NCBI GenBank assembly: GCA_963775755.1
Contig: CAVZKB010000010.1
Location: forward strand, 15,674-79,673
From: an uncultured Actinomycetes bacterium
GTDB taxonomy: Bacteria > Actinomycetota > UBA4738 > HRBIN12
Direction of reading: 5' to 3'
Length of the DNA stretch: 64,000 nucleotides
The stretch's first letter is position 1; the number at the start of each line of letters is the position of its first letter. Below, piece after piece: positions 1-64,000 of the stretch. Made by a program: the position numbers and the translations under genes. The notes under the pieces were generated by a model. The model was given only the letters and a program-made list of their open reading frames with translations. It was not told where the DNA came from and searched no databases.

Positions 1-212
1 CGCGCGAACCGCGCGATCGCGCCGGTCCGTAGATAGTCGCCATAGCTGAACCCGCCCGGCAGCACCACCGCGTCGACACCGTGGAGATCGGGGTCGGCAT
101 GCCAGAGCGACACCGGCTCGCCACCCATCGTCTCGACCGCCCGCAGCGCGTCGCGGTCGTCGAGCGAACCGGGGAACGTGATGACGCCGACCCGCGGGAT
201 GCCCGACGTCAC
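1..212 (-). CDS. purQ: phosphoribosylformylglycinamidine synthase I (glutaminase subunit PurQ), N-terminal part; gene continues beyond window start
   Basis: Minus-strand translation from GTG at 212: [70 protein letters not shown] = PurQ class-I amidotransferase N-terminus; immediately follows purS (conserved purS-purQ order). Confidence 0.8.
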
Positions 213-216
213 GGCC

Positions 217-471
217 TCATGCCTCCTCGGTCTCGAGGATCCGGTACTCCTCGATCACGGGGTTGGACAGCAGACGGGTCGCCATCTCGTCGACCTGCGC
301 CCGCGCCGCTGCCTCGTCGGCGGCTTCGACCTTCAACCGGATGTGCTTGCCGACGTGCACGTCGCGGACGTTGGACCAGCCGAGCGTCGGCAGCGCGCTC
401 TCGACCGCCTTGCCCTGCGGATCGGACAAGCCCGGCTTCAGCGTCACCAGCACCTCGAAGACGAACGTCAC
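217..471 (-). CDS. purS: phosphoribosylformylglycinamidine synthase subunit PurS
   Basis: 84-aa [35 protein letters not shown]...VGKHIRLKV typical PurS; 4-nt overlap with purC and with purQ start. Confidence 0.9.
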
Positions 472-1367
472 ATGTGCTCCCGTAGGTCGGCGCCGGATGG
501 AACGCCCATCCGATCGCGGTAGCGCACGAACGGCTCGCCGGTCAGTCGTTCGTAGGCCTCACGGTAGCGGCCGGTCGTCTGCTCGACGACCTCGGGCGGG
601 AGCGCCGGCGCCGGCGGCTCGCGGTCCCATCCGGTCGCGTCCAGCCAGTCGCGGACGTACTGCTTGTCGAACGACGGCTGCGGTCCCCCGGGCGCGTACC
701 CGTCGACGGGCCAGAAGCGGGACGAGTCCGGGGTGCAGACCTCGTCCACCAGGATCAGCTCGCCGGCGCAGAAGCCGAACTCGAACTTCGTGTCGGCCAG
801 GATGATCCCGCGCTCCAGGGCGATCGCCGCGGCCCGCTCGTAGATCGTGAGCGTCAGCTCTCTGAGCCGCTCGGCGAGGCCGACGCCGACGAGATCGCGC
901 GCCTCATCGAGCGTGAGCGGCATGTCGTGACCGGCGGCGGCTTTCGTGGTGGGCGTGAAGATCGGCTCGGGCAGGCGATCGGACTCGACGAGTCCGGAGG
1001 GGAGTGCCACCCCGCAGATCGCGCGCTCCGCGGCGTACTGCTTCCATCCGGACCCGGAGAGGTAGCCGCGTGCGACGCACTCGACGGGAACGACGTCGGC
1101 ACGCTTGACGAGCATCGCGCGCCCCGGCAGATCGTCGCCGGAGTCCGGGGGCAGATCGGCCGGGTCCGCGCTCACCAGGTGGTTGCCCACCAGATCGCTC
1201 GTCCGCTCGAACCAGAACAGGGACAGCCCCGTGAGCACCCGGCCCTTGTCGGGGATCGGCGTCGGAAGCACCGCGTCGAAGGCGCTGATCCGGTCGGTCG
1301 CGACGATAAGCAGCCGGTCGGGACCCGCCTCGTAGACGTCGCGTACCTTCCCGCGCGCGTGCAACAC
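468..1367 (-). CDS. purC: phosphoribosylaminoimidazole-succinocarboxamide synthase (SAICAR synthetase)
   Basis: 299-aa ORF with GKVRDVYE...LLIVATDRISAFD...ILADTKFEFG motifs of PurC. Confidence 0.9.
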   Translation of the reverse strand: MLHARGKVRDVYEAGPDRLLIVATDRISAFDAVLPTPIPDKGRVLTGLSLFWFERTSDLVGNHLVSADPADLPPDSGDDLPGRAMLVKRADVVPVECVARGYLSGSGWKQYAAERAICGVALPSGLVESDRLPEPIFTPTTKAAAGHDMPLTLDEARDLVGVGLAERLRELTLTIYERAAAIALERGIILADTKFEFGFCAGELILVDEVCTPDSSRFWPVDGYAPGGPQPSFDKQYVRDWLDATGWDREPPAPALPPEVVEQTTGRYREAYERLTGEPFVRYRDRMGVPSGADLREHM

Positions 1368-1379
1368 CGCGATCGGCGC

Positions 1380-2690
1380 TCACGCCTCCTCCACCGGGAG
1401 CTTCTCCAACCGTTCGAAGACGCCGCCCAGGTTCGCCAGGTACGGCTCCACGAGGAACAACGCCGTGAACTCGTTCTCGTTCAGGACGCCGGAGTCGGCG
1501 ATCTCGTCCCACACCCGTTCCCTGAAATGCAGACCGCGCTCCCAGGTGTCGTTGGCGGCGCGCTGGACCGCCGCGTACGCCCGGTCGCGCGCCATCCCGT
1601 GATCGACGAGCGCCGTCAGCACCTTCTGGCTGAAGAAGAGCCCTCCTGTCGACTCCAGGTTGACGAACATCCGCTGGGGATCGACCCGGAGCCCGCCCAT
1701 CACCCACGCCATGTCGCTCAACATGAAATGCAGCAACCCCGTCGCGTCGGGAAGGATCACGCGCTCGGCGGACGAATGCGAGATGTCTCGTTCGTGCCAA
1801 AGAGGCATGTCCTCCAACGCCACCTGCGAGTAACCGCGGAGCACGCGCGCGAGCCCGCTGACGCGCTCGGAGACGACCGGGTTCCGCTTGTGTGGCATGG
1901 CGCTCGAACCCTTCTGTCCCTCGGCGAACGGCTCCTGCACCTCCCGGACCTCGGATCGCGCCAGATGCCGGATCTCGGTCGCGATGCGGTCCAGCGTCGA
2001 CGCGGTGATGGCGAGCGCGGACACGAACTCCGCGTGACGATCCCGTTGGATCACCTGGGTGCTGGCCTCTTCGGGGCGCAGGCCGAGTCTGGCGCAAACC
2101 AGTTGCTCGACCCGCGGATCCACGGCCGCATAGGTCCCGACGACGCCGCTGATCGCCCCGACGCTGACGGTCTCCCGCGCTCTGCGCAGGCGCTCGCGAT
2201 CGCGATCCAGCTCGAACGCCATCACCGCGAGCTTGTGTCCGAAGCTGGTCGGCTCGGCGTGGATCCCGTGCGACCGCCCGATCATGACGGTATCCCGGTG
2301 CTGCAGCGCGAGGCGCTTGACGATGCCGAGCAGCTTCTCGAGCCGTTCGAGCAGCAGGTCTGCGGCGGCGCGGAGTTGCAGCGCCAACCCGGTATCCAAC
2401 ACGTCCGAGGACGTCATCCCGAAGTGGACCCAGCGACCCTCCGGCCCGATCGAGTCGGCCACGACCTGGACGAACGCGGCGATGTCGTGACGCGTGACGG
2501 CTTCGACCTCGAGCACCCGTTCGACGGTGAACGACGCGCGTTCGCGGATCACGCGAGCGTCTTCCGGCGGGATCTTGCCGAGCTCCGACCACGCCTCGAC
2601 CGCCAGGACCTCGATCTCCAGCCAGTTCGCGAGACGGGCCTCGTCCGACCAGACGGCGGCCATCTCGGGAAGGCTGTAGCGAGGGATCAA
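1380..2690 (-). CDS. purB: adenylosuccinate lyase
   Basis: 436-aa ORF; YSLPEM..., fumarate-lyase signature GSSAMPHKRNP. Confidence 0.92.
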   Translation of the reverse strand: MIPRYSLPEMAAVWSDEARLANWLEIEVLAVEAWSELGKIPPEDARVIRERASFTVERVLEVEAVTRHDIAAFVQVVADSIGPEGRWVHFGMTSSDVLDTGLALQLRAAADLLLERLEKLLGIVKRLALQHRDTVMIGRSHGIHAEPTSFGHKLAVMAFELDRDRERLRRARETVSVGAISGVVGTYAAVDPRVEQLVCARLGLRPEEASTQVIQRDRHAEFVSALAITASTLDRIATEIRHLARSEVREVQEPFAEGQKGSSAMPHKRNPVVSERVSGLARVLRGYSQVALEDMPLWHERDISHSSAERVILPDATGLLHFMLSDMAWVMGGLRVDPQRMFVNLESTGGLFFSQKVLTALVDHGMARDRAYAAVQRAANDTWERGLHFRERVWDEIADSGVLNENEFTALFLVEPYLANLGGVFERLEKLPVEEA

Positions 2691-3163
2691 AGCTTGAGGC
2701 CCTCCCCCAGGTCGTCCTTGAACTTCCAGAGCGTCTTCTGCACCTCCGGATCGCCGATGGCGACGATCTCGGCGGCCAGCACCGCCGCATTCACGGCCGC
2801 GTCCACGCCCACCGTCGCGACCGGGACGCCGGTCGGCATCTGGGCGGTGATCGCGAGCGCCTCGTTCCCGACCATCTGCGGCGACGATGCGATGGGCACC
2901 CCGATCACCGGGAGGATCGTGCGGGCGGCGACGGCCGCGGCAAGATGCCCGGACATGCCGGTCGAACAGATCACGACGTTGAGGCCACGCTCGGATGCGG
3001 TCCGGGCGTACTCGTCCACCAGGTCGGGGTTCCTGGAGGAAGACATGATGCGGATCTCGTGCGGGACGCCGAACTTCTCGAGGATGAGGCCGGCCTGCCG
3101 CATGATCGGCAACTCGGATGGGGAGGCCGCCAGCACCCCGACCCTCGGCGTCTCTTCGATCAC
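2687..3163 (-). CDS. purE: PurE-like protein (N5-CAIR mutase / AIR carboxylase family), divergent motifs
   Basis: 158-aa ORF alignable over full length to PurE (GVPHEIRIMS...PVIGVPI...MPTGVPVATVG), sitting between purB and purD with ATGA-type overlaps; canonical SAHRTP appears as SSSRNP and GSxSD as ASPSE. Confidence 0.7.
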   Translation of the reverse strand: MIEETPRVGVLAASPSELPIMRQAGLILEKFGVPHEIRIMSSSRNPDLVDEYARTASERGLNVVICSTGMSGHLAAAVAARTILPVIGVPIASSPQMVGNEALAITAQMPTGVPVATVGVDAAVNAAVLAAEIVAIGDPEVQKTLWKFKDDLGEGLKL

Positions 3164-4440
3164 CTCGACTCCTCTTCCGCCGCTGCTTCGGCGATGTCGT
3201 GTCGGTACTGCATCCCGTCGAACGAGAGACGGCCGCAGGCCTCGTACGCGCGGGTGCGCGCCTCGCCGAGCGTCGGTCCGAGGGCGCTGACCGCCAACAC
3301 CCGTCCTCCGGCGGTGACCACTCTACCGTTCAGCTCGGTTGTCCCGGCGTGGAACACGGAAACGGACTCCACCGCAGCGGCTTCCGGCAACCCGAGGATC
3401 TCCGTACCCGTTGCGTACGCCCCCGGATACCCCTGGGAAGCGAGCACCACGGTGACGGCGGCGTCGTCGAGCCAGTCGACCTTCGCGTCGGCGAGCCCGT
3501 CCGTCGCGCAGGCCAACAGCAACTCGGCCAGGTCGGTTCGGAGGCGCGGGATCACCACCTCCGTTTCCGGGTCGCCGAACCGGCAGTTGAACTCGACCAC
3601 CTTAGGCCCGTCCGCCGTCAGCATGAGACCGGCGTACAGGACGCCGCGGTACCCCGGGCCCTCCTCACGGAGCGCCTCGAACGTGGGGATGACGGCCTCC
3701 TCCCAGATCCGTCGCTGCATCTCCTCGCCGACGGACGGGACGGGCGAGTACGCGCCCATGCCGCCGGTGTTGGGTCCCGAGTCGCCGTCGCCGATCCGCT
3801 TGAAGTCTTGGCTCAGCTCGAACGGGACCAGCGTGGTCGCATCGCACAGCGCGAACGCCGAGACCTCGGGTCCTTGCATGACCTCCTCCACCAGGACGGT
3901 CGTCCCCGCCTCGCCGAACGCACCCCGGACGAGCGCGTCCTCCAACGCCGCCAGCGCCTGCGAACGGTCCGCGGCGACCGTCACCCCCTTCCCGGCGGCG
4001 AGCCCGTCGGCTTTGACGACCGCGCGACCGCCGAGCTCGTCGACGAACGCGATCGCGGGCTCGAGCGCGGTGAACGCGCTCGCGCGAGCCGTCGGGATCC
4101 CGTGGCGGAGCATCAGGTCCTTCGCCCACGCCTTCGAGCCCTCGATCCGCGCGGAGGCGGCGGAGGGGCCGAACACGATGCGTCCTCGCGCGGTGAGTTC
4201 GTCGGCCAGGCCGGCCACGAGCGGCGCCTCCGGCCCGACGACGGTGAGGTCGATCTGTTCGCGTTCGACGAGATCCGTGATCCCCGGGATGTCCTCTGCC
4301 TTCACGGGGACGCATGTGGCGACGGCCGCGATGCCCGCGTTCCCGGGTGCGACCAACAGCTCGTCGACCAACGGACTCTGCGCCAGCCGCCACGCGAGGG
4401 CGTGCTCACGACCGCCCCCGCCGACGACGAGGACCTTCAT
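3160..4440 (-). CDS. purD: phosphoribosylamine--glycine ligase (GAR synthetase)
   Basis: True start MKVLVVGGGGREHALAW at 4440 (ATGA overlap with purA stop); ATP-grasp motifs; the longer ORF to 4797 is an upstream extension into purA. Confidence 0.9.
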   Translation of the reverse strand: MKVLVVGGGGREHALAWRLAQSPLVDELLVAPGNAGIAAVATCVPVKAEDIPGITDLVEREQIDLTVVGPEAPLVAGLADELTARGRIVFGPSAASARIEGSKAWAKDLMLRHGIPTARASAFTALEPAIAFVDELGGRAVVKADGLAAGKGVTVAADRSQALAALEDALVRGAFGEAGTTVLVEEVMQGPEVSAFALCDATTLVPFELSQDFKRIGDGDSGPNTGGMGAYSPVPSVGEEMQRRIWEEAVIPTFEALREEGPGYRGVLYAGLMLTADGPKVVEFNCRFGDPETEVVIPRLRTDLAELLLACATDGLADAKVDWLDDAAVTVVLASQGYPGAYATGTEILGLPEAAAVESVSVFHAGTTELNGRVVTAGGRVLAVSALGPTLGEARTRAYEACGRLSFDGMQYRHDIAEAAAEEESR

Positions 4441-5711
4441 CCGACCGGCAGGCTCTGTTCGCGCGCGGGACCGATCGAGACGACCGAAACCGGGACCCCG
4501 ACCAGCTCCTCCAGCCGATGCACGTACGCGCGCGCCTCCTTCGGGAGGTCTTCGAACGAGGTTGCCTCGTCGATCTCCTCCATCCAGCCATCCAGCTCCT
4601 CGTACACGGGCTCGGCCTTGTGGAAGAGCGACTGGTGGGGCGGGAAGTCCTCGTAGAGCTGGCCCTCCGCGCGGTACCCGGTGCAGATCCGGACCCTCTC
4701 GAACCCCGACAGCACGTCGAGCTTGGTCACGAACAGCTCGGTCAGGCCGTTCAGCCGGGCGGCGTAGCGCCCGAGCACGGCGTCGAACCACCCGCACCGG
4801 CGCTTGCGGCCCGTGACCGTGCCGAACTCGTTGCCCCGCACGCCCAGTCGGTCACCCGCCTCCTCGACGTCCTCCGTGGGGAACGGACCGGCGCCCACGC
4901 GCGTGACGTAGGCCTTGACGATGCCGATGACCCGGTCGACCTCCTTCGGGCCGATGCCGGCCGACGCCAGGGCGTATCCGGCGACGGGGTTCGACGATGT
5001 GACGAACGGATACGTCCCGTGGTCGAGGTCGAGCAGCGTGCCCTGGGCGCCCTCGAGCATCACGTGCTTGCCGTCCTGGAGGCCCCTGTGGAGCAGCGCC
5101 CCGGTGTCGGCGACGTGGGGCTCGAGCTGCGAGGCCAGCTCCATGTACTCCTCCACGATCCGGTCCGCGTCGAGCGGCAACCGGTTGTAGATCTTCGTAA
5201 GGATCAGGTTCTTCTCGCGCAGGACGACATCCAGCTTCTCGCGGAAGATCTTCGCGTCGAAGAGGTCCTGCACCCGCAGGCCGATCCGCGCGGCCTTGTC
5301 GCCGTAAGCCGGCCCGATACCACGCTTCGTGGTCCCGAGCGCGTTCTTGCCCAGGAACCGCTCGGTCACCTTCTCGAGTTCCAGGTGATACGGCATGATC
5401 AGGTGCGCGTTCCCGGACACGACCAGACGCGACACGTCGATCCCCAAGGCACGGAGCTCGGTCATCTCCTTGATCAGGTGCCGTGGATCCACGACCACGC
5501 CGCCGGCGATCACGGACGTGATGTGGTCGTAGAGGATGCCCGAGGGGATGAGCTGGAGCTTCAGCAGGCGCCCCTCGGCGATCACCGTGTGGCCCGCGTT
5601 ATTGCCGCCTTGATAGCGGACGACGAAGTCCATCCGGTCGGCGAGGTAGTCGACCGCCTTGCCCTTGCCCTCGTCCCCCCACTGGGTCCCGAGCACGATC
5701 GAGGCAGGCAT
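4437..5711 (-). CDS. purA: adenylosuccinate synthetase
   Basis: 424-aa ORF; QWGDEGKGK P-loop, GGNNAGHTV, TKLDVL motifs. Confidence 0.93.
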   Translation of the reverse strand: MPASIVLGTQWGDEGKGKAVDYLADRMDFVVRYQGGNNAGHTVIAEGRLLKLQLIPSGILYDHITSVIAGGVVVDPRHLIKEMTELRALGIDVSRLVVSGNAHLIMPYHLELEKVTERFLGKNALGTTKRGIGPAYGDKAARIGLRVQDLFDAKIFREKLDVVLREKNLILTKIYNRLPLDADRIVEEYMELASQLEPHVADTGALLHRGLQDGKHVMLEGAQGTLLDLDHGTYPFVTSSNPVAGYALASAGIGPKEVDRVIGIVKAYVTRVGAGPFPTEDVEEAGDRLGVRGNEFGTVTGRKRRCGWFDAVLGRYAARLNGLTELFVTKLDVLSGFERVRICTGYRAEGQLYEDFPPHQSLFHKAEPVYEELDGWMEEIDEATSFEDLPKEARAYVHRLEELVGVPVSVVSIGPAREQSLPVG

Positions 5712-5798
5712 GGCGTACCTCAGTCTAGAGGACGCCGAGCCCGCTCCGGTGACGCACCTCGGATCAGACCGAAGTCGTGGTGATCGTCGAAGGCTGAG

Positions 5799-6002
5799 CT
5801 ACCGCTCGATACGGAAGCGGATGCTCACGTGCGTGTGGTACTCGGCGATCTGAGCATCGACGACCTTCGCGCTCGTCTCGATGACGTCCATGCTCTCGAT
5901 GCCGCGGATCGTCTTCGCGGCCTCGGCCAGCGCCTGTTGCGCGGCGTCGCGCCACGACGTCTCTGAAACACCCACCAGGTCGATCGTCTTGATGACGGAC
6001 AA
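5799..6002 (-). CDS. dodecin family protein (small flavin-binding protein)
   Basis: 67-aa ORF from TTG at 6002 with GGGAGG 6 nt upstream: LSVIKTIDLVGVSETSWRDAAQQALAEAAKTIRGIESMDVIETSAKVVDAQIAEYHTHVSIRF resembles dodecin/DUF1458; the longer ORF 5799..6266 is an extension overlapping the upstream gene. Confidence 0.6.
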   Translation of the reverse strand: MSVIKTIDLVGVSETSWRDAAQQALAEAAKTIRGIESMDVIETSAKVVDAQIAEYHTHVSIRFRIER

Positions 6003-6013
6003 CTGTGCCTCCC

Positions 6014-6943
6014 TCAGCTCGCTTGCGCCTTGTAGACCTGTATGAACCGCGCGTAGTTGGCCCCGATCTCGCGGGCGGCCGCGTCTCGAGCCAATGCCCC
6101 GTCGACGAACGCCTTCAGCGGGTTCCACCAGATCGAACGCCCGATCGCGAACCCCTGATACCCGGGAACGCTGCTGGCGGTCTGAAGCCATCGGTCGACC
6201 GCCGCCGGGTCCGCGCCGCGACCGAGTACGACGCACGCGACGTGATCGCGTCCGGCCATCCGGCATTGCTCGACGACAGCCTCACAGTCCTCCTTCGAAT
6301 CGATCCCCTCGATCTTCCAGACGTCGGGTTCGATACCGGACTCCTGCAGCTGGGAGATCGCGAGCCGCATGAGGTGCGGCCGGAGCTCGGTGTCGAATCG
6401 CGCCGCGTCGCCGCCTATGGACTCGAGCTGCAGCGGCTCGGCCGGGACCAGCAGCTCGAAGAGGAACTTGCGCTCGTGATGATGCAGCCAATCGGAGAGT
6501 TGCTTCAAACGCTCCGCCTGGCGGGCGTTCAACGCGCCGTCGCCCTCCGGATTGAAGCGGACGAGCACTTTGCTGAACGTGGGATCGAAGTGCTCGATGT
6601 GCTCGGCGAACGCGTCGCCGTAGTCGAACTCGAACTCGTCCTGGGACGACTTCTCGACCGGCATCGCGAGCACCAGGTGCTCCTGCGCGGCCCGTTTCGC
6701 GATCTCGCCGCCGAACTGCTCGTCCACCAAGATGCCGGCGGCGACACGATCCACCCCGCCTTCGAGCGCCGCCTGGAACCCTTCGTAGACCACCGTCTTG
6801 GCGTCGGAGATGCGGAGCGCGTCCGCCGGGGACGGTGTGCCCTCGATCCCGAAGAACTTCTTCACGAACGATCCTCGGTGGTCGAACGCCAGGATGAAGA
6901 GATCGCCGTCGTAGCCGAGTCCGATCATCCCGATCCCTCCCAC
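6014..6943 (-). CDS. class I aldolase-like protein (DUF2090 / LacD-tagatose-bisphosphate aldolase-like)
   Basis: 309-aa ORF; ILAFDHRGSF near N-terminus and overall pattern resemble DUF2090/IolC-C-terminal aldolase family; assignment from recalled motifs only. Confidence 0.5.
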   Translation of the reverse strand: MGGIGMIGLGYDGDLFILAFDHRGSFVKKFFGIEGTPSPADALRISDAKTVVYEGFQAALEGGVDRVAAGILVDEQFGGEIAKRAAQEHLVLAMPVEKSSQDEFEFDYGDAFAEHIEHFDPTFSKVLVRFNPEGDGALNARQAERLKQLSDWLHHHERKFLFELLVPAEPLQLESIGGDAARFDTELRPHLMRLAISQLQESGIEPDVWKIEGIDSKEDCEAVVEQCRMAGRDHVACVVLGRGADPAAVDRWLQTASSVPGYQGFAIGRSIWWNPLKAFVDGALARDAAAREIGANYARFIQVYKAQAS

Positions 6944-6958
6944 TCGTCCCTGAGGATG

Positions 6959-7282
6959 CTAGCCGCTCTCGGACCGGGACCAACGCTCCTGGGAGGCGGT
7001 TCTGCGATCTTCGTCCATGGATTCGGCGGTTCGCCGGAGCCCGGCCGACGTCAGGTCCATCACGATGACGGCCGCGCCCGCGAGCGCACCTACGCGCACG
7101 GCCAAGGCCCCGACGAGCGCGCGACAGCTGGACGCGACCGCGAGCACGTCGTGCTCCGGACACGACCCGGCGGCGAACGCCCGGGCGCCGAGCCACACAC
7201 CCACGCCGACGACCACGGCCGCCGCGAACAGCGATCTCAGGTGGATGGATCGACGGTCGCGTCCCGAAGTCGTGGCGATCAT
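6959..7282 (-). CDS. hypothetical small membrane protein (2 predicted TM segments)
   Basis: 107-aa ORF MIATTSGRDRRSIHLRSLFAAAVVVGVGVWLGA...ALVGALAVRVGALAGAAVIV; ATGA start/stop overlap with upstream MBL gene suggests translational coupling; could still be a high-GC artefact. Confidence 0.3.
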   Translation of the reverse strand: MIATTSGRDRRSIHLRSLFAAAVVVGVGVWLGARAFAAGSCPEHDVLAVASSCRALVGALAVRVGALAGAAVIVMDLTSAGLRRTAESMDEDRRTASQERWSRSESG

Positions 7283-7923
7283 TCCAGCTCGAACGGGTTC
7301 TCTGGGGTCATGATCTGCACGGCGACCGGCGCGGCGAGCTCGCGGAAGCGCGCGCCGTCGTTCGGCGAACCGACGATGAAGCCGTAGTGCATGGGCACCG
7401 CGAGCCCGGGCGCCATCGACTTCGCGAGCCCGGCCGCCTCCGGCACGTCCATCGTGTACGTACCGCCGATCGGGAGGAACGCCACGTCGGTCTTCACGTC
7501 CTCGAGCTCCGGGACGTGGTCGGTGTCGCCGGCGTGGTAGTACGAGCCGCCGGGAAGCTCGAGCACGTACCCGACCCACCGGTTCGCCTTCGGGTGCATC
7601 TGCAAGCGCTCCTCGGCCGTGTTGTAGGCGGGCACCGTGGTGAACTTCACGCCCGCGACCTCGTGTGATTCGTCAGGTGCGACCGGGGTCACGTCACCCG
7701 ACAGAGCGGCCGCGACGTCATGCGGGGCGACGATCTTGGCTCCCGCCGAGGAAAGACGCGCGATCTCGTCTGGCCGCAGGTGATCATCGTGGGCGTGCGT
7801 GATCAGGATCAGGTCGGCCTGCGGCGCGGCCTCGTCCGTCCCCCAGGGATCGATGTAGACGGTCCGCTCGCCATCGGTGAACCTGAGCGCGGACTGTCGG
7901 TACCACGTGATGCCTTCGAGCAC
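7279..7923 (-). CDS. MBL-fold metallo-hydrolase
   Basis: 214-aa ORF with HAHDDH (HxHxDH) zinc-binding motif and downstream H/D ligands. Confidence 0.8.
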   Translation of the reverse strand: MLEGITWYRQSALRFTDGERTVYIDPWGTDEAAPQADLILITHAHDDHLRPDEIARLSSAGAKIVAPHDVAAALSGDVTPVAPDESHEVAGVKFTTVPAYNTAEERLQMHPKANRWVGYVLELPGGSYYHAGDTDHVPELEDVKTDVAFLPIGGTYTMDVPEAAGLAKSMAPGLAVPMHYGFIVGSPNDGARFRELAAPVAVQIMTPENPFELE

Positions 7924-7963
7924 GGCGGCCTCCTCGATCGTCTCAACGGTAGTCTGGCAAATC

Positions 7964-9280
7964 GTGGCCGAGAAGGGATCTCCCGAGGGCGGCGTACGAG
8001 CGAGCGTCTCGCTCCTGCGGCGGAACCGCGACTTCCGCCGAGCCTACCTCTCCAGCCTGATCTCGCTCGGCGGTGATTGGTTCCTGCTGGTCGCACTGTT
8101 CGGGCTGGTGCTCGACCGCACCGACTCCGCGCTCGCCGTGGCGTTCCTGCTCGCGGCCCAGGACCTGACGTACTTCTTCGTGTCGCCGGTGATGGGGATC
8201 CTGGCAGATCGGTTGAACCGCAAGCACGTCATGGTGACGGCCGACGTCGGCAGGACCGTGCTCTGCGTAGGGTTCCTTTTCGCGCAGACCGAGAGCACGT
8301 GGTGGATCGTGTACCCGTTGCTGGCCGCGATGGCGTGCTTCAGCGCGGCGTTCGAGCCGGCCTCGGCCGCAGCGCTCCCCAACCTGGTCGACGGCGATGA
8401 CCTCGCCACCGCCAACGCTTTGAGCGGGTCGCTCTGGGGAACGATGCTGACGGTAGGAGCCGCGCTCGGCGGCGTCGTGACCGCCGCGCTCGGCCGCGAC
8501 GCGGCGATCGCGATCGACGCGGTCTCGTTCGTGGGGTCGGCGCTCCTCATCATCCGGATCGAACGCTCCTTCCAGGAGGCTCGGATCGAGGAGGCGCCGG
8601 CGCGCGTCCTCGAGGCTGCGAAAGAGACGGTGCAGTACGCGCGCCGGGACCACCGCGTGTTCGCGCTCCTCGCGGTGAAGTTCGGCTGGGGCCTTGCCGG
8701 TGGGGTGCTCGTCCTCGTGCCGCTCCTAGCGGAACGGAAGTTCCACGCCGGGGAAATGGGGATCGGCCTGCTGCTGGCCGCCCGCGGGCTGGGCGCCTTG
8801 ATCGGTCCGTTCGTCGGCCGGGCGGCGCTGGGTGAGAACGACCGGCGGCTGTTCCTCACGATCGGACTCGCGTTGGGAGTGTTCGGCGCCGGCTACGTGC
8901 TCCTCGGCCTGGCCCCGGGACTGTGGCTGGCGTTACCGGCGATCATGATCGCGCACACGGGCGGAGGCTCGCAGTGGATGCTCTCCTCCTACGGCCTGCA
9001 GAAGATCGTCCCCGACCACATCCGCGGGCGGATCTTCGCGTTCGACGGCATGCTCGTGACCCTCACGTTCGGCGCCTCGAGCCTGCTCACCGGATGGTTG
9101 GCGGAGACCCTCCACAACCCGCAGCTGACCGCGGTCGTGATGGGCGGAGTTGCCGTGGTCTGGGCCGCCGTGTGGATGCTGCTGACGACCGACGTCCGCC
9201 GCGCCACGCTCATCGACGGTTGCGGCGGACCGCCCCCCGAGGCGTTCGAGGTCGCCGGCTCCCCGGCGCTCGCCGACTGA
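7964..9280 (+). CDS. MFS transporter (EntS/DHA3-like)
   Basis: 12-TM-like hydrophobic profile; N-terminal LLRRNRDFRRAYLSSLISLGGDWF motif of MFS_3; probable GTG start at 7964 (ORF opens at 7877 inside the divergent MBL gene). Confidence 0.75.
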   Translation: MAEKGSPEGGVRASVSLLRRNRDFRRAYLSSLISLGGDWFLLVALFGLVLDRTDSALAVAFLLAAQDLTYFFVSPVMGILADRLNRKHVMVTADVGRTVLCVGFLFAQTESTWWIVYPLLAAMACFSAAFEPASAAALPNLVDGDDLATANALSGSLWGTMLTVGAALGGVVTAALGRDAAIAIDAVSFVGSALLIIRIERSFQEARIEEAPARVLEAAKETVQYARRDHRVFALLAVKFGWGLAGGVLVLVPLLAERKFHAGEMGIGLLLAARGLGALIGPFVGRAALGENDRRLFLTIGLALGVFGAGYVLLGLAPGLWLALPAIMIAHTGGGSQWMLSSYGLQKIVPDHIRGRIFAFDGMLVTLTFGASSLLTGWLAETLHNPQLTAVVMGGVAVVWAAVWMLLTTDVRRATLIDGCGGPPPEAFEVAGSPALAD

Positions 9281-9283
9281 GCC

Positions 9284-9937
9284 TCAGCCGGTGGGGGGCG
9301 CCGGCGGTGCCGGCGGCGTCTCCGAGACCTCCGAGGCGGCCGGCGCCGGCGGCACCACGGTCCCGCCGGCCGGTGTCGAGAAGTCAACCTGCGGCGGGCC
9401 TGCCTCCCGGATCGCGTCCGGGATCTCGAAGAACTCGGCAGGTTCGAAGTGGAACATCCCAGCGATCACGGACGAGGGGAACTGTCCGACGCGCGTGTTG
9501 AACTCACGGACGTTCGCGTTGTAGAAGCGGCGGGCGGTCTGCAGGCGATCCTCCGTGTTGGAAAGCTCGGTCTGCAGCGCCAGGAAGTTCTGGTTCGCCT
9601 TCAGATCCGGGTACGCCTCGGCGACCGCGAACAACTTGCCGAGGGCGGCCATGAACGGACCTTCGGCTGCGGCCTGCGCGGCGGGCGTCCCGGTGGCGCC
9701 GGCAGCCATCGACCGCGTACGCGCCACTTCCTCGAAGACTTCACGCTCGTGCGACGCGTAGCCCTTCACGGTTTCGACCAGGTTGGGGATGAGGTCGTAC
9801 CGTCGACGGAGCTCCGTGTCGATGTTCGCCCACGCGTCCTTGATCAGCTGACGCTGCGAGACGAACCGGTTGTAGGAGATGACGCCGGCGATCGCGATGA
9901 GCACGATCACGCCGAGGACGATCCAGACGAAGATCAC
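9284..9937 (-). CDS. lemA: LemA family protein
   Basis: 217-aa ORF, N-terminal TM then YNRFVSQRQLIKDAWANIDTELRRRYDLIPNLVE = LemA signature; Pro/Ala-rich tail. Confidence 0.85.
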   Translation of the reverse strand: MIFVWIVLGVIVLIAIAGVISYNRFVSQRQLIKDAWANIDTELRRRYDLIPNLVETVKGYASHEREVFEEVARTRSMAAGATGTPAAQAAAEGPFMAALGKLFAVAEAYPDLKANQNFLALQTELSNTEDRLQTARRFYNANVREFNTRVGQFPSSVIAGMFHFEPAEFFEIPDAIREAGPPQVDFSTPAGGTVVPPAPAASEVSETPPAPPAPPTG

Positions 9938-10008
9938 GGTTGCGTTCCTTTCGAAGAGGTCGAGTCAGCTTAGCCGCGAGGACGCCCGGAGGGCAGCACC
10001 CGGGTGAG

Positions 10009-10803
10009 TCAACTCGGTGGCGGCGGCATCGGCTCGCCACCGGTCGGCGGCGGCGTGTAATGACCCGCCATCCACCTAGCTTCGTTCGCCGCTTCGACCC
10101 CTGCCTGAGCATCCGGAGGGGTCGGCGTGGGGCGCGCGTAGAGCGAGTACACGACGCGCGGAACGTGATCCAGGAACGCCTTCGAGAGGCCGACCAGCGT
10201 GACGATCTCCATCGGCGCGAGCTTGCGCCGGTACGAGAGCAGCCGGTCGCCCATGATCTCGAACGCCGTGCCCTTCCCGTTCTGCACCAGCCATTGCATC
10301 ATCCGGGCGTCGACGAAGTCATTCGCGAACTTCTTGTCCGGTGACTTGACGTTGAACATCCGATTGAAGTCCTCGGATTCGAACTGGATGTCGTGGAAGC
10401 TCAGCGCGTCGGCCAGACGCGTGAGCACGTTCTCGTTGTCGATCGTCAGCGGTGAGCACGCGGCGTCGATCGGCACCACCACGCAGTCGAACCGATAGTA
10501 CGTCTTGCTCGTGTTGCCCTTGGAGTCCGTCGACTCCTCGTAGTACCAGTAGTCGAACGCCTTCGTGTCGATCGACTGGTACGAACCGGCGATCATGTTC
10601 TCGATGCCGCGACCGTCGCCCCTTCGGAACAGCGCGAACGGTTCCGACAGCAGGCCGAAGGGATCGACTGGCCAGTACTCCATCCCCAGCTGCGTTGCCA
10701 CGAGCGCGAAGCCCTCGCGACGCTTCTTCTTCGCCAGGTACGAGAGGACGGCGACGGCGATCGCGATGGCGACGAACCCGACGAAGATGAGCACGACACC
10801 CAT
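10009..10803 (-). CDS. DUF3137-like membrane-anchored protein (LemA-associated)
   Basis: 264-aa ORF with N-terminal TM and conserved core (YWYYEESTDSKGN...YRFDCVVVP...FESEDFNRMFNV); commonly encoded next to lemA. Confidence 0.55.
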   Translation of the reverse strand: MGVVLIFVGFVAIAIAVAVLSYLAKKKRREGFALVATQLGMEYWPVDPFGLLSEPFALFRRGDGRGIENMIAGSYQSIDTKAFDYWYYEESTDSKGNTSKTYYRFDCVVVPIDAACSPLTIDNENVLTRLADALSFHDIQFESEDFNRMFNVKSPDKKFANDFVDARMMQWLVQNGKGTAFEIMGDRLLSYRRKLAPMEIVTLVGLSKAFLDHVPRVVYSLYARPTPTPPDAQAGVEAANEARWMAGHYTPPPTGGEPMPPPPS

Positions 10804-10843
10804 ACCGAGAAGTATCGGACGCTTCGGGCCCGGATGGAGGCTT

Positions 10844-13432
10844 CTAACTCACGAGGTTGAACGTCAGCCCGACGTCACCCGTGTCGATCTCGACCGCGGC
10901 GCCGTCGTGGATCTCGCCTGCGAGCAGCTTCATGGCGAGCGGATCTTGGATCTCGCGCTGGATCAGCCGCTTCAACGGCCGCGCGCCGAACGCCGGATCG
11001 TACCCCTTGTTCGACAGGTAGTCGCGGGCCGCGTCGGTCAGCGTGACCGTGAGCTTGCGCTCCTCGAGCCGCCGCTGCAGCCCGTGCAGCTGGATATCCA
11101 CGATCTGCCGGATCTCGTCGCGGCCGAGCGGCTCGAACACCACGATCTCGTCGATCCTGTTCACGAACTCCGGCCGGAACGTCAGGCGCACGTCCTCGAG
11201 CACCGCCGCCTTCTGCTTGTCACGACCGATGGACGCGTCACCGAACACCGCCGACCCCAGGTTGGACGTCATGATGATGATCGTGTTCCGGAAGTCGACC
11301 GTTCGGCCCTGGCCGTCCGTGAGACGGCCGTCGTCGAGCAGCTGCAGCAACACGTTGAACACGTCGGTGTGCGCCTTCTCCAGCTCGTCGAGCAGGACCA
11401 CGCTGTAGGGCCTGCGCCGCACCGACTCCGTGAGTTGCCCACCCTCCTCGTAGCCGACATAGCCCGGAGGCGCGCCGACCAGGCGCGAAACGGTGTGCCG
11501 CTCCTGGTACTCGCTCATGTCCACGCGGACGATCGCTCGCTCGTCGTCGAACAGGTAATCGGCGAGCGCTCTCGCGAGCTCGGTCTTGCCGACGCCGGTC
11601 GGCCCGAGGAACAGGAACGAGCCGATCGGCCGGTTGGGGTCGGACAGCCCGGCCCGGGACCGGCGGATGGCGTTCGCGACGGCCTCGACGGCCTCGACCT
11701 GGTCGACGACGCGAGCGTGCAGCGCTTCCTCCAGATGGACGAGCTTCTGCATCTCGCCCTCCATCAAGCGTGCCACCGGGATGCCGGTCCACTTGCTGAC
11801 CACCTCGGCGACGTCTTCCTCCGTCACCTCTTCCTTCAACATCGCGACGTCGGATTGAAGCTCCGCGAGCGCGGCATTCTCCTTCTCCAGCTCCTTGTCG
11901 AGCTCCACGAGCCTCCCGTACCGGAGCTCGGCGGCCCGTTCCAGGTCGCCGTCGCGCTCGGCTCGCTCGCACTCGCTCCGCGCCTCTTCGATGTCTGCCT
12001 TGAGCTCGCGGATGCGGGCGATGCGTTCCTTCTCCTGCTGCCAGTGCGCGATCATGCCGGCGCTCTGGTCCCGCAGGTCGGCGAGCTCCCGCTCGAGCCG
12101 CTCGAGCCGCTCCTTGGACGCGGCGTCGGTCTCCTTCTTCAGCGCCGCTCGTTCGATCTCGAGCTGCTTGATCCGCCGCTCGACCTCGTCGATCTCCACC
12201 GGCATCGAATCGATCTCGATCCGAAGACGCGACGCGCTCTCGTCGATCAGATCGATCGCCTTGTCGGGCAGGAATCGGCCGGTGACGTATCGGTCGGAGA
12301 GCACGGCCGCCGCGACGAGGGCGGGGTCCTGGATGCGCACCCCGTGGTGAACCTCATACCGCTCCTTGAGGCCGCGGAGGATGCCGATCGTGTCCTCGAC
12401 GCTCGGCTCCTCGATGAGCACGGGCTGGAACCGCCGCTCGAGCGCGGGATCCTTCTCGATGTGCTGCCGGTATTCGTCGAGCGTGGTGGCACCGATCGCG
12501 CGCAGCTCCCCCCGGGCCAGCATCGGCTTCAACATGTTGCCGGCGTCCATGGCGCCTTCGGCGGCGCCCGCGCCGACGATCGTGTGGAGCTCGTCGATGA
12601 ATGTGATGATCTCGCCCTCGGAATCGGCGATCTCTTTCAGGACCGCCTTCAACCGGTCCTCGAACTCGCCGCGGTACTTCGATCCGGCGATCATCGACCC
12701 GAGGTCGAGGGCGACCACCATCTTGTTCTTGAGCGACTCGGGGACGTCCCCGTCGACGATGCGCTGCGCAAGACCTTCGACGATCGCCGTCTTCCCGACC
12801 CCCGGCTCCCCGATCAGGACAGGGTTGTTCTTCGTGCGTCGCGAGAGCACCTGGATCGTCCGGCGGATCTCCTCATCCCGGCCGATGACCGGATCGAGCT
12901 TGCCCCGCCGCGCCTGCTCGGTCAGATCCCGCCCGTAGCGCTCGAGGGCCTGGTACTTCTCCTCCGGGTTCTGGTCGGTGACACGTTGGCGCCCGCGCAC
13001 GTCGGCGAGTGCCGACAAGACGCCGTCGCGCGTGAGCCCGGCCCCTTTCAAGATCTGCGCGGCGCCCGAGTCCACCTCGAGCAGCCCCAACAACAGGTGC
13101 TCCGTCGAGATGTACTCGTCGGTGAGCGTTTCCGCTTCCTGACCCGCCTTGTCGAGCACCCTGCTGGTGGTGGGAGAGATCCGAACGTCGGCGGCCTGAC
13201 CCTGGGCGTACACCTTTGGGATCCGGTCGAGCGCTTGGTCAACCTGGTCCCGGACCGTCTTCGGCGTCACACCGATGTTGTGCAAGAGCGGGTAGACCAC
13301 TCCCTCGGCGTCGGAGAGCAACGCGAACAGCACGTGCTCCGGCTCGATCGTCTGGTGGTTGCGCGCGACGGCCTGTTGGTGAGCGCCTTCCAGCGCCGCC
13401 TGCGATTTCATCGTCAGCTTGTTGAGGTCCAT
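10844..13432 (-). CDS. clpB: ATP-dependent chaperone ClpB
   Basis: 862-aa ORF; two AAA+ modules ([16 protein letters not shown]), coiled-coil middle domain. Confidence 0.95.
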
Positions 13433-13983
13433 GCCTTCCTCGCTTCATCGAAGTCATCGGTGGTGATCGCGTACATCGCGTAGTCGCGCGGGCCGTCGGC
13501 CGAGGGCATGAAGCTCCGCATCACGCCTTCGAACCGAAACCCCAGGCGGTCGGCCAGACCTCGCATCGCGGCGTTGTCCAGATCCGTCGTGATCTGCACG
13601 CGGTGGGCTCCCTCGAGCTCGAACAGCCGTGGCAGGAGCTGCATCAACGCCGCGCGACCGTGACCGTGCCGGCGGTCGGCCTCGTCGAACAGGTCGATCC
13701 CCAGTTCGAAGACGCCGGGCGGCAGGCTCATACGTGGCTGGCGAGCCTGCACCTCGCCGGCCAGGCGTCCGTCCACCTGGATCCCCAAGAGCAATTCGGT
13801 CCCGTCGAACTCGCCGGAGCGATCGATCCGCTCGGCGAGCTCGGCGCGCTCCCCTGGTCCGAACGCATGTGGGTAACCCATCGCGGCGGCCTCGTCCTTG
13901 CGGGCGCGAGCCAACACGTCGACATCCCCGGCGCGGAGGCGGACCAGGCGCACGTCGGTCAACGCGAACCCCCCTCGTGCCAC
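13414..13983 (-). CDS. GNAT family N-acetyltransferase
   Basis: 189-aa ORF; acetyl-CoA-binding pattern ([10 protein letters not shown]...) ; sits between hspR and clpB, overlapping both. Confidence 0.65.
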
Positions 13984-14375
13984 GGCATCCGGATGACGGT
14001 CCGGACCGGCACCATCTCGGATCCGGCCCGCTTGCCGGGCATCGCGATCGCTCGCCGGTGCGTGAGCTGCTCCTCGAGCTCCGCGACCCGCCGTCGCAAT
14101 TCGTCCATCTGCGCCCGCAGCTCCATGATCCGCTTCACGCCCGCCAGGTTGATGCCCTCCTCCTGCGTCAGCGCCTGGATCGATCGCAGCAGTTCGACGT
14201 CGGCGTCGGAGTAGCGGCGCGTGTTGCCCTGCGTCCGCTTCGGCCGGAGCAGTCCCTTCCGTTCGTAGATCCGAAGCGTCTGCGGATGCACGCCCGCCAA
14301 CTCCGCGGCCACGCTGATGATGTAGACGGCGCGCTCGCCGTCGTCCTCTTCGCGTCGCGCTCGCTCCGTCATCAC
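13959..14375 (-). CDS. hspR: MerR-family heat-shock repressor HspR
   Basis: 138-aa MerR HTH (YIISVAAELAGVHPQTLRIYERKGLL) at 3' end of dnaK-grpE-dnaJ, the canonical actinobacterial position. Confidence 0.85.
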   Translation of the reverse strand: MMTERARREEDDGERAVYIISVAAELAGVHPQTLRIYERKGLLRPKRTQGNTRRYSDADVELLRSIQALTQEEGINLAGVKRIMELRAQMDELRRRVAELEEQLTHRRAIAMPGKRAGSEMVPVRTVIRMPWHEGGSR

Positions 14376-15517
14376 GCCACCCCCAATCGCTTCCGTGGGG
14401 AATCCTTCCGGGCTTCCTGCAGCTGCTTGAGCAACTGCTTCTCTTCCCTGGAGAGCTTGTCCGGCACGTCCACGTTCACGGTGACCATCAGGTCGCCATG
14501 ACCACCCTTCTTGGGGGCCCCTTTGCCACGCACGCGGAACGTCTTGCCGTTGGGCGTGCCGGCGGGCACCTTCAACGTCACCGGCCCGTTCAGCGTGGGA
14601 ACCTCGACGTTGGCGCCCAGCGCCGCCTCCGGGTAGGAGACGGGGAGGTCGACGGTCAGGTTGTCACCTCTGCGACCGAAGACGGGATGGCGCTCGACAC
14701 GCACCTTGACGTAGAGGTCACCGGCGTGCCCGCCCGCGGGTCCGGGCTCACCTCGACCGGCCAGCTTGATCCGGGCGCCGTCCTTCACGCCGGCCGGGAT
14801 CTTCACCTGGAACTTCCGGGTGCGCCGCTCCGCCCCCGTCCCGTGGCACGTCGGACAGGGGTGCTCGATGATGCGGCCGCTCCCGCGGCACTCCGGGCAC
14901 GGCCGCTCCATCGAGAAGAAGCCCTGATCCACGCTGACCGAACCGGCCCCACCGCACGTGGGACACGTCATCGGACTGGTGCCCGGTTCCGCGCCACTCC
15001 CGTGACACGTGTGGCAGACCGCCGGACCCGAGATCCGGACGGGCACGGTCGTCCCGGCCATCGCCTCGTCGAACGCGACCTCTACCTCGGTTTCGAGATC
15101 GGCCCCTCGTTGCGGTCGCTGTTGACGCTGCCGCCCGCGACCGCCGACGCCACCGAACCCACGCAGCAGATCGCCGATGTCGAAGTCGGCGGTTTCGTAG
15201 TGGACCGCGCCCGGACCCCCCGGCCAACCGGCCGGACCCGTTCCCGCAGGACCGCCCTGACCGTACCCAGACGCCGCCATCTCCCGTACCTGGTCGTAGC
15301 TCGGGCGCTTCTCCTCGTCGCCCACCACGTCGTAAGCGCTCGAGATCTCCTTGAAGCGTTCCTCGGCGTCCTTGTTCCCGGGGTTCGCGTCCGGGTGGAA
15401 CTGCTGTGCCAGCTTCCGATACGCTTTCTTGATCTCCGCGGCGGTCGCGTTCTTGGGCACGCCGAGGACCTGGTAGTAGTCCTTGTCGAACCACTCCCTT
15501 CGGACCTCGTCAGCCAT
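14372..15517 (-). CDS. dnaJ: molecular chaperone DnaJ
   Basis: J-domain (DYYQVLGV...HPD), G/F region, four CxxCxGxG zinc repeats. Confidence 0.93.
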   Translation of the reverse strand: MADEVRREWFDKDYYQVLGVPKNATAAEIKKAYRKLAQQFHPDANPGNKDAEERFKEISSAYDVVGDEEKRPSYDQVREMAASGYGQGGPAGTGPAGWPGGPGAVHYETADFDIGDLLRGFGGVGGRGRQRQQRPQRGADLETEVEVAFDEAMAGTTVPVRISGPAVCHTCHGSGAEPGTSPMTCPTCGGAGSVSVDQGFFSMERPCPECRGSGRIIEHPCPTCHGTGAERRTRKFQVKIPAGVKDGARIKLAGRGEPGPAGGHAGDLYVKVRVERHPVFGRRGDNLTVDLPVSYPEAALGANVEVPTLNGPVTLKVPAGTPNGKTFRVRGKGAPKKGGHGDLMVTVNVDVPDKLSREEKQLLKQLQEARKDSPRKRLGVA

Positions 15518-15525
15518 CGGCTACC

Positions 15526-16110
15526 TCACTCCCTGCTCACGCGCACGCCTGCCGGACGGATCACCCGTCCACGCAACCTGTATCCCGGCCGCAGCACGTC
15601 CGCCACGATCAACCGGTCTCCTTCTCCCGTCTGCATCAGCGCTTCGTGTTGCTCGGGATCGAAGGGCTCGCCCTGCGCGTCGATGCGCTGTAGCCCCTCT
15701 GCCTTGAGCGTGTCGGCGAGCTTGGCGTAGACGAGCTCGACGCCGTGCAGGAACCGGTCGAAGTCAGGCTTGTCGTTCGCCGAGATCAACGCGAGCTCGA
15801 AGTCGTCGAGCACCTCGAGCAGCCGTTGCACCACGGGGGCGGCCGCTCGCTCCACCGCATCGGTCTGCTCCTTCAACACGCGCTTGCGGTAGTTGTCGAA
15901 CTCGGCCTGCAACCGCTGCAGATGATCCAGGTACTCCGCCGCCTCCTTGCGGGCGGCGTCGACGTCCTCCGCACGTTCATCGGGTGTCCCCGGAGCGGGA
16001 GCGGTCCCGGCCTCTTCAGCAAGGACGGGAGCCGGATCGTCATCGCGGATCCGCCGCTTGTCCGTGATCTTGATCGGCGGACGCTCGGGTCCATCGAACT
16101 CCGGGGCCAC
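15526..16110 (-). CDS. grpE: nucleotide exchange factor GrpE
   Basis: 194-aa ORF; GrpE coiled-coil and C-terminal beta domain (DKRRIRDD...NYRKR...PGYRL..RVIRPA). Confidence 0.9.
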   Translation of the reverse strand: MAPEFDGPERPPIKITDKRRIRDDDPAPVLAEEAGTAPAPGTPDERAEDVDAARKEAAEYLDHLQRLQAEFDNYRKRVLKEQTDAVERAAAPVVQRLLEVLDDFELALISANDKPDFDRFLHGVELVYAKLADTLKAEGLQRIDAQGEPFDPEQHEALMQTGEGDRLIVADVLRPGYRLRGRVIRPAGVRVSRE

Positions 16111-17997
<1,887 letters not shown>

Positions 17998-18125
17998 CTC
18001 GTTTCCTCCTTCTGACGACCCGAAGGTCCGATATCTGAGTGCTATCGCAGGATAGAACCTGCATACACTATTAGCAACTTCGAGATCACTGCGGGCATTC
18101 CCGGCCTCGGAGTAGACTCCGGCCG

Positions 18126-20132
18126 ATGGTCGCTCGAGCCGTCGTCCTGGTCCTCGCGCTCTCGCTCGCGGCCGGCCTCTTCGCCCGGAGGGCCGGACTC
18201 TTGGCGCGCCTGGTTCGCTTGGGGAGACCCGTCGATCGCAGCGGCGACGTGGGCCGGCGGCTCGCGCGCGAGACCGGCCAGGTGCTCGGGCAGCGGAAGT
18301 TGTTCCAGCGAGCCCTCCCCGGCCTCATGCACGCAAGCATCTTCTGGGGATTCCTGATCCTGCTCACGACCATCGTCGAGTCGTTCGGCCAGGCCATCCG
18401 GCCGGCGTTCGCCCTTCCGTGGATCGGCCATGCCGGCTGGCTGGGCCTCCTGCAGGAAGTGTTCGCGGGGCTCGTGCTGGTCGGCGTGGCGATCGCCCTC
18501 TGGATACGGCTCGTGCAGCGGCCCGAGCGGTTCGTCGGTTCCCATCAGCTCGACGCCTTCCGGATCCTGGGCCTGATCACCTGGATCATCCTCACGCTCT
18601 TCCTGCTGCGGGGGGCGCGGATCGCGCTCGGCATCGGCTCGTTCCCGGCGGAGTGGACCCCGATCTCACGAGGGTTCTCCTGGCTCTTCGAGTGGATGGG
18701 CGACGGGTGGCAGCGCTTCTTCGATCGGACCGTCCTGTGGGCGCACCTGCTCTTGGTCCTGGGGTTCCTGGTGTACCTGCCGTACTCGAAACACCTGCAC
18801 ATCATCACGGCCGCGTTCAACGTGTGGTTCGCGAGCACCAGGCCCCCAGGAGCGTTGGAGCCGTTGCGGATCGACATGGAGAACCTCGAGGCCGGCGGGC
18901 AGTCGATCGGCGCCGAGAAGCTGACCGACCTCACGCAGAAGGAACTGCTCGACCTCTACGCTTGCACCGAGTGCGGCCGCTGCCAGAGCGTCTGCCCTGC
19001 ATGGAACACGGGCAAGCCGCTGTCACCGAAGCTGCTGATCATGGACCTCCGCGATCACCTGCTCGAGGAGGGACCGGACGTCTTGCGGCGGATGGCCGCG
19101 GGCGAGACACCCGACCAGGTCGCGTTGGTGCCCGGCATCGTCGACGACGACGTCGTGTGGTCCTGCACGACGTGCGGGGCCTGCGTCCAGGAATGCCCGG
19201 TCGACATCGAGCACGTCGACACGATCATCGACCTTCGCCGAGCATTGGTCATGGGCGAGTCGAGGTTCCCAGCGGAGGCGGGCGCGATGTTGCGCAACCT
19301 GGAGAGCAGGTCGAACCCGTGGGGCGTCGCCCAATCGCAGCGCACCGATTGGGCGGAGGGGTTGGACGTGGCGGTCGTGGACGGCGCCGCTCCCGAATAC
19401 CTCTACTGGGTCGGATGCGCCGGTTCGTTCGACGAACGCGCGCGCGACATCTCCCGGGCGGTGGCCCAGCTGTTGCGGCGGGCCGGGGTGTCCTTCGCGA
19501 TCCTGGGGCCGCGCGAGCTCTGCACCGGTGATCCCGCTCGCCGGATGGGCAACGAGTTCTTGTTCCAGACGCTCGCGGAGCAGAACATCGAGACGATGAA
19601 CACGGCCGGGGTCAGCAAGGTCATCGCGAACTGCCCGCACTGCTTCAACACGCTCCGCAACGAGTACCCCCAGTACGGAGGGAACTACGAGGTCATCCAC
19701 CACTCGGAGCTCCTCGGGCGGCTGGTGGCCGACGGACGGCTCAACCCGACTGAACAGGTCGACACCCTCCTCGCGTACCACGACCCGTGCTATCTGGGGC
19801 GCCACAACCAGGTCTACGACGAGCCGCGAGACGTCCTGGCGAGCGTGCCGGGCGTGCGGACCGTGGAGATGCCCCGCCACAAGGAACGCGGGATGTGCTG
19901 TGGGGCAGGGGGTGCGCGCATGTGGATGGAAGAAGGCATCGGCAAGCGCATCAACGGCGAACGGATGGACGAGGCGGCGGCGACCGGAGCCGACATCGTC
20001 GGTGTCGCCTGTCCGTACTGCCTCATCATGCTCGACGACGGGGCGAAGGGCCGGGGTGACACGACCGAGGTCCTCGATATCGCCCAAGTGCTCCGGCGGT
20101 CGCTCCCGGACGAACCAGCCACCCCCCGATAA
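18126..20132 (+). CDS. membrane-bound (Fe-S)-binding oxidoreductase: N-terminal NarI/HdrE-like polytopic domain fused to HdrD/GlpC-like domain (2x 4Fe-4S CxxCxxCxxxCP + 2x CCG)
   Basis: 668-aa ORF; ~6 TM helices in first 260 aa; [12 protein letters not shown] and [12 protein letters not shown] ferredoxin motifs; CCG-type cysteine clusters (GCAGSF, MCCGAGG); divergent from dnaK. Confidence 0.75.
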
Positions 20133-20242
20133 CCCCTGCAGATCGCGCTATTTCTCATCCCGCCAACGGGTCAAGGCATGGGTCCCGTCTACCGATGAAT
20201 GGACTAGAACCAACGGCCCCGACCGAAGGGATGTAGCGAGGC

Positions 20243-20929
20243 ATGAGCGCGTCAAGCGCCTCCGTGCGTTCAGCGCATGCGCCCGACGCCGTCGATCAGA
20301 CGGTGGAGGCTCGCGTGCTCGAGGAGCGTGCCCGATGGGCGATGCGCATCCACGACGGGTTGACCCAAACGGTAACCAGCGCCGTCCTGGAGCTGCAGAC
20401 GCTGCGGACCCGGATCCTGGCCGATCCGGCGGGCGCCGTCGCGTCGCTCTCGGCGGTCGAGGCGGCGATCCGTGCGGACCTTCGCGAGATCCGCCAGATG
20501 TTGTTCGAGCTCTACGAGGATCAGCGCCCGCCGGAGCCGCCGCTCGCGACGTTCATCGACGAGCTCCTCGCGCGGTGGGGACTCCCCGCTCGCGTGACGA
20601 TCGTCGGAGACGCGGATGCGATGCCCCCGGCCCTCCTCGAAACCGCGCACGCCGTGCTCGCGGAGTCACTGGCGAACGCGGCCAAGCATGCCGGAACGTC
20701 GGAAGTCGCCGTGCTCGTCGAAGCCGACGAGTCGCGGATGCGGATCGTGGTCGAAGACCGCGGCCGTGGGATCGGGGACGCCGTTGATGGCGACCCGCAC
20801 TTCGGGCTCAGCATGATGCGGGTCCGCGCCGAGGATATCGGAGGAACCCTGGAGATCGGATCGACGCCCGGGAGCGGGACCCGCGTGGTCGCGCTCCTTC
20901 CCGTCGGAGGGCGAGGAGAGGAACGATGA
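20243..20929 (+). CDS. sensor histidine kinase, soluble HisKA_3 type (no TM/sensor domain)
   Basis: 228-aa; H-box RIHDGLTQ, HATPase_c N/G boxes (ESLANAAKHAG, DRGRGI, GLSMM); ATGA overlap with downstream RR. Confidence 0.8.
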   Translation: MSASSASVRSAHAPDAVDQTVEARVLEERARWAMRIHDGLTQTVTSAVLELQTLRTRILADPAGAVASLSAVEAAIRADLREIRQMLFELYEDQRPPEPPLATFIDELLARWGLPARVTIVGDADAMPPALLETAHAVLAESLANAAKHAGTSEVAVLVEADESRMRIVVEDRGRGIGDAVDGDPHFGLSMMRVRAEDIGGTLEIGSTPGSGTRVVALLPVGGRGEER

Positions 20930-21609
20930 GGATCTTGATCGTAGACGACCACGCGCTGGTGCGCCGTGGCATGGCCTATGTCGTGAAAGACGGGTTCCCC
21001 GACGCGGATGTCGTGGAAGCCGAAGGCGCAACCGCCGCGCTCGACGTGATGAGAGAGAAAGCCGCCGACCTGGCGCTCGTCGACGTCCGGATGCCGGATC
21101 TGGACGGGCTGGAGCTGCTTCGGGCGATGAAGCTCGAATGGCCCAGCGTGCCCGTGATCATGCTGTCGACCTATGAGAACGCGCCGTACGTGAAGCGCGC
21201 CCTCTCCGACGGCGCCGCCGGATACCTGTTGAAGGACGCGACCCCGGAAGACCTGGGACAGGCGATCAACGTCGCCATCTCCGGAGGCGGAAACGTCCTG
21301 TCGCCTCGTGTTATCCAGAACCTGTTCGAGGACGTGGAGTCTTCGGGGCAGACCACCAACGGACATCAGAGGTCCCGTCGGACCGAGTACAACCTGACCC
21401 AGCGCGAGCACGACATCCTGGCGCTCCTTTCGGAGGGCCGGAGCAACCGTTCGATCGCGCAGAACCTATATCTGTCGGAGAAGACCGTGAAGGCGCACCT
21501 GGCCGCGATCTTCCGCAAGCTCGGTGTCACGAACCGCACGCAGGCCGCGATGATGGCCGTCCAGTTGGGCGTGGGGCCGGTGCCAGGAGCGGTGACGGGG
21601 ACGGACTAA
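20926..21609 (+). CDS. LuxR/NarL-family response regulator
   Basis: REC domain (ILIVDDH...D...) plus C-terminal LuxR HTH (LTQREHDILALLSEGRSNRSIAQNLYLSEKTVKAH). Confidence 0.88.
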   Translation: MRILIVDDHALVRRGMAYVVKDGFPDADVVEAEGATAALDVMREKAADLALVDVRMPDLDGLELLRAMKLEWPSVPVIMLSTYENAPYVKRALSDGAAGYLLKDATPEDLGQAINVAISGGGNVLSPRVIQNLFEDVESSGQTTNGHQRSRRTEYNLTQREHDILALLSEGRSNRSIAQNLYLSEKTVKAHLAAIFRKLGVTNRTQAAMMAVQLGVGPVPGAVTGTD

Positions 21610-21616
21610 GAGGCGT

Positions 21617-22195
21617 TCAGGGCTCGCGCTTGCCGGAGAACTCTTCGAAGAAGCGGCTCGCGGTGGGTCCGCGCTGTCCTTGGTACTTGCTCTTGGTCGA
21701 CTTCGAGCCGTAAGGAACGTCGGCAGGGGTCGTCAGCCGGAAGAACGAGATCTGGCCGATCTTCATCCCCGGATAGATCGTGATCGGCAGGTTCGCGACG
21801 TTCGACAGCTCGAGCGTGAGGTAGCCGTCCCAGCCGGGGTCGACGTACCCGGCGGTCGAGTGGATCAACAGGCCGAGCCGACCGAGCGAGGACTTCCCCT
21901 CTAGGCGCGCAACCAGATCGTCGGGCAACGCGACACGTTCGAGCGTGGAACCCAGCACGAACTCCCCCGGGTGCAGGATGAACGGCTCGCCCCCCTTGAC
22001 CTCGACCAGCTCGGTCAGATCGGGCTGCTCGTTCTTCACGTCGATGAACGGATATCGGTTGTTCTGGAACACCCGGAACTCCCGGTCGACGTGGAGGTCG
22101 ATCGAGGAAGGCTGGATGCACGCGTCGTCGAACGGATCGATCACGATGTGACCGGCGGCAAGCTCCTCGCGGATCGTGCGGTCGGACAGGATCAT
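21617..22195 (-). CDS. dcd: dCTP deaminase
   Basis: 192-aa; MILSDRTI...IDPF...QPSSIDLHV...[11 protein letters not shown] typical Dcd. Confidence 0.9.
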
Positions 22196-22226
22196 CGGCC
22201 GGTGATGCTACCGGGTCCCATGGAGG

Positions 22227-23252
22227 TCATGCGTTCGAGACCGCGATCCATCGGTCGAGCGTCTCGGACGCCGCCCCCGAGTCGATCGCCGCGGCCGCCG
22301 CGGCGATCCCGCTCGCCAGATCATCCGAGTGACCGGCGACCTCGAGCGCGGCCCCGGCGTTCAGCAGCACGACATCCCTCCGAGGGCCCGGCTCACCGGC
22401 CAAGAGGGAAAGGGCGATCGCCGCACCTGCGGCCGCGTCCCCTCCCCGCAGGTCGTCGAGCGAGGCCCGCGCGAGCCCGAGTGTGGCCGGATCGAGATGG
22501 CCTTCCCGGACGTCGCCGTCGCGGACGTCGAACACCGTGGAGATGCCGGTCGTCGTGAGCTCGTCCAACCCATCCTCGCCGCGGAAGACCTTGGCCCGGA
22601 TCCCTCGACGCGCGAGGACCTCGGCCATGAGCGGAAGCATCCGTTCGTCCGAGACTCCGACGACCTGCGCGAACGGCCGCGCGGGGTTCGTCAGAGGACC
22701 CAGGAAATTGAAGACGGTGGGCACGCGGAGCTCGCCGCGCACCGGCGCGGCGTGACCGGCGGCGGGGTGGAACACCGGCGCGAACATGAATGCGATGCCG
22801 GCCTCCGCCAGGCACCGCCGCACCCCGCCGGCGTCGAGGTCGATCTTGACACCCAGAGCTTCGAGCACGTCGGCCGAACCGCAATGCGACGAGGCGGCGC
22901 GGTTCCCGTGCTTCGCGACCGGAACGCCCGCGCCGGCGACGACGATCGCCGCGACCGTCGAGATGTTGAACGTGTTGCTCCGATCCCCGCCGGTCCCGCA
23001 CGTGTCGACGACCGGCGTCGATGCATCGACGGGGTTCGCGAACCTGAGCGCCGTCTGCGAGAGCCCCTCGAGCTCGTCGACGGTCTCGCCCTTGGTCCGC
23101 AGCGCCATCAGGAAGCCGCCGATCTGACCCGGCGACGCCTCGCCGCTCATGATCACGCGCATGGCTTCGGCCGCTTCCTCGGTCGTGAGCGCGTGGTGGG
23201 CGATGACCCGCGTGAGGGTGTGCGGCCAGAAGTCGGGGTCGGGCTCAGCCAT
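22227..23252 (-). CDS. trpD: anthranilate phosphoribosyltransferase
   Basis: 341-aa; GTGGDRSNTFNIST...KHGNRAASS motifs. Confidence 0.9.
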   Translation of the reverse strand: MAEPDPDFWPHTLTRVIAHHALTTEEAAEAMRVIMSGEASPGQIGGFLMALRTKGETVDELEGLSQTALRFANPVDASTPVVDTCGTGGDRSNTFNISTVAAIVVAGAGVPVAKHGNRAASSHCGSADVLEALGVKIDLDAGGVRRCLAEAGIAFMFAPVFHPAAGHAAPVRGELRVPTVFNFLGPLTNPARPFAQVVGVSDERMLPLMAEVLARRGIRAKVFRGEDGLDELTTTGISTVFDVRDGDVREGHLDPATLGLARASLDDLRGGDAAAGAAIALSLLAGEPGPRRDVVLLNAGAALEVAGHSDDLASGIAAAAAAIDSGAASETLDRWIAVSNA

Positions 23253-23334
23253 GGGAGCCGGAAACGTAGCAGGTCGCGCTGGACGCCAAGCGCTCGCTAC
23301 ACTTGTGGTCCTTCCGGCTCGCCGGAGGGGTCAC

Positions 23335-23408
23335 GCGGGTGTGGTTCAATGGCAGAACGTAAGCTTCCCAAGCTTGAGACGGGGGTTCGATTCCCCTCAC
23401 CCGCTCCA
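23335..23408 (+). tRNA. tRNA-Gly (anticodon CCC)
   Basis: GCGGGTG acceptor stem pairing with CACCCGC, D-arm GTTC/GAAC, anticodon loop TTCCCAA, T-loop GGGGGTTCGATTCCCCT, encoded CCA. Confidence 0.85.
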
Positions 23409-23421
23409 GCCGGCCAGGCGT

Positions 23422-24774
23422 TCACCCTTCGTCGTTCGTGTTCGCGAGTTCGTCGTCCTTCTGTAACGCGACAGGACGGGTCAGGAGTCGATCCCGCGGG
23501 ATGCGCCCGAGCCACGAGCCGGCCAGCAGCGAAGTCACGATCGCCAGCAGGACCAGCACGGCGTAGAACGGCTGGTCGATGATGCCGGCCGCGAAGGCCG
23601 TCGAAGCCACCACGATGCCCGGGCCTCCGCGAGCGTTCATCGCGATGGCCAGGTTCCATGAAGACTCGTCGTTCTCACCCGCCGCCCGTGCACCGATGTA
23701 CACGCTGACGGCCTTGACCGTGCACGCCGCCACCAGGAAGAAGGCGAAGAACGCGAGGCTGAAACCGTGGACGAGATCCAAGGTGAGTCCGATGACGGCG
23801 AAGTAGATCGGGATGAAGAACGCGATCGAGAAACTCTTGATCGCCAGCGTTGCCTCCGAGGACTTGGATCCCGAGAGCCCGGTGCTCGCGCCCACCACGA
23901 GCCCCGCGACGAACGCTCCGAAGAACGCTTGGATCCCGAGGAAAAGCCCGGCGATCGTCACGACGATCATGAACGTGAGTTGGTACGCGACGGGACTCGC
24001 GCGGCGGATCAGGTTCACCTTGAGTCTGCCCATCCGCCGGTAGGCGCGGGGCCCGAGGAGCAAACCGATACCGAGGAACGCGACCGTGACGAGCACGTGG
24101 TAGGCCATGTCGGCTCCGGTCCCGCCCCGGATGCCGAGCGCGGCGGGCAATCCGAACGGGGTTCCGGCGGCACCTCCCGCGTAGCCCACGGCGATCGCCA
24201 ACACGACGTAGAGCACGATGTCCTCGAGCACGGCGACACCCAGCACGACCCGGGCGAAGTCCGTGTCGAGGATCCCGAGGTCGTGCATGATCCTCGAGAT
24301 CACCGGGATGCTCGTCACCGCCATCGCGATGGCGAACACCAGGAGGAACGATGTCGTGTTGCCGTTCGGTCCCCACAGGCTCTGCTGATCGATGATCTGC
24401 AGGATCCCGATCCCCGCGAGGAACGGCAGCACCATCCCCATCACGAACACCGATGTGATCGTTCTGCGCTCGCGACGGTGGAAGATCGAGCGTATCTCGG
24501 TTCCAGTCATGAACATCAGGAGCATGAGGCCGAGCTGCGCGGTTGCCGCGATCACGATGGGGACCGGTCCCGTTGTCGGGAAGATCCACGTCATGACGTC
24601 CGGTGCGATGATCCCCAGCAGCGTCGGGCCCAGCAGGAGGCCGCCGACCACCTCGCCGATCGCGCGCGGTTGGCGGATGCGAACGAACAGCGATCCCACG
24701 CCGTGCGCGGCGACGAGCAACGTGGCGATCGCGACGAGGATGTGCGCGATGTCTGTGGTCGAAAGCGACAACAC
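23422..24774 (-). CDS. cation:proton antiporter (CPA2 / Kef-type Na+/H+ exchanger family)
   Basis: 450-aa polytopic ORF with Na_H_Exchanger-like pattern (GEVVGGLLLGPTLLG...). Confidence 0.75.
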   Translation of the reverse strand: MLSLSTTDIAHILVAIATLLVAAHGVGSLFVRIRQPRAIGEVVGGLLLGPTLLGIIAPDVMTWIFPTTGPVPIVIAATAQLGLMLLMFMTGTEIRSIFHRRERRTITSVFVMGMVLPFLAGIGILQIIDQQSLWGPNGNTTSFLLVFAIAMAVTSIPVISRIMHDLGILDTDFARVVLGVAVLEDIVLYVVLAIAVGYAGGAAGTPFGLPAALGIRGGTGADMAYHVLVTVAFLGIGLLLGPRAYRRMGRLKVNLIRRASPVAYQLTFMIVVTIAGLFLGIQAFFGAFVAGLVVGASTGLSGSKSSEATLAIKSFSIAFFIPIYFAVIGLTLDLVHGFSLAFFAFFLVAACTVKAVSVYIGARAAGENDESSWNLAIAMNARGGPGIVVASTAFAAGIIDQPFYAVLVLLAIVTSLLAGSWLGRIPRDRLLTRPVALQKDDELANTNDEG

Positions 24775-24895
24775 TGCCTCCCAGGCATCGTGCAGGTGTG
24801 AGCCGATACCTTACGGGACAGCGTGACCCGTTCCATCCGCCGAAAGTCCGAGCGGATGGCCATCGGACGGGGAGCCGTTCGACTATGGCGGACCT

Positions 24896-25576
24896 TCACA
24901 GGTAGCGAGGCGCGGTCGGACACAGATCCTTCAGTGGACACTGCCGACAGCGTGGGATGGGCGCCTTGCAGATCTCGCGACCCAATCGGATCAGCGCGAC
25001 GTGCAGTGGCGTCCGGAGCCCGTCGGGGACCAGGTCGTGGAGCAGCCGGTCCGCGCGCTCTGCCGACACGTTCGGTGGTACCAAGCCGAGCCGTTTCGAG
25101 ACGCGGTGCACGTGCGTGTCCACGGGGATCGCGTCCCTGCCCAATGCGAACGACAGCACGACCGCGGCCGTCTTCGGACCGACGCCCGGGAGCGACGTGA
25201 GATACGCACGCGCTTCGGCGTCCGACATCACGCGCAAGCTGGTGAGATCGAAGGCGCCTTCCCGATCGCGGACCTCGCGAAGGATGGCCTGGATCCGCGG
25301 AGACTTCGAATCGGCGAGACCCCCGCTGCGGATCGCGTCGGCCACAGCAGTCATCGGGGCGTCGACGACGCTCTGCCACGTGGGGAACGCCGCGTTCAGC
25401 TGGTCGAACGCTCGCTCGGCGTTCAGGTCGCTCGTGTGTTGCGAGAGCACGGTGAGGATCAGCTCGTCGAGCGGGTCGGCGCGACGCGGAGGCTCCATCT
25501 CGCCGAACCGCTTGCGCAGCCGGTTCAGGATGACGCGGACACGACGGGGCGTGGCCGTGGCCGTCGATGCGGTCAC
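24896..25576 (-). CDS. nth: endonuclease III (HhH-GPD DNA glycosylase/AP lyase)
   Basis: HhH-GPD motif LPGVGPKTAAVV, catalytic Lys/Asp region, C-terminal 4Fe-4S cluster loop CxxxxxxCxxCxxxxxC (CKAPIPRCRQCPLKDLC). Confidence 0.9.
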   Translation of the reverse strand: MTASTATATPRRVRVILNRLRKRFGEMEPPRRADPLDELILTVLSQHTSDLNAERAFDQLNAAFPTWQSVVDAPMTAVADAIRSGGLADSKSPRIQAILREVRDREGAFDLTSLRVMSDAEARAYLTSLPGVGPKTAAVVLSFALGRDAIPVDTHVHRVSKRLGLVPPNVSAERADRLLHDLVPDGLRTPLHVALIRLGREICKAPIPRCRQCPLKDLCPTAPRYL

Positions 25577-26985
25577 TGTGGCGCGTCGCGTGCGGCGTTG
25601 CGGAACTGCGTGAGCGACGGCTCGAAGTCCAGACGGATGTTGCCGGTGGGCCCGTTGCGGTGCTTCGCGATGATGAGCTCGGTTTGGCGCTTCTTCTCCG
25701 GATCGGCGTCGTCGCGATGGATGAACATCACGACGTCGGAGTCCTGCTCGATGGCACCCGACTCGCGAAGGTCCGACAGCTGGGGCCGCTTGTCGGCTCG
25801 GGCCTCCGGGTTGCGGTTCAGCTGCGACAGCGCGATGACCGGCACGTGGAGCTCCTTGGCGAGCAGCTTGAGCGAACGACTGATCTCAGCGACCTCCTGC
25901 TGGCGGTTGTCCGGGCGTCGCGTGAGCGGGCTCGTCATCAGCTGGAGGTAGTCGACGATGATGAGCTCCAGCCCCTGTCGGCCGGTCCGCATCCGTCGAG
26001 CCTTCGCGCGGATGTCGACGATGTTCACGTTGCCCGCGTCGACGATGTGCAGCGGCACGTCGTGAAGAACCTCGGCGGCCTGGACGACACGGGACCAGTC
26101 GTCGGGACCGACGCGCTTGTTGCGGATGCGATCCCACGCGACGCGTGCCTCCGAGCACAGGAGGCGCATGCCGATCTCGTAGCGCGACATCTCGAGTGAG
26201 AACAGCGCCACGGGATGACGGCCGATCGCGACGTTGCGGGCGATGTTCGTGGCGAGCGACGACTTGCCGACGCCCGGTCGAGCTGCGATCACGATCAGGT
26301 TGCCCGGCTGCAGCCCCGACGTGAGATCGTCGAGATCGCGGAACCCCGACGGCAACCCCGTGTAGGCCGTGTCCCGGTTCTGGATGTTCTCGAGGTCGAT
26401 CATCGCGTGGTCGACCAGGTCTCGCAGGATGGCCACCTCGTCGGCATCCTCACGGCGGGCGACGTCGTAGATCCTCTGCTCCGCGTCGTCGGCCACCCCC
26501 TCCGGGTCGGGCGGTGCCGCGTATGCCATGTCCATGATGTCGGCGGCCGCGCCGATCAGGCGGCGAAGGAGCGCGGTCTGCGAGACGATCCGCGCGTAGT
26601 GCCCGGCGGATGCGGGGGTGGGGACCTCGTCGACCAGATCGCGCATGTAGAGGGGACCGCCGACGTCGTCGAGGATCCCGGCGCGCTTCAGGGCTTCGAT
26701 CCCCGTGACGATGTCGATCGGCTCGCCCCTGGCGTAGAGGCCCCGGAGCACGTCGTAGATCTTGCCGTTGGCGGAGCGATAGAAGTCGTCGGCCTGCAGG
26801 ATCTCGACGACGTCCGCGATGGCCTCGGACGAGAGCATCATGGCGCCGAGCACCGATCCCTCGGCCTCGAGGTTCTGGGGAGGGACCCGCGGGTCGCTCC
26901 TGGCGATGCGCCGCACGTCTTCAACGGTGCGCGCCAAGACCTTCACCCCTCCCCCGACCATCGCCCCGCGGATCAGGCCGCGCAT
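25573..26985 (-). CDS. dnaB: replicative DNA helicase DnaB (no intein)
   Basis: 470-aa; PPQNLEAEGSVLGAMM N-terminal motif, Walker A GARPGVGKSS, RecA-like C-domain; normal length excludes intein. Confidence 0.93.
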   Translation of the reverse strand: MRGLIRGAMVGGGVKVLARTVEDVRRIARSDPRVPPQNLEAEGSVLGAMMLSSEAIADVVEILQADDFYRSANGKIYDVLRGLYARGEPIDIVTGIEALKRAGILDDVGGPLYMRDLVDEVPTPASAGHYARIVSQTALLRRLIGAAADIMDMAYAAPPDPEGVADDAEQRIYDVARREDADEVAILRDLVDHAMIDLENIQNRDTAYTGLPSGFRDLDDLTSGLQPGNLIVIAARPGVGKSSLATNIARNVAIGRHPVALFSLEMSRYEIGMRLLCSEARVAWDRIRNKRVGPDDWSRVVQAAEVLHDVPLHIVDAGNVNIVDIRAKARRMRTGRQGLELIIVDYLQLMTSPLTRRPDNRQQEVAEISRSLKLLAKELHVPVIALSQLNRNPEARADKRPQLSDLRESGAIEQDSDVVMFIHRDDADPEKKRQTELIIAKHRNGPTGNIRLDFEPSLTQFRNAARDAPQ

Positions 26986-27111
26986 CCGGCCCTCGAGTCG
27001 AGGCTACGCTTCGCCCTGAGAACTTCCATTGGATAAGTGGTGTGGATTGCTGCACCGCAGGTCGCGGAGAAAGATTCCTTGTCACTCCGGCCGTGACCTG
27101 CGCTTTCCCCA

Positions 27112-27132
27112 TGTGGACAAGCATGTGGACAA
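27112..27132. promoter_or_regulatory. two tandem actinobacterial-type DnaA boxes (TGTGGACAA x2 = complement of TTGTCCACA) upstream of dnaB
   Basis: Direct repeat aTGTGGACAAgcaTGTGGACAAg at 27112-27120 and 27124-27132 in the dnaB/arsR divergent intergenic region. Confidence 0.5.
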
Positions 27133-27145
27133 GTGTGAATCACAC
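27133..27145. promoter_or_regulatory. perfect inverted repeat GTGTGA-a-TCACAC (candidate ArsR/other operator)
   Basis: 13-bp palindrome directly abutting the DnaA boxes, 77 bp upstream of arsR start. Confidence 0.35.
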
Positions 27146-27221
27146 CTCTGACATTTCGAGGATCGGCACGCGCGAGGCGACCACGCGATCGAAGATATAA
27201 GAACCGTTGTATCTTTGAGCG

Positions 27222-27809
27222 ATGACGGAGCTCGAACCGGCGTTGCCGCAACGGCTGAGCGGTGTCGAGGCGATGCGCGCGCTCGCCCATCCCACTCGGC
27301 TGCGGATGCTGGAGCTGCTCCGTCAGGAACCCCTCTCCGCCTCCGAGCTCGCCAGGCGGCTCGAGATCAGGTTCGGCAGCGCTCGGTTCCACCTGCATCA
27401 GTTGGTCCGGGGGGGTCTGGCCCACCCAGCGGGCGAGCGACGCGGACGGGGCGGGCTCGAGCTGCTCTTCTCCGCCCCGGAGGACCTATGGGTCGACATC
27501 GACCCCGCCGACCCGGCGACCACCTCGGCGATGCATCGCGCGCTCGTCGTGGAGCTCGGCCGTCGACTCCAGGCAGCGGCGAAGGATCAGCGCCCGAGCG
27601 ACTCGGCCGTCGACGTCGTCTCCCTCCGCCAGGTCCGTCTCACGGCCACGGGCCGCGAGGAAGCCGAGCGGATCGCGGAGGAGACGCTCCGCCGGATCCG
27701 CGCGCTGGACACCGCGGCCGGGGAGGGCGACACGGAGCCGATCACGCTCGGCATCTTCCTCTTCCGAACCCCTCGCCCAACACGGGGCTCGAGCCGATCG
27801 GATGAGTGA
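27222..27809 (+). CDS. ArsR/SmtB-family (winged-helix) transcriptional regulator
   Basis: N-terminal HTH: LAHPTRLRMLELLRQEPLSASELARRLEIRFGSARFHLHQLVRGGL; overlaps downstream MFS gene (ATGAGTGA). Confidence 0.8.
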   Translation: MTELEPALPQRLSGVEAMRALAHPTRLRMLELLRQEPLSASELARRLEIRFGSARFHLHQLVRGGLAHPAGERRGRGGLELLFSAPEDLWVDIDPADPATTSAMHRALVVELGRRLQAAAKDQRPSDSAVDVVSLRQVRLTATGREEAERIAEETLRRIRALDTAAGEGDTEPITLGIFLFRTPRPTRGSSRSDE

Positions 27810-29028
27810 CGCCGGCCGGCGGCGCAATGTCCTGCTCCGCAACCGCGCGTTCCGACGGATGTGGACGGCGCGAGCGATCTCGTTCATCGGCGACGGGATC
27901 GCGATCACCGCGCTCGTGCTGCACGTGGAGTCGACGAACGGCACGGGAACAGCGGTCGGCGCGCTGCTGCTCGCGCAGGCGCTCCCGCACCTGGTGGGAC
28001 CGGTCGCCGGCGTCGTCGCCGACCGCACCGATCAGCGCCGGCTGATGATCGGATGCGACCTGGGCCGGATGGTCGTGTTCGCGATGGCGGCATGGCTCCT
28101 GCCGGCCCTGCCCGGCCTCCTCGTCCTGATCGCAACCGCGTCGGTCCTCGACACGGTCTTCTCGCCGGCGGGCCGAAGCGCGGTGCCCGTTCTGGTGGAT
28201 GAGGAGGACCTGCTCTCGGCGAACGCGTGGCTCGGCACTGCCCTCAACATGCAGGTGGCGATCGGCCCGTTGCTCGGCGGGCTCTTCGTGGCCACGCTCG
28301 GCTTCCGGGGCGCGCTGACCGCCGACGCGGCCTCGTTCCTGCTGTCGGCCGCGGTGCTCCTCGGCGTGCCGAAGCTGCCGCCGCACACCGCCAAGTCGGA
28401 GCGATCGAGCTTCCTGGCGGATACGCGGGAAGGCCTCGCATACGTCCGCCGCCACGCCGTAGCCCGCGCGGTGTTCGTCACCTTGTTCCTCGGTGTGGCG
28501 TTCGCCGGCGTCGACAACGTGGCGTTGGTGTTCCTGTCGCGCAACGTCCTCGGGGCGGGGCCCGTGGGCTACGGCGTGATCGCGGGTGCGTTCGGCATCG
28601 GCATGCTCGTGGCGTCCATCGCCCTGTCCGGCGGCCGGAGCCGTTCGCCGCGAGCGCTCTTCATCGGCGGGTGGACCCTCACGGCAGCCGGCACACTGCT
28701 CACCGGCTTGTCGCCGCTGGTGTGGCTCGCGGCGATGGCCCAGGCGACCGGCGGCGCCGGCAACGGCGCGGACAACGTGGCATCCGACACGCTGATCCAA
28801 CGGAGCGTGCCGAATGAGATGCTCGGTCGCGTGTTCGGCGTGACCTCCACGGCGGCGTTCGTCGGCGGCGGCATCGCATACGCGGTCGGAGGACCCCTGC
28901 TCGACGCCACGTCGCCGCGCTTCGTCTTCCTGATCGCGGCCGCAGGCGTCCTCGTCGTGGTCGGCCTGGCGCATGTCCTGCTGCCCAGCGACGCGGGAAG
29001 ACCGGGCGACGAGCCCGGCCTTCCGTGA
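27802..29028 (+). CDS. MFS transporter (paralogous family to 7964..9280)
   Basis: 408-aa from ATG 27802 (MSDAGRRRNVLLRNRAFRRMWTARAISFIGD...); 12 hydrophobic segments; longer ORF from 27262 is an out-of-frame extension across arsR. Confidence 0.8.
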   Translation: MSDAGRRRNVLLRNRAFRRMWTARAISFIGDGIAITALVLHVESTNGTGTAVGALLLAQALPHLVGPVAGVVADRTDQRRLMIGCDLGRMVVFAMAAWLLPALPGLLVLIATASVLDTVFSPAGRSAVPVLVDEEDLLSANAWLGTALNMQVAIGPLLGGLFVATLGFRGALTADAASFLLSAAVLLGVPKLPPHTAKSERSSFLADTREGLAYVRRHAVARAVFVTLFLGVAFAGVDNVALVFLSRNVLGAGPVGYGVIAGAFGIGMLVASIALSGGRSRSPRALFIGGWTLTAAGTLLTGLSPLVWLAAMAQATGGAGNGADNVASDTLIQRSVPNEMLGRVFGVTSTAAFVGGGIAYAVGGPLLDATSPRFVFLIAAAGVLVVVGLAHVLLPSDAGRPGDEPGLP

Positions 29029-29048
29029 CGCAAACGAGTCGTGGGGCG

Positions 29049-29498
29049 TTACTCCTCGGCCGCGACCTCGAGGGTGAGCACCGGCTCGACCTCCGGGAAC
29101 AGGTGGATCCGCACGTCGTGCGTCCCGAGCGACCGGATAGGCTCCTCCAGGTGCACGTCTTTTCGATCCACCTGGATGTCGGCTTGCGCCGCGATCGCCT
29201 CGGCGATGTCGGCGGCCGTCACGGAACCGAAGAGCTTGCCCTCTTCGCCCGCGCGAGCCGCGATCGTCACCTTCGATGCGATCAGCTTGACCGCGAGCGC
29301 CTCGAACTCGATCTTCTCCTTGGACTGACGCGAGGTGTGGGCACGCTTGAGGTTCTCAGCATGCTTCAGTGCGCCCTTCTCGGCCCGCACGGCGAGACCG
29401 TGAGGGACCAGGTAGTTCCGCGCGTAGCCCGCCGCCACCTCGACGACGTCTCCGGGGTCACCCAGCTTCTCCACGGGTTGCTGGAGGATGACCTTCAT
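29049..29498 (-). CDS. rplI: 50S ribosomal protein L9
   Basis: 149-aa from ATG 29498: [30 protein letters not shown]. Confidence 0.92.
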
Positions 29499-29776
29499 TT
29501 GGCAGCGTAAGGTAGAAGTGCCATCTGACGAGCGTTCTTGACGGCGGTGGCCACGTCTCGCTGATGCTGCACGCAGTTTCCTGTCACGCGGCGCGCGCGG
29601 ATCTTTCCGCGCTCCGAGACGAATTTCCGGAGCGAGACCACGTCCTTGTAGTCGACGTAGTCGATCTTCTCCTTGCAGTAGACGCACGCCTTCCGCTTGG
29701 TCTTCTTCCAGGGCTTATCGTCCTTCTCGCGCTTGGGGCGCCTGGTCCCTTCGCGAGGTTTCCCCTTACCCGCCAT
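29495..29776 (-). CDS. rpsR: 30S ribosomal protein S18
   Basis: 93-aa basic protein; S18 core ([36 protein letters not shown]). Confidence 0.92.
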
Positions 29777-30224
29777 CTAGTGGTGTCTCCTCTTGACTCG
29801 TTCCGCCGACCGGCGCGGCCACCTTCTCGCCCCAGTCCCCGGAACTCGATCCGGATGAGGAACGAGGGTTCCGCTCGATGCGAGCGGTGGCCCACCGGAG
29901 GCTCGGGCCGATCTCGTCGGCCTCGATCTCGACGGCGCTTCGCTTCTCGCCGTCCTGGCTCTCCCAGGATCGGTACTGCAGACGGCCGGACACGACCACG
30001 CGCGTGCCGCGCGTCAGCGTCTCGGCCACGTTCTCGGCAAGGCTCCGCCAGCAGTTCACCGAGAAGTACGACGCCTCCGCGTCCTTCCACCCACCGGCAC
30101 CATCGGGCGTCCGGCGGTTCACGGCGATCCGGAACTTGCACACCGCCGCCCCGTTCGGCGTGTACCGCAGCTCGGGGTCGTCGGTCAGGTTGCCGATCAC
30201 GGTCACCTGGTTGTCGTTCGCCAT
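29766..30224 (-). CDS. ssb: single-stranded DNA-binding protein
   Basis: OB-fold N-domain ([32 protein letters not shown]), Gly/Ser-rich tail. Confidence 0.92.
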
Positions 30225-30270
30225 GTCAACTCACCACCTCATCGTTGTTCCGCACCGCGACGCGTATGGC

Positions 30271-30606
30271 TCACGCCGGGGTGGGGGAAGGCGCCTTGTG
30301 CTTCTGCGGCTTGGTCTTCTTCTCGGGCACGACCAGCACCTTGTGCCGGACGATCTCGTCGGCCAGGTTCAGCGTGCGTTCGAGCTCGGCCGCGGTCGTC
30401 GGCTCCGCGGTGAACCGCACGACGACGTAGTACCCCTCCGTCTGGTGTGCGATCTCGTACGCGAAGCGCCGGCGTCCCCACCGATCGATCTTCCCGACCT
30501 CACCACCAGTGCTGGATACCACCTTGGTGATGCGGTCGACCGCCGTTCCGACCAGCGCTTCGTCGGCCTCGGCGGGCAGGATGAACATGATCTCGTACTC
30601 CCTCAA
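30271..30606 (-). CDS. rpsF: 30S ribosomal protein S6
   Basis: (M)REYEIMFILPAEADEAL...; start assigned to TTG at 30606 with AGGAG 6 nt upstream; ORF-table extension to 30702 is upstream read-through. Confidence 0.88.
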   Translation of the reverse strand: MREYEIMFILPAEADEALVGTAVDRITKVVSSTGGEVGKIDRWGRRRFAYEIAHQTEGYYVVVRFTAEPTTAAELERTLNLADEIVRHKVLVVPEKKTKPQKHKAPSPTPA

Positions 30607-30797
30607 CTCCACCTCCTCTGGTCTGGACGGCCCCCTCGGAGAGGGAGCAGGGGGTCTTACGAGGGCGTCCAGAGTGTACGGGACACGGGAGGAACGTAGC
30701 ACCGGGTGCCGACACGCGCGCCTCCGAGGCGAACCAGCGGCGACCGATTAGACTCGAACGAACTGCCGTGCACTCGACCTGCAAGGAGGCGCGAGCG

Positions 30798-31583
30798 ATG
30801 CGAGTGTCGATCCACGACCTGCGTGCGATGAAGGCGCAAGGCAAGCGGTTCGCCATGCTGACCGCGTATGACTTCCCCACCGCCCAGATCCTCGATCGAG
30901 CCGGGATACCCGTGCTCCTGGTCGGCGATTCCGTGGGCCGCAACGTCCTGGGCTACCCGAACGAGCTCCCGGTCACCATGGAGGAGATGCTCCACCACGT
31001 GAAGGCCGTGGCGCGAGGGGCCGATCACGCGATGGTGGTCGGTGACATGCCGTTCATGTCGTTCCAATCGTCCGTGGAAGACGGTGTGCGGAACGCGGGA
31101 CGCATGATCAAGGAAGGCGGCGCCCATGCGGTCAAGGTCGAGGGGGCGCAGTTCGACCTGATCAACCGGCTCGTCGAGATCGGCATCCCGGTGATGGCGC
31201 ACGTCGGCCTGACCCCGCAGTCCGTGTACGGGTTGGGTGGAATGAAGGTCCAGGGCCGGGGAGAGGCCGGGACGAAGGTCCTCGAACAGGCCATGCATCT
31301 GGAGAAGGCGGGCGCGTTCGCGATCGTGCTGGAGGCCATGCCGGCCGAGCTCGGGACGGAGATCACGCGTTCCGTCCAGATCCCGACGATCGGCATCGGC
31401 GCCGGCGCCGGGTGCGACGCGCAGGTGTTGATCATCCACGACCTGCTCGGCATCACCGAGAAGCCGCCGAAGCTCGCCAAGGCCTACGCGAACGTCCGCG
31501 AGACCATGACCGAGGCGGTCGAAGCGTTCATGCGCGATGTCGAAACCGGGACGTTCCCCGATCCCGATCACACGTACTCGTAG
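30798..31583 (+). CDS. panB: 3-methyl-2-oxobutanoate hydroxymethyltransferase
   Basis: ATG 30798 preceded by AAGGAGG; MRVSIHDLRAMKAQGKRFAMLTAYDFP...VGDS canonical PanB. Confidence 0.9.
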   Translation: MRVSIHDLRAMKAQGKRFAMLTAYDFPTAQILDRAGIPVLLVGDSVGRNVLGYPNELPVTMEEMLHHVKAVARGADHAMVVGDMPFMSFQSSVEDGVRNAGRMIKEGGAHAVKVEGAQFDLINRLVEIGIPVMAHVGLTPQSVYGLGGMKVQGRGEAGTKVLEQAMHLEKAGAFAIVLEAMPAELGTEITRSVQIPTIGIGAGAGCDAQVLIIHDLLGITEKPPKLAKAYANVRETMTEAVEAFMRDVETGTFPDPDHTYS

Positions 31584-31652
31584 AGGCGGCGCCCGCGGCG
31601 CGGTTGCGCGCGAGCTACACGACCGGCCACTCCCCGGCCATACACTCGGCGG

Positions 31653-33163
31653 ATGGAGCGATCGCGAGATGGGCGCGGAACCCTGCTCGTCCTCGCCGGA
31701 GTCATCGTCGGGGTGGCGGGCGTCGCGACGATCGGAGTACATGCGCATTGGTCTCCGGACGGTCGGGCGGCGAGCGACGGGCTGTTGGCAGCCTTCTGCC
31801 TGGCGGCCGGCGCCCTCTGCTTCACCAGGTATCGGAGCACCGGCGACACCCACCCGTTGTTCGTCTGCGCGGGCCTGCTCGCGCTGGCCATGCAGACCAT
31901 CCTCTTCGACCGGCACGCGATCCTGTCGGCGCTCCCCTCCCCGTGGGAAGGGCTCAGCTTCCCCGCCCTGGGCTGGTTCGCGGCATGGCTCGTCGCCGGC
32001 ATCGGATTCGTGCTCGCGCGACCGTGGTGGGACCGGCGGGGACGCAAGCCGCTCCGGGCGCCGCTCGTCCTGAGCGTCGGGTTCGGTCTGCTCCTCGTCA
32101 TCGATCTGATCCTGATCTGGGTCCGGCATTCGCTCCCCCGCGCACGCAACATCGATCTGCGACTCGACGGAGCGTTCTCCCTTACCTCACCACTGCTCTG
32201 GCTCGTTGGAGGAGGATCCATCGCGCTACTCCTCATCGCCGCCTGGCGCGAGTGGACGGCGGGGGGGACGTCCGATCGACGCACCCGTGGCTCGCCGCCG
32301 CCTGGACGATCGCGGCCGCCGGGCAGCTGGTGCTGCTCGCCCGCCCGATCCCCTACCGGCCGTTGCTCCTGCCCGCAGACGCGCTCCTCCCGCTCGCCTC
32401 CGCGCTCGCTCTCCTTGCATTCCTTGCGCCGCAACGCGCCGAGGCCTCCCGGGCACGCCGTGCCACCGACCGGGCCCAGGAGGTCATGGGCGGCAGGGCC
32501 GAGATCGCCGCGATGATCTCGCATGAGGTCCGCGGTCCCGTGAGCACCATCCGCGGGCTCGCGGGGACCGCGCTCTCGCACTACGACCGGCTGACCGACG
32601 ACGAGCGTCGGGAGCTCCTGGATCTCATCCAGCAGGAGTCCGGGCGACTCCTAGCAACGGTGACGCAAGCATCCACCGCGCTCAAGGTCGACGCGGCCAC
32701 GGTCAGCTACGACATCAGGGCGCACGACCTGGGCGCGGCCGTCCGCGAAGGGATCGCCGCCGCCGATGTGGGGGCCCACCGGGTGGACGTCGACCTCGCC
32801 GGAGGCGAGGTCGACGTCGCGTTCGACCTGCGGTGGATCACCGAGGCGGTCCGCCAGTTGGTCGACAACGCCGCGAAGTTCTCGCCTCCGGAGGCCCCGA
32901 TCGTCGTGGCCACGCGGATCGAGAACGGTGGCGCGACGATCGAGGTCGTCGACCGTGGACCCGGCATCCCACCCGAACGCCGCGCCGACGTCTTCGACAA
33001 GTATCCGAATTGGCGACCCGACGGCTACGAGCAGGCACCGGGCTCCGGGCTGGGGCTCTTCCTCGTACGTGGCATCGTCGACGCTCACAAGGGAGAGGTG
33101 GGCATCGTCGACGCCCCCGGTGGGGGTACGATGCTCCGCGTCCGGATCCCCGTGGAGGGCTAG
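31653..33163 (+). CDS. sensor histidine kinase (multi-TM N-terminal sensor + HisKA/HATPase_c), reading frame interrupted at a G7 homopolymer
   Basis: N-terminal membrane domain in frame 0 (31653..32516), kinase core (ISHEVRGP H-box ... GSGLGL) continues in +1 frame to 33163; frames rejoin if the G7 run at 32261-32267 were G8 (EWTAGG|DVRSTHPWLAAAW). Confidence 0.75.
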
Positions 33164-33837
33164 TGGCCGACGGATCGCGCCCCGTGACGCTTCTCATCTG
33201 CGACGACCACCGGGTCCTGACCGATGCGCTCGCCATCGTCGTGGGTCTGGACCCCGGACTCGACCTGGTCGCGCCACCGATGCAGGACCCGCAGTCCGCG
33301 ATCGATCTCTGTGCCGAGCTCCTGCCCGACGTCGTGCTGATGGACGTCGATCTCAAAGCCGAGATGTCGGGGATCGACGCGACCCGCGCCATCAAGGAGA
33401 TCTCGCCCGCGACGAAGGTCATCATCATGACGGCTCACGACAACGATCGATTGCTCGTGGATGCCGTCGAGGCCGGCGCCTCAGGGTTCCTAAGCAAGGA
33501 CGACGCCGCGCAGGAGGTACTCGCCGCGGTGAAAGCCGCGGCGGACGGCGAGGTGCTGATCGAACCGGCGACGCTCGCTCGCCTGCTACCGCAAGTGGCC
33601 CGAGAGCGCGAGGCCCAGCGCGATGCGCTCACCCTGCTCAACGACCTGACGGAACGCGAGCACGAGATCTTGTCTCTGCTCGCGCAAGGCATGCGGAACG
33701 ACGACATCGCGTCGCAGCTGTTCATCAGCCCGCAGACCGTACAGACCCACGTGCGGAACATCCTGGGGAAGCTCCGGGTGCACTCGAAGCTCGAGGCGGT
33801 TGCGTTCGCCGTCCGGCACGGCGCGATCGCCGTCTAG
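33163..33837 (+). CDS. LuxR/NarL-family response regulator
   Basis: GTG at 33163 overlapping kinase stop (TAGTG); REC domain (TLLICDDH..D..MDVDL) + LuxR HTH (LTEREHEILSLLAQGMRNDDIASQLFISPQTVQTH). Confidence 0.85.
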   Translation: MADGSRPVTLLICDDHRVLTDALAIVVGLDPGLDLVAPPMQDPQSAIDLCAELLPDVVLMDVDLKAEMSGIDATRAIKEISPATKVIIMTAHDNDRLLVDAVEAGASGFLSKDDAAQEVLAAVKAAADGEVLIEPATLARLLPQVAREREAQRDALTLLNDLTEREHEILSLLAQGMRNDDIASQLFISPQTVQTHVRNILGKLRVHSKLEAVAFAVRHGAIAV

Positions 33838-34137
33838 CGAGCCGTCGGCCGTCGCACACTTTTTTCCTAGGTCTTTCGGCCCGCCCGGTTGCGACTCCTG
33901 CGCAACCTCGCGTCGCGCCGTGACGGAACCCCGCGCCCGGGCTGCACGCATGGCCACTCCGGCCTGAGTTGCCTCTGCACGCATCCCTCGGCCTACCGCT
34001 GTTGCTGTAGAGCGAAGGGTGCGGCCGCTCCGACATGCCTTGCATTGCACTCAAGAACGTCGGTTCGGCCACCGAAATCAATTCCTGGCCCAAAGCGGGC
34101 GACGGCCGAGGGCCGGGGAAGGTTGAGGAGGACTGGC

Positions 34138-34729
34138 ATGGACAGGATCCACCGCATGAGCCGGGGGCGGAAGACGCTCCTTTCACTGCTGTTGGTCGGC
34201 ACGATCGGAACCGTCGCCGGCATCGGCACGTTCTCCGCGTTCTCGGCGACGACCGAGAACGACGGCAACGTGTTCGCCGCCGGTACCGTGTCGATCTCCG
34301 ACAACGACGCCGGCGCCGCGATGTACACCATCTCGGACGCGACGCCGCTCACCCCGTCGTGAGGTGCATCGAGGTGACGTACACCGGCTCGCTGCCAGCC
34401 GACGTGCATCTGTACAGCTCGGCGATCGGCGCGATCGGACCGTACGTCGACCTCACGATCGACAAGGGCACCGGGACGACCGTGTTCCCGAACTGCGCGG
34501 GCTTCGTTGCCGACGCGAGCCCCAACGTCTACACCGGGACGCTCGGCGCCTTCGCCGCGGCGAGCTCCAACTTCGCGACCGGCGCCCCGGCGTTCCCGGG
34601 CGTGCAGACCGCGTGGAACCAGAACGACGTCGTCGTCTACCGGTTCACGCTGACCTGCAGAACGACCCGGCGGCGGCAGGTCTGACGTCGGGCGTCCACA
34701 GCTTCACATGGGAGGCGCAGAACCAGTAG
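34138..34729 (+). pseudogene. TasA/camelysin-like secreted protein with SipW-cognate signal peptide, paralogue A; two 1-nt deletions relative to paralogues
   Basis: GAGGAGG RBS + ATG 34138; MDRIHRMSRGRKTLLSLLLVGTIGTVAGIGTFSAFSATTENDGNVFAAGTV...; frame changes at C4 run 34352-34355 and at CC 34654-34655; homology to paralogue B continues across both shifts to conserved C-terminus ...SGVHSFTWEAQNQ*. Confidence 0.7.
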
Positions 34730-34747
34730 ATCGCCTCGGCAGGAGTC

Positions 34748-34773
34748 GGGCGGGTCGCGCGAGCGACCCGCCC
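34748..34773 (+). terminator. GC-rich hairpin (11-bp perfect stem GGGCGGGTCGC / GCGACCCGCCC, 4-nt loop) between paralogues A and B; candidate intrinsic terminator/attenuator
   Basis: Perfect inverted repeat 19 nt after stop of paralogue A, 50 nt before RBS of B; no T-tract (common in high-GC actinobacteria). Confidence 0.45.
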
Positions 34774-34822
34774 GAACCCCCCTCGGCCGAACCGGGAGGG
34801 AAGAACTGGAAAGGGAGGGAAC

Positions 34823-35426
34823 ATGAGCAGGATCCATCGCATGAGCCGGGGGCGGAAAGCGCTCCTGTCGCTCCTTCTGGTCGGCGTGATCGGCACCGTC
34901 GCAGGGATCGGGACGTACTCCGCGTTCTCGGCCACGACCGTGAACCCCGGCAACACGTTCGCCGCCGGAACGGTCGTGATCTCGGACAACGACGCGAACG
35001 CCGCGATGTACACCATCGCGAACGCGACACCGACGGTCGCGGTCACACGGTGCATCCGCGTGTCCTACACGGGAACGCTGCCGTCGACGGTCAAGCTCTA
35101 CACCACCACGGCGATCGGCGCGATCGGCCCGTACGTCGACATCGTGATCGACAAGGGCACCATGCCGGTCGGGACGACGTTCCCGAATTGCACCGGGTTC
35201 GTGGCGGACGCCGGCGGCTCCATCTTCACGGGGACGCTCGCGAACTTCGGAACGACCCGGACGAACTTCACGAACGGCGTCCAGGCGTTCCCCGGCGTGC
35301 AGACCGCAGTGGAACCAGAACGACACGCTCGTCTACCGGTTCACGTTGACGCTGCAGAACAACGCGGCGGCGACAGGTCTGACGTCGGGCGTCCACAGCT
35401 TCACGTGGGAGGCACAGAACCAGTAA
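34823..35426 (+). CDS. TasA/camelysin-like secreted protein with SipW-cognate signal peptide, paralogue B; one 1-nt insertion
   Basis: GGGAGGGA RBS; MSRIHRMSRGRKALLSLLLVGVIGTVAGIGTYSAFSATTVNPGNTFAAGTVVISDNDANAAMYTIANATPTVAVTRCIRVSYTG...; frame switches at ~35306-35310 (gcagtgg vs gcgtgg in A) then ...WNQNDTLVYRFTLTLQNNAAATGLTSGVHSFTWEAQNQ* to TAA 35424. Confidence 0.7.
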
Positions 35427-35466
35427 GGGGGTCGGGACCCGGGCGGTCGCGAACGCGACCCGCCCC
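35427..35466 (+). terminator. GC-rich imperfect hairpin after paralogue B (GGGCGGTCGCG aa CGCGACCCGCCC)
   Basis: Inverted repeat homologous to the A-B hairpin, immediately after stop of B. Confidence 0.35.
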
Positions 35467-35485
35467 GGACCACCTCGGGGCGGGC

Positions 35486-35974
35486 ATGTCCGGAAGGGAC
35501 GGGGACCAAGTGGAACGACGAGCGAACACCCATCGCACCGAAGCCCGGATCCGGGTCGTCGGGTTCATGCTCGGCTTGGCGGTCGCAGCCACCGTTGTCG
35601 GCGCATCGAAGATCCCCGCGGGAGCGGGGGCGTTGGGTGCCGACGTCTCGATGGTCGTCGCGCCCACGGGAGAGCTCGCCGTGAAGCAACCCGGAGAGGT
35701 GCTCGAGGGGACGACCCTGACCCCGGCATCCGACCCGGCCAGTGGGCAGTTCACGATCCTTGACCAGACCATGTTCCCGCTCAACGTCCGCGTGCGCGGC
35801 GTCCCGGACCTGCCGGGCCTCAACGGCACGCTGAGGGTGGAACTGACCGGCCCCGACGACGAACAGCTGTTCCGCGGGTCGCTCGCCGACTTCCGCGCTT
35901 GGACCGAAGACCCGGTCACTGCTGAAGCCCGGCGTGTGGAGCACGTTCGGCCTCAAGGCATGGATCCCTGGTGA
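35486..35974 (+). CDS. hypothetical secreted/membrane-anchored protein (N-terminal signal/TM), SipW-locus accessory candidate
   Basis: 162-aa from ATG 35486: MSGRDGDQVERRANTHRTEARIRVVGFMLGLAVAATVVGASKIPAGAGA...; non-repetitive, codon-biased sequence; lacks the AFSATT motif; start uncertain (GTG 35510 alternative). Confidence 0.4.
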   Translation: MSGRDGDQVERRANTHRTEARIRVVGFMLGLAVAATVVGASKIPAGAGALGADVSMVVAPTGELAVKQPGEVLEGTTLTPASDPASGQFTILDQTMFPLNVRVRGVPDLPGLNGTLRVELTGPDDEQLFRGSLADFRAWTEDPVTAEARRVEHVRPQGMDPW

Positions 35975-36046
35975 CGTCGGTGCCGGCTACGTGGGCCGGA
36001 TGGTCCAGGTCGACCTGTGGTTCCGCGTGAGCAAGGCGGGATCGTC

Positions 36047-36632
36047 GTGAACCGCGTGACCCGCCTCCTTGCCGCGTTGATCGCTACCGGGCTGGTCGCG
36101 GTCGCTTCGGGTCGTGCCACGTTCGCCGCGTTCACCTCGACGACGGCGAACCCCGCCAACACCATCGCGTCGGGCACGGTCGTGATCGCCGACAACGACG
36201 CCGGGAACGTGATGTGGAACGTCGACGAACCAGCTCCCGACGTCGCCCGCGGTCGTGCGTTGCATCCGCGTGACGTACAGCGGCACGCTGCCGGCAACCG
36301 TGCGGCTGTACACGACGACCGCGCGCGACGACGCTCGACCCCTACCTCAACGTCACCGTCGAGAAGGGGACGATGCCGGCGGCCACCACGTTCTCGAACT
36401 GCACGGGCTTCGCCGCAGAGGCGACCATCTTCCCGACGGGGACGCTGCAAGCGTTCAAGACCGCCCGGACGGGATGGGCGAACGGTCTCACCGCGTTCCC
36501 GGGAGCGCAAACCGCTTGGAACACCGCCGACTCCTTGGTCTACCGGTTCACCGTTCAGGTGCAGAACGTGTTCGGCGGCCCAAGGCCTGACCGGGCCAGG
36601 TGGGCTTCACATGGGAGGCGCAGAACCAATGA
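36047..36632 (+). pseudogene. TasA/camelysin-like secreted protein with SipW-cognate signal peptide, paralogue C; four 1-nt insertions
   Basis: GTG 36047: MNRVTRLLAALIATGLVAVASGRATFAAFTSTTANPANTIASGTVVIADNDAGNVMWNV...; homology to A/B is followed through frames 2>0>1>2>0 with shifts at CCC 36246-48, gcgcgcg 36321-35, TT 36571-72, CC 36596-97; conserved C-terminus GFTWEAQNQ* with TGA overlapping sipW ATG (ATGA). Confidence 0.65.
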
Positions 36633-37240
36633 AGCGCATCGTGCGATCGGCGGCGCTCCTCCTGGGCTGGATCGCCCTCGGCGCCTTCGGCGGGCTCCTG
36701 CTCGCGGTGGGGCTGCCGAACCTCTTCCACGCGAAGAGCCTCACGGTGATGTCGGGCAGCATGGAACCGACGATCGGCACGGGCGACGTGATCGTGGCGC
36801 AACAGATCTCACCGATGGACGCCCGCGTGGGCGACATCGTCTCGTTCCGAGATCCTCTCGAGCACGATCGCGTGATCACCCATCGGGTGCGCGAGATCCA
36901 CGTGTTGAAGGACAAGGTGGAGTTCGTCACCAAGGGTGACGCGAACACGAACACCGAGCATTGGGCCATCCCCGAGGACGGCACGATCGGACGGGTCGCA
37001 TTCCACGTTCCCCGGCTCGGGTATTTCATGGTCTGGATCCACTCGACGTTGGGACTCCTGCTCCTGATCGTCTTGCCCACGCTCTTGCTCGGAGCGACGG
37101 AGCTCTGGCACATCTGGCGGCCAAGGGGCGCCCACGAGCCCGGCGCCCATCGGAAGACGGACGCTCTGAACGAAGGCGCCTACCGGCCCGGTGAAGGCCG
37201 ACGGGTCGAACGGAGATCTCCCGATGAAGCAGTGGCGTAG
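36629..37240 (+). CDS. sipW: signal peptidase I, SipW/Sec11-type (S26B, archaeal/ER-type)
   Basis: 203-aa; N-terminal TM, catalytic Ser motif SGSMEPTIGTGDVIVAQ, downstream His/Asp region (FVTKGDANTNTEHW), C-terminal second TM (MVWIHSTLGLLLLIVLPTLLLG) = SipW architecture. Confidence 0.85.
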   Translation: MKRIVRSAALLLGWIALGAFGGLLLAVGLPNLFHAKSLTVMSGSMEPTIGTGDVIVAQQISPMDARVGDIVSFRDPLEHDRVITHRVREIHVLKDKVEFVTKGDANTNTEHWAIPEDGTIGRVAFHVPRLGYFMVWIHSTLGLLLLIVLPTLLLGATELWHIWRPRGAHEPGAHRKTDALNEGAYRPGEGRRVERRSPDEAVA

Positions 37241-38187
37241 ACCGTGGCTCGTCCTGCCCGTCGGCATCGGGCTGGTGCTCGGTCTGGGCCGGGGCGCCCT
37301 CGCGGCGTTCTCCGCCACGACCGCAGACGGGGTCAACCAGTTCGTCACGGCGCCGGATTGGGAGCCGCCGCACGTTACGCGGACCGTGATCGCGAAGACC
37401 GTCGGCTACCTGGCCGGCAAGATCCACCAGGGAGGTCAGTTCTACGTCTATGCGCAGATCGACGACGGCGGGAACCCCCCGGCCGGCGTGGGAACCGTGA
37501 CGGCTGACGTGTCGGCCTTCTCGAGCGGAGGAGGAGCGGTGGCGATGAACGCGGGTGCGTTCTCGGCCAGAGGTGTCCCCTACAACTACCGGAGCGCCTC
37601 GCGCACCGCGATCAATCCGATGGCGAACGGAACGCGGACCTATTCGTTCACGATGGCCGACGTCGCGGTCCCTGTGCATTCCCAGACAGAGACGGGATTC
37701 GCGGTGACCATCGACAACACCGTCCCGGCTCCGATGAACATGACATCGGCCAACGGCGCCGGCGGGACGGTCGGACGAGCCGAGCAGGGCGACAGCGTCA
37801 CGTACACGTGGAGTGAGCCCATCGACCCGGAGTCGCTCTTGTCCGGATGGGATGGCGGGTCGCCTACCACCGTCACGGTCAGGATCAAGAACAAGGGTCC
37901 CAACGACAGGCTCTCCATCGAGGGTCCGGCCGGCACCCTGAACTTCGGCTTGGTCGCTCTGCAACAGAACTACTTCCCAGGGGACGCGGGAGTTTACGGA
38001 CTCGGCCATCACGATGATCGGAAACGCCGTCACGATCGTGCTCGGGATCCCGAGTGGTGCTGTCAACACGGTCACAGTAGCCACGCCGACCACATGGCAA
38101 GGCGACAGCGGGGCATACGACGCCTCCGGCAACCCGTGCTCGACAGCAACGATCACCGGCTCGGGCTCGCCCCGGATCGACTTCTAG
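37224..38187 (+). CDS. large (~320 aa) secreted protein with SipW-cognate signal peptide (TapA/TasA-like accessory or second fibre subunit); frame interrupted at G4 run
   Basis: GGAG RBS + ATG 37224: MKQWRRPWLVLPVGIGLVLGLGRGALAAFSATTADGVNQFVTAPDW...; frame 0 to 37980, then -1 frame continues as real-looking sequence (TREFTDSAITMIGNAVTIVLGIPSGAVNTVTVATPTTWQGDSGAYDASGNPCSTATITGSGSPRIDF*) if GGGG 37980-37983 were GGG. Confidence 0.65.
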
Positions 38188-38343
38188 GTAGGAGGTGGAC
38201 GAGAGCTCGGACCTTCGGCCATTACCCCGTTGGGGGTATCAACCTCTACCGGACGATGTGCCGAAAACTCGGATGCGGACGCCTCGGCAGCGGTAGCCGC
38301 ATCGTGGGATCACCACCCCCTCGGTGATCCCCACAAGATCGAA

Positions 38344-38373
38344 GGCCCGAGCCCACCCCTCCCGGGCTCGGGC
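38344..38373. terminator. bidirectional intrinsic terminator hairpin (GGCCCGAGCCC-acccctcc-GGGCTCGGGCC) between convergent SipW-locus and menE
   Basis: 11-bp perfect stem, 8-nt loop, followed by TTCGTCTCTCCCTT on + strand; 18 nt beyond menE stop. Confidence 0.6.
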
Positions 38374-38390
38374 CTTCGTCTCTCCCTTCG

Positions 38391-39602
38391 TCACCGTGGA
38401 AGCGCTCCGCGTCGGATCTTGCCGGACGTCGTCCGGGGGAGCTCCGTCATCGAGACGACGGCCCGCGGGAGCTTGAAGCGCGCGATCCGTTCCGCACCGT
38501 GTTGCCGCAGCTCCTCCAGGGTCGGCGGATCGTCGGCGCTCACCGGCACGACGAACGCCACGACCTGTTGCCCCCACTCCTCGTTCGGCCTCCCCGCCAC
38601 CGCGACCTCCGCGACCTTCGGATGATCCAGGAGCGCGCCCTCGACCTCGTGCGGCCACACCGTCTCGGCCCCCGTCCTGATGGCCTCGTCGGATCGGCCG
38701 TCGATCAGCAGGCGGCCGTCGGGCTCCAGCGCGCCCGTGTCGCCGGTACGGAGCCAGCCATCCAACGTGAACGCGAGCGCCGTTGCGGCCGGGTCGTTGC
38801 GGTAACCCTCCATGATCGTGGGACCGTGCAGTTGGACACCACCGCCCGCGTCGATCCGCGCGCTCGTGTCGTCGAAGAGCCGGCCGTCGTACGCGATGCC
38901 TCCGCACGACTCCGTCAGACCGTATGTCGACACCACGCGGACGCGACGCTCAGCTGCGGCGGCCACCTGGCTGGCGTCCACGGCCGCTCCCCCGATCAAC
39001 ATGATGCCGAACCGTGAGAGGTCCGCGCCCGCCTCGAGCAGACGATGCAGCATGGTCGGCACCAACGCGACGTGCGCGCCCGCCGGCACCTCGCGCAAGT
39101 CGTCGTTCGGGTCGAGGCCGATCCGGTCGAGGACCGTCACCGGCGTGCCGAACACGACGTGACGCATCAGGACGAGCATCCCGCCGACGTGCGCGGGCGA
39201 GAGGCAGCACACCCACGGCTCCGATGGTTCGAGCGCGACGCCGCCCGTCGCGGAGCCGAGCGCGGCGAACGACAGTCCCACCGCCGCCGCGACGGCCGGT
39301 CGCGACAGCTCGACGAGCTTGGGACGGCCCGCCGTGCCGGATGTCGCCACGACGAGCGCGACACGATCGGGCTCGGGCGGGGACGGATCGGCGAACAGCA
39401 TCTCGTCGTCCGCGCTTATGACCGAGGCGGGCCGCGCCAGATCCACGATCGCCCGGCGCTCTCGTTCGGTCAAGCGGGCGTCCAAAGGCAGGATCGCCGC
39501 GCCCTCGGCCCAGAGATCCGCGACCACGTCCAGCCAGACGGGTCCCGGCGGCAGGTCGACCGCGACCAGGAACCCCGGCGCGGCGCCCAGGTAGCGGCTC
39601 AC
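38391..39602 (-). CDS. menE: o-succinylbenzoate--CoA ligase (AMP-dependent synthetase/ligase)
   Basis: 403-aa ANL-superfamily enzyme (TSGTAGRPK, YGLTE, GDTG..DGRL..GRSDE, SGKIRR); divergent neighbour of menB. Confidence 0.7.
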   Translation of the reverse strand: MSRYLGAAPGFLVAVDLPPGPVWLDVVADLWAEGAAILPLDARLTERERRAIVDLARPASVISADDEMLFADPSPPEPDRVALVVATSGTAGRPKLVELSRPAVAAAVGLSFAALGSATGGVALEPSEPWVCCLSPAHVGGMLVLMRHVVFGTPVTVLDRIGLDPNDDLREVPAGAHVALVPTMLHRLLEAGADLSRFGIMLIGGAAVDASQVAAAAERRVRVVSTYGLTESCGGIAYDGRLFDDTSARIDAGGGVQLHGPTIMEGYRNDPAATALAFTLDGWLRTGDTGALEPDGRLLIDGRSDEAIRTGAETVWPHEVEGALLDHPKVAEVAVAGRPNEEWGQQVVAFVVPVSADDPPTLEELRQHGAERIARFKLPRAVVSMTELPRTTSGKIRRGALPR

Positions 39603-39644
39603 GTCCGGTAGGCTAGCGGAAACGTTCGAGCGTACGCTCTAGGA

Positions 39645-40481
39645 GTGATCGGTCCTATGGACAAGCCCGTTGCGTGGCAGTCCTCCGGCGACTACACGGA
39701 CATCCGCTACGAGACCGCCGAGGGCATCGCGAAGATCACGATCGACCGGCCCGAGGTCCGCAACGCGTTCCGCCCGCTCACCGTCAACGAGCTGATCCGG
39801 GCGTTCGACGGGGCCCGGGACGACCCGGCGATCGGCGTCGTCGTGCTGACCGGCGAAGGGCCCGAGGCGTTCTGCAGCGGCGGCGACCAGAAGATCCGCG
39901 GCGACGACGGCTACGTCGACGATCGCGGTATCGGCCGCCTGAACGTGCTGGACCTGCAGATCCAGATCCGGCGCCTGCCCAAACCCGTCGTGGCGATGGT
40001 GGCCGGCTACGCGATCGGCGGCGGCCACGTCCTGCACGTCTGCTGCGACCTCACGATCGCGGCCGACAACGCCCGCTTCGGCCAGACGGGGCCTCGGGTC
40101 GGGTCGTTCGACGGTGGATACGGGATCAGCTTGCTGGCGCGTCAGATCGGCGAGAAGCGCGCGAAGGAGATCTGGTTCCTGTGCCGGCAGTACGACGCCC
40201 CGACCGCCCTCGCCTGGGGCCTGGTGAACGCCGTCGTGCCGCTCGAGGATCTGGAGGCGACGACGGTCGCATGGTGCCGGGAGATGCTCACGCTCTCGCC
40301 GCTCGCGCTTCGCCTGCTGAAGGCAGGCGCGAACGCCGGGACCGACGGCCTCGCCGGCGTGCAGCAGCTGGCCGGGGACGCGACGCTGCTCTACTACATG
40401 AGCGAGGAAGCACAGGAAGGACGCGACGCGTTCAAGGAGAAGCGGCCTCCGGACTTCTCACGGTTCCCGAAGCGCCCGTGA
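39645..40481 (+). CDS. menB: 1,4-dihydroxy-2-naphthoyl-CoA synthase
   Basis: 278-aa crotonase-fold; [24 protein letters not shown]...FCSGGDQK...[10 protein letters not shown] matches MenB. Confidence 0.92.
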
Positions 40482-41404
40482 GCTCCGTCGCCGTGTGGTG
40501 GCGTGGCGCCCGGCCGCGGACGCTCGGGCTCAGCGTCGTGCCGGTGCTGGTCGGCGTCGCGGCCGCCGGTCACGTCGTGGCGTGGCGACTGGTCGCCGCG
40601 CTGGTCGTGGCGGCGGGGCTGCAGATCGGCGTGAACCTCGCGAACGACTATTTCGACGGCGTGCGCGGGGTGGACACGCACGAACGGACGGGACCTCAGC
40701 GGTTGGTGGCGAGCGGCGCGGCCTCGCCTCGCGCGGTGTTGACCGCCGCACTCGTCTCGCTCGGGCTCGCGGCGGTCTGCGGCCTCGCGCTGGCGCTCTC
40801 GACGTCCCCGGTGCTGATCCTGGCGGTGGGAGCGCTCGCGCTGGGCGCGGCACTGCTGTACTCGGGCGGGCCGCGACCCTACGCCGGCCTCGGTCTCGGC
40901 GAGCTGATGGTGTTCCTGTTCTTCGGACTCATGGCCACGTGCGGCTCGGCCTACGTGATGGTGGAGACCATGCCGGCGGCCGCATGGTGGGGTGGCGTGG
41001 TGACGGGTCTGCTGGCGGTGGCGGTCCTGGTGGCGAACAACCTTCGCGACATCCCGACGGACGAGACGGGTGGGAAGCGGACCCTCGCGGTGCGACTGGG
41101 CGACCGGCGTACGAGGATGCTGTACCGCACCTGCGTGGTCGGCGCATTCGTGACGATCGTCGTCGGCGTCGTCGCGTTCATCGTGGATGGGTCCGTCGGC
41201 CTCACGCAGTGGGGGTTGTTCGGCTTGATCGCGTGGCCGCTCACGATCCGGCCCTTCGAACGCGTCCGCGCGGCGACGGGCCGAGACCTGGTCCCCGTGC
41301 TCACCGGGACGGCCGCGTTGCACGCCGCATGCGGGTTGTCGCTCGCGCTCGGACTGGCGCTCTCGCACGCGCACTTCGTGGTGAACAGCGTCCCGGCGGT
41401 GTGA
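40478..41404 (+). CDS. menA: 1,4-dihydroxy-2-naphthoate polyprenyltransferase
   Basis: GTG 40478 (GTGA overlap with menB stop); UbiA-family polytopic protein with NDYFD motif ([13 protein letters not shown]) and second Asp-rich motif ([10 protein letters not shown]). Confidence 0.85.
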
Positions 41405-43104
41405 TGGGCACCGCAGACGTCTCCCTCGCGTGCGCGACTGCCCTGATCGACGAGCTCGTCGAGCACGGCACGCGTCATGCGTGCGTGTCTCCCGGCTCAC
41501 GTTCGACGCCGCTCGCCCTCTCGCTGGAACGACACCCCGGCATGACGGTGCACGTCCACCTGGACGAGCGCTCGAGCGCGTTCTTCGCGCTCGGACTGGC
41601 GAAGGCGTTGCGGCATCCCGTCGCGATCGCGTGCACGAGCGGCACCGCGGCGGCGGAGCTGCTCCCCGCGGTGGTCGAGGCCTCTCAGGCGCGCGTGCCG
41701 CTCTACCTGTTGACGGCGGATCGTCCCCCGCGACTGCGCGGCACCGGCGCGAACCAGACGATCGACCAGGTGCGGCTGTACGGCGCATACGCACGCGCGT
41801 ACCTCGAGCCGCCCGTCCCGTCATCGGCGGAGGACGCGCTCGCGTGGCGAGCCGTCGGGCGCGAGGCGGTTGCGGCGTGTGGCGGCCCGCAACCAGGACC
41901 CGTACACATCGACTGCGCGTTCGAGGAACCGTTGGTACCGACCGGAGACCTCGTCGAGGTGCCCCCACGGGATACCGAACGCGTATCCCGGCCGGATCGC
42001 AACATGGAACCACTCACGGCCGACGTCGACCGCGCCGCGCAGGAGTTGTCCGGAGTTCGCGGCGTCGTGGTCGCCGGATCGAACTGGTGGACGGCACCGA
42101 GCGAGGTGGCGATCCTGGCGTCGCAACTGCGTTGGCCGCTGCTGGCGGAGCCGGTGTCGGGGCTGCGGCAGCCCGCGTGGGCGCTGGCGGCCGGACAGGT
42201 GTTGCTCGGGTCGGACCGGTTCCTCCAACGGCACCGGCCGGAGGTCGTGCTGCAGGTCGGCGCCACGCCGACGACACGCGCGACCCAACGGTTCGTCGCG
42301 GCCGCCCAACGGCTCGTAGTGGCAGACCTCTTCCACATGGACCCCGACCCGGAACACCGCGCGACGTGGCGCCTTCGAGCCGATCCGGATCGTCTCGCGA
42401 CGCAGCTGATCGATCGCGTGGTTCCGGCACCCGACGGCTGGAAGGCCGCCTGGACCGACCTCGACGAGCGGGCGCGCTGGGCGATGGACGGCGTGCTCGA
42501 CGCGAGCGACGAGCCCACGGAGTTGCGACTCGCGCGCGACCTGGCAGCGGCCGTGCCCGAAGGAGGCACGCTGTTCGTGGGGAACTCGCTGCCGGTCCGC
42601 GACCTCGACATCGCGATGTCGCCGCGCGACGGGCTCCAGGTGCTCGCGAACCGCGGTGCCAGCGGCATCGACGGCCTGGTCTCGACAGCGCTCGGCGTGG
42701 CGAGCGCCGGCATCGGCCCCACGGTCGCGTTGATCGGTGACCTGTCGTTCCTCTACGACGTGGGGACGCTGCTCTGGAACGGCGCGCGGCTCCCGGCCGA
42801 TCTCGTCCTCGTCGTGGCGAACAACCGGGGAGGCGCCATCTTCGGCGTACTCGACCAGGCAACGTTGCCGGAGCGCGACCGGCTGTTCGTGACGCCGCAG
42901 GACGTGGACATCGGAGCGGTGTGCGCCGCCGCGGGCGTCGGACACCATCGGCTGGAGAAGATGTCGGCCTTCGACGGGGCGTTGCGCGATGCTCGAGACG
43001 CCGGAGGCATCCGGGTGATCGAGGTGGCGGTGCACGCCGAGCGGAGCCGACGACAACGCGCCGAGGTCCAGGCGGCCGTCGACGCCGCGCTCGCCGAGCT
43101 TTGA
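41404..43104 (+). CDS. menD: 2-succinyl-5-enolpyruvyl-6-hydroxy-3-cyclohexene-1-carboxylate synthase (ThDP-dependent)
   Basis: 566-aa; ATG 41404 overlapping menA stop; MenD N-terminus (ALIDELVEHGTRHACVSPGSRSTPLAL) and ThDP-binding GDLSFLYD...NN motif. Confidence 0.88.
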   Translation: MGTADVSLACATALIDELVEHGTRHACVSPGSRSTPLALSLERHPGMTVHVHLDERSSAFFALGLAKALRHPVAIACTSGTAAAELLPAVVEASQARVPLYLLTADRPPRLRGTGANQTIDQVRLYGAYARAYLEPPVPSSAEDALAWRAVGREAVAACGGPQPGPVHIDCAFEEPLVPTGDLVEVPPRDTERVSRPDRNMEPLTADVDRAAQELSGVRGVVVAGSNWWTAPSEVAILASQLRWPLLAEPVSGLRQPAWALAAGQVLLGSDRFLQRHRPEVVLQVGATPTTRATQRFVAAAQRLVVADLFHMDPDPEHRATWRLRADPDRLATQLIDRVVPAPDGWKAAWTDLDERARWAMDGVLDASDEPTELRLARDLAAAVPEGGTLFVGNSLPVRDLDIAMSPRDGLQVLANRGASGIDGLVSTALGVASAGIGPTVALIGDLSFLYDVGTLLWNGARLPADLVLVVANNRGGAIFGVLDQATLPERDRLFVTPQDVDIGAVCAAAGVGHHRLEKMSAFDGALRDARDAGGIRVIEVAVHAERSRRQRAEVQAAVDAALAEL

Positions 43105-43141
43105 CCTAACGCTAGGCTGCCGGTGTCGAGAGGAGGGCCGG

Positions 43142-43507
43142 ATGGAGCTGCAGATCAAACGGTTCGATGCGCCGGATGAGACACGTGCGTTCGAACGAGG
43201 CACGTTCGACGTCGTCGAGATCGGTGGGATGACGATCGGCCGGGCGCGATACGAGCCGGGCTGGAAGTGGTCGGAACATGTCGGCGCCATCACCGGAACG
43301 GCGCTGTGCGAGGTAGAGCACCTAGGCCTGGTCGTCTCGGGGCGCGCGATGTGCTCGATGGCCGACGGGCGAGAGATCGTGTTGGAGCCGGGCGACATGT
43401 TCGCGATCGCGCCGGGCCACGACAGCTGGGTGGTCGGCGACGAGCCGTACGTGTCGCTGCACTTCCTCGGTGCATCCGACTACGCGGCGGCACACGAAGG
43501 GTCATGA
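43142..43507 (+). CDS. cupin domain protein
   Basis: 121-aa small beta-barrel (GMTIGRARYEPGWKWSEHVG ... GDMFAIAPGHDSW). Confidence 0.6.
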   Translation: MELQIKRFDAPDETRAFERGTFDVVEIGGMTIGRARYEPGWKWSEHVGAITGTALCEVEHLGLVVSGRAMCSMADGREIVLEPGDMFAIAPGHDSWVVGDEPYVSLHFLGASDYAAAHEGS

Positions 43508-43977
43508 CGGAGACGCCGTCGATCCGATCCGCGACGCTCGATGACATCCCCGAGCTGGCTCGCCTCCGCTGGCAGCTCTACTCGGAACGGGAACCGCACG
43601 ACGAGACGTTCGAGGTGTACGTCGAACGGTTCGCGGCGTTCGCAAGCGACGCGCTTGCCCGCGACGACTGGCGCGCGTGGTGCGCGGCGGCTGAGGGCCG
43701 GCTGGTCGCGGCGGTCTGGCTCCACACGGTTCCGCGCGTGCCGGCCCCCGGCCACGGTGATCCCCGGCCGATCGGATACCTCACCAACATGTACGTCGAA
43801 CCCGAGCAACGGTCGAGAGGTCTCGGCTCCAGGATGGTGCGAGAAGTCATCAGCCACTGCGAGGCAACCGTGTTCGAGCTGGTGCTGGCGTTCCCGGCCG
43901 AGGACGCGCACCGCTTCTACGAGCGGAACGGGTTCACGCGACCGCCGGACCCGGTGGTGCATCCCTTGGGGCACTGA
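43504..43977 (+). CDS. GNAT family N-acetyltransferase
   Basis: 157-aa from ATG 43504 (ATGA overlap with cupin): acetyl-CoA site VEPEQRSRGLGSRMV. Confidence 0.7.
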   Translation: MTETPSIRSATLDDIPELARLRWQLYSEREPHDETFEVYVERFAAFASDALARDDWRAWCAAAEGRLVAAVWLHTVPRVPAPGHGDPRPIGYLTNMYVEPEQRSRGLGSRMVREVISHCEATVFELVLAFPAEDAHRFYERNGFTRPPDPVVHPLGH

Positions 43978-44014
43978 GCGCCGCACCTCCCGGATGGGCT
44001 AGCGTGCACGAGCG

Positions 44015-45589
44015 ATGATCTTCCGCAGCGTCCTGCCCGAGATCGAGGTCCCCACGACCGCGCTGCCGGTATTCGTGCTCGAACACGCGGCGACGTTCGG
44101 CGACAGGCCCGCGCTGATCGACGGGCCCTCCGGGCGCACGATCACCTATACGCAGCTCGCCGGGATGACGCGAGCGCTCGCGTCGGGCCTGGCCTCGCGC
44201 GGCTTCGGACCGGGCGACGTGTTCGCGATCTTCTCGCCCAACGTGCCCGAGTACGCGGTCGCGTTCCATGGCGTGCTCATCGCCGGCGGTTCGAACACCA
44301 CGATCAACTCGCTCGCGTCGGCCGACGACATCGAGACACAGCTGCGCGCGACGCGCGCTCGCTTCCTCCTCACGATCCCGCAGTTCCTGGATCGGGCGCT
44401 CCCGGCCGCCCGGGCGGCCGACGTCGAGGAGGTCTTCGTCCTCGGCGAGGCCGTCGATGGCACGTCGGCGTTCTCGTCGCTGTTCGCGACCGGCGCGGCG
44501 CCGGTTTCCGTCGACGTCGACAGCTCGGCGTCGGTCGCGGCGATGCCGATGTCCAGCGGCACGACGGGGTTCGCCAAGGTCGTGCAGCTCACCCATCGGA
44601 ACCTGGTCGCGAACGTCCTGCAGTCGGACGCGGCGATCGGGATCCGCTCCGACGACGTGATGATCGGCGTGCTGCCGTTCTTCCACATCTACGGCATGAC
44701 CGTTCTGGTGAACCTGGCGCTCCGCAAAGGGGCGACGGTCGTCACGATGCCGCGCTTCGACCTGGACGAGTTCCTTCGCTTGATGGAAGAGCATCGCGTG
44801 ACGTTCGCGTGCCTGGTGCCGCCGATCGTGCTGGCGCTGGCGAAGCACCCCGCGGTGGACAAGCACGACCTGTCGGCGCTCGAGCGCGTGATGTCCGGCG
44901 CGGCGCCGCTCGACGCGAGCGTCTGCGAGGCGGCTGCCGCCCGCCTCGACTGCATCGTGCTGCAGGGCTACGGCCTGACCGAGACGTCGCCCGTCATGAG
45001 CGCGCCCACGCGCGACCCGTCGCAGGGCCGGCCCGCGTCCAGCGGCTTCATCCTGCCGAACACCGAGATCCGTATCGCGAACCTGGAGACCGGGGATGAC
45101 TGCGCCGCCGACGAGGATGGTGAGATCTGGATCCGCGGCCCGCAGGTGATGAAGGGCTACCTCGACGACCCCGAGGCGGACGCGTACACGCTGCCCGGTG
45201 ACGGGTGGCTGCGCACCGGCGACATCGGCCACGCGGACGCCGACGGCTACCTCTACGTGGTGGACCGGCTGAAGGAGCTCATCAAGTACCGCGGCTTCCA
45301 GGTGCCGCCGGCCGAGCTCGAGGCATTGCTCGTGCAGCATCCGGCGGTCGCCGACGCCGCCGTGATCCCCTCGCCCGATGACACGGCGGGAGAGGTCCCT
45401 AAGGCGTTCGTCGTGAAGCGGGCCGGCGCCGATGTCACCGAGGGGGAGCTGATGTCCTGGGTATCCGAGCGCGTGCCGTCCTACAAGAAGGTCCGCCGCG
45501 TCGAGTTCATCGACGAGATCCCGCGGTCGCTCTCCGGCAAGATCCTGCGCCGTGTCCTCGTCGAACAGGAACGCCAAAGGAACACCTGA
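44015..45589 (+). CDS. AMP-dependent acyl-CoA synthetase/ligase (4-coumarate:CoA ligase / FadD-like)
   Basis: 524-aa; SSGTTGFAK, QGYGLTETS, GDIG..DGYLYVVDRLKELIKYRG, SGKILRR motifs. Confidence 0.85.
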   Translation: MIFRSVLPEIEVPTTALPVFVLEHAATFGDRPALIDGPSGRTITYTQLAGMTRALASGLASRGFGPGDVFAIFSPNVPEYAVAFHGVLIAGGSNTTINSLASADDIETQLRATRARFLLTIPQFLDRALPAARAADVEEVFVLGEAVDGTSAFSSLFATGAAPVSVDVDSSASVAAMPMSSGTTGFAKVVQLTHRNLVANVLQSDAAIGIRSDDVMIGVLPFFHIYGMTVLVNLALRKGATVVTMPRFDLDEFLRLMEEHRVTFACLVPPIVLALAKHPAVDKHDLSALERVMSGAAPLDASVCEAAAARLDCIVLQGYGLTETSPVMSAPTRDPSQGRPASSGFILPNTEIRIANLETGDDCAADEDGEIWIRGPQVMKGYLDDPEADAYTLPGDGWLRTGDIGHADADGYLYVVDRLKELIKYRGFQVPPAELEALLVQHPAVADAAVIPSPDDTAGEVPKAFVVKRAGADVTEGELMSWVSERVPSYKKVRRVEFIDEIPRSLSGKILRRVLVEQERQRNT

Positions 45590-45696
45590 GGCCGTTGGAC
45601 TTGGTCATGCCGATCGGCGTGATCGAACAGCGCTCGGCTCGACAGGGCCCCGATGTACGTTCCGCTCGTGACACGGTCGTGGATGATGGGGAGCGC

Positions 45697-46725
45697 ATGA
45701 CGACGACCAAACCGATGCTCGCGAAGTCCCAGGATGACCTCCCGCTCGGCGACGGCTGGCGGTACGAGCCGAAGTGGGACGGGTTCCGGGCGATCGTCAC
45801 ACGCGACGCGGACGGTGTCCGGATCGACTCGCGCGGCGACCGACCGCTCGGTCGCTACTTCCCGGAGCTGCTGGAGCTGCTCGCCGGTCAACCGTCCGCC
45901 ACGTACGTGATGGACGGCGAGATCGTGATGATCGCGAACGGCGTGATGGACTTCGAGACGCTGCAGCTCCGGTTGCATCCGGCGGCGTCGCGCGTGAACA
46001 AGCTCGCCGGCGAGATCCCGGCGACGCTCGTGGCGTTCGACCTGCTGGAGCTCGATGGCCGGGACGTGCGACCGCTCACAACCGACGAGCGGCGTTCCGA
46101 GCTCGAGGGGCTGATCGAACGCCTGGGCGCCGAGCTCGCTCCCGACTCCCCCGGCGGCCTGCATCCAGGCCCGGCGCTGATCCTCACACCGCAGACCGCG
46201 GACGTGGCGACGGCGGAGCGGTGGTTCGCCGACGTGGACGGCGTCGGGCAGGACGGGATCGTCGCCAAGCGCGCCGAGCAACGCTACGTGGAGGGCGAGC
46301 GCGTGATGGTGAAGGTGAAGCACCATCGCACCGCCGACTGCGTGGTCGGCGGCTATCGCTTGGAGCGCAACGGCGATGGCGTAGGGAGCCTGCTGTTAGG
46401 CCTCTACGACGACCGCGGTGCGCTGCAGTACGTCGGACACACGTCGGCGTTCAAGGCGAAGGAGCGGCGCGAGCTCCGCGAGACGCTCGAGCCGCTCGTG
46501 GGGGGCGAGAGCTTCGGCCAGGGCCGGAGCCCGGGTGGACCGAGCCGATGGAGCGCGGGCCGCGAAACCGAGTGGGTCACGCTCGAGCCGAAGCTGGTGT
46601 GCGAGGTTCGCTACGAACGGCTCCAAGGTGGCCGGTTCCGCCATTCGGCGTCGATCCTCCGCTGGCGCCCCGACCGCGATCCGAAGAGCTGCACGTTCGA
46701 CCAGCTCGCGCTCAGTCCCGGCTAG
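45697..46725 (+). CDS. ATP-dependent DNA ligase (LigC / LigD ligase-domain type, NHEJ)
   Basis: Motif I KxDG in YEPKWDGFRAIV, adenylation + OB domains; start placed at MTTTKPMLAKS (45697), ORF opens at 45595. Confidence 0.8.
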   Translation: MTTTKPMLAKSQDDLPLGDGWRYEPKWDGFRAIVTRDADGVRIDSRGDRPLGRYFPELLELLAGQPSATYVMDGEIVMIANGVMDFETLQLRLHPAASRVNKLAGEIPATLVAFDLLELDGRDVRPLTTDERRSELEGLIERLGAELAPDSPGGLHPGPALILTPQTADVATAERWFADVDGVGQDGIVAKRAEQRYVEGERVMVKVKHHRTADCVVGGYRLERNGDGVGSLLLGLYDDRGALQYVGHTSAFKAKERRELRETLEPLVGGESFGQGRSPGGPSRWSAGRETEWVTLEPKLVCEVRYERLQGGRFRHSASILRWRPDRDPKSCTFDQLALSPG

Positions 46726-47771
46726 TCGCGGTCCTTCTTCGCCCGCCGCGAGGCCTCCCACTCGGCGACCTTCCGCGCGCGCGACGGATTCACGCGTACG
46801 GGCTCGCTGTCACCCTTCGGGAAGTGCGGCGGCCACGGGGCGTCGCCCAAACCTCCTGCTTCGTCCTCCGCGGCGAGCTCCAGCAGACCATCGAGGCTCG
46901 ACCGCTCGATCGGGTCCGCGCCGGCTCCCGGATCGCCGATCGACGCGAGGCGACCCGGCACCGTCTTGATCGTGAAGACCGACGGATCGACGTTCGGGAC
47001 CTCGTCCCACGACAGCGGTGTGGCCACGCGCGCGTCTGGCACCGGGCGCACCGAGTACACGGACGCGACCGTGCGATCGCGCGCGTTCTGGTTGTAGTCG
47101 ACGAAGACGCCCTGACGCTCCTCCTTCCACCATGCGGCCGTGGCAACTCCCGGAGCTCGTCGCGTCACTTCGCGCGCGAGCGCCAGAGCGGCCCGCCGCA
47201 CGTTCGTGAACCCGTGCTCGCGGACGATCGGCACCACCAGGTGCATCCCGCGCTTGCCGCTCGTCGACGGGAACCCCACCGCCCCGTGCTCCTCCAACAC
47301 GTCCCGAACCACGAGCGCGACCCGTCGTGTGTCGTCCCACGGAACGCCGGGCGTCGGGTCGAGGTCCACGCGGAGCTCGTCCGGATGATCGACGTCGTCC
47401 CGACGAACGGGCCACGGGTTCAGATCGAGGCATGCGAGGTTCGCCATCCACACCAGGTGCGCGGCATCGGCCGGCGCGATCATCACGGCGTGCCGTCCGC
47501 TCGGGAACGTGATCGTCGCCGTCTGCACCCACGGCGGCCGCTGTGTCGGGACGCGCTTCTGATAGAACGGCTCGCCGTCCACGCCGTTGGGGAACCGGTG
47601 CATGATCGTCGGGCGGTCGCGACACCCGATCAGCGCCGCCTCGGCGACGACGAGGTAGTACTCGACGAGATCCATCTTCGTGACGCCGATCCCCGGGAAC
47701 AGCACCTTGTCGGGGTTCGAGACGCGGATCTCGTAACCATCGACGTCCACAGTCGTCGCGGGCGGCGGCAT
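46722..47771 (-). CDS. non-homologous end joining DNA polymerase/primase (LigD polymerase domain, stand-alone)
   Basis: 349-aa PolDom/AEP primase fold (VDYNQNARDRT, HRFPNGVDGEPFYQKR); convergent with ligase, stops share palindromic CTAG. Confidence 0.8.
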   Translation of the reverse strand: MPPPATTVDVDGYEIRVSNPDKVLFPGIGVTKMDLVEYYLVVAEAALIGCRDRPTIMHRFPNGVDGEPFYQKRVPTQRPPWVQTATITFPSGRHAVMIAPADAAHLVWMANLACLDLNPWPVRRDDVDHPDELRVDLDPTPGVPWDDTRRVALVVRDVLEEHGAVGFPSTSGKRGMHLVVPIVREHGFTNVRRAALALAREVTRRAPGVATAAWWKEERQGVFVDYNQNARDRTVASVYSVRPVPDARVATPLSWDEVPNVDPSVFTIKTVPGRLASIGDPGAGADPIERSSLDGLLELAAEDEAGGLGDAPWPPHFPKGDSEPVRVNPSRARKVAEWEASRRAKKDRD

Positions 47772-47777
47772 CCGTCG

Positions 47778-49033
47778 TCAGCCCCAGCGCAGCGAGTCCA
47801 GGAACGCGCGGAACTTGCGCTCGGTCTCGTCGAGCTCGGCGGCGGGATCCGAGTCCGCGACGATCCCCGCGCCGGCGAACAGGCGAGCGGTGCTGCCGTC
47901 GAGCTCCGCGCATCGGAGCGCGAGCGCCCACACCCCGTCTCCCGTAGCGTCCATCCACCCGACCGCTCCGGCGTAGGCGCCGCGAGGGACGGGCTCGAGC
48001 TCCCTGATCGTTCCCATCGCCTCGTCACGCGGCTCACCGCAGACCGCCGGCGTCGGGTGGAGCGCGCGCACCAGATCGAGCGCGGTGACGCCCGGGTCCT
48101 TCAACACCCCGCGGAACCGCGTCGACAGGTGCCACACGTTCGCCGTGGCCAGGAGTTGCGGCTCCCGGTCGTAGGTGAGATCCCGGCAGAGCGGGTGCAA
48201 CGCTCGGAACACGTCCTCGACGACGATCGCATGCTCCTGCCGGTCCTTGGGCGAGGTGCCCAGCCGCTCCGCGTTCTCGCGATCTTCCGCAGGATCGCCG
48301 GCGCGGGGCGCGGAACCCGCAAGCGGATTCGTCCGGATCTCGTTGCCGAACCGCGAGATCAGGAGCTCGGGACTCGCGCCGACAAGCGTCCTTCCCTTCC
48401 CCGTGTCGACCGCGAACGAGTACCCGTCGGGCTCGACCGCTCGCAGGTGCTTGAGTAGCTCACGCGGATCCAGCGTGCGACCGGCCTCGACACGGATCGT
48501 CCGTGCCAGGACGACCTTGCGGAGCATCCCGCGCCGGATCCGGCCGACCGCCTCGCCGACCGCTCGTTCGTACGCATCCGGAAGTGGCTCGGGGAACACC
48601 TGCATCTTCGAGAACGGAGCGTTGGGCTCGCTTCGCCCACGGGTCGGCTCCGGCATGGCGACGTCCCCCGGCTCATCGTCCAGCCGGAGCAACCAGGTTT
48701 CCCCTGCCGGTCGCGACGCACCGTCCGCCGAGGGTGCGCGAAGTGGCCGCTCCTGTGGGGATCGAACGGGATCGATCCGAACAGCAGCGGAGCGGGAGCA
48801 TCCGGTGGCAGCGCCCCGATGTCGAGCCCGCTGAAGAGCATCTCGAGCGTCGGCGGACGCAGCCCCATCTGAGGGCCGGAGAGCGTCATCACCCACGGAT
48901 CTCCTCCTCCGGCGCTGCCGGCGACGCCGATCCCCGCGCGTTCCATGAAGCAGCCACCAGGCGCATACGCGGCCAGCAGATCGAACGCTGGACCGAGGCG
49001 CTCCGCGCGCACGACCGCACGGGTCGCCGTCAC
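47778..49033 (-). CDS. menF: isochorismate synthase, frame interrupted at a C4/G4 homopolymer
   Basis: C-terminal chorismate-binding domain in ORF 47778..48896 (...AVCGEPRDEA...GAYAGAVGW...GAGIVADSDPAAE); N-terminal part (LLAAYAPGGCFMERAGIGVAGSAGGGDPWVM...LLFGSIPFDPHRSGHF...RTVRRDRQG) in another frame from GTG ~49033; frames join as RDRQG|ETWLLRL if cccc 48701-48704 (+ strand) were ccccc. Confidence 0.7.
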
Positions 49034-49728
49034 GCGCGCGTTCCCACGATCAACTGCGTGATGCCGCCCGACAGTTGATGACGCTCGGCGTCGGGGAACC
49101 CCACGTCCTCGAGCATCTCGAGCATCTCGGTGGGCGGCGGCAGATACGCCATCGATCGCGGGAGGTACGCGTACGCGTCGCCGTCGGACAACAACCCCCC
49201 GATGCGCGGCACGACGTGGCGGAAGTACACGCCGTGGCCCGCGCGCATGACGCGGTTGTCGGGTTCGCTCGCATCCAGGAGCGCGACACGCCCGCCGGTC
49301 CGGACCACACGCGCCACCTCGGTGAAGAACGCACGCAGGTCCACGACGTTGCGGAGGGCGAAGCCGCACGTCGCTCCGTCGGCGGCGCCGTCGCCGAGAG
49401 GGAGCTGCAGCACATCGGCCTCCACGAGCGGGGCCGATGTCGTCGCGGCCGCGAGCATGCCGTGCGAGAAGTCGAACCCGACGGCGCGATACCCATTGCG
49501 CTGCAATTCTCGACAGAGATCTCCCGTCCCGCACGCCAGATCGAGCACCAGCGCGCCGCCGGGGAGCCGGAGGTCGCTCACCGCCCGCCGGCGCCACCCG
49601 ACGTCCATCCCGAACGTCATAACGCGGTTCACCAGGTCGTAGCGCCCCGAGATCGAGTCGAACAGCGATCGGACGGCTCGATGCTTCTCGTCACCTTCGG
49701 GCAGCTGGAGATCGCGCGCGCCCTTCAT
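49030..49728 (-). CDS. menG: demethylmenaquinone methyltransferase / UbiE-family SAM methyltransferase
   Basis: 232-aa; SAM motif VLDLACGTGDL; UbiE/MenG-like N-terminus (HRAVRSLFDSISGRYDLVNRVMTFG). Confidence 0.85.
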   Translation of the reverse strand: MKGARDLQLPEGDEKHRAVRSLFDSISGRYDLVNRVMTFGMDVGWRRRAVSDLRLPGGALVLDLACGTGDLCRELQRNGYRAVGFDFSHGMLAAATTSAPLVEADVLQLPLGDGAADGATCGFALRNVVDLRAFFTEVARVVRTGGRVALLDASEPDNRVMRAGHGVYFRHVVPRIGGLLSDGDAYAYLPRSMAYLPPPTEMLEMLEDVGFPDAERHQLSGGITQLIVGTRA

Positions 49729-50486
49729 GCGCCTCGCTCCATGCCGGCGCGCGCTGCGCGCAACTCCTCGTCGTCCCCCACACGCTCGATCTGCGACTCC
49801 GCGGTCTCCAGCAGCACCCGCCGGAAATGATGGGAGACCAACTGCGTCACGGCCGGCAGCAGTTCGGCGAACGCCACCACCATCTGGTCGGCGGCTTCCC
49901 CTTCCGTCCCGGCGGTGTCCCTGATCGGCTTGCGGACGTGCTCGTCGAAGAGTTCGACCGCTCGTTCGGCCAGCAGGTGCAACGCCGCGTCGGCATCTCG
50001 GGCGAGCGACAGCAGATCCCCGAGGGGCAGCCCGAACTCCAACAGGCGGAGGGCGGTCCGCACGAGCTCGATGTCCGAGGCCGTGTACCGCTCCACCCCG
50101 TCCACGGGACGGCCGAGCCGGATCCCCTCGCGCTCGACGGCCTGGATCAACGACGCGGGCACCCCACTGCGGTCGGCGAACTGCTCGAGCGTAAGCAGCT
50201 GGCGGTCTGCGTCGGCGCCGCGAGCCGCGGCCACCGCAGCCGCCAGATCTGCGTCGGCGGGACCGAGCTCGCCCCGGACGACCCGTTTGATCGCGGCGAG
50301 GGTCAGGCCCTTCCCCTGAAGCGTGCGCACCTCGCGGATCCGCTCCGCGTGCTCGGCGTCGTACCAGGCGACGCGCCCTTCGCGGGCGGGCGCGGGAAGC
50401 AATCCGAGCGTCTGGTAGTAACGGACCGTGTCGACGGATACATCGCAGGCCGCGGCGAGTTGCTCGACCCTATACCTCACGACCAT
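49725..50486 (-). CDS. MerR-family transcriptional regulator with two tandem MerR HTH domains
   Basis: YRVEQLAAACDVSVDTVRYYQTLGLL (N-terminal) and LTLEQFADRSGVPASLIQAVEREGIRL (internal). Confidence 0.75.
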   Translation of the reverse strand: MVVRYRVEQLAAACDVSVDTVRYYQTLGLLPAPAREGRVAWYDAEHAERIREVRTLQGKGLTLAAIKRVVRGELGPADADLAAAVAAARGADADRQLLTLEQFADRSGVPASLIQAVEREGIRLGRPVDGVERYTASDIELVRTALRLLEFGLPLGDLLSLARDADAALHLLAERAVELFDEHVRKPIRDTAGTEGEAADQMVVAFAELLPAVTQLVSHHFRRVLLETAESQIERVGDDEELRAARAGMERGA

Positions 50487-50497
50487 CCACTCTACGA

Positions 50498-51778
50498 GTG
50501 TTCGCTCGCACGGTCCACGCGACGGCGCGGGCTACCATGCCCCGCGTGGAGCGTGCCGTTCGCCCCGTGAGCCTTCTCCTCGTCCTCGGTTACGCGTGCG
50601 GCGTCCTGATCCTCGGCGGCGCGCTGAAGGCACCCTGCGCCACGGGATCCTGGGCGGACGGACGCCAGTACCGCTGGTTGTGCTATTCGGACATCGTTCC
50701 CCTGCTCCATACCGAGCAACTCGAAGGGAACCGGCTGCCGTTCATCCAGCCGTGCCTGGAGACGGGGGGCCAGTGCGACGAGTACCCCGTGCTCACGATG
50801 TACACGATGCGACTCACGGTGTGGGTCGGGGGTAGCACGACGGCGGGATTCTTCACCGCCAACGCCATCCTCCTGTGGATATGTGCCGCTGCCATCGCGA
50901 CGTTCCTGTACATGTTGGGCGGCAAGGCATCGTGGTTCGCGCTGTCGCCGACGCTGCTCATCTACGGCTTCATGAACTGGGACCTGTTGGCCGTCGCGCT
51001 TGCGACGGGAGCGCTCCTGGCATTCGCGCGCCGCCGTGACGGCCTCGCGGGGATGTTGCTCGGCCTCGGCGCCGCGGCCAAGTTCTACCCGGCGATGCTG
51101 GCGATCCCCCTGATCGCGGACCGCCTCCGCCACCGGGAACCCGACTCCGCGATCCGGATCGGGTGGGCGGCGGCGGGGACGTGGCTCCTCGTCAACGCGC
51201 CCTTCGCCGTCGCGTCTCCCTCGAGCTGGTCGACGTTCTTCCGGTTCAACTCCGCTCGAGGGGCAGATTGGGACAGCCTCTGGTACATCGGATGCCAGAA
51301 CGTCAACGTGGCCGCCATCTGCGGACACACGTCGCGGATCAACGTGGTGTCCCTGGCGCTGTTCGCCTCCACGTTCGCTCTGGTCTGGATCTGGAAGCGG
51401 CGCCGGGAGCCGGGGTTCGCCCGGTGGAGCCTGGCCTTCCCGATGTTGGTGCTCTTCCTGCTGTCCAACAAGGTCTACTCGCCCCAATACGGACTGTGGC
51501 TGTTGCCGTTGTTCACGCTCGGCGCGGTCGACCTACGGACGTTCATCGCCTTCGAAGCGGCCGATGTCGCCGTCTTCGTGACCCGCTTCTCCTACTTCGG
51601 TCGACTCACGGGCGTCGGCGGGCTGCCGTTCGGCGCGTTCGAGATCGCGATCGCCGTGAGGACGCTCATCCTCGTCTGGTGCGTGGTCGCGTGGGTGCGC
51701 CGGCCGACGGTCGAGCTGCCGGAGCCGGGGACGCTCGCCGGCGGCGCGCCGGTCGTGGCCACCGGAGCCCTCGCGTGA
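50498..51778 (+). CDS. polytopic membrane glycosyltransferase-like protein (DUF2029 / GT87-like)
   Basis: 426-aa with ~10 TM segments and GT-C-like loop; alternative start ATG 50537 (MPRVERAV). Confidence 0.55.
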   Translation: MFARTVHATARATMPRVERAVRPVSLLLVLGYACGVLILGGALKAPCATGSWADGRQYRWLCYSDIVPLLHTEQLEGNRLPFIQPCLETGGQCDEYPVLTMYTMRLTVWVGGSTTAGFFTANAILLWICAAAIATFLYMLGGKASWFALSPTLLIYGFMNWDLLAVALATGALLAFARRRDGLAGMLLGLGAAAKFYPAMLAIPLIADRLRHREPDSAIRIGWAAAGTWLLVNAPFAVASPSSWSTFFRFNSARGADWDSLWYIGCQNVNVAAICGHTSRINVVSLALFASTFALVWIWKRRREPGFARWSLAFPMLVLFLLSNKVYSPQYGLWLLPLFTLGAVDLRTFIAFEAADVAVFVTRFSYFGRLTGVGGLPFGAFEIAIAVRTLILVWCVVAWVRRPTVELPEPGTLAGGAPVVATGALA

Positions 51779-52947
51779 GCGAACCGTCGGACACCTCCGA
51801 CGACCCGCGTCTCCGCGACGGCTTGCTCCCGTGCGCGATCACGTTCCTCGCGGTGCGGATCGGCCTGATCGTGCTGGCAGCGCTCGCGACGGGGCTCTTC
51901 CCCGCGCGGGATGCGGTGAGCGTTCCGGGATGGATCGCCCCGGCGCTCGGGCACGGCTGGCACGATGTGTTCAGCGCGTTCGAGCGACAGGACGCTCTCT
52001 GGTTCCTGCGGATCGCCGACACGGGCTACGCGCTGCGGGACGGCAGCGCCGCGTTCTTCCCGCTGTACCCACTGCTCGTCCGCGCCACGTCGTGGCTCGT
52101 CGGAGGCCATCTGCTGTTCGCGGCCACTCTCGTTTCCAACGTGGCGTTCTTCGGGTCGCTCCTCGTCCTGTACGACCTCACGGTCCGCGAGTTCTCTCGA
52201 GACGTCGCCCGCCGGACCATCGTCTACATCTCGATCTTCCCCACGGCGTTCTTCTTCTTCGCTCCGTACAGCGAGTCGCTCTTCCTCCTGCTCTCGCTCA
52301 TCGCCTTCCGCGAGGCGAGACGGGACCGGTGGTGGGGCGCGGCCGGAGCCGGCGCGCTCGCCGCCCTCACCCGGAGCCTGGGCGTCGTGCTCGCGCCCGC
52401 GCTCATCGTGATGGCCCTCGAACGACGAGGCGACGGCGGGATCGTTTGGGCGCGTCTCCTCGCGGGCGCGACGGTGCTGCTGGGTCCACTCGCCTATCTG
52501 GGGTGGTGGGGCGTGGCGCACGGGGATGCGCTCCAACCGATCCATGCGCAGGCGAACTGGCAACGCGAGGGTGCCTTCCCGCTCACCACGCTCTGGAGCG
52601 GCTTCAAGCTGGCACTCGGCGTGGGCGTGTCGGATCCGAACTACTGGCTGATCGACTTCCTGGTCGTCGCCGTGGTGATCGTCGCCGTGTTGGCGGGCCT
52701 GCGACGACTCCCGCTGCCGTACCTGACGTACGCGCTCGGTAGCCTCCTGATCCCGCTCTCCTACCCGTTCGCCCCGCGTCCGCTGCTATCGATGCCGCGG
52801 TTCGTGGCGGTGATCTTCCCGGCCTTCTGGGTACTGGCCGATGCCGCGGAGCGACGCAGGCTGCCGAACACCGCGATCGTCGCCACGTTCGCGGGAGGCC
52901 TCAGCCTGCTTGCGGTGCTGTTCGTGAACTGGTGGCACATCTTCTGA
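51775..52947 (+). CDS. polytopic membrane protein, GT-C glycosyl/mannosyltransferase-like
   Basis: GTG 51775 (GTGA overlap with upstream stop); 390-aa, ~10 TM segments, W/F-rich loops; family assignment uncertain. Confidence 0.45.
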   Translation: MSEPSDTSDDPRLRDGLLPCAITFLAVRIGLIVLAALATGLFPARDAVSVPGWIAPALGHGWHDVFSAFERQDALWFLRIADTGYALRDGSAAFFPLYPLLVRATSWLVGGHLLFAATLVSNVAFFGSLLVLYDLTVREFSRDVARRTIVYISIFPTAFFFFAPYSESLFLLLSLIAFREARRDRWWGAAGAGALAALTRSLGVVLAPALIVMALERRGDGGIVWARLLAGATVLLGPLAYLGWWGVAHGDALQPIHAQANWQREGAFPLTTLWSGFKLALGVGVSDPNYWLIDFLVVAVVIVAVLAGLRRLPLPYLTYALGSLLIPLSYPFAPRPLLSMPRFVAVIFPAFWVLADAAERRRLPNTAIVATFAGGLSLLAVLFVNWWHIF

Positions 52948-53011
52948 ACAGGCATCCAGGACCGTCTAGGATGGTGCGGACCGCGTCCAAGGCGCGGACG
53001 GAGGACGAGGC

Positions 53012-53647
53012 ATGATCAAGGTAGCCATCGCCGACGACCATTCACTGGTACGTCAGGGACTCCGCCGGTATCTCGACATGGCGGATGGGATCGAGGTCGT
53101 GGGCGAAGCATCGGACGGCCGCGAGCTCTTGACGTTGATCGAGGAGACCGATCCGGATATCGCTCTCGTCGACATCCGGATGCCCGAGATGGACGGACTC
53201 GAAGCCGCCCGCGAGATCCGCGATCGATTCCCTAAGGTGGGAGTGATCATGCTCACCGCCTACGACGACCGGCAGTTCGTGGTCGAGGCGGTTCGCTCCG
53301 GCGCTCGCGGGTACGTCCTGAAGGCGCGCGACGCCGAGCACCTGATCCAGACGGTGCGCCTGGTCGCCGGGGGGAACATGGTGATCGACCCCCAGCTCGT
53401 GGTCGCGCTCGCCGAGGAGCTGTCAACGGCGAAGGAACGCGACCGCCGCGCCGAGACCCTCACGGCGCGCGAGATCGAGGTGCTGCAACTCCTGGCGTTC
53501 GGACACACGAACCGGGATATCGCCGAAAGGCTCTACATCTCGCCCGACACCGTGAAGACCCACCTCGAGCACATCTTCGAGAAGCTGGGAGCGTCGGATC
53601 GCACCGCGGCCGTGGCCGAAGCGCTCCGCCGCCGGTTGATCGAGTAA
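53012..53647 (+). CDS. LuxR/NarL-family response regulator
   Basis: REC domain (IKVAIADDHSLVRQG...DIALVDIRMPEMDGLEA) + LuxR HTH (LTAREIEVLQLLAFGHTNRDIAERLYISPDTVKTH); GGAGGACGAGG RBS. Confidence 0.9.
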   Translation: MIKVAIADDHSLVRQGLRRYLDMADGIEVVGEASDGRELLTLIEETDPDIALVDIRMPEMDGLEAAREIRDRFPKVGVIMLTAYDDRQFVVEAVRSGARGYVLKARDAEHLIQTVRLVAGGNMVIDPQLVVALAEELSTAKERDRRAETLTAREIEVLQLLAFGHTNRDIAERLYISPDTVKTHLEHIFEKLGASDRTAAVAEALRRRLIE

Positions 53648-53710
53648 CGCCGACCTCGGACCGGTTGCCTCGTCACCGCGGCAGACGCGGGTTAGTCCAT
53701 CCGGTCATGC

Positions 53711-55888
53711 ATGTCCGACGACTGGGTGATGGAGCCTGGGGGGCCGAACCGGCAAGATGGAACGCGTATGACCGACGCCCACATCCGACGACGATCCCTC
53801 TCCGCCGCCACGGTGCCCCTCCTCGCCGCAGCCGTCGGTGTCGTCGTCTCCGCGATGGCCCCGCCGGGCCGGACGCAGATGCTCGTCGGCGAGGCGTCGG
53901 TCGTCGCGTTGAACCTGGTAGCCGCCGCGTCGATCCTCGGGCGGAGTCGCCTCGAGGAGGCGTGGCGCTCCGCCCGCTCGTTCGCGACCTTGATGTGCGT
54001 GCTCGCGCTCGCGGCGGGCGCCCTGTTCGTGGTGGACCTCCAACGTCACACGCCGAAGCCGGGTCCACTGGACGTCGTGTTCCTGCTGTTCCTTATCCCC
54101 ATGCTGGGCGCCGCTCGCGAGGAGTATCGCGGGCACTTCCCCAGCGAGGATCGCCGCGAGATCTCGATCGACGCGATCCTGATCGCCGCCTCGCTCGCTG
54201 CGATCGGCTACGCGATCATCAGGCCCGTCGGAGCCGGTCCGACCGTGTCGCTGTCGGCCGGGACGTTCGCGGTCGTCGCGGCCACGCTCTTCGCCGCGTT
54301 CGGCGTCCTGACGCTCTGGGTCCCCTCCCGGGCGCATGTCGTGCAATGGCTCATCCTCACGGCCGTCTCCGCCGCGACGGTCGTCTTCGGCTGGGAGTGG
54401 ACGCGGGGCTCCTTCCACGTCGGGTTCCCGGGGATCGTCCTGGTGTTCATGCTGGCAGGGCCCTCGATGGCCGCGACCATCGCGCTGTTCCCTCGACGCG
54501 TCGGCACCCCGCCCGACGAACGGCAGTTGCACCTGGCCCGTCCCATCCTCACGAGCGTCTCCGTGGTCTCGGCGTGCGCGGCGCTCGCAACAATCGCCAG
54601 CCTCGATGACTCCCACGGGCTCCCGACGATGCAGTCGACGGTGATCATCGCCGTGCTCGGGCTGGGCGTCGCAGGGCGCATCCTGGCGAACCAGATCCGC
54701 AGCACGGCGGCCCACGCCGAGGCGAGGTTCGCGCTCGGCGACAAGGAACGCGCCCTGACGGAGGCCGACACCGCGCTCGAACGGGTTCGCGACACGAACG
54801 AGACGCTCCGCCAATCAGAGGAGCACCTCCGGCTGGTCTTCGAGGCCGCAGTCGACGGGATCGTCGAACTGGACCATCGCGACGTCATCCTGCGGGCGAA
54901 CGATGCGTTCTGCAGCATGGTGCGCATCGACCAGGCGTCCATCGAAGGGTTGCCGTGGACGGCCCTCGCCGCGTCGGTGACCGGAGCCGACTCCTCGTTC
55001 GCGTCACTGCCCACGACCGGACAGGGCACCATCCAACGAAACGAAGGGCAGCCTCTCTACCTGGAATCCCGGATCTCCGACGTGCCGATGACACCGCCAC
55101 GGCGCCTCCTGCTCGTGCGGGATGTGACCGCGGGACGGATCGCCGACCAGACGATCCGATCGCTCTTCAAGTTCTTACAGGACCGCGACGAGGACAGGAC
55201 GCGGCTGCTGCGGCGGACGAACAGCGCGATCGAGGCGGAACGCAACCGCATCGCTCGGGACCTTCACGACGGCCCGGTGCAAGGCGTCTCGGCCGCATCG
55301 CTCTCCCTCGAAGCGGCGCTCCTGATGATCAAGGCTGGCGACAGCGACCGGGGGATCGAGATCCTCACGAAGATCCGCAAGGAGCTCGCCGAGGAAGCCG
55401 ACGGACTCCGCGGGCTGATGTCCGGTCTCCGCCCGCCGCTGTTGGAGGAACGAGGGCTGATCCCCGCGATCCGCGAGACGCTCGCGCGCTTCGGGACCGA
55501 GCACGGGGTCCGCACGGAGTTCTCCGGGATGGTGGGAACCGAGATCCCCGACGACCTGCAGACGCTCGCCTACCGCGTCGTGCAGGAGGCGCTGTCGAAC
55601 GCGGCCAAGCACTCGCAGGCCACGCACGTGACGGTCTCGGTCGAACTCGACTCGGTGCAACTCCGCGTCGAGATCGTCGACGACGGGGTCGGGTTCGACA
55701 ACGCCCGCGCGAGGGAGTTCCTGCAGATGGGCCGGGTGGGTCTCGCGTCCATGCGCGAGCGGGTGGAACTTGCGAGCGGGACGTTCGTCGTTCGATCGAC
55801 ACCCGGGCGCGGCACGACGATCGTCGCGACCCTGCCGGTCGAGATCGCGCCGGCCGGCCGCGAGCTCAGCGTCAACGACGCAACCTGA
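53711..55888 (+). CDS. sensor histidine kinase (polytopic N-terminal domain, PAS-like segment, HisKA_3 + HATPase_c)
   Basis: H-box RIARDLHDGPVQ, N/G boxes (EALSNAAKHSQ, DDGVGF, GLASMRERV); start uncertain (ATG 53711, 53729 or 53768). Confidence 0.85.
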   Translation: MSDDWVMEPGGPNRQDGTRMTDAHIRRRSLSAATVPLLAAAVGVVVSAMAPPGRTQMLVGEASVVALNLVAAASILGRSRLEEAWRSARSFATLMCVLALAAGALFVVDLQRHTPKPGPLDVVFLLFLIPMLGAAREEYRGHFPSEDRREISIDAILIAASLAAIGYAIIRPVGAGPTVSLSAGTFAVVAATLFAAFGVLTLWVPSRAHVVQWLILTAVSAATVVFGWEWTRGSFHVGFPGIVLVFMLAGPSMAATIALFPRRVGTPPDERQLHLARPILTSVSVVSACAALATIASLDDSHGLPTMQSTVIIAVLGLGVAGRILANQIRSTAAHAEARFALGDKERALTEADTALERVRDTNETLRQSEEHLRLVFEAAVDGIVELDHRDVILRANDAFCSMVRIDQASIEGLPWTALAASVTGADSSFASLPTTGQGTIQRNEGQPLYLESRISDVPMTPPRRLLLVRDVTAGRIADQTIRSLFKFLQDRDEDRTRLLRRTNSAIEAERNRIARDLHDGPVQGVSAASLSLEAALLMIKAGDSDRGIEILTKIRKELAEEADGLRGLMSGLRPPLLEERGLIPAIRETLARFGTEHGVRTEFSGMVGTEIPDDLQTLAYRVVQEALSNAAKHSQATHVTVSVELDSVQLRVEIVDDGVGFDNARAREFLQMGRVGLASMRERVELASGTFVVRSTPGRGTTIVATLPVEIAPAGRELSVNDAT

Positions 55889-58082
55889 TCGGACCCGTCG
55901 GACCGGTGCCACCCTGGCCGGTCGGTCCGCTCGGCGTACCCGTCGGACCGGTCGGTCCCGTTCCGGCGGGCCCGGTCGGTCCCGTCGGTTCGGGCGGCGG
56001 CGACTCGCTCGGCGACGGGGTCTCGCTGGGAGTGGGGATGGGTGAGTACACGGGCGTCGGGGCCCCGATCGTGTGTCCTTCGAGCGAAGGTACCGCGAAC
56101 TCCTCGACGGGTTGCCCCTGCATGGCGACCGTCATGAAGTCGTGCCAGATGGCCGCCGGGATCGTGCCGCCGAAGACCGGCGAAACGCCCTCCACGCTTT
56201 CCAGCGGGATCTCGCCCCGCGGGTAGCCGACCCACACGCACGTGGCGAGCTGCGGCGTGTAGCCGCAGAACCACGCGTCGACGTAGTCCTGCGCGGTCCC
56301 GGTCTTCCCCGCCACGGGCCGGTCGGAAAGGCGGGCTGCGGTACCCGTCCCGTACGTGACGACGTCCTCCAGAGCGGATGTGACCAGGTCGGCATCGTTC
56401 GCGTCCAGGACCTGCTTCGGCTTCGTGCTGACGTCGTCGATCACCCTGCCGTTGTGGTTGGTGAGCTGCACGAGCGGGTCCGCGTAGCGACGCACCCCGT
56501 GCGCCGCGAGCGTGGCGTAGGCGTTGGTCATCTCGAGGGGGTTCACTGCCTCGACACCCAACGTGATGGAGCAGACGGGATCCAGGTGGCTGCGGATGCC
56601 GAGCAGGTGCGCCATGTCGACGACCTTGTCTGGACCGAGCGCCGCGGCCACCTGCGCGAACACCGTGTTCACGGAGTGCGCCGTGGCGGCCTTCAGCGAG
56701 AACACCCCCGCTTCGGAATCCGAGGCGTTCGACAGCTGCCACGGAGCGCCGTTCGTGAAGCAGTCGGTGTTCGGGATGGTGATCGACGCCGGCCCGTTCC
56801 AGTACGCGTTGAGGTTGTAGCCCGCCTTCATGGCCGCGGCGAGCGTGAACGCCTTGAACGAGGACCCCGACTGACGCCCGGTGCCGCCGAACGTATCCGT
56901 CTTGAGCCGCAACCCTGAGGTCGCGAGGTTCACCTGCGACTGGTTGAACCCGCGACCGCCCACCATCGCCAGGATCTGACCGGTCTTCGGATCGATCGCG
57001 ACCAACGCCCCCTCCGGGTCGGATGGGCTGGGCAGGTGCGCGTTGACCGCCGCCTCCGCGGCGCGCTGCAACCCGAGGTCGAGCGAGGTCGTGACGCGGT
57101 AGCCGCCGCCGAAGACCGCCGCGCCCCCGTACTTGTTGATCAGGTAGCGCTTGGCGTAGTCCACGAAATACTCGGAGTTGGCCGGCGAGTTCACGGCCTC
57201 CTTCTTCGGGTCCGTCGTGACCTTCTTCGCGCTCAGGCGATCGGCGGCCGAGGCGTCGAGATAGCCGTAGTGCACCATCTGGTCGAGCGCGTAGTTGCGA
57301 CGGACCTCGGAGTCCGAGGGATGATCGATCGGATCGAATCGCCCCGGCGACGTGATGAGACCCGCGAGCGTCGCGGACTGCTTGACGCTCAGGTCGGCGG
57401 CATCGATCCCCCAGTACGTCTGCGCCGCCGCTTGGACGCCGTACGCGCCGTGTCCCAGATAGATGGTGTTGAGGTAGCGAGCCAGGATCTGGTCCTTCGT
57501 CAGCGTCTGCTCGAGCTTGATCGCGAGGAGCGCCTCGCGGATCTTCTCCTTGATCGTTCGAGGCGGCACCACGTATTCCCGGGTCCCGTCGGGCTGGTCG
57601 ACGTAGCTACCCGCGTACACCTGCTTGACGAGCTGCTGGGTGATCGTGGAGCCGCCCTGCACGGTCTCGTGCTTCACCAGGTCGGTCCAGGCAGCGCGCA
57701 GGATGCCGACGGGGTCGATGCCGGGGTGCTGGTAGAAGCCGTGGTCCTCGACCGCGATCACGGCATCGCGGAGCGTCTCGGGCATCTGGTCGAACGGGAT
57801 GATCGTCCGGTCGACCGCCCCGTGGATCGACGCGAGCAGGGAGCCGTTGCGGTCGTACATGAACGTCGACTGGATGGGTGGGAACGTCTTGGGCAGCTCG
57901 ATCTGGGAGTAGGCGTAGACCAGCGCGCCGCCCACCGCCAGCACGAGCACGACGGGCACCGCGAGGAACACCCACCAGAACCTCCGGAAGAAGCCCTTCT
58001 TCGGCTCCCCCTTCTTGCCGCGGGTGTGCTTCGGGCGATACGAGCGGCCCCGGGTCGCTCGAGGGGTGGTGTCGGTCGACAC
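55872..58082 (-). CDS. ponA: class A penicillin-binding protein (bifunctional transglycosylase/transpeptidase, PBP1) with C-terminal Pro/Thr/Gly collagen-like repeat tail
   Basis: 736-aa; N-terminal TM, GT51 motifs (EDHGFYQHPGID, GGSTITQQLVK), transpeptidase SxxK/SxN/KTG (SSFK, KTGTAQD); tail ...EPTGPTGPAGTGPTGPTGTPSGPTGQGGTGPTGP; GTG start at 58082. Confidence 0.9.
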   Translation of the reverse strand: MSTDTTPRATRGRSYRPKHTRGKKGEPKKGFFRRFWWVFLAVPVVLVLAVGGALVYAYSQIELPKTFPPIQSTFMYDRNGSLLASIHGAVDRTIIPFDQMPETLRDAVIAVEDHGFYQHPGIDPVGILRAAWTDLVKHETVQGGSTITQQLVKQVYAGSYVDQPDGTREYVVPPRTIKEKIREALLAIKLEQTLTKDQILARYLNTIYLGHGAYGVQAAAQTYWGIDAADLSVKQSATLAGLITSPGRFDPIDHPSDSEVRRNYALDQMVHYGYLDASAADRLSAKKVTTDPKKEAVNSPANSEYFVDYAKRYLINKYGGAAVFGGGYRVTTSLDLGLQRAAEAAVNAHLPSPSDPEGALVAIDPKTGQILAMVGGRGFNQSQVNLATSGLRLKTDTFGGTGRQSGSSFKAFTLAAAMKAGYNLNAYWNGPASITIPNTDCFTNGAPWQLSNASDSEAGVFSLKAATAHSVNTVFAQVAAALGPDKVVDMAHLLGIRSHLDPVCSITLGVEAVNPLEMTNAYATLAAHGVRRYADPLVQLTNHNGRVIDDVSTKPKQVLDANDADLVTSALEDVVTYGTGTAARLSDRPVAGKTGTAQDYVDAWFCGYTPQLATCVWVGYPRGEIPLESVEGVSPVFGGTIPAAIWHDFMTVAMQGQPVEEFAVPSLEGHTIGAPTPVYSPIPTPSETPSPSESPPPEPTGPTGPAGTGPTGPTGTPSGPTGQGGTGPTGPIRLRR
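55890..56000. repeat. short tandem nucleotide repeat (ggaccggtcgg-like units) encoding (G-P-T)n tail of PBP
   Basis: Degenerate 9-12-nt periodicity visible across ~110 bp. Confidence 0.5.
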
Positions 58083-58154
58083 TGCTCGCGATTCTATCCA
58101 GGGCAGGCGAGGATCATGCCTGCTCCTTGTGGTGTTCCGGTGTCGTCGATGCGA

Positions 58155-58556
58155 TCAGACCGCGGCCGTGCGCCGGGCGGTGAACGCCTCTTTGAGGTGG
58201 TTCCACTGGCAGCTGCGGCAGACCTCGACGACGTAGCAACACGATCCGGGGTGCGCCGCAGTCATGCGGAGCCCCGTCTGGATGGACCAGACCCGGCCGC
58301 TGTCGGCCTTCAATCCGTCGCCGTAGACGTAGGCGAGCAGGACGAGCTTCTCTTTGGCGCAGACCGGGCAGTCGTTGTTGGTCGGCTCCCCGACGTGCCG
58401 CGCCGCACGCATCAACTCCGGGTGCGCGTCGCAGACGTCGGTGAGGCCGAGCACCCCCAGACGTGCGTCCCGCAGGAGCGCGCGCTTGGCCAGCGTGTAG
58501 TCGATCACGCCTAACTCGGCGCGTCGGCCTCCCAGCGGCATCCCCTTGCTTGCCAT
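58155..58556 (-). CDS. conserved actinobacterial protein of unknown function (DUF5318-like), encoded upstream of ponA
   Basis: 133-aa from ATG 58556: MASKGMPLGGRRAELGVIDYTLAKRALLRDARLGVLGLTDVCDAHPELMRAARHVGEPTNNDCPVCAKEKLVLLAYVYGD...; four Cys (CPVC...CRSC) suggest Zn ribbon. Confidence 0.5.
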   Translation of the reverse strand: MASKGMPLGGRRAELGVIDYTLAKRALLRDARLGVLGLTDVCDAHPELMRAARHVGEPTNNDCPVCAKEKLVLLAYVYGDGLKADSGRVWSIQTGLRMTAAHPGSCCYVVEVCRSCQWNHLKEAFTARRTAAV

Positions 58557-58654
58557 GGTGGCCAAGTGTACCCCCGCTCCCCGACGCGGCGGACCTGCCG
58601 TCGGACGTACGCCGTTGGATACTGGCGGCGTCACCCGTTGGGAGGAGCGACCGG

Positions 58655-59353
58655 ATGCCCGAGATCACCGTGCTCAGCAGCGACGACCGATCGAGCTGGG
58701 TATCGCTCGTCCGCCCTCCGGGACGGTTGCCCTCGCCGGGCCGCGAGATCGACGCCTTCACGTCCGGTGACGGGACGTTCACATGTGGCTTCTGGGAACG
58801 GGAGCCCGACACGTGGTCGTTCGAGCGGCCGTACGACGAGGTCGCCTACATCCTCGAGGGCTCGGCGGACGTCGAGACCGACGACGGCCGGGTGCTCGGC
58901 CTGCGCGCGGGAGACGTGTTCGTGACGCCGATGGGATCGAAGGGCACGTGGCACATCCACGAGACCGTCGCGAAGTTCTTCGCGATCTACTCGGGCGGCA
59001 CGATCGGCGAGACGGCGATGCAGGTGATCGGCGCGAACGATCCCGTCGAATGGATCACGCTCGAGAACGCGCCGGGAGACGAGGACCCGCCGGGACAGGA
59101 GTGGTACGCCTGGCGCAACGCCGACGCGAGGTTCTCGGCAGGGGTCTGGCGTCGGCAGCCGGAGACCGGGAGGTTCGACCGTGAGTACCACGAGGCCGCC
59201 TGCCTGATCGAAGGCGATGTGGAGATCGAGACGCAAGACGGGCGGACGCTCCGGGCGAGCGCGGGAGATGTGCTGGTGACGCCCGAAGGCACGAGCGGGC
59301 TGTGGCGCGCACTGACACCGGTGAAGAAGTTCTGGGCGGTGCACCACGAGTAG
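58655..59353 (+). CDS. bicupin protein (two DUF861/cupin_3-like domains)
   Basis: GGGAGGAG RBS + ATG 58655; internally duplicated ~110-aa unit (GDVFVTPMGSKGTWHIHETVAKFFAI / GDVLVTPEGTSGLWRALTPVKKFWAV). Confidence 0.6.
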   Translation: MPEITVLSSDDRSSWVSLVRPPGRLPSPGREIDAFTSGDGTFTCGFWEREPDTWSFERPYDEVAYILEGSADVETDDGRVLGLRAGDVFVTPMGSKGTWHIHETVAKFFAIYSGGTIGETAMQVIGANDPVEWITLENAPGDEDPPGQEWYAWRNADARFSAGVWRRQPETGRFDREYHEAACLIEGDVEIETQDGRTLRASAGDVLVTPEGTSGLWRALTPVKKFWAVHHE

Positions 59354-59399
59354 CCCGTACGGTGCGCTGGACCCCGAGGAGCGGCCAACCGAGCCCCTC

Positions 59400-59813
59400 G
59401 TGCGGGAGGCCGGCGCGGCCACGGTCTTGCTCCGCGGTCTGCGCAAGCGATGCCCTCGCTGCAACCGGCGTCGTATCTTCCGATCGTGGCTCCGGCTGAT
59501 GCAGCGATGCCCCAACTGCGACCTGCGCTTCGAGCGCGAGCAGGGCGGGTTCCTCGGGGCGATGACGATCAACTTCCTGGTCGCGGTGCTGGCGTGGCTC
59601 GCGATGTTCGTCGTCGTTCTGGTGTTCACCGTTCCCGACGTTCCGGTGACGCCGCTGTTGATCGCGAGCGTGGTCGTGCTGATGGTGATGCCGCTCTGGT
59701 TCTATCCGCGCTCCAAGACCTTCTGGGCGGCGATCGAGTTCCTGGTGGCCAGGAGTGACCCGGAGTACCGCTCTCCCGTACGGCGCGACCCTCGAGCGGT
59801 CGATCTGGAGTAG
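59400..59813 (+). CDS. DUF983 domain membrane protein (zinc-ribbon + TM)
   Basis: CPRCNRR...CPNCDL zinc-ribbon followed by two TM helices. Confidence 0.6.
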   Translation: MREAGAATVLLRGLRKRCPRCNRRRIFRSWLRLMQRCPNCDLRFEREQGGFLGAMTINFLVAVLAWLAMFVVVLVFTVPDVPVTPLLIASVVVLMVMPLWFYPRSKTFWAAIEFLVARSDPEYRSPVRRDPRAVDLE

Positions 59814-59817
59814 CGGG

Positions 59818-62523
59818 TCAGCCGACCGTCCACGTCCGCTTCGCCATGAGCGACTTGTTGCCCGCCGCGTCGACCGCGTAGACCTCGAACGCGTGATCAC
59901 CGCTCGACAGGTTCGCGAGGCGGATGGGCGTCGAGCACGTGGTGAACTGGACCTCGTCGAGAGAGCAGAAGAGCTGCCCCTTCTCGCTCTGTGAGGCGCT
60001 GAACGTCGTTTCGCCCCCGGCCGTCGTCGAACCCTCGGCCGGACCGCCCACCAGCGCCACCACGGGCGCCGTCCGGTCGATCCTCCAGACGTACGTGACG
60101 GCGGCGGAACGATTGTATGCGGCGTCGAGCGACCACACGGTCAGCGTGTGACGCCCTTCCTTCAAACCGTAGAAGTTCGGCGCGCCGAAACACGGCATGT
60201 CGACCCCCCCGTCGAGGCGGCATCCGAAGAATCCGGGATTGTCGCTGGACCACAGGTTGAATGCGGCCACCGTGTCCGACGACAGCTTCCTGGGCTCGTC
60301 GAGGATACCCACGGTGGGGCCGGTGCGATCGACCATCCACGGGTACTCGGTCGTCCCGACGTTCCCGGCGATGTCCGTGGCCCTCACGCTGAGCTTGTGA
60401 GCACCGACGTTGACGTGCGGCAGCGACACGCGACCGTTCGCGCAGCCCAACGCCTTGCCGTCGAGGGTGCACGTCATCGAGCCGTCGATCAGCTCCTCGG
60501 GTTCGAACCGGAACGACGCCGACCGGCTCCGCGTGTTGGTGGCAGGCGAGCCGGAGAAGGCGACCGTGGGCCCGGTCGTGTCCACCCGGAAGAACCACCC
60601 TGCGGCAGGATCGCTGACCTCGTCGGTCGCGCCATCACGCGCTCGAACTTCGAAGCGGTAGCCGCCGTCGACGAGGTCCGAGAACGACGCGCCGGATGAG
60701 GCGCATGGGGCCCAGGGGACGTTCGTGTTCTGTGGCACCAGGCGGCACTGGAACCCTGCGCCCGGCAACGTGCTGGCGTACGTGAACGCCGCGCTCGTCG
60801 ATGAAGTGGACGCCTGCGGGTGCGCGCCGAGCGACACGTTCGGGCCGGTCGATGACACCGTGAACGTCCGTGATGCCGGCGTGGGATCGACGTGTCCGTT
60901 CTCCGCGATGCCCGCCGCTTCGAACCGGTAACGGCCGTCCGCGAGATCGCTGAACGCCGCGAACCCACCCGGGCACGGGTGCCATGGGACGGTCTTGCCG
61001 TTGGCGATCAAGCGGCACCGGTACGTCGCGAAACGCGACGGGGAGAAGAACGAGAACTCGGCGACGCGCGAACTGAATGGGCGGCCGGGGCCGGCCGCGA
61101 TCGTCGTCTGCAGGCGCGGCCGCATCAGCGCGTGGAGCTTGGACGCCATCCGACGCCTGATGCCCGCGCTTGCAGGGTTCCTCGAGAGATCGCGGAGCTC
61201 GTAGGGGTCCTTCTTCAGGTCGATGAGCAGGCGCGAGCCATCGTCGAGCTCGACGTACTTGTAGCGCTGCGTGATCACACCCTCGAACCCCGGCGTCATC
61301 GCCCGCGCGCCGTTGAACTGGTAGCCCGAGCAATCCGGGATGCCGCGGGACACGCCACGGCACTGTTCGATCAGCGCCGCGGTGCGAACGGTTCGCCGCT
61401 TGCGCTCGATGACCGGGAGGAAGGACTGGCCGTCCCCTCCCCACTGCAGGCCGGCGGCGTCGGCGACGGTCGAGGCGATGTCGACGTTCTGGACGAGCGC
61501 GTTGCTCGTGAACGCGCGGCTGGCCGGCAGCGCCGCCGGGTACCGAACGACCATCGGGATGTTGACGGACTCTTCCCACGGGTCGTTCTTGCCGGTCCGG
61601 CGATGCTCGCCGTAGAGGAACCCGTTGTCGGACAGGTAGATGACGATCGTGTCCTGGGCCCGGTCGCCGAGCGATCCGAGCAGCGCGTTCACCGAGTCAT
61701 CGAACGAGCGCGTCGCGTGCGCCATGGCCGTGTAGTGGGCGTCCGAGATCGCGATCTCGTCCTTGGTGAGGGGACGCCGCCTCGAGAACGGCGGCGTCGC
61801 GGCCGTCATGGTGTTCACGTCGAACGACGGCCCTCGTGGCGGCGAGACGGGCATGTCCGCGTAGCGGGGGTCGTCCGCCGGAAGGTGCGGTGTGGTCGGC
61901 GTGTACATCACGAAGAACGGCTGGTCCGCAGGTGTGGACTTGATGAAATCGGAGGCCAAGCCTTGGAGCACGTCCGGCTCGTAACCGGTCTTCCGTTGCC
62001 AGACGCCATCGATATTCACCATGGGGTCGACAAGGGACAGCGAGGAGATCTCGGGTGTTGCCACGCAGGCCCACCGATCGAACTCGGCGCGTGGGTCGCA
62101 CGGCCAGCTATTCATGTACTTGCCGGCGAGCATGGTGGCGTATCCGGCATCGTGCAGCGCCATGGGCAAGGTCGGACGCGTCAACAGGACCTCGTTCTGG
62201 TCGACGCCTGTGTCGTGCTCGTAGAGACCCGAGACGATCTGCGCGCGAGAGGGGCAGCAGAGCGACGTGTTCACGTACGCCCGCTTGAACAGGACGCCCT
62301 GGTCCACCAGCTGGCTGTAGACGCTCGGCATCAGCTGCGGCGAGAACGTGGACCAGGTCTGGTCGTCGCTCACGATCAGCAAGACATTGGGATGTGCGTT
62401 CGGCGTTGCGTCCGTCGAAGCGGAACCGCTTGCGAGCGCGGGAGAATCGGCCGTGGCGAGCGGGAGGAGCGCGCAGATCAGCGCGACGCTCACCAGCCCG
62501 ATACGTGCGTTGCCTCCCCTCAT
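59818..62523 (-). CDS. secreted Cys-type sulfatase (arylsulfatase family) fused to five C-terminal tandem Ig-like/FN3-like domains
   Basis: Signal peptide MRGGNARIGLVSVALICALLPLATA; sulfatase signature LCCPSRAQIVSG (C-x-P-S-R formylglycine motif), LLIVSDDQ metal-binding start; five ~90-aa repeats each with C...C...G-Y/H-F/L-E/V...D.AGN pattern and ...TGPTV linker. Confidence 0.85.
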   Translation of the reverse strand: MRGGNARIGLVSVALICALLPLATADSPALASGSASTDATPNAHPNVLLIVSDDQTWSTFSPQLMPSVYSQLVDQGVLFKRAYVNTSLCCPSRAQIVSGLYEHDTGVDQNEVLLTRPTLPMALHDAGYATMLAGKYMNSWPCDPRAEFDRWACVATPEISSLSLVDPMVNIDGVWQRKTGYEPDVLQGLASDFIKSTPADQPFFVMYTPTTPHLPADDPRYADMPVSPPRGPSFDVNTMTAATPPFSRRRPLTKDEIAISDAHYTAMAHATRSFDDSVNALLGSLGDRAQDTIVIYLSDNGFLYGEHRRTGKNDPWEESVNIPMVVRYPAALPASRAFTSNALVQNVDIASTVADAAGLQWGGDGQSFLPVIERKRRTVRTAALIEQCRGVSRGIPDCSGYQFNGARAMTPGFEGVITQRYKYVELDDGSRLLIDLKKDPYELRDLSRNPASAGIRRRMASKLHALMRPRLQTTIAAGPGRPFSSRVAEFSFFSPSRFATYRCRLIANGKTVPWHPCPGGFAAFSDLADGRYRFEAAGIAENGHVDPTPASRTFTVSSTGPNVSLGAHPQASTSSTSAAFTYASTLPGAGFQCRLVPQNTNVPWAPCASSGASFSDLVDGGYRFEVRARDGATDEVSDPAAGWFFRVDTTGPTVAFSGSPATNTRSRSASFRFEPEELIDGSMTCTLDGKALGCANGRVSLPHVNVGAHKLSVRATDIAGNVGTTEYPWMVDRTGPTVGILDEPRKLSSDTVAAFNLWSSDNPGFFGCRLDGGVDMPCFGAPNFYGLKEGRHTLTVWSLDAAYNRSAAVTYVWRIDRTAPVVALVGGPAEGSTTAGGETTFSASQSEKGQLFCSLDEVQFTTCSTPIRLANLSSGDHAFEVYAVDAAGNKSLMAKRTWTVG

Positions 62524-62834
62524 CCCATAGGGTTCTCGGCCGCAGCGAGCCGAACCTTCAGTCAGAAGCGGCGCGTGGTCCGAACGAGCTGCGTCGGGGG
62601 TGGTTCGCTGGGTAGATCCACGACCGCGCGGGCTCGGGCCTTGACCGTCCGCGCGCCCGTGACCAGCAGGAACCCGGGTGTACACCCCGAGTGAACGACT
62701 GCCTGGGTGCTTGGGGCGTTGCTAGGCGACTCCTCGATCGTCGATCCCGCGACGATATTGGTCCGGTGCTGAGTGCCACGTTCGGAAGAGATCCCATCGG
62801 CGAGGCAGCCGAAAGCTCTTTCAGGACCGAAGCA

Positions 62835-63350
62835 CTAGCTGCGTGGCTGGAGGGGCATGCCGAGCCGTCCCAGTTCCGCGGGGGACAGTTCTTTGACAGC
62901 CACCATGTGCTCGAGCACTCGCTCGCTGATCCGCCGCAACTCCTCGAGCTGCTCAACGTCGAGTTGGTCGAACAGGTGCGTGCGCACCCCTTCCACGTGC
63001 ACCGGGGCGGCAGCCTCGAGCGCGGAGAAGCCCTCGTCGGTAAGGACGGCAAAGGCTCCCCGGCGGTCCGTCTGACAGGCCTCGCGCCGGATCCAGCCGA
63101 GCGACTCCAGCCGGGCGACGGAGTGGGACAGTCGGCTGCGCGAGGACTGGGACAGGTCGGCCAGGTCGCTCATCCGCAGCCGCCGCTCGGGGACCTCCGC
63201 CAGGCGGGCCAGGACCTCGTAGTGGTGGCTGGGAACCTCCGTCTGCTCGTCGAGCTCCTGTTCCAGCTGATCCCACAGCAGCTTGGTAGCCATCACGAAC
63301 GTCCGCCAGGTCCGCTGCTCGTCCTCGCTCAACCACCGGATCACAGCCAT
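62835..63350 (-). CDS. MarR-family transcriptional regulator
   Basis: 171-aa; winged-helix core HYEVLARLAEVPERRLRMSDLADLSQSSRSRLSHSVARLESLGWIRRE. Confidence 0.85.
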   Translation of the reverse strand: MAVIRWLSEDEQRTWRTFVMATKLLWDQLEQELDEQTEVPSHHYEVLARLAEVPERRLRMSDLADLSQSSRSRLSHSVARLESLGWIRREACQTDRRGAFAVLTDEGFSALEAAAPVHVEGVRTHLFDQLDVEQLEELRRISERVLEHMVAVKELSPAELGRLGMPLQPRS

Positions 63351-63422
63351 ACCCCCAGCCTACCGGCAGTTTCGCCGATTGGTTGACATTTCAATCAGAT
63401 CTGGTGATGATGGCCGTCTCAA

Positions 63423-63440
63423 TAGTTGAAGTCTCAACTA
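63423..63440. promoter_or_regulatory. inverted repeat TAGTTGA-agtc-TCAACTA (candidate MarR operator) in marR/DHFR-like divergent intergenic region
   Basis: Perfect 7-bp arms, 4-nt spacer, 21 nt upstream of the + strand ATG and 73 nt upstream of marR start; TTGACA hexamer at 63383-63388. Confidence 0.4.
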
Positions 63441-63460
63441 GTGGAAGGAAGGGAGAGACC

Positions 63461-64000
63461 ATGAGACTGACGACCACCGCGCAGGTCTCCGTCGACGGAG
63501 TGATGCAGGGGCCCGGCGGGCCGGAGGAGGACGAACGCGGTCGTATTCGAGCGCGGCGGATGGGCTCACTTCGACGACGAAGCCGGGGCTGCCATGGACG
63601 AGATCTACCAGCGCGCCGACGCGTTCCTGTTCGGCCGGCGCACCTACGAGATCTTCGCCGGCTCGTGGGGAACGTGGGACGATCCGGGCAACAGCCCGAT
63701 CTGGACGGCGTTGCACACGCGGCCCAAGTACGTGGCATCGACCACACCCTTCGAACCGCAGTGGGCGAACACGACCGTCCTCTCCGGTGACGTCGCGGCG
63801 ACCATCGGCGAGCTGAAAGCCAAGCCGGGGGGTGAGCTGCAGGTGCACGGCAGCGGCGCCCTGTTCCGGTGGTTGCTCGAGAACCACCTCGTCGACGAGA
63901 TGAATCTGTTCACCTTCCCCGTGGTCCTCGGCCAGGGCACGCGGCTGTTCCCCGACACCGGCCCGGACGCAGCGCTTGAACTGGTGGGATCGCGGTCCAC
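63461..64000 (+). CDS. RibD_C/DHFR-like reductase family protein (YwjB-like), runs to window end; frame interrupted near 63539
   Basis: GGAAGGAAGGGAG RBS + ATG 63461: MRLTTTAQVSVDGVMQGPGGPEEDER then +1 frame continues VVFERGGWAHFDDEAGAAMDEIYQRADAFLFGRRTYEIFAGSW...LQVHGSGALFRWLLENHLVDEMNLFTFPVVLGQGTRLFP typical of the family; single GG/G indel at 63539-63540. Confidence 0.65.

Follow-up and report, generated by a model that had tools for sequence, protein, structure and literature searches.

Frame breaks in a TasA/SipW-type operon of an uncultured actinobacterial lineage as probable consensus artefacts at a hypervariable locus

The closest described counterpart of the locus studied here is the tapA-sipW-tasA operon of Bacillus subtilis (Peptidase_M73, PF12389), in which fibre-subunit-like secreted proteins likewise adjoin a SipW-type signal peptidase. 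Several differences separate the two. The window, by which we mean the whole 64,000-nt stretch of DNA that was analysed, contains three paralogous subunits and two uncharacterised accessory genes (D and E). Its host belongs to an uncultured high-GC actinobacterial lineage, and fibre formation is predicted only. Two further systems resemble the locus in the way its genes are interrupted. Contingency loci share with it the presence of frameshifts in surface-structure genes. The errors that metaFlye and Medaka make under strain heterogeneity share with it single-base indels that fragment genes and cluster where co-occurring strains differ, and serious metaFlye polishing errors of this origin are on record (PMC12424758).

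The operon itself is genuine and of the TasA/SipW type. On the forward strand, it is arranged in the order sensor kinase, response regulator, A, B, D, C, SipW and E. The sensor histidine kinase gene (31653..33163) lies upstream and is frameshifted at a G7 run (32261-32267), while the response regulator (Response_reg and GerE, 33160..33837) is intact according to the ORF list and the Pfam marks on its orthologue in the conspecific contig L083. The TasA-like paralogue A (34138..34729) encodes 197 aa when two missing bases are put back, as traced by translation, the frame tracer and tblastn. Paralogues B (34823..35426) and C (36047..36632) encode 200 and 193 aa without one extra A and four extra bases, respectively, and none of the three corrected proteins contains an internal stop. 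Between B and C lies gene D (35510..36050, alternative start 35486), whose corrected product is a conserved accessory protein of 179 aa. The intact gene of the SipW-type signal peptidase (36629..37240, 203 aa) begins with a start codon that overlaps the stop codon of C. It is followed by gene E (37224..38187, alternative start 37191), which encodes 320 aa once corrected and carries at its N-terminus an AAFSATT motif common to A and B. Codon bias is kept in the corrected reading frames. Beyond the operon, an intact AMP-binding acyl-CoA synthetase gene occupies the reverse strand (38391..39602).

The signal peptidase scores 96.9 bits against TIGR02228 (cut-off 51.85) and matches PF10502, in line with an archaeal/ER-type signal peptidase I of the SipW type; against the Bacillus SipW equivalog it reaches 86.9 bits, below the cut-off of 190. 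Its exact protein is present in a public collection. For the subunits, the intact database homologues of corrected B include two proteins of 200 aa (94% and 90% identity) and one of 194 aa (90% identity), and homologues at 56-71% identity are named 'TasA family' or marked PF12389 in precomputed annotation. Corrected B itself has no PF12389 match at E <= 0.01 in Pfam. No Pfam family was found for B, D or E, and no NCBIfam match for corrected A-E. AlphaFold2 models corrected B at a mean pLDDT of 72, with a core above 80. When this model is compared with the PDB by Foldseek, the TasA fibre 8AUR_A ranks first (E = 2.3e-4, probability 1.00, TM 0.47), ahead of donor-strand pilins. With moderate confidence, corrected B is predicted to adopt a TasA-like fold.

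Nine frame-breaking indels interrupt the operon, seven in A, B and C and one each in D and E. All are 1 nt in size, and 7/9 are insertions. A first-pass annotation made from the window alone had described two deletions in A, one insertion in B and four insertions in C, and three-frame translation together with the frame tracer bears this out. A is read in frames 0, 2 and 1, B in 0 and 1, and C in 2, 0, 1, 2 and 0. As described, each of the three returns to the same C-terminal end, FTWEAQNQ*, after its shifts are summed. The breaks in D and E are absent from that annotation.

In A, one base is lost between CTC and ACCCC (34350..34351; alignments to L001, L002, L007 and L088), where orthologues read CTC/CTG-AAC-CCC and L088 reads CTCGACCCC. 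At the second deletion (34654..34655, within ACC/CTG), a Thr codon (ACN) lacks its third base, in a column that varies A/G/C among orthologues; both deleted columns are polymorphic among alleles. B carries an extra A at 35308 (GC[A]GTGG), at a site that reads GCG-TGG in most alleles and GCA-TGG in L088, and the window contains both bases. The extra C in D (35917, GGT[C]ACT) faces a gap in a contig with the same allele, L080, and a C/G variant is found at the adjoining column. C contains an extra G at 36224 (GTC[G]ACG; codon GTC in L080, GTG in other alleles), an extra C at 36324 (GCG[C]GCG; a gap against L080, with C seen as a variant in the most divergent allele alone), an extra C at 36573 (GTT[C]GGC; TTG in L080, TTC in other alleles) and an extra A at 36590 (CTG[A]CCG; CTG-CCG in L080, CTG-ACG in other alleles). 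In E, a G4 run (37980..37983) stands where protein alignment to intact orthologues in L003, L081 and L082 leads us to expect G3, and this is the only insertion that lengthens a homopolymer. Four of the nine sites (those in A and B and the 3' site in E) were judged from orthologues 79-94% identical, and the other five from L080.

Three of the positions given in the first-pass annotation, all in C, were wrong by 2-25 nt: the first shift of C had been placed at CCC 36246-48 instead of 36224, and its last two at TT 36571-72 and CC 36596-97 instead of 36573 and 36590. The description of the breaks as lying at short homopolymers also needs revision. The extra bases in B and C are unlike both of their neighbours, which leaves the deletions in A (34350/51 beside A and C4; 34654/55) as the only breaks in the three paralogues that could be homopolymer-related.

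The nine indels all fall within a hypervariable allele block of 5.75 kb (33700..39450, about 33.7-39.45 kb), which was delimited by the identities of 500-nt tiles and by bins of indels and substitutions against L081 and L083, and which includes most of the acyl-CoA synthetase gene. The conspecific 1.35-Mb contig (L081/L083) is 99.2-100% identical to the window in the flanks and 72-80% within the block. Against this contig, the window has 0 indels between 15,573 and 33,500 and 1 between 39,450 and 55,588, a missing T that breaks a chorismate-binding-domain gene on the reverse strand (48701..48702). The local excess of indels noted earlier is upheld. The codon-usage frame tracer places 9 indels in 34.35-37.98 kb and 2 candidates in the other 58 kb, so that 9/11 frame breaks lie within 9% of the window (binomial P for at least 9/11 in the block = 1.8e-8); the automatic frame-switch counter, which gives false positives at 37183 and 43128 and misses quickly-stopped shifts (34355, 34651), serves as a relative control only.

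The first-pass annotation had proposed a look at orthologous loci, and the conspecific assembly indeed retains the three-paralogue layout with all six operon genes intact. Other orthologues of the operon genes are intact, or broken at other positions. Alleles of the operon are shared across species, and those of the window are nearer to those of other species than to those of the conspecific. Independently of the indels, the locus may be a hypervariable cassette for surface fibres that passes its alleles between species of uncultured soil actinobacteria. A 24-nt allele-specific exact pattern had no match in JGI metagenomes, and a protein-seeded scan found alleles at 86-92% identity only. Of the corrected proteins, C alone has an exact match in the protein collection, on L080; A, B, D, E and the kinase have none.

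The same allele is found independently on L080, a contig that comes from the Logan assembly of run SRR28023676. L080 is 99.4% identical to window positions 35904-37878, and it carries an intact C and a D that stays in frame at its 3' end; the corrected C protein is identical to the product that L080 encodes. Over positions 35904-36632 (729 nt), the window has five extra bases and 0 substitutions relative to L080, in contrast to 7 substitutions and 0 indels over the next 1246 nt (Fisher P = 0.0013). At 5/5 of the sites covered by L080, the inserted base equals the variant of other alleles at the adjoining column (null 0.25; P = 0.0009), and with the four close alleles only, this is the case at 4/5 (P = 0.002). 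The window reads as though both SNP alleles had been written in tandem, and the extra A in B, with its GCG and GCA alleles, fits the same pattern.

The frame breaks are best explained as an artefact of consensus building or polishing, made where strains differ at a hypervariable fibre locus, to which we give a probability of roughly 0.87 from the pattern of the letters and their comparison with other assemblies. Within the block, reads of several haplotypes, or of one thinly covered haplotype, would have been merged. At columns with a substitution between haplotypes, both bases may have entered the consensus, which would give the +1 insertions at six sites, or both may have been dropped, which would give a -1 deletion, as is probable for both sites in A. 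We infer that mixed reads are the direct cause, and that the window comes from a long-read metagenome assembly, probably a nanopore one made with Flye/Medaka. Among the options raised in the first-pass annotation, an artefact is the best supported as a class, and it is the proposed origin in paralogue repeats that does not stand. A mixture of strains or alleles is favoured over repeat collapse because D and E are hit too and the paralogues are only 65-80% identical.

Among relatives, though not necessarily for the window itself, frameshifts are associated with the sequencing platform. Among GTDB relatives, frameshifted TasA-like genes were found for 11/67 in nanopore-only Microflora Danica MAGs and for 0/69 in MAGs of a short-read class that was assigned by the look of the contig names (Fisher P = 2.6e-4). 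The Microflora Danica MAGs were built with Flye and one round of Medaka (PMC12313526), and the break sites in the frameshifted relatives differ from MAG to MAG. As expected of long-read consensus errors, none are found in the short-read-style relatives or in the independent copy of the same allele. The locus departs from the usual long-read errors in homopolymer length, in that most of its indels are non-homopolymer +1 insertions resembling tandem SNP alleles. Many of the nanopore relatives have 0.29-0.36 frame-switch candidates per kb, both within and outside their TasA-like genes. A generally noisy assembly was considered as a cause for the window and rejected, with 0-1 indels in 34 kb of flanks. 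Outside the block the window is very clean, unlike many of these noisy relatives, and the error must therefore be strictly local.

Genuine decay, also raised in the first-pass annotation, would mean that the strain carries a dead, multiply frameshifted fibre operon with pseudogenes at A, B, D, C and E. We consider this unlikely, although the deposited sequence does contain the indels, the contig otherwise looks accurate when set against the conspecific, and the upstream sensor kinase is frameshifted as well, in two assemblies. Four breaks in one 585-nt gene are not selectable, and the time needed to accumulate them would leave substitutions, of which there are none beside the five insertions relative to L080. 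Pseudogenes in bacteria are biased towards deletions, with indels of varied length, whereas the indels here are uniformly of one nucleotide and mostly insertions. The inserted bases also equal variants of other alleles, and SipW, the response regulator and the stop-free corrected frames argue against a dead operon. A related reading takes the indels to be real and situated at allele-polymorphic columns, for example through faulty heteroduplex repair during recombination between divergent alleles, which could silence the operon in one step; we hold this to be highly improbable.

It is very doubtful that the breaks arose by cross-mapping between the paralogues, that is, by mis-polishing or collapse among A, B and C. 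Such an origin would account for the position of 7/9 indels in paralogous genes with common conserved N- and C-terminal motifs. However, the paralogues are not near-identical, as had been supposed: A and B share 79.9% identity, and C shares about 65% with each of them. With a longest exact stretch of 31 nt, they are too divergent for kilobase reads to be mixed up. The unique genes D and E are affected too, the extra base of B is absent from both other copies, and A, B and C diverge at the last two sites of C. The conspecific, which has the same layout, shows no such breaks.

Phase variation of the fibre genes by strand slippage, or their programmed frameshifting, is the least credible reading and extremely improbable. 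In its favour, surface-fibre genes are classic phase-variable targets and the upstream kinase is interrupted at a G7 run. The nine sites, however, unlike contingency loci, contain no hypermutable tract (longest runs G4 and C4, six sites non-repeat), vary by assembly with no tract that differs in length between strains, and stack several shifts per gene that could not act as a switch, while a programmed mechanism finds no conserved site and meets intact orthologues.

Under the preferred explanation of a consensus artefact, the frameshifts are most likely biologically meaningless, and we advise annotation as an intact operon with the corrected lengths (A 197 aa, B 200, D 179, C 193, SipW 203 and E 320). 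What lies beneath as real biology is a cassette for TasA/SipW fibres that is hypervariable between strains of this uncultured actinobacterial lineage, and it is of moderate interest. The case illustrates that an otherwise clean MAG contig can hold dense local gene-breaking errors at strain-variable loci such as those for surface structures, and that comparative studies are most apt to take genes of exactly this kind for pseudogenes, 'lost functions' or phase-variable genes. The tandem-SNP signature, in which the inserted base is the base of the other allele, provides a simple read-free test for consensus failure.

The upstream sensor kinase, whose G7 is the only run of at least 7 in or beside the locus, would be restored to 503 aa by G8 at this position. 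Its sequence is identical in the conspecific L083, and L007, L002 and L004 carry an in-frame copy.

Single-base frame changes interrupt five genes of the TasA-like operon. Uninterrupted proteins are obtained once single bases are removed or added: paralogue A (34138-34729) then encodes 197 aa, paralogue B (34823-35426) 200 aa, gene D between B and C (35510-36050) 179 aa, paralogue C (36047-36632) 193 aa, and gene E, which follows the signal peptidase gene (37224-38187), 320 aa. The C-terminus FTWEAQNQ* is shared by A, B and C (region 34.1-38.2 kb; GC content of the window, 68%). Corrected B has intact database homologues of 200 aa at 94% and 90% identity and of 194 aa at 90%. Because the corrected genes are uninterrupted and corrected B has intact homologues, the frame disruptions are really present in the sequence.

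The events were placed using orthologue alignments and a contig of the same allele, L080, which covers five of the nine sites, the remaining four resting on the orthologues. A lacks a base at 34350/51 and another at 34654/55. B contains an extra A at 35308 and D an extra C at 35917. In C we find an extra G at 36224, an extra C at both 36324 and 36573, and an extra A at 36590, while E carries an extra G in the G run at 37980-83. The first-pass annotation had described two 1-nt deletions in A, one insertion in B and four in C, and these are borne out by three-frame translation and nucleotide alignment. Frame tracing by codon usage, with the window's long genes as the training set, also recovered each of them and added the breaks in D (~35917) and E (~37997). 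Of the seven positions originally proposed, those at 36246-48, 36571-72 and 36596-97 were off by 2-25 nt. The breaks had been ascribed to short homopolymers, yet in six of the seven insertions the extra base differs from both of its neighbours, and these are therefore not homopolymer events.

L080 is a 1970-nt contig from the Logan assembly of an independent run, SRR28023676. It is identical to window 35904-37878 at 1963 of 1975 positions, and its five gaps correspond to the extra bases that the window has in D and C. L080 carries an intact C (193 aa), and its D is in frame at the 3' end. No substitution occurs within the 729 nt holding the five insertions, whereas the following 1246 nt show seven substitutions and no indels (Fisher P = 0.0013). 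Genuine decay of the locus, the most probable of the alternatives though an improbable one, is disfavoured by this distribution: natural decay would not plausibly produce five indels, with four in a single gene that was already dead, and no substitution at all.

The identity of the extra bases is informative. At all five sites covered by L080, the inserted base matches the base of other alleles at the adjoining column (null 0.25, P = 0.0009); with the four close alleles only, the match is 4/5 (P = 0.002). For example, GTC in L080 and GTG in the others becomes GTCG in the window, TTG and TTC become TTCG, and CTG-C and CTG-A become CTG-AC. The extra A of B follows the same pattern, with GCG in most alleles, GCA in a further allele from a metagenome scan (L088) and GCAG in the window. 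In A, the two columns with a missing base vary between alleles. The pattern has the appearance of a consensus of merged two-haplotype reads, in which a substitution ended up as both bases or as neither.

We consider it close to nine in ten that the frame breaks arose locally, as a consensus or polishing artefact at a hypervariable locus that differs between strains. The window would derive from a long-read metagenome assembly in which reads of two haplotypes were merged and substitutions were written as both bases or neither, with mixed or thin read support as the probable cause of error. An artefact had been among the options offered by the first-pass annotation, but for a reason that fails, namely that the paralogues are near-identical. 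A, B and C are 65-80% identical, and no exact match between them exceeds 31 bases, which leaves cross-mapping between paralogues a slim prospect. Phase variation or programmed frameshifting is slimmer still, as no tract at the nine sites exceeds 4 nt, their positions are not conserved, and a gene with several shifts could not work as a switch. The frame-break feature is most probably not biological. In practice, the pattern can serve as a reference-free diagnostic for MAG errors of this class.

Comparison with a 1.35-Mb contig of the same species, found through exact-protein look-ups and compared as pieces L081 and L083, delimits the affected region. Identity is 99.2-100% over window 15.6-33.5 kb, without indels, and over 39.45-55.6 kb, with one indel at 48701, and drops to 72-80% over ~33.7-39.45 kb. 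None of the six operon genes is broken in the conspecific contig. Against MAGs of other species, identity is 90-93% in the TasA part (34.0-37.0 kb) but only 80-90% in its flanks. Because the TasA part is closer than its flanks to other species and the block is diverged from the conspecific, 33.7-39.45 kb is a hypervariable cassette with alleles common to several lineages. The identity pattern points to allele exchange, or to balanced alleles of long standing, at a surface-fibre locus. The block (33700-39450) also includes most of one AMP-binding acyl-CoA synthetase gene. It contains all nine operon frame breaks, and 9 of the 11 frame-break events of the window fall within 9% of its length (P = 1.8e-8). 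The indel at 48701-48702, the sole one in 34 kb of flank, is a missing T that breaks a chorismate-binding-domain gene on the minus strand and is probably a stray assembly error. The genes around it match Pfam ECH, UbiA, TPP_enzyme and Ubie_methyltran and together may form a menaquinone cluster.

A scan of GTDB species representatives yielded 78 loci with the TasA-like family. Frameshifts affect 11 of 67 TasA-like genes in nanopore-only Microflora Danica MAGs versus 0 of 69 in MAGs with short-read-style contig names (Fisher P = 2.6e-4; classes follow contig naming, and the window's platform is inferred). Break sites differ from MAG to MAG. The Microflora Danica MAGs were produced with Flye and one Medaka round (PMC12313526), and serious polishing errors of metaFlye under strain heterogeneity are on record (PMC12424758). 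Frame-switch candidates occur at 0.29-0.36 per kb in nanopore loci and at 0.04-0.05 per kb, about the background of the method, in short-read-style loci; the spread between MAGs is wide (0 to 25 per 20 kb, loci L002-L079). Since the nanopore rate is alike inside and outside TasA-like genes, errors are general in the relatives, whereas they are strictly local in the window.

Upstream of the operon genes lie a sensor kinase and a response regulator. Within the kinase gene (31653-33163) the reading frame shifts at a G7 run (32261-32267), and G8 would give a 503-aa protein. The conspecific assembly (L083) has the identical sequence, whereas the gene is in frame in three relatives (L007, L002 and L004). 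Either the length of the run was systematically under-called, or the frameshift is real, and possibly switchable, in what is likely the regulator of the operon. Just three runs of at least 7 nt occur in the 64-kb window (27409, 32261 and 60204), this one among them, all of exactly 7. This profile is compatible with, not proof of, long-read origin and run-length compression of long homopolymers.

An archaeal/SipW-type signal peptidase I is the product of the gene after C, which matches TIGR02228 (96.9 bits, cut-off 51.85) and PF10502. For homologues of A, B and C, the database annotations read PF12389 (camelysin), "TasA family" or "SipW-like signal peptide"; the window's own proteins stay below Pfam and NCBIfam thresholds. 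For corrected B, an AlphaFold2 model (mean pLDDT 72, core >80) matched the TasA fibre 8AUR best among PDB structures (E 2.3e-4, TM 0.47), with donor-strand pilins next. Predicted fold and gene context, rather than strict profile membership, make "TasA-like operon" a reasonable name. D and E are conserved operon genes with no Pfam or NCBIfam match. The N-terminal AAFSATT motif is common to E, A and B, and from this shared signal-peptide motif E may be a further SipW substrate, perhaps a TapA-like accessory or minor subunit. Relatives differ in how many TasA-like paralogues they have: three are present in the window, L001, L002 and L081, versus four in L004 (8624-11798), where the fourth is an extra B-like copy.
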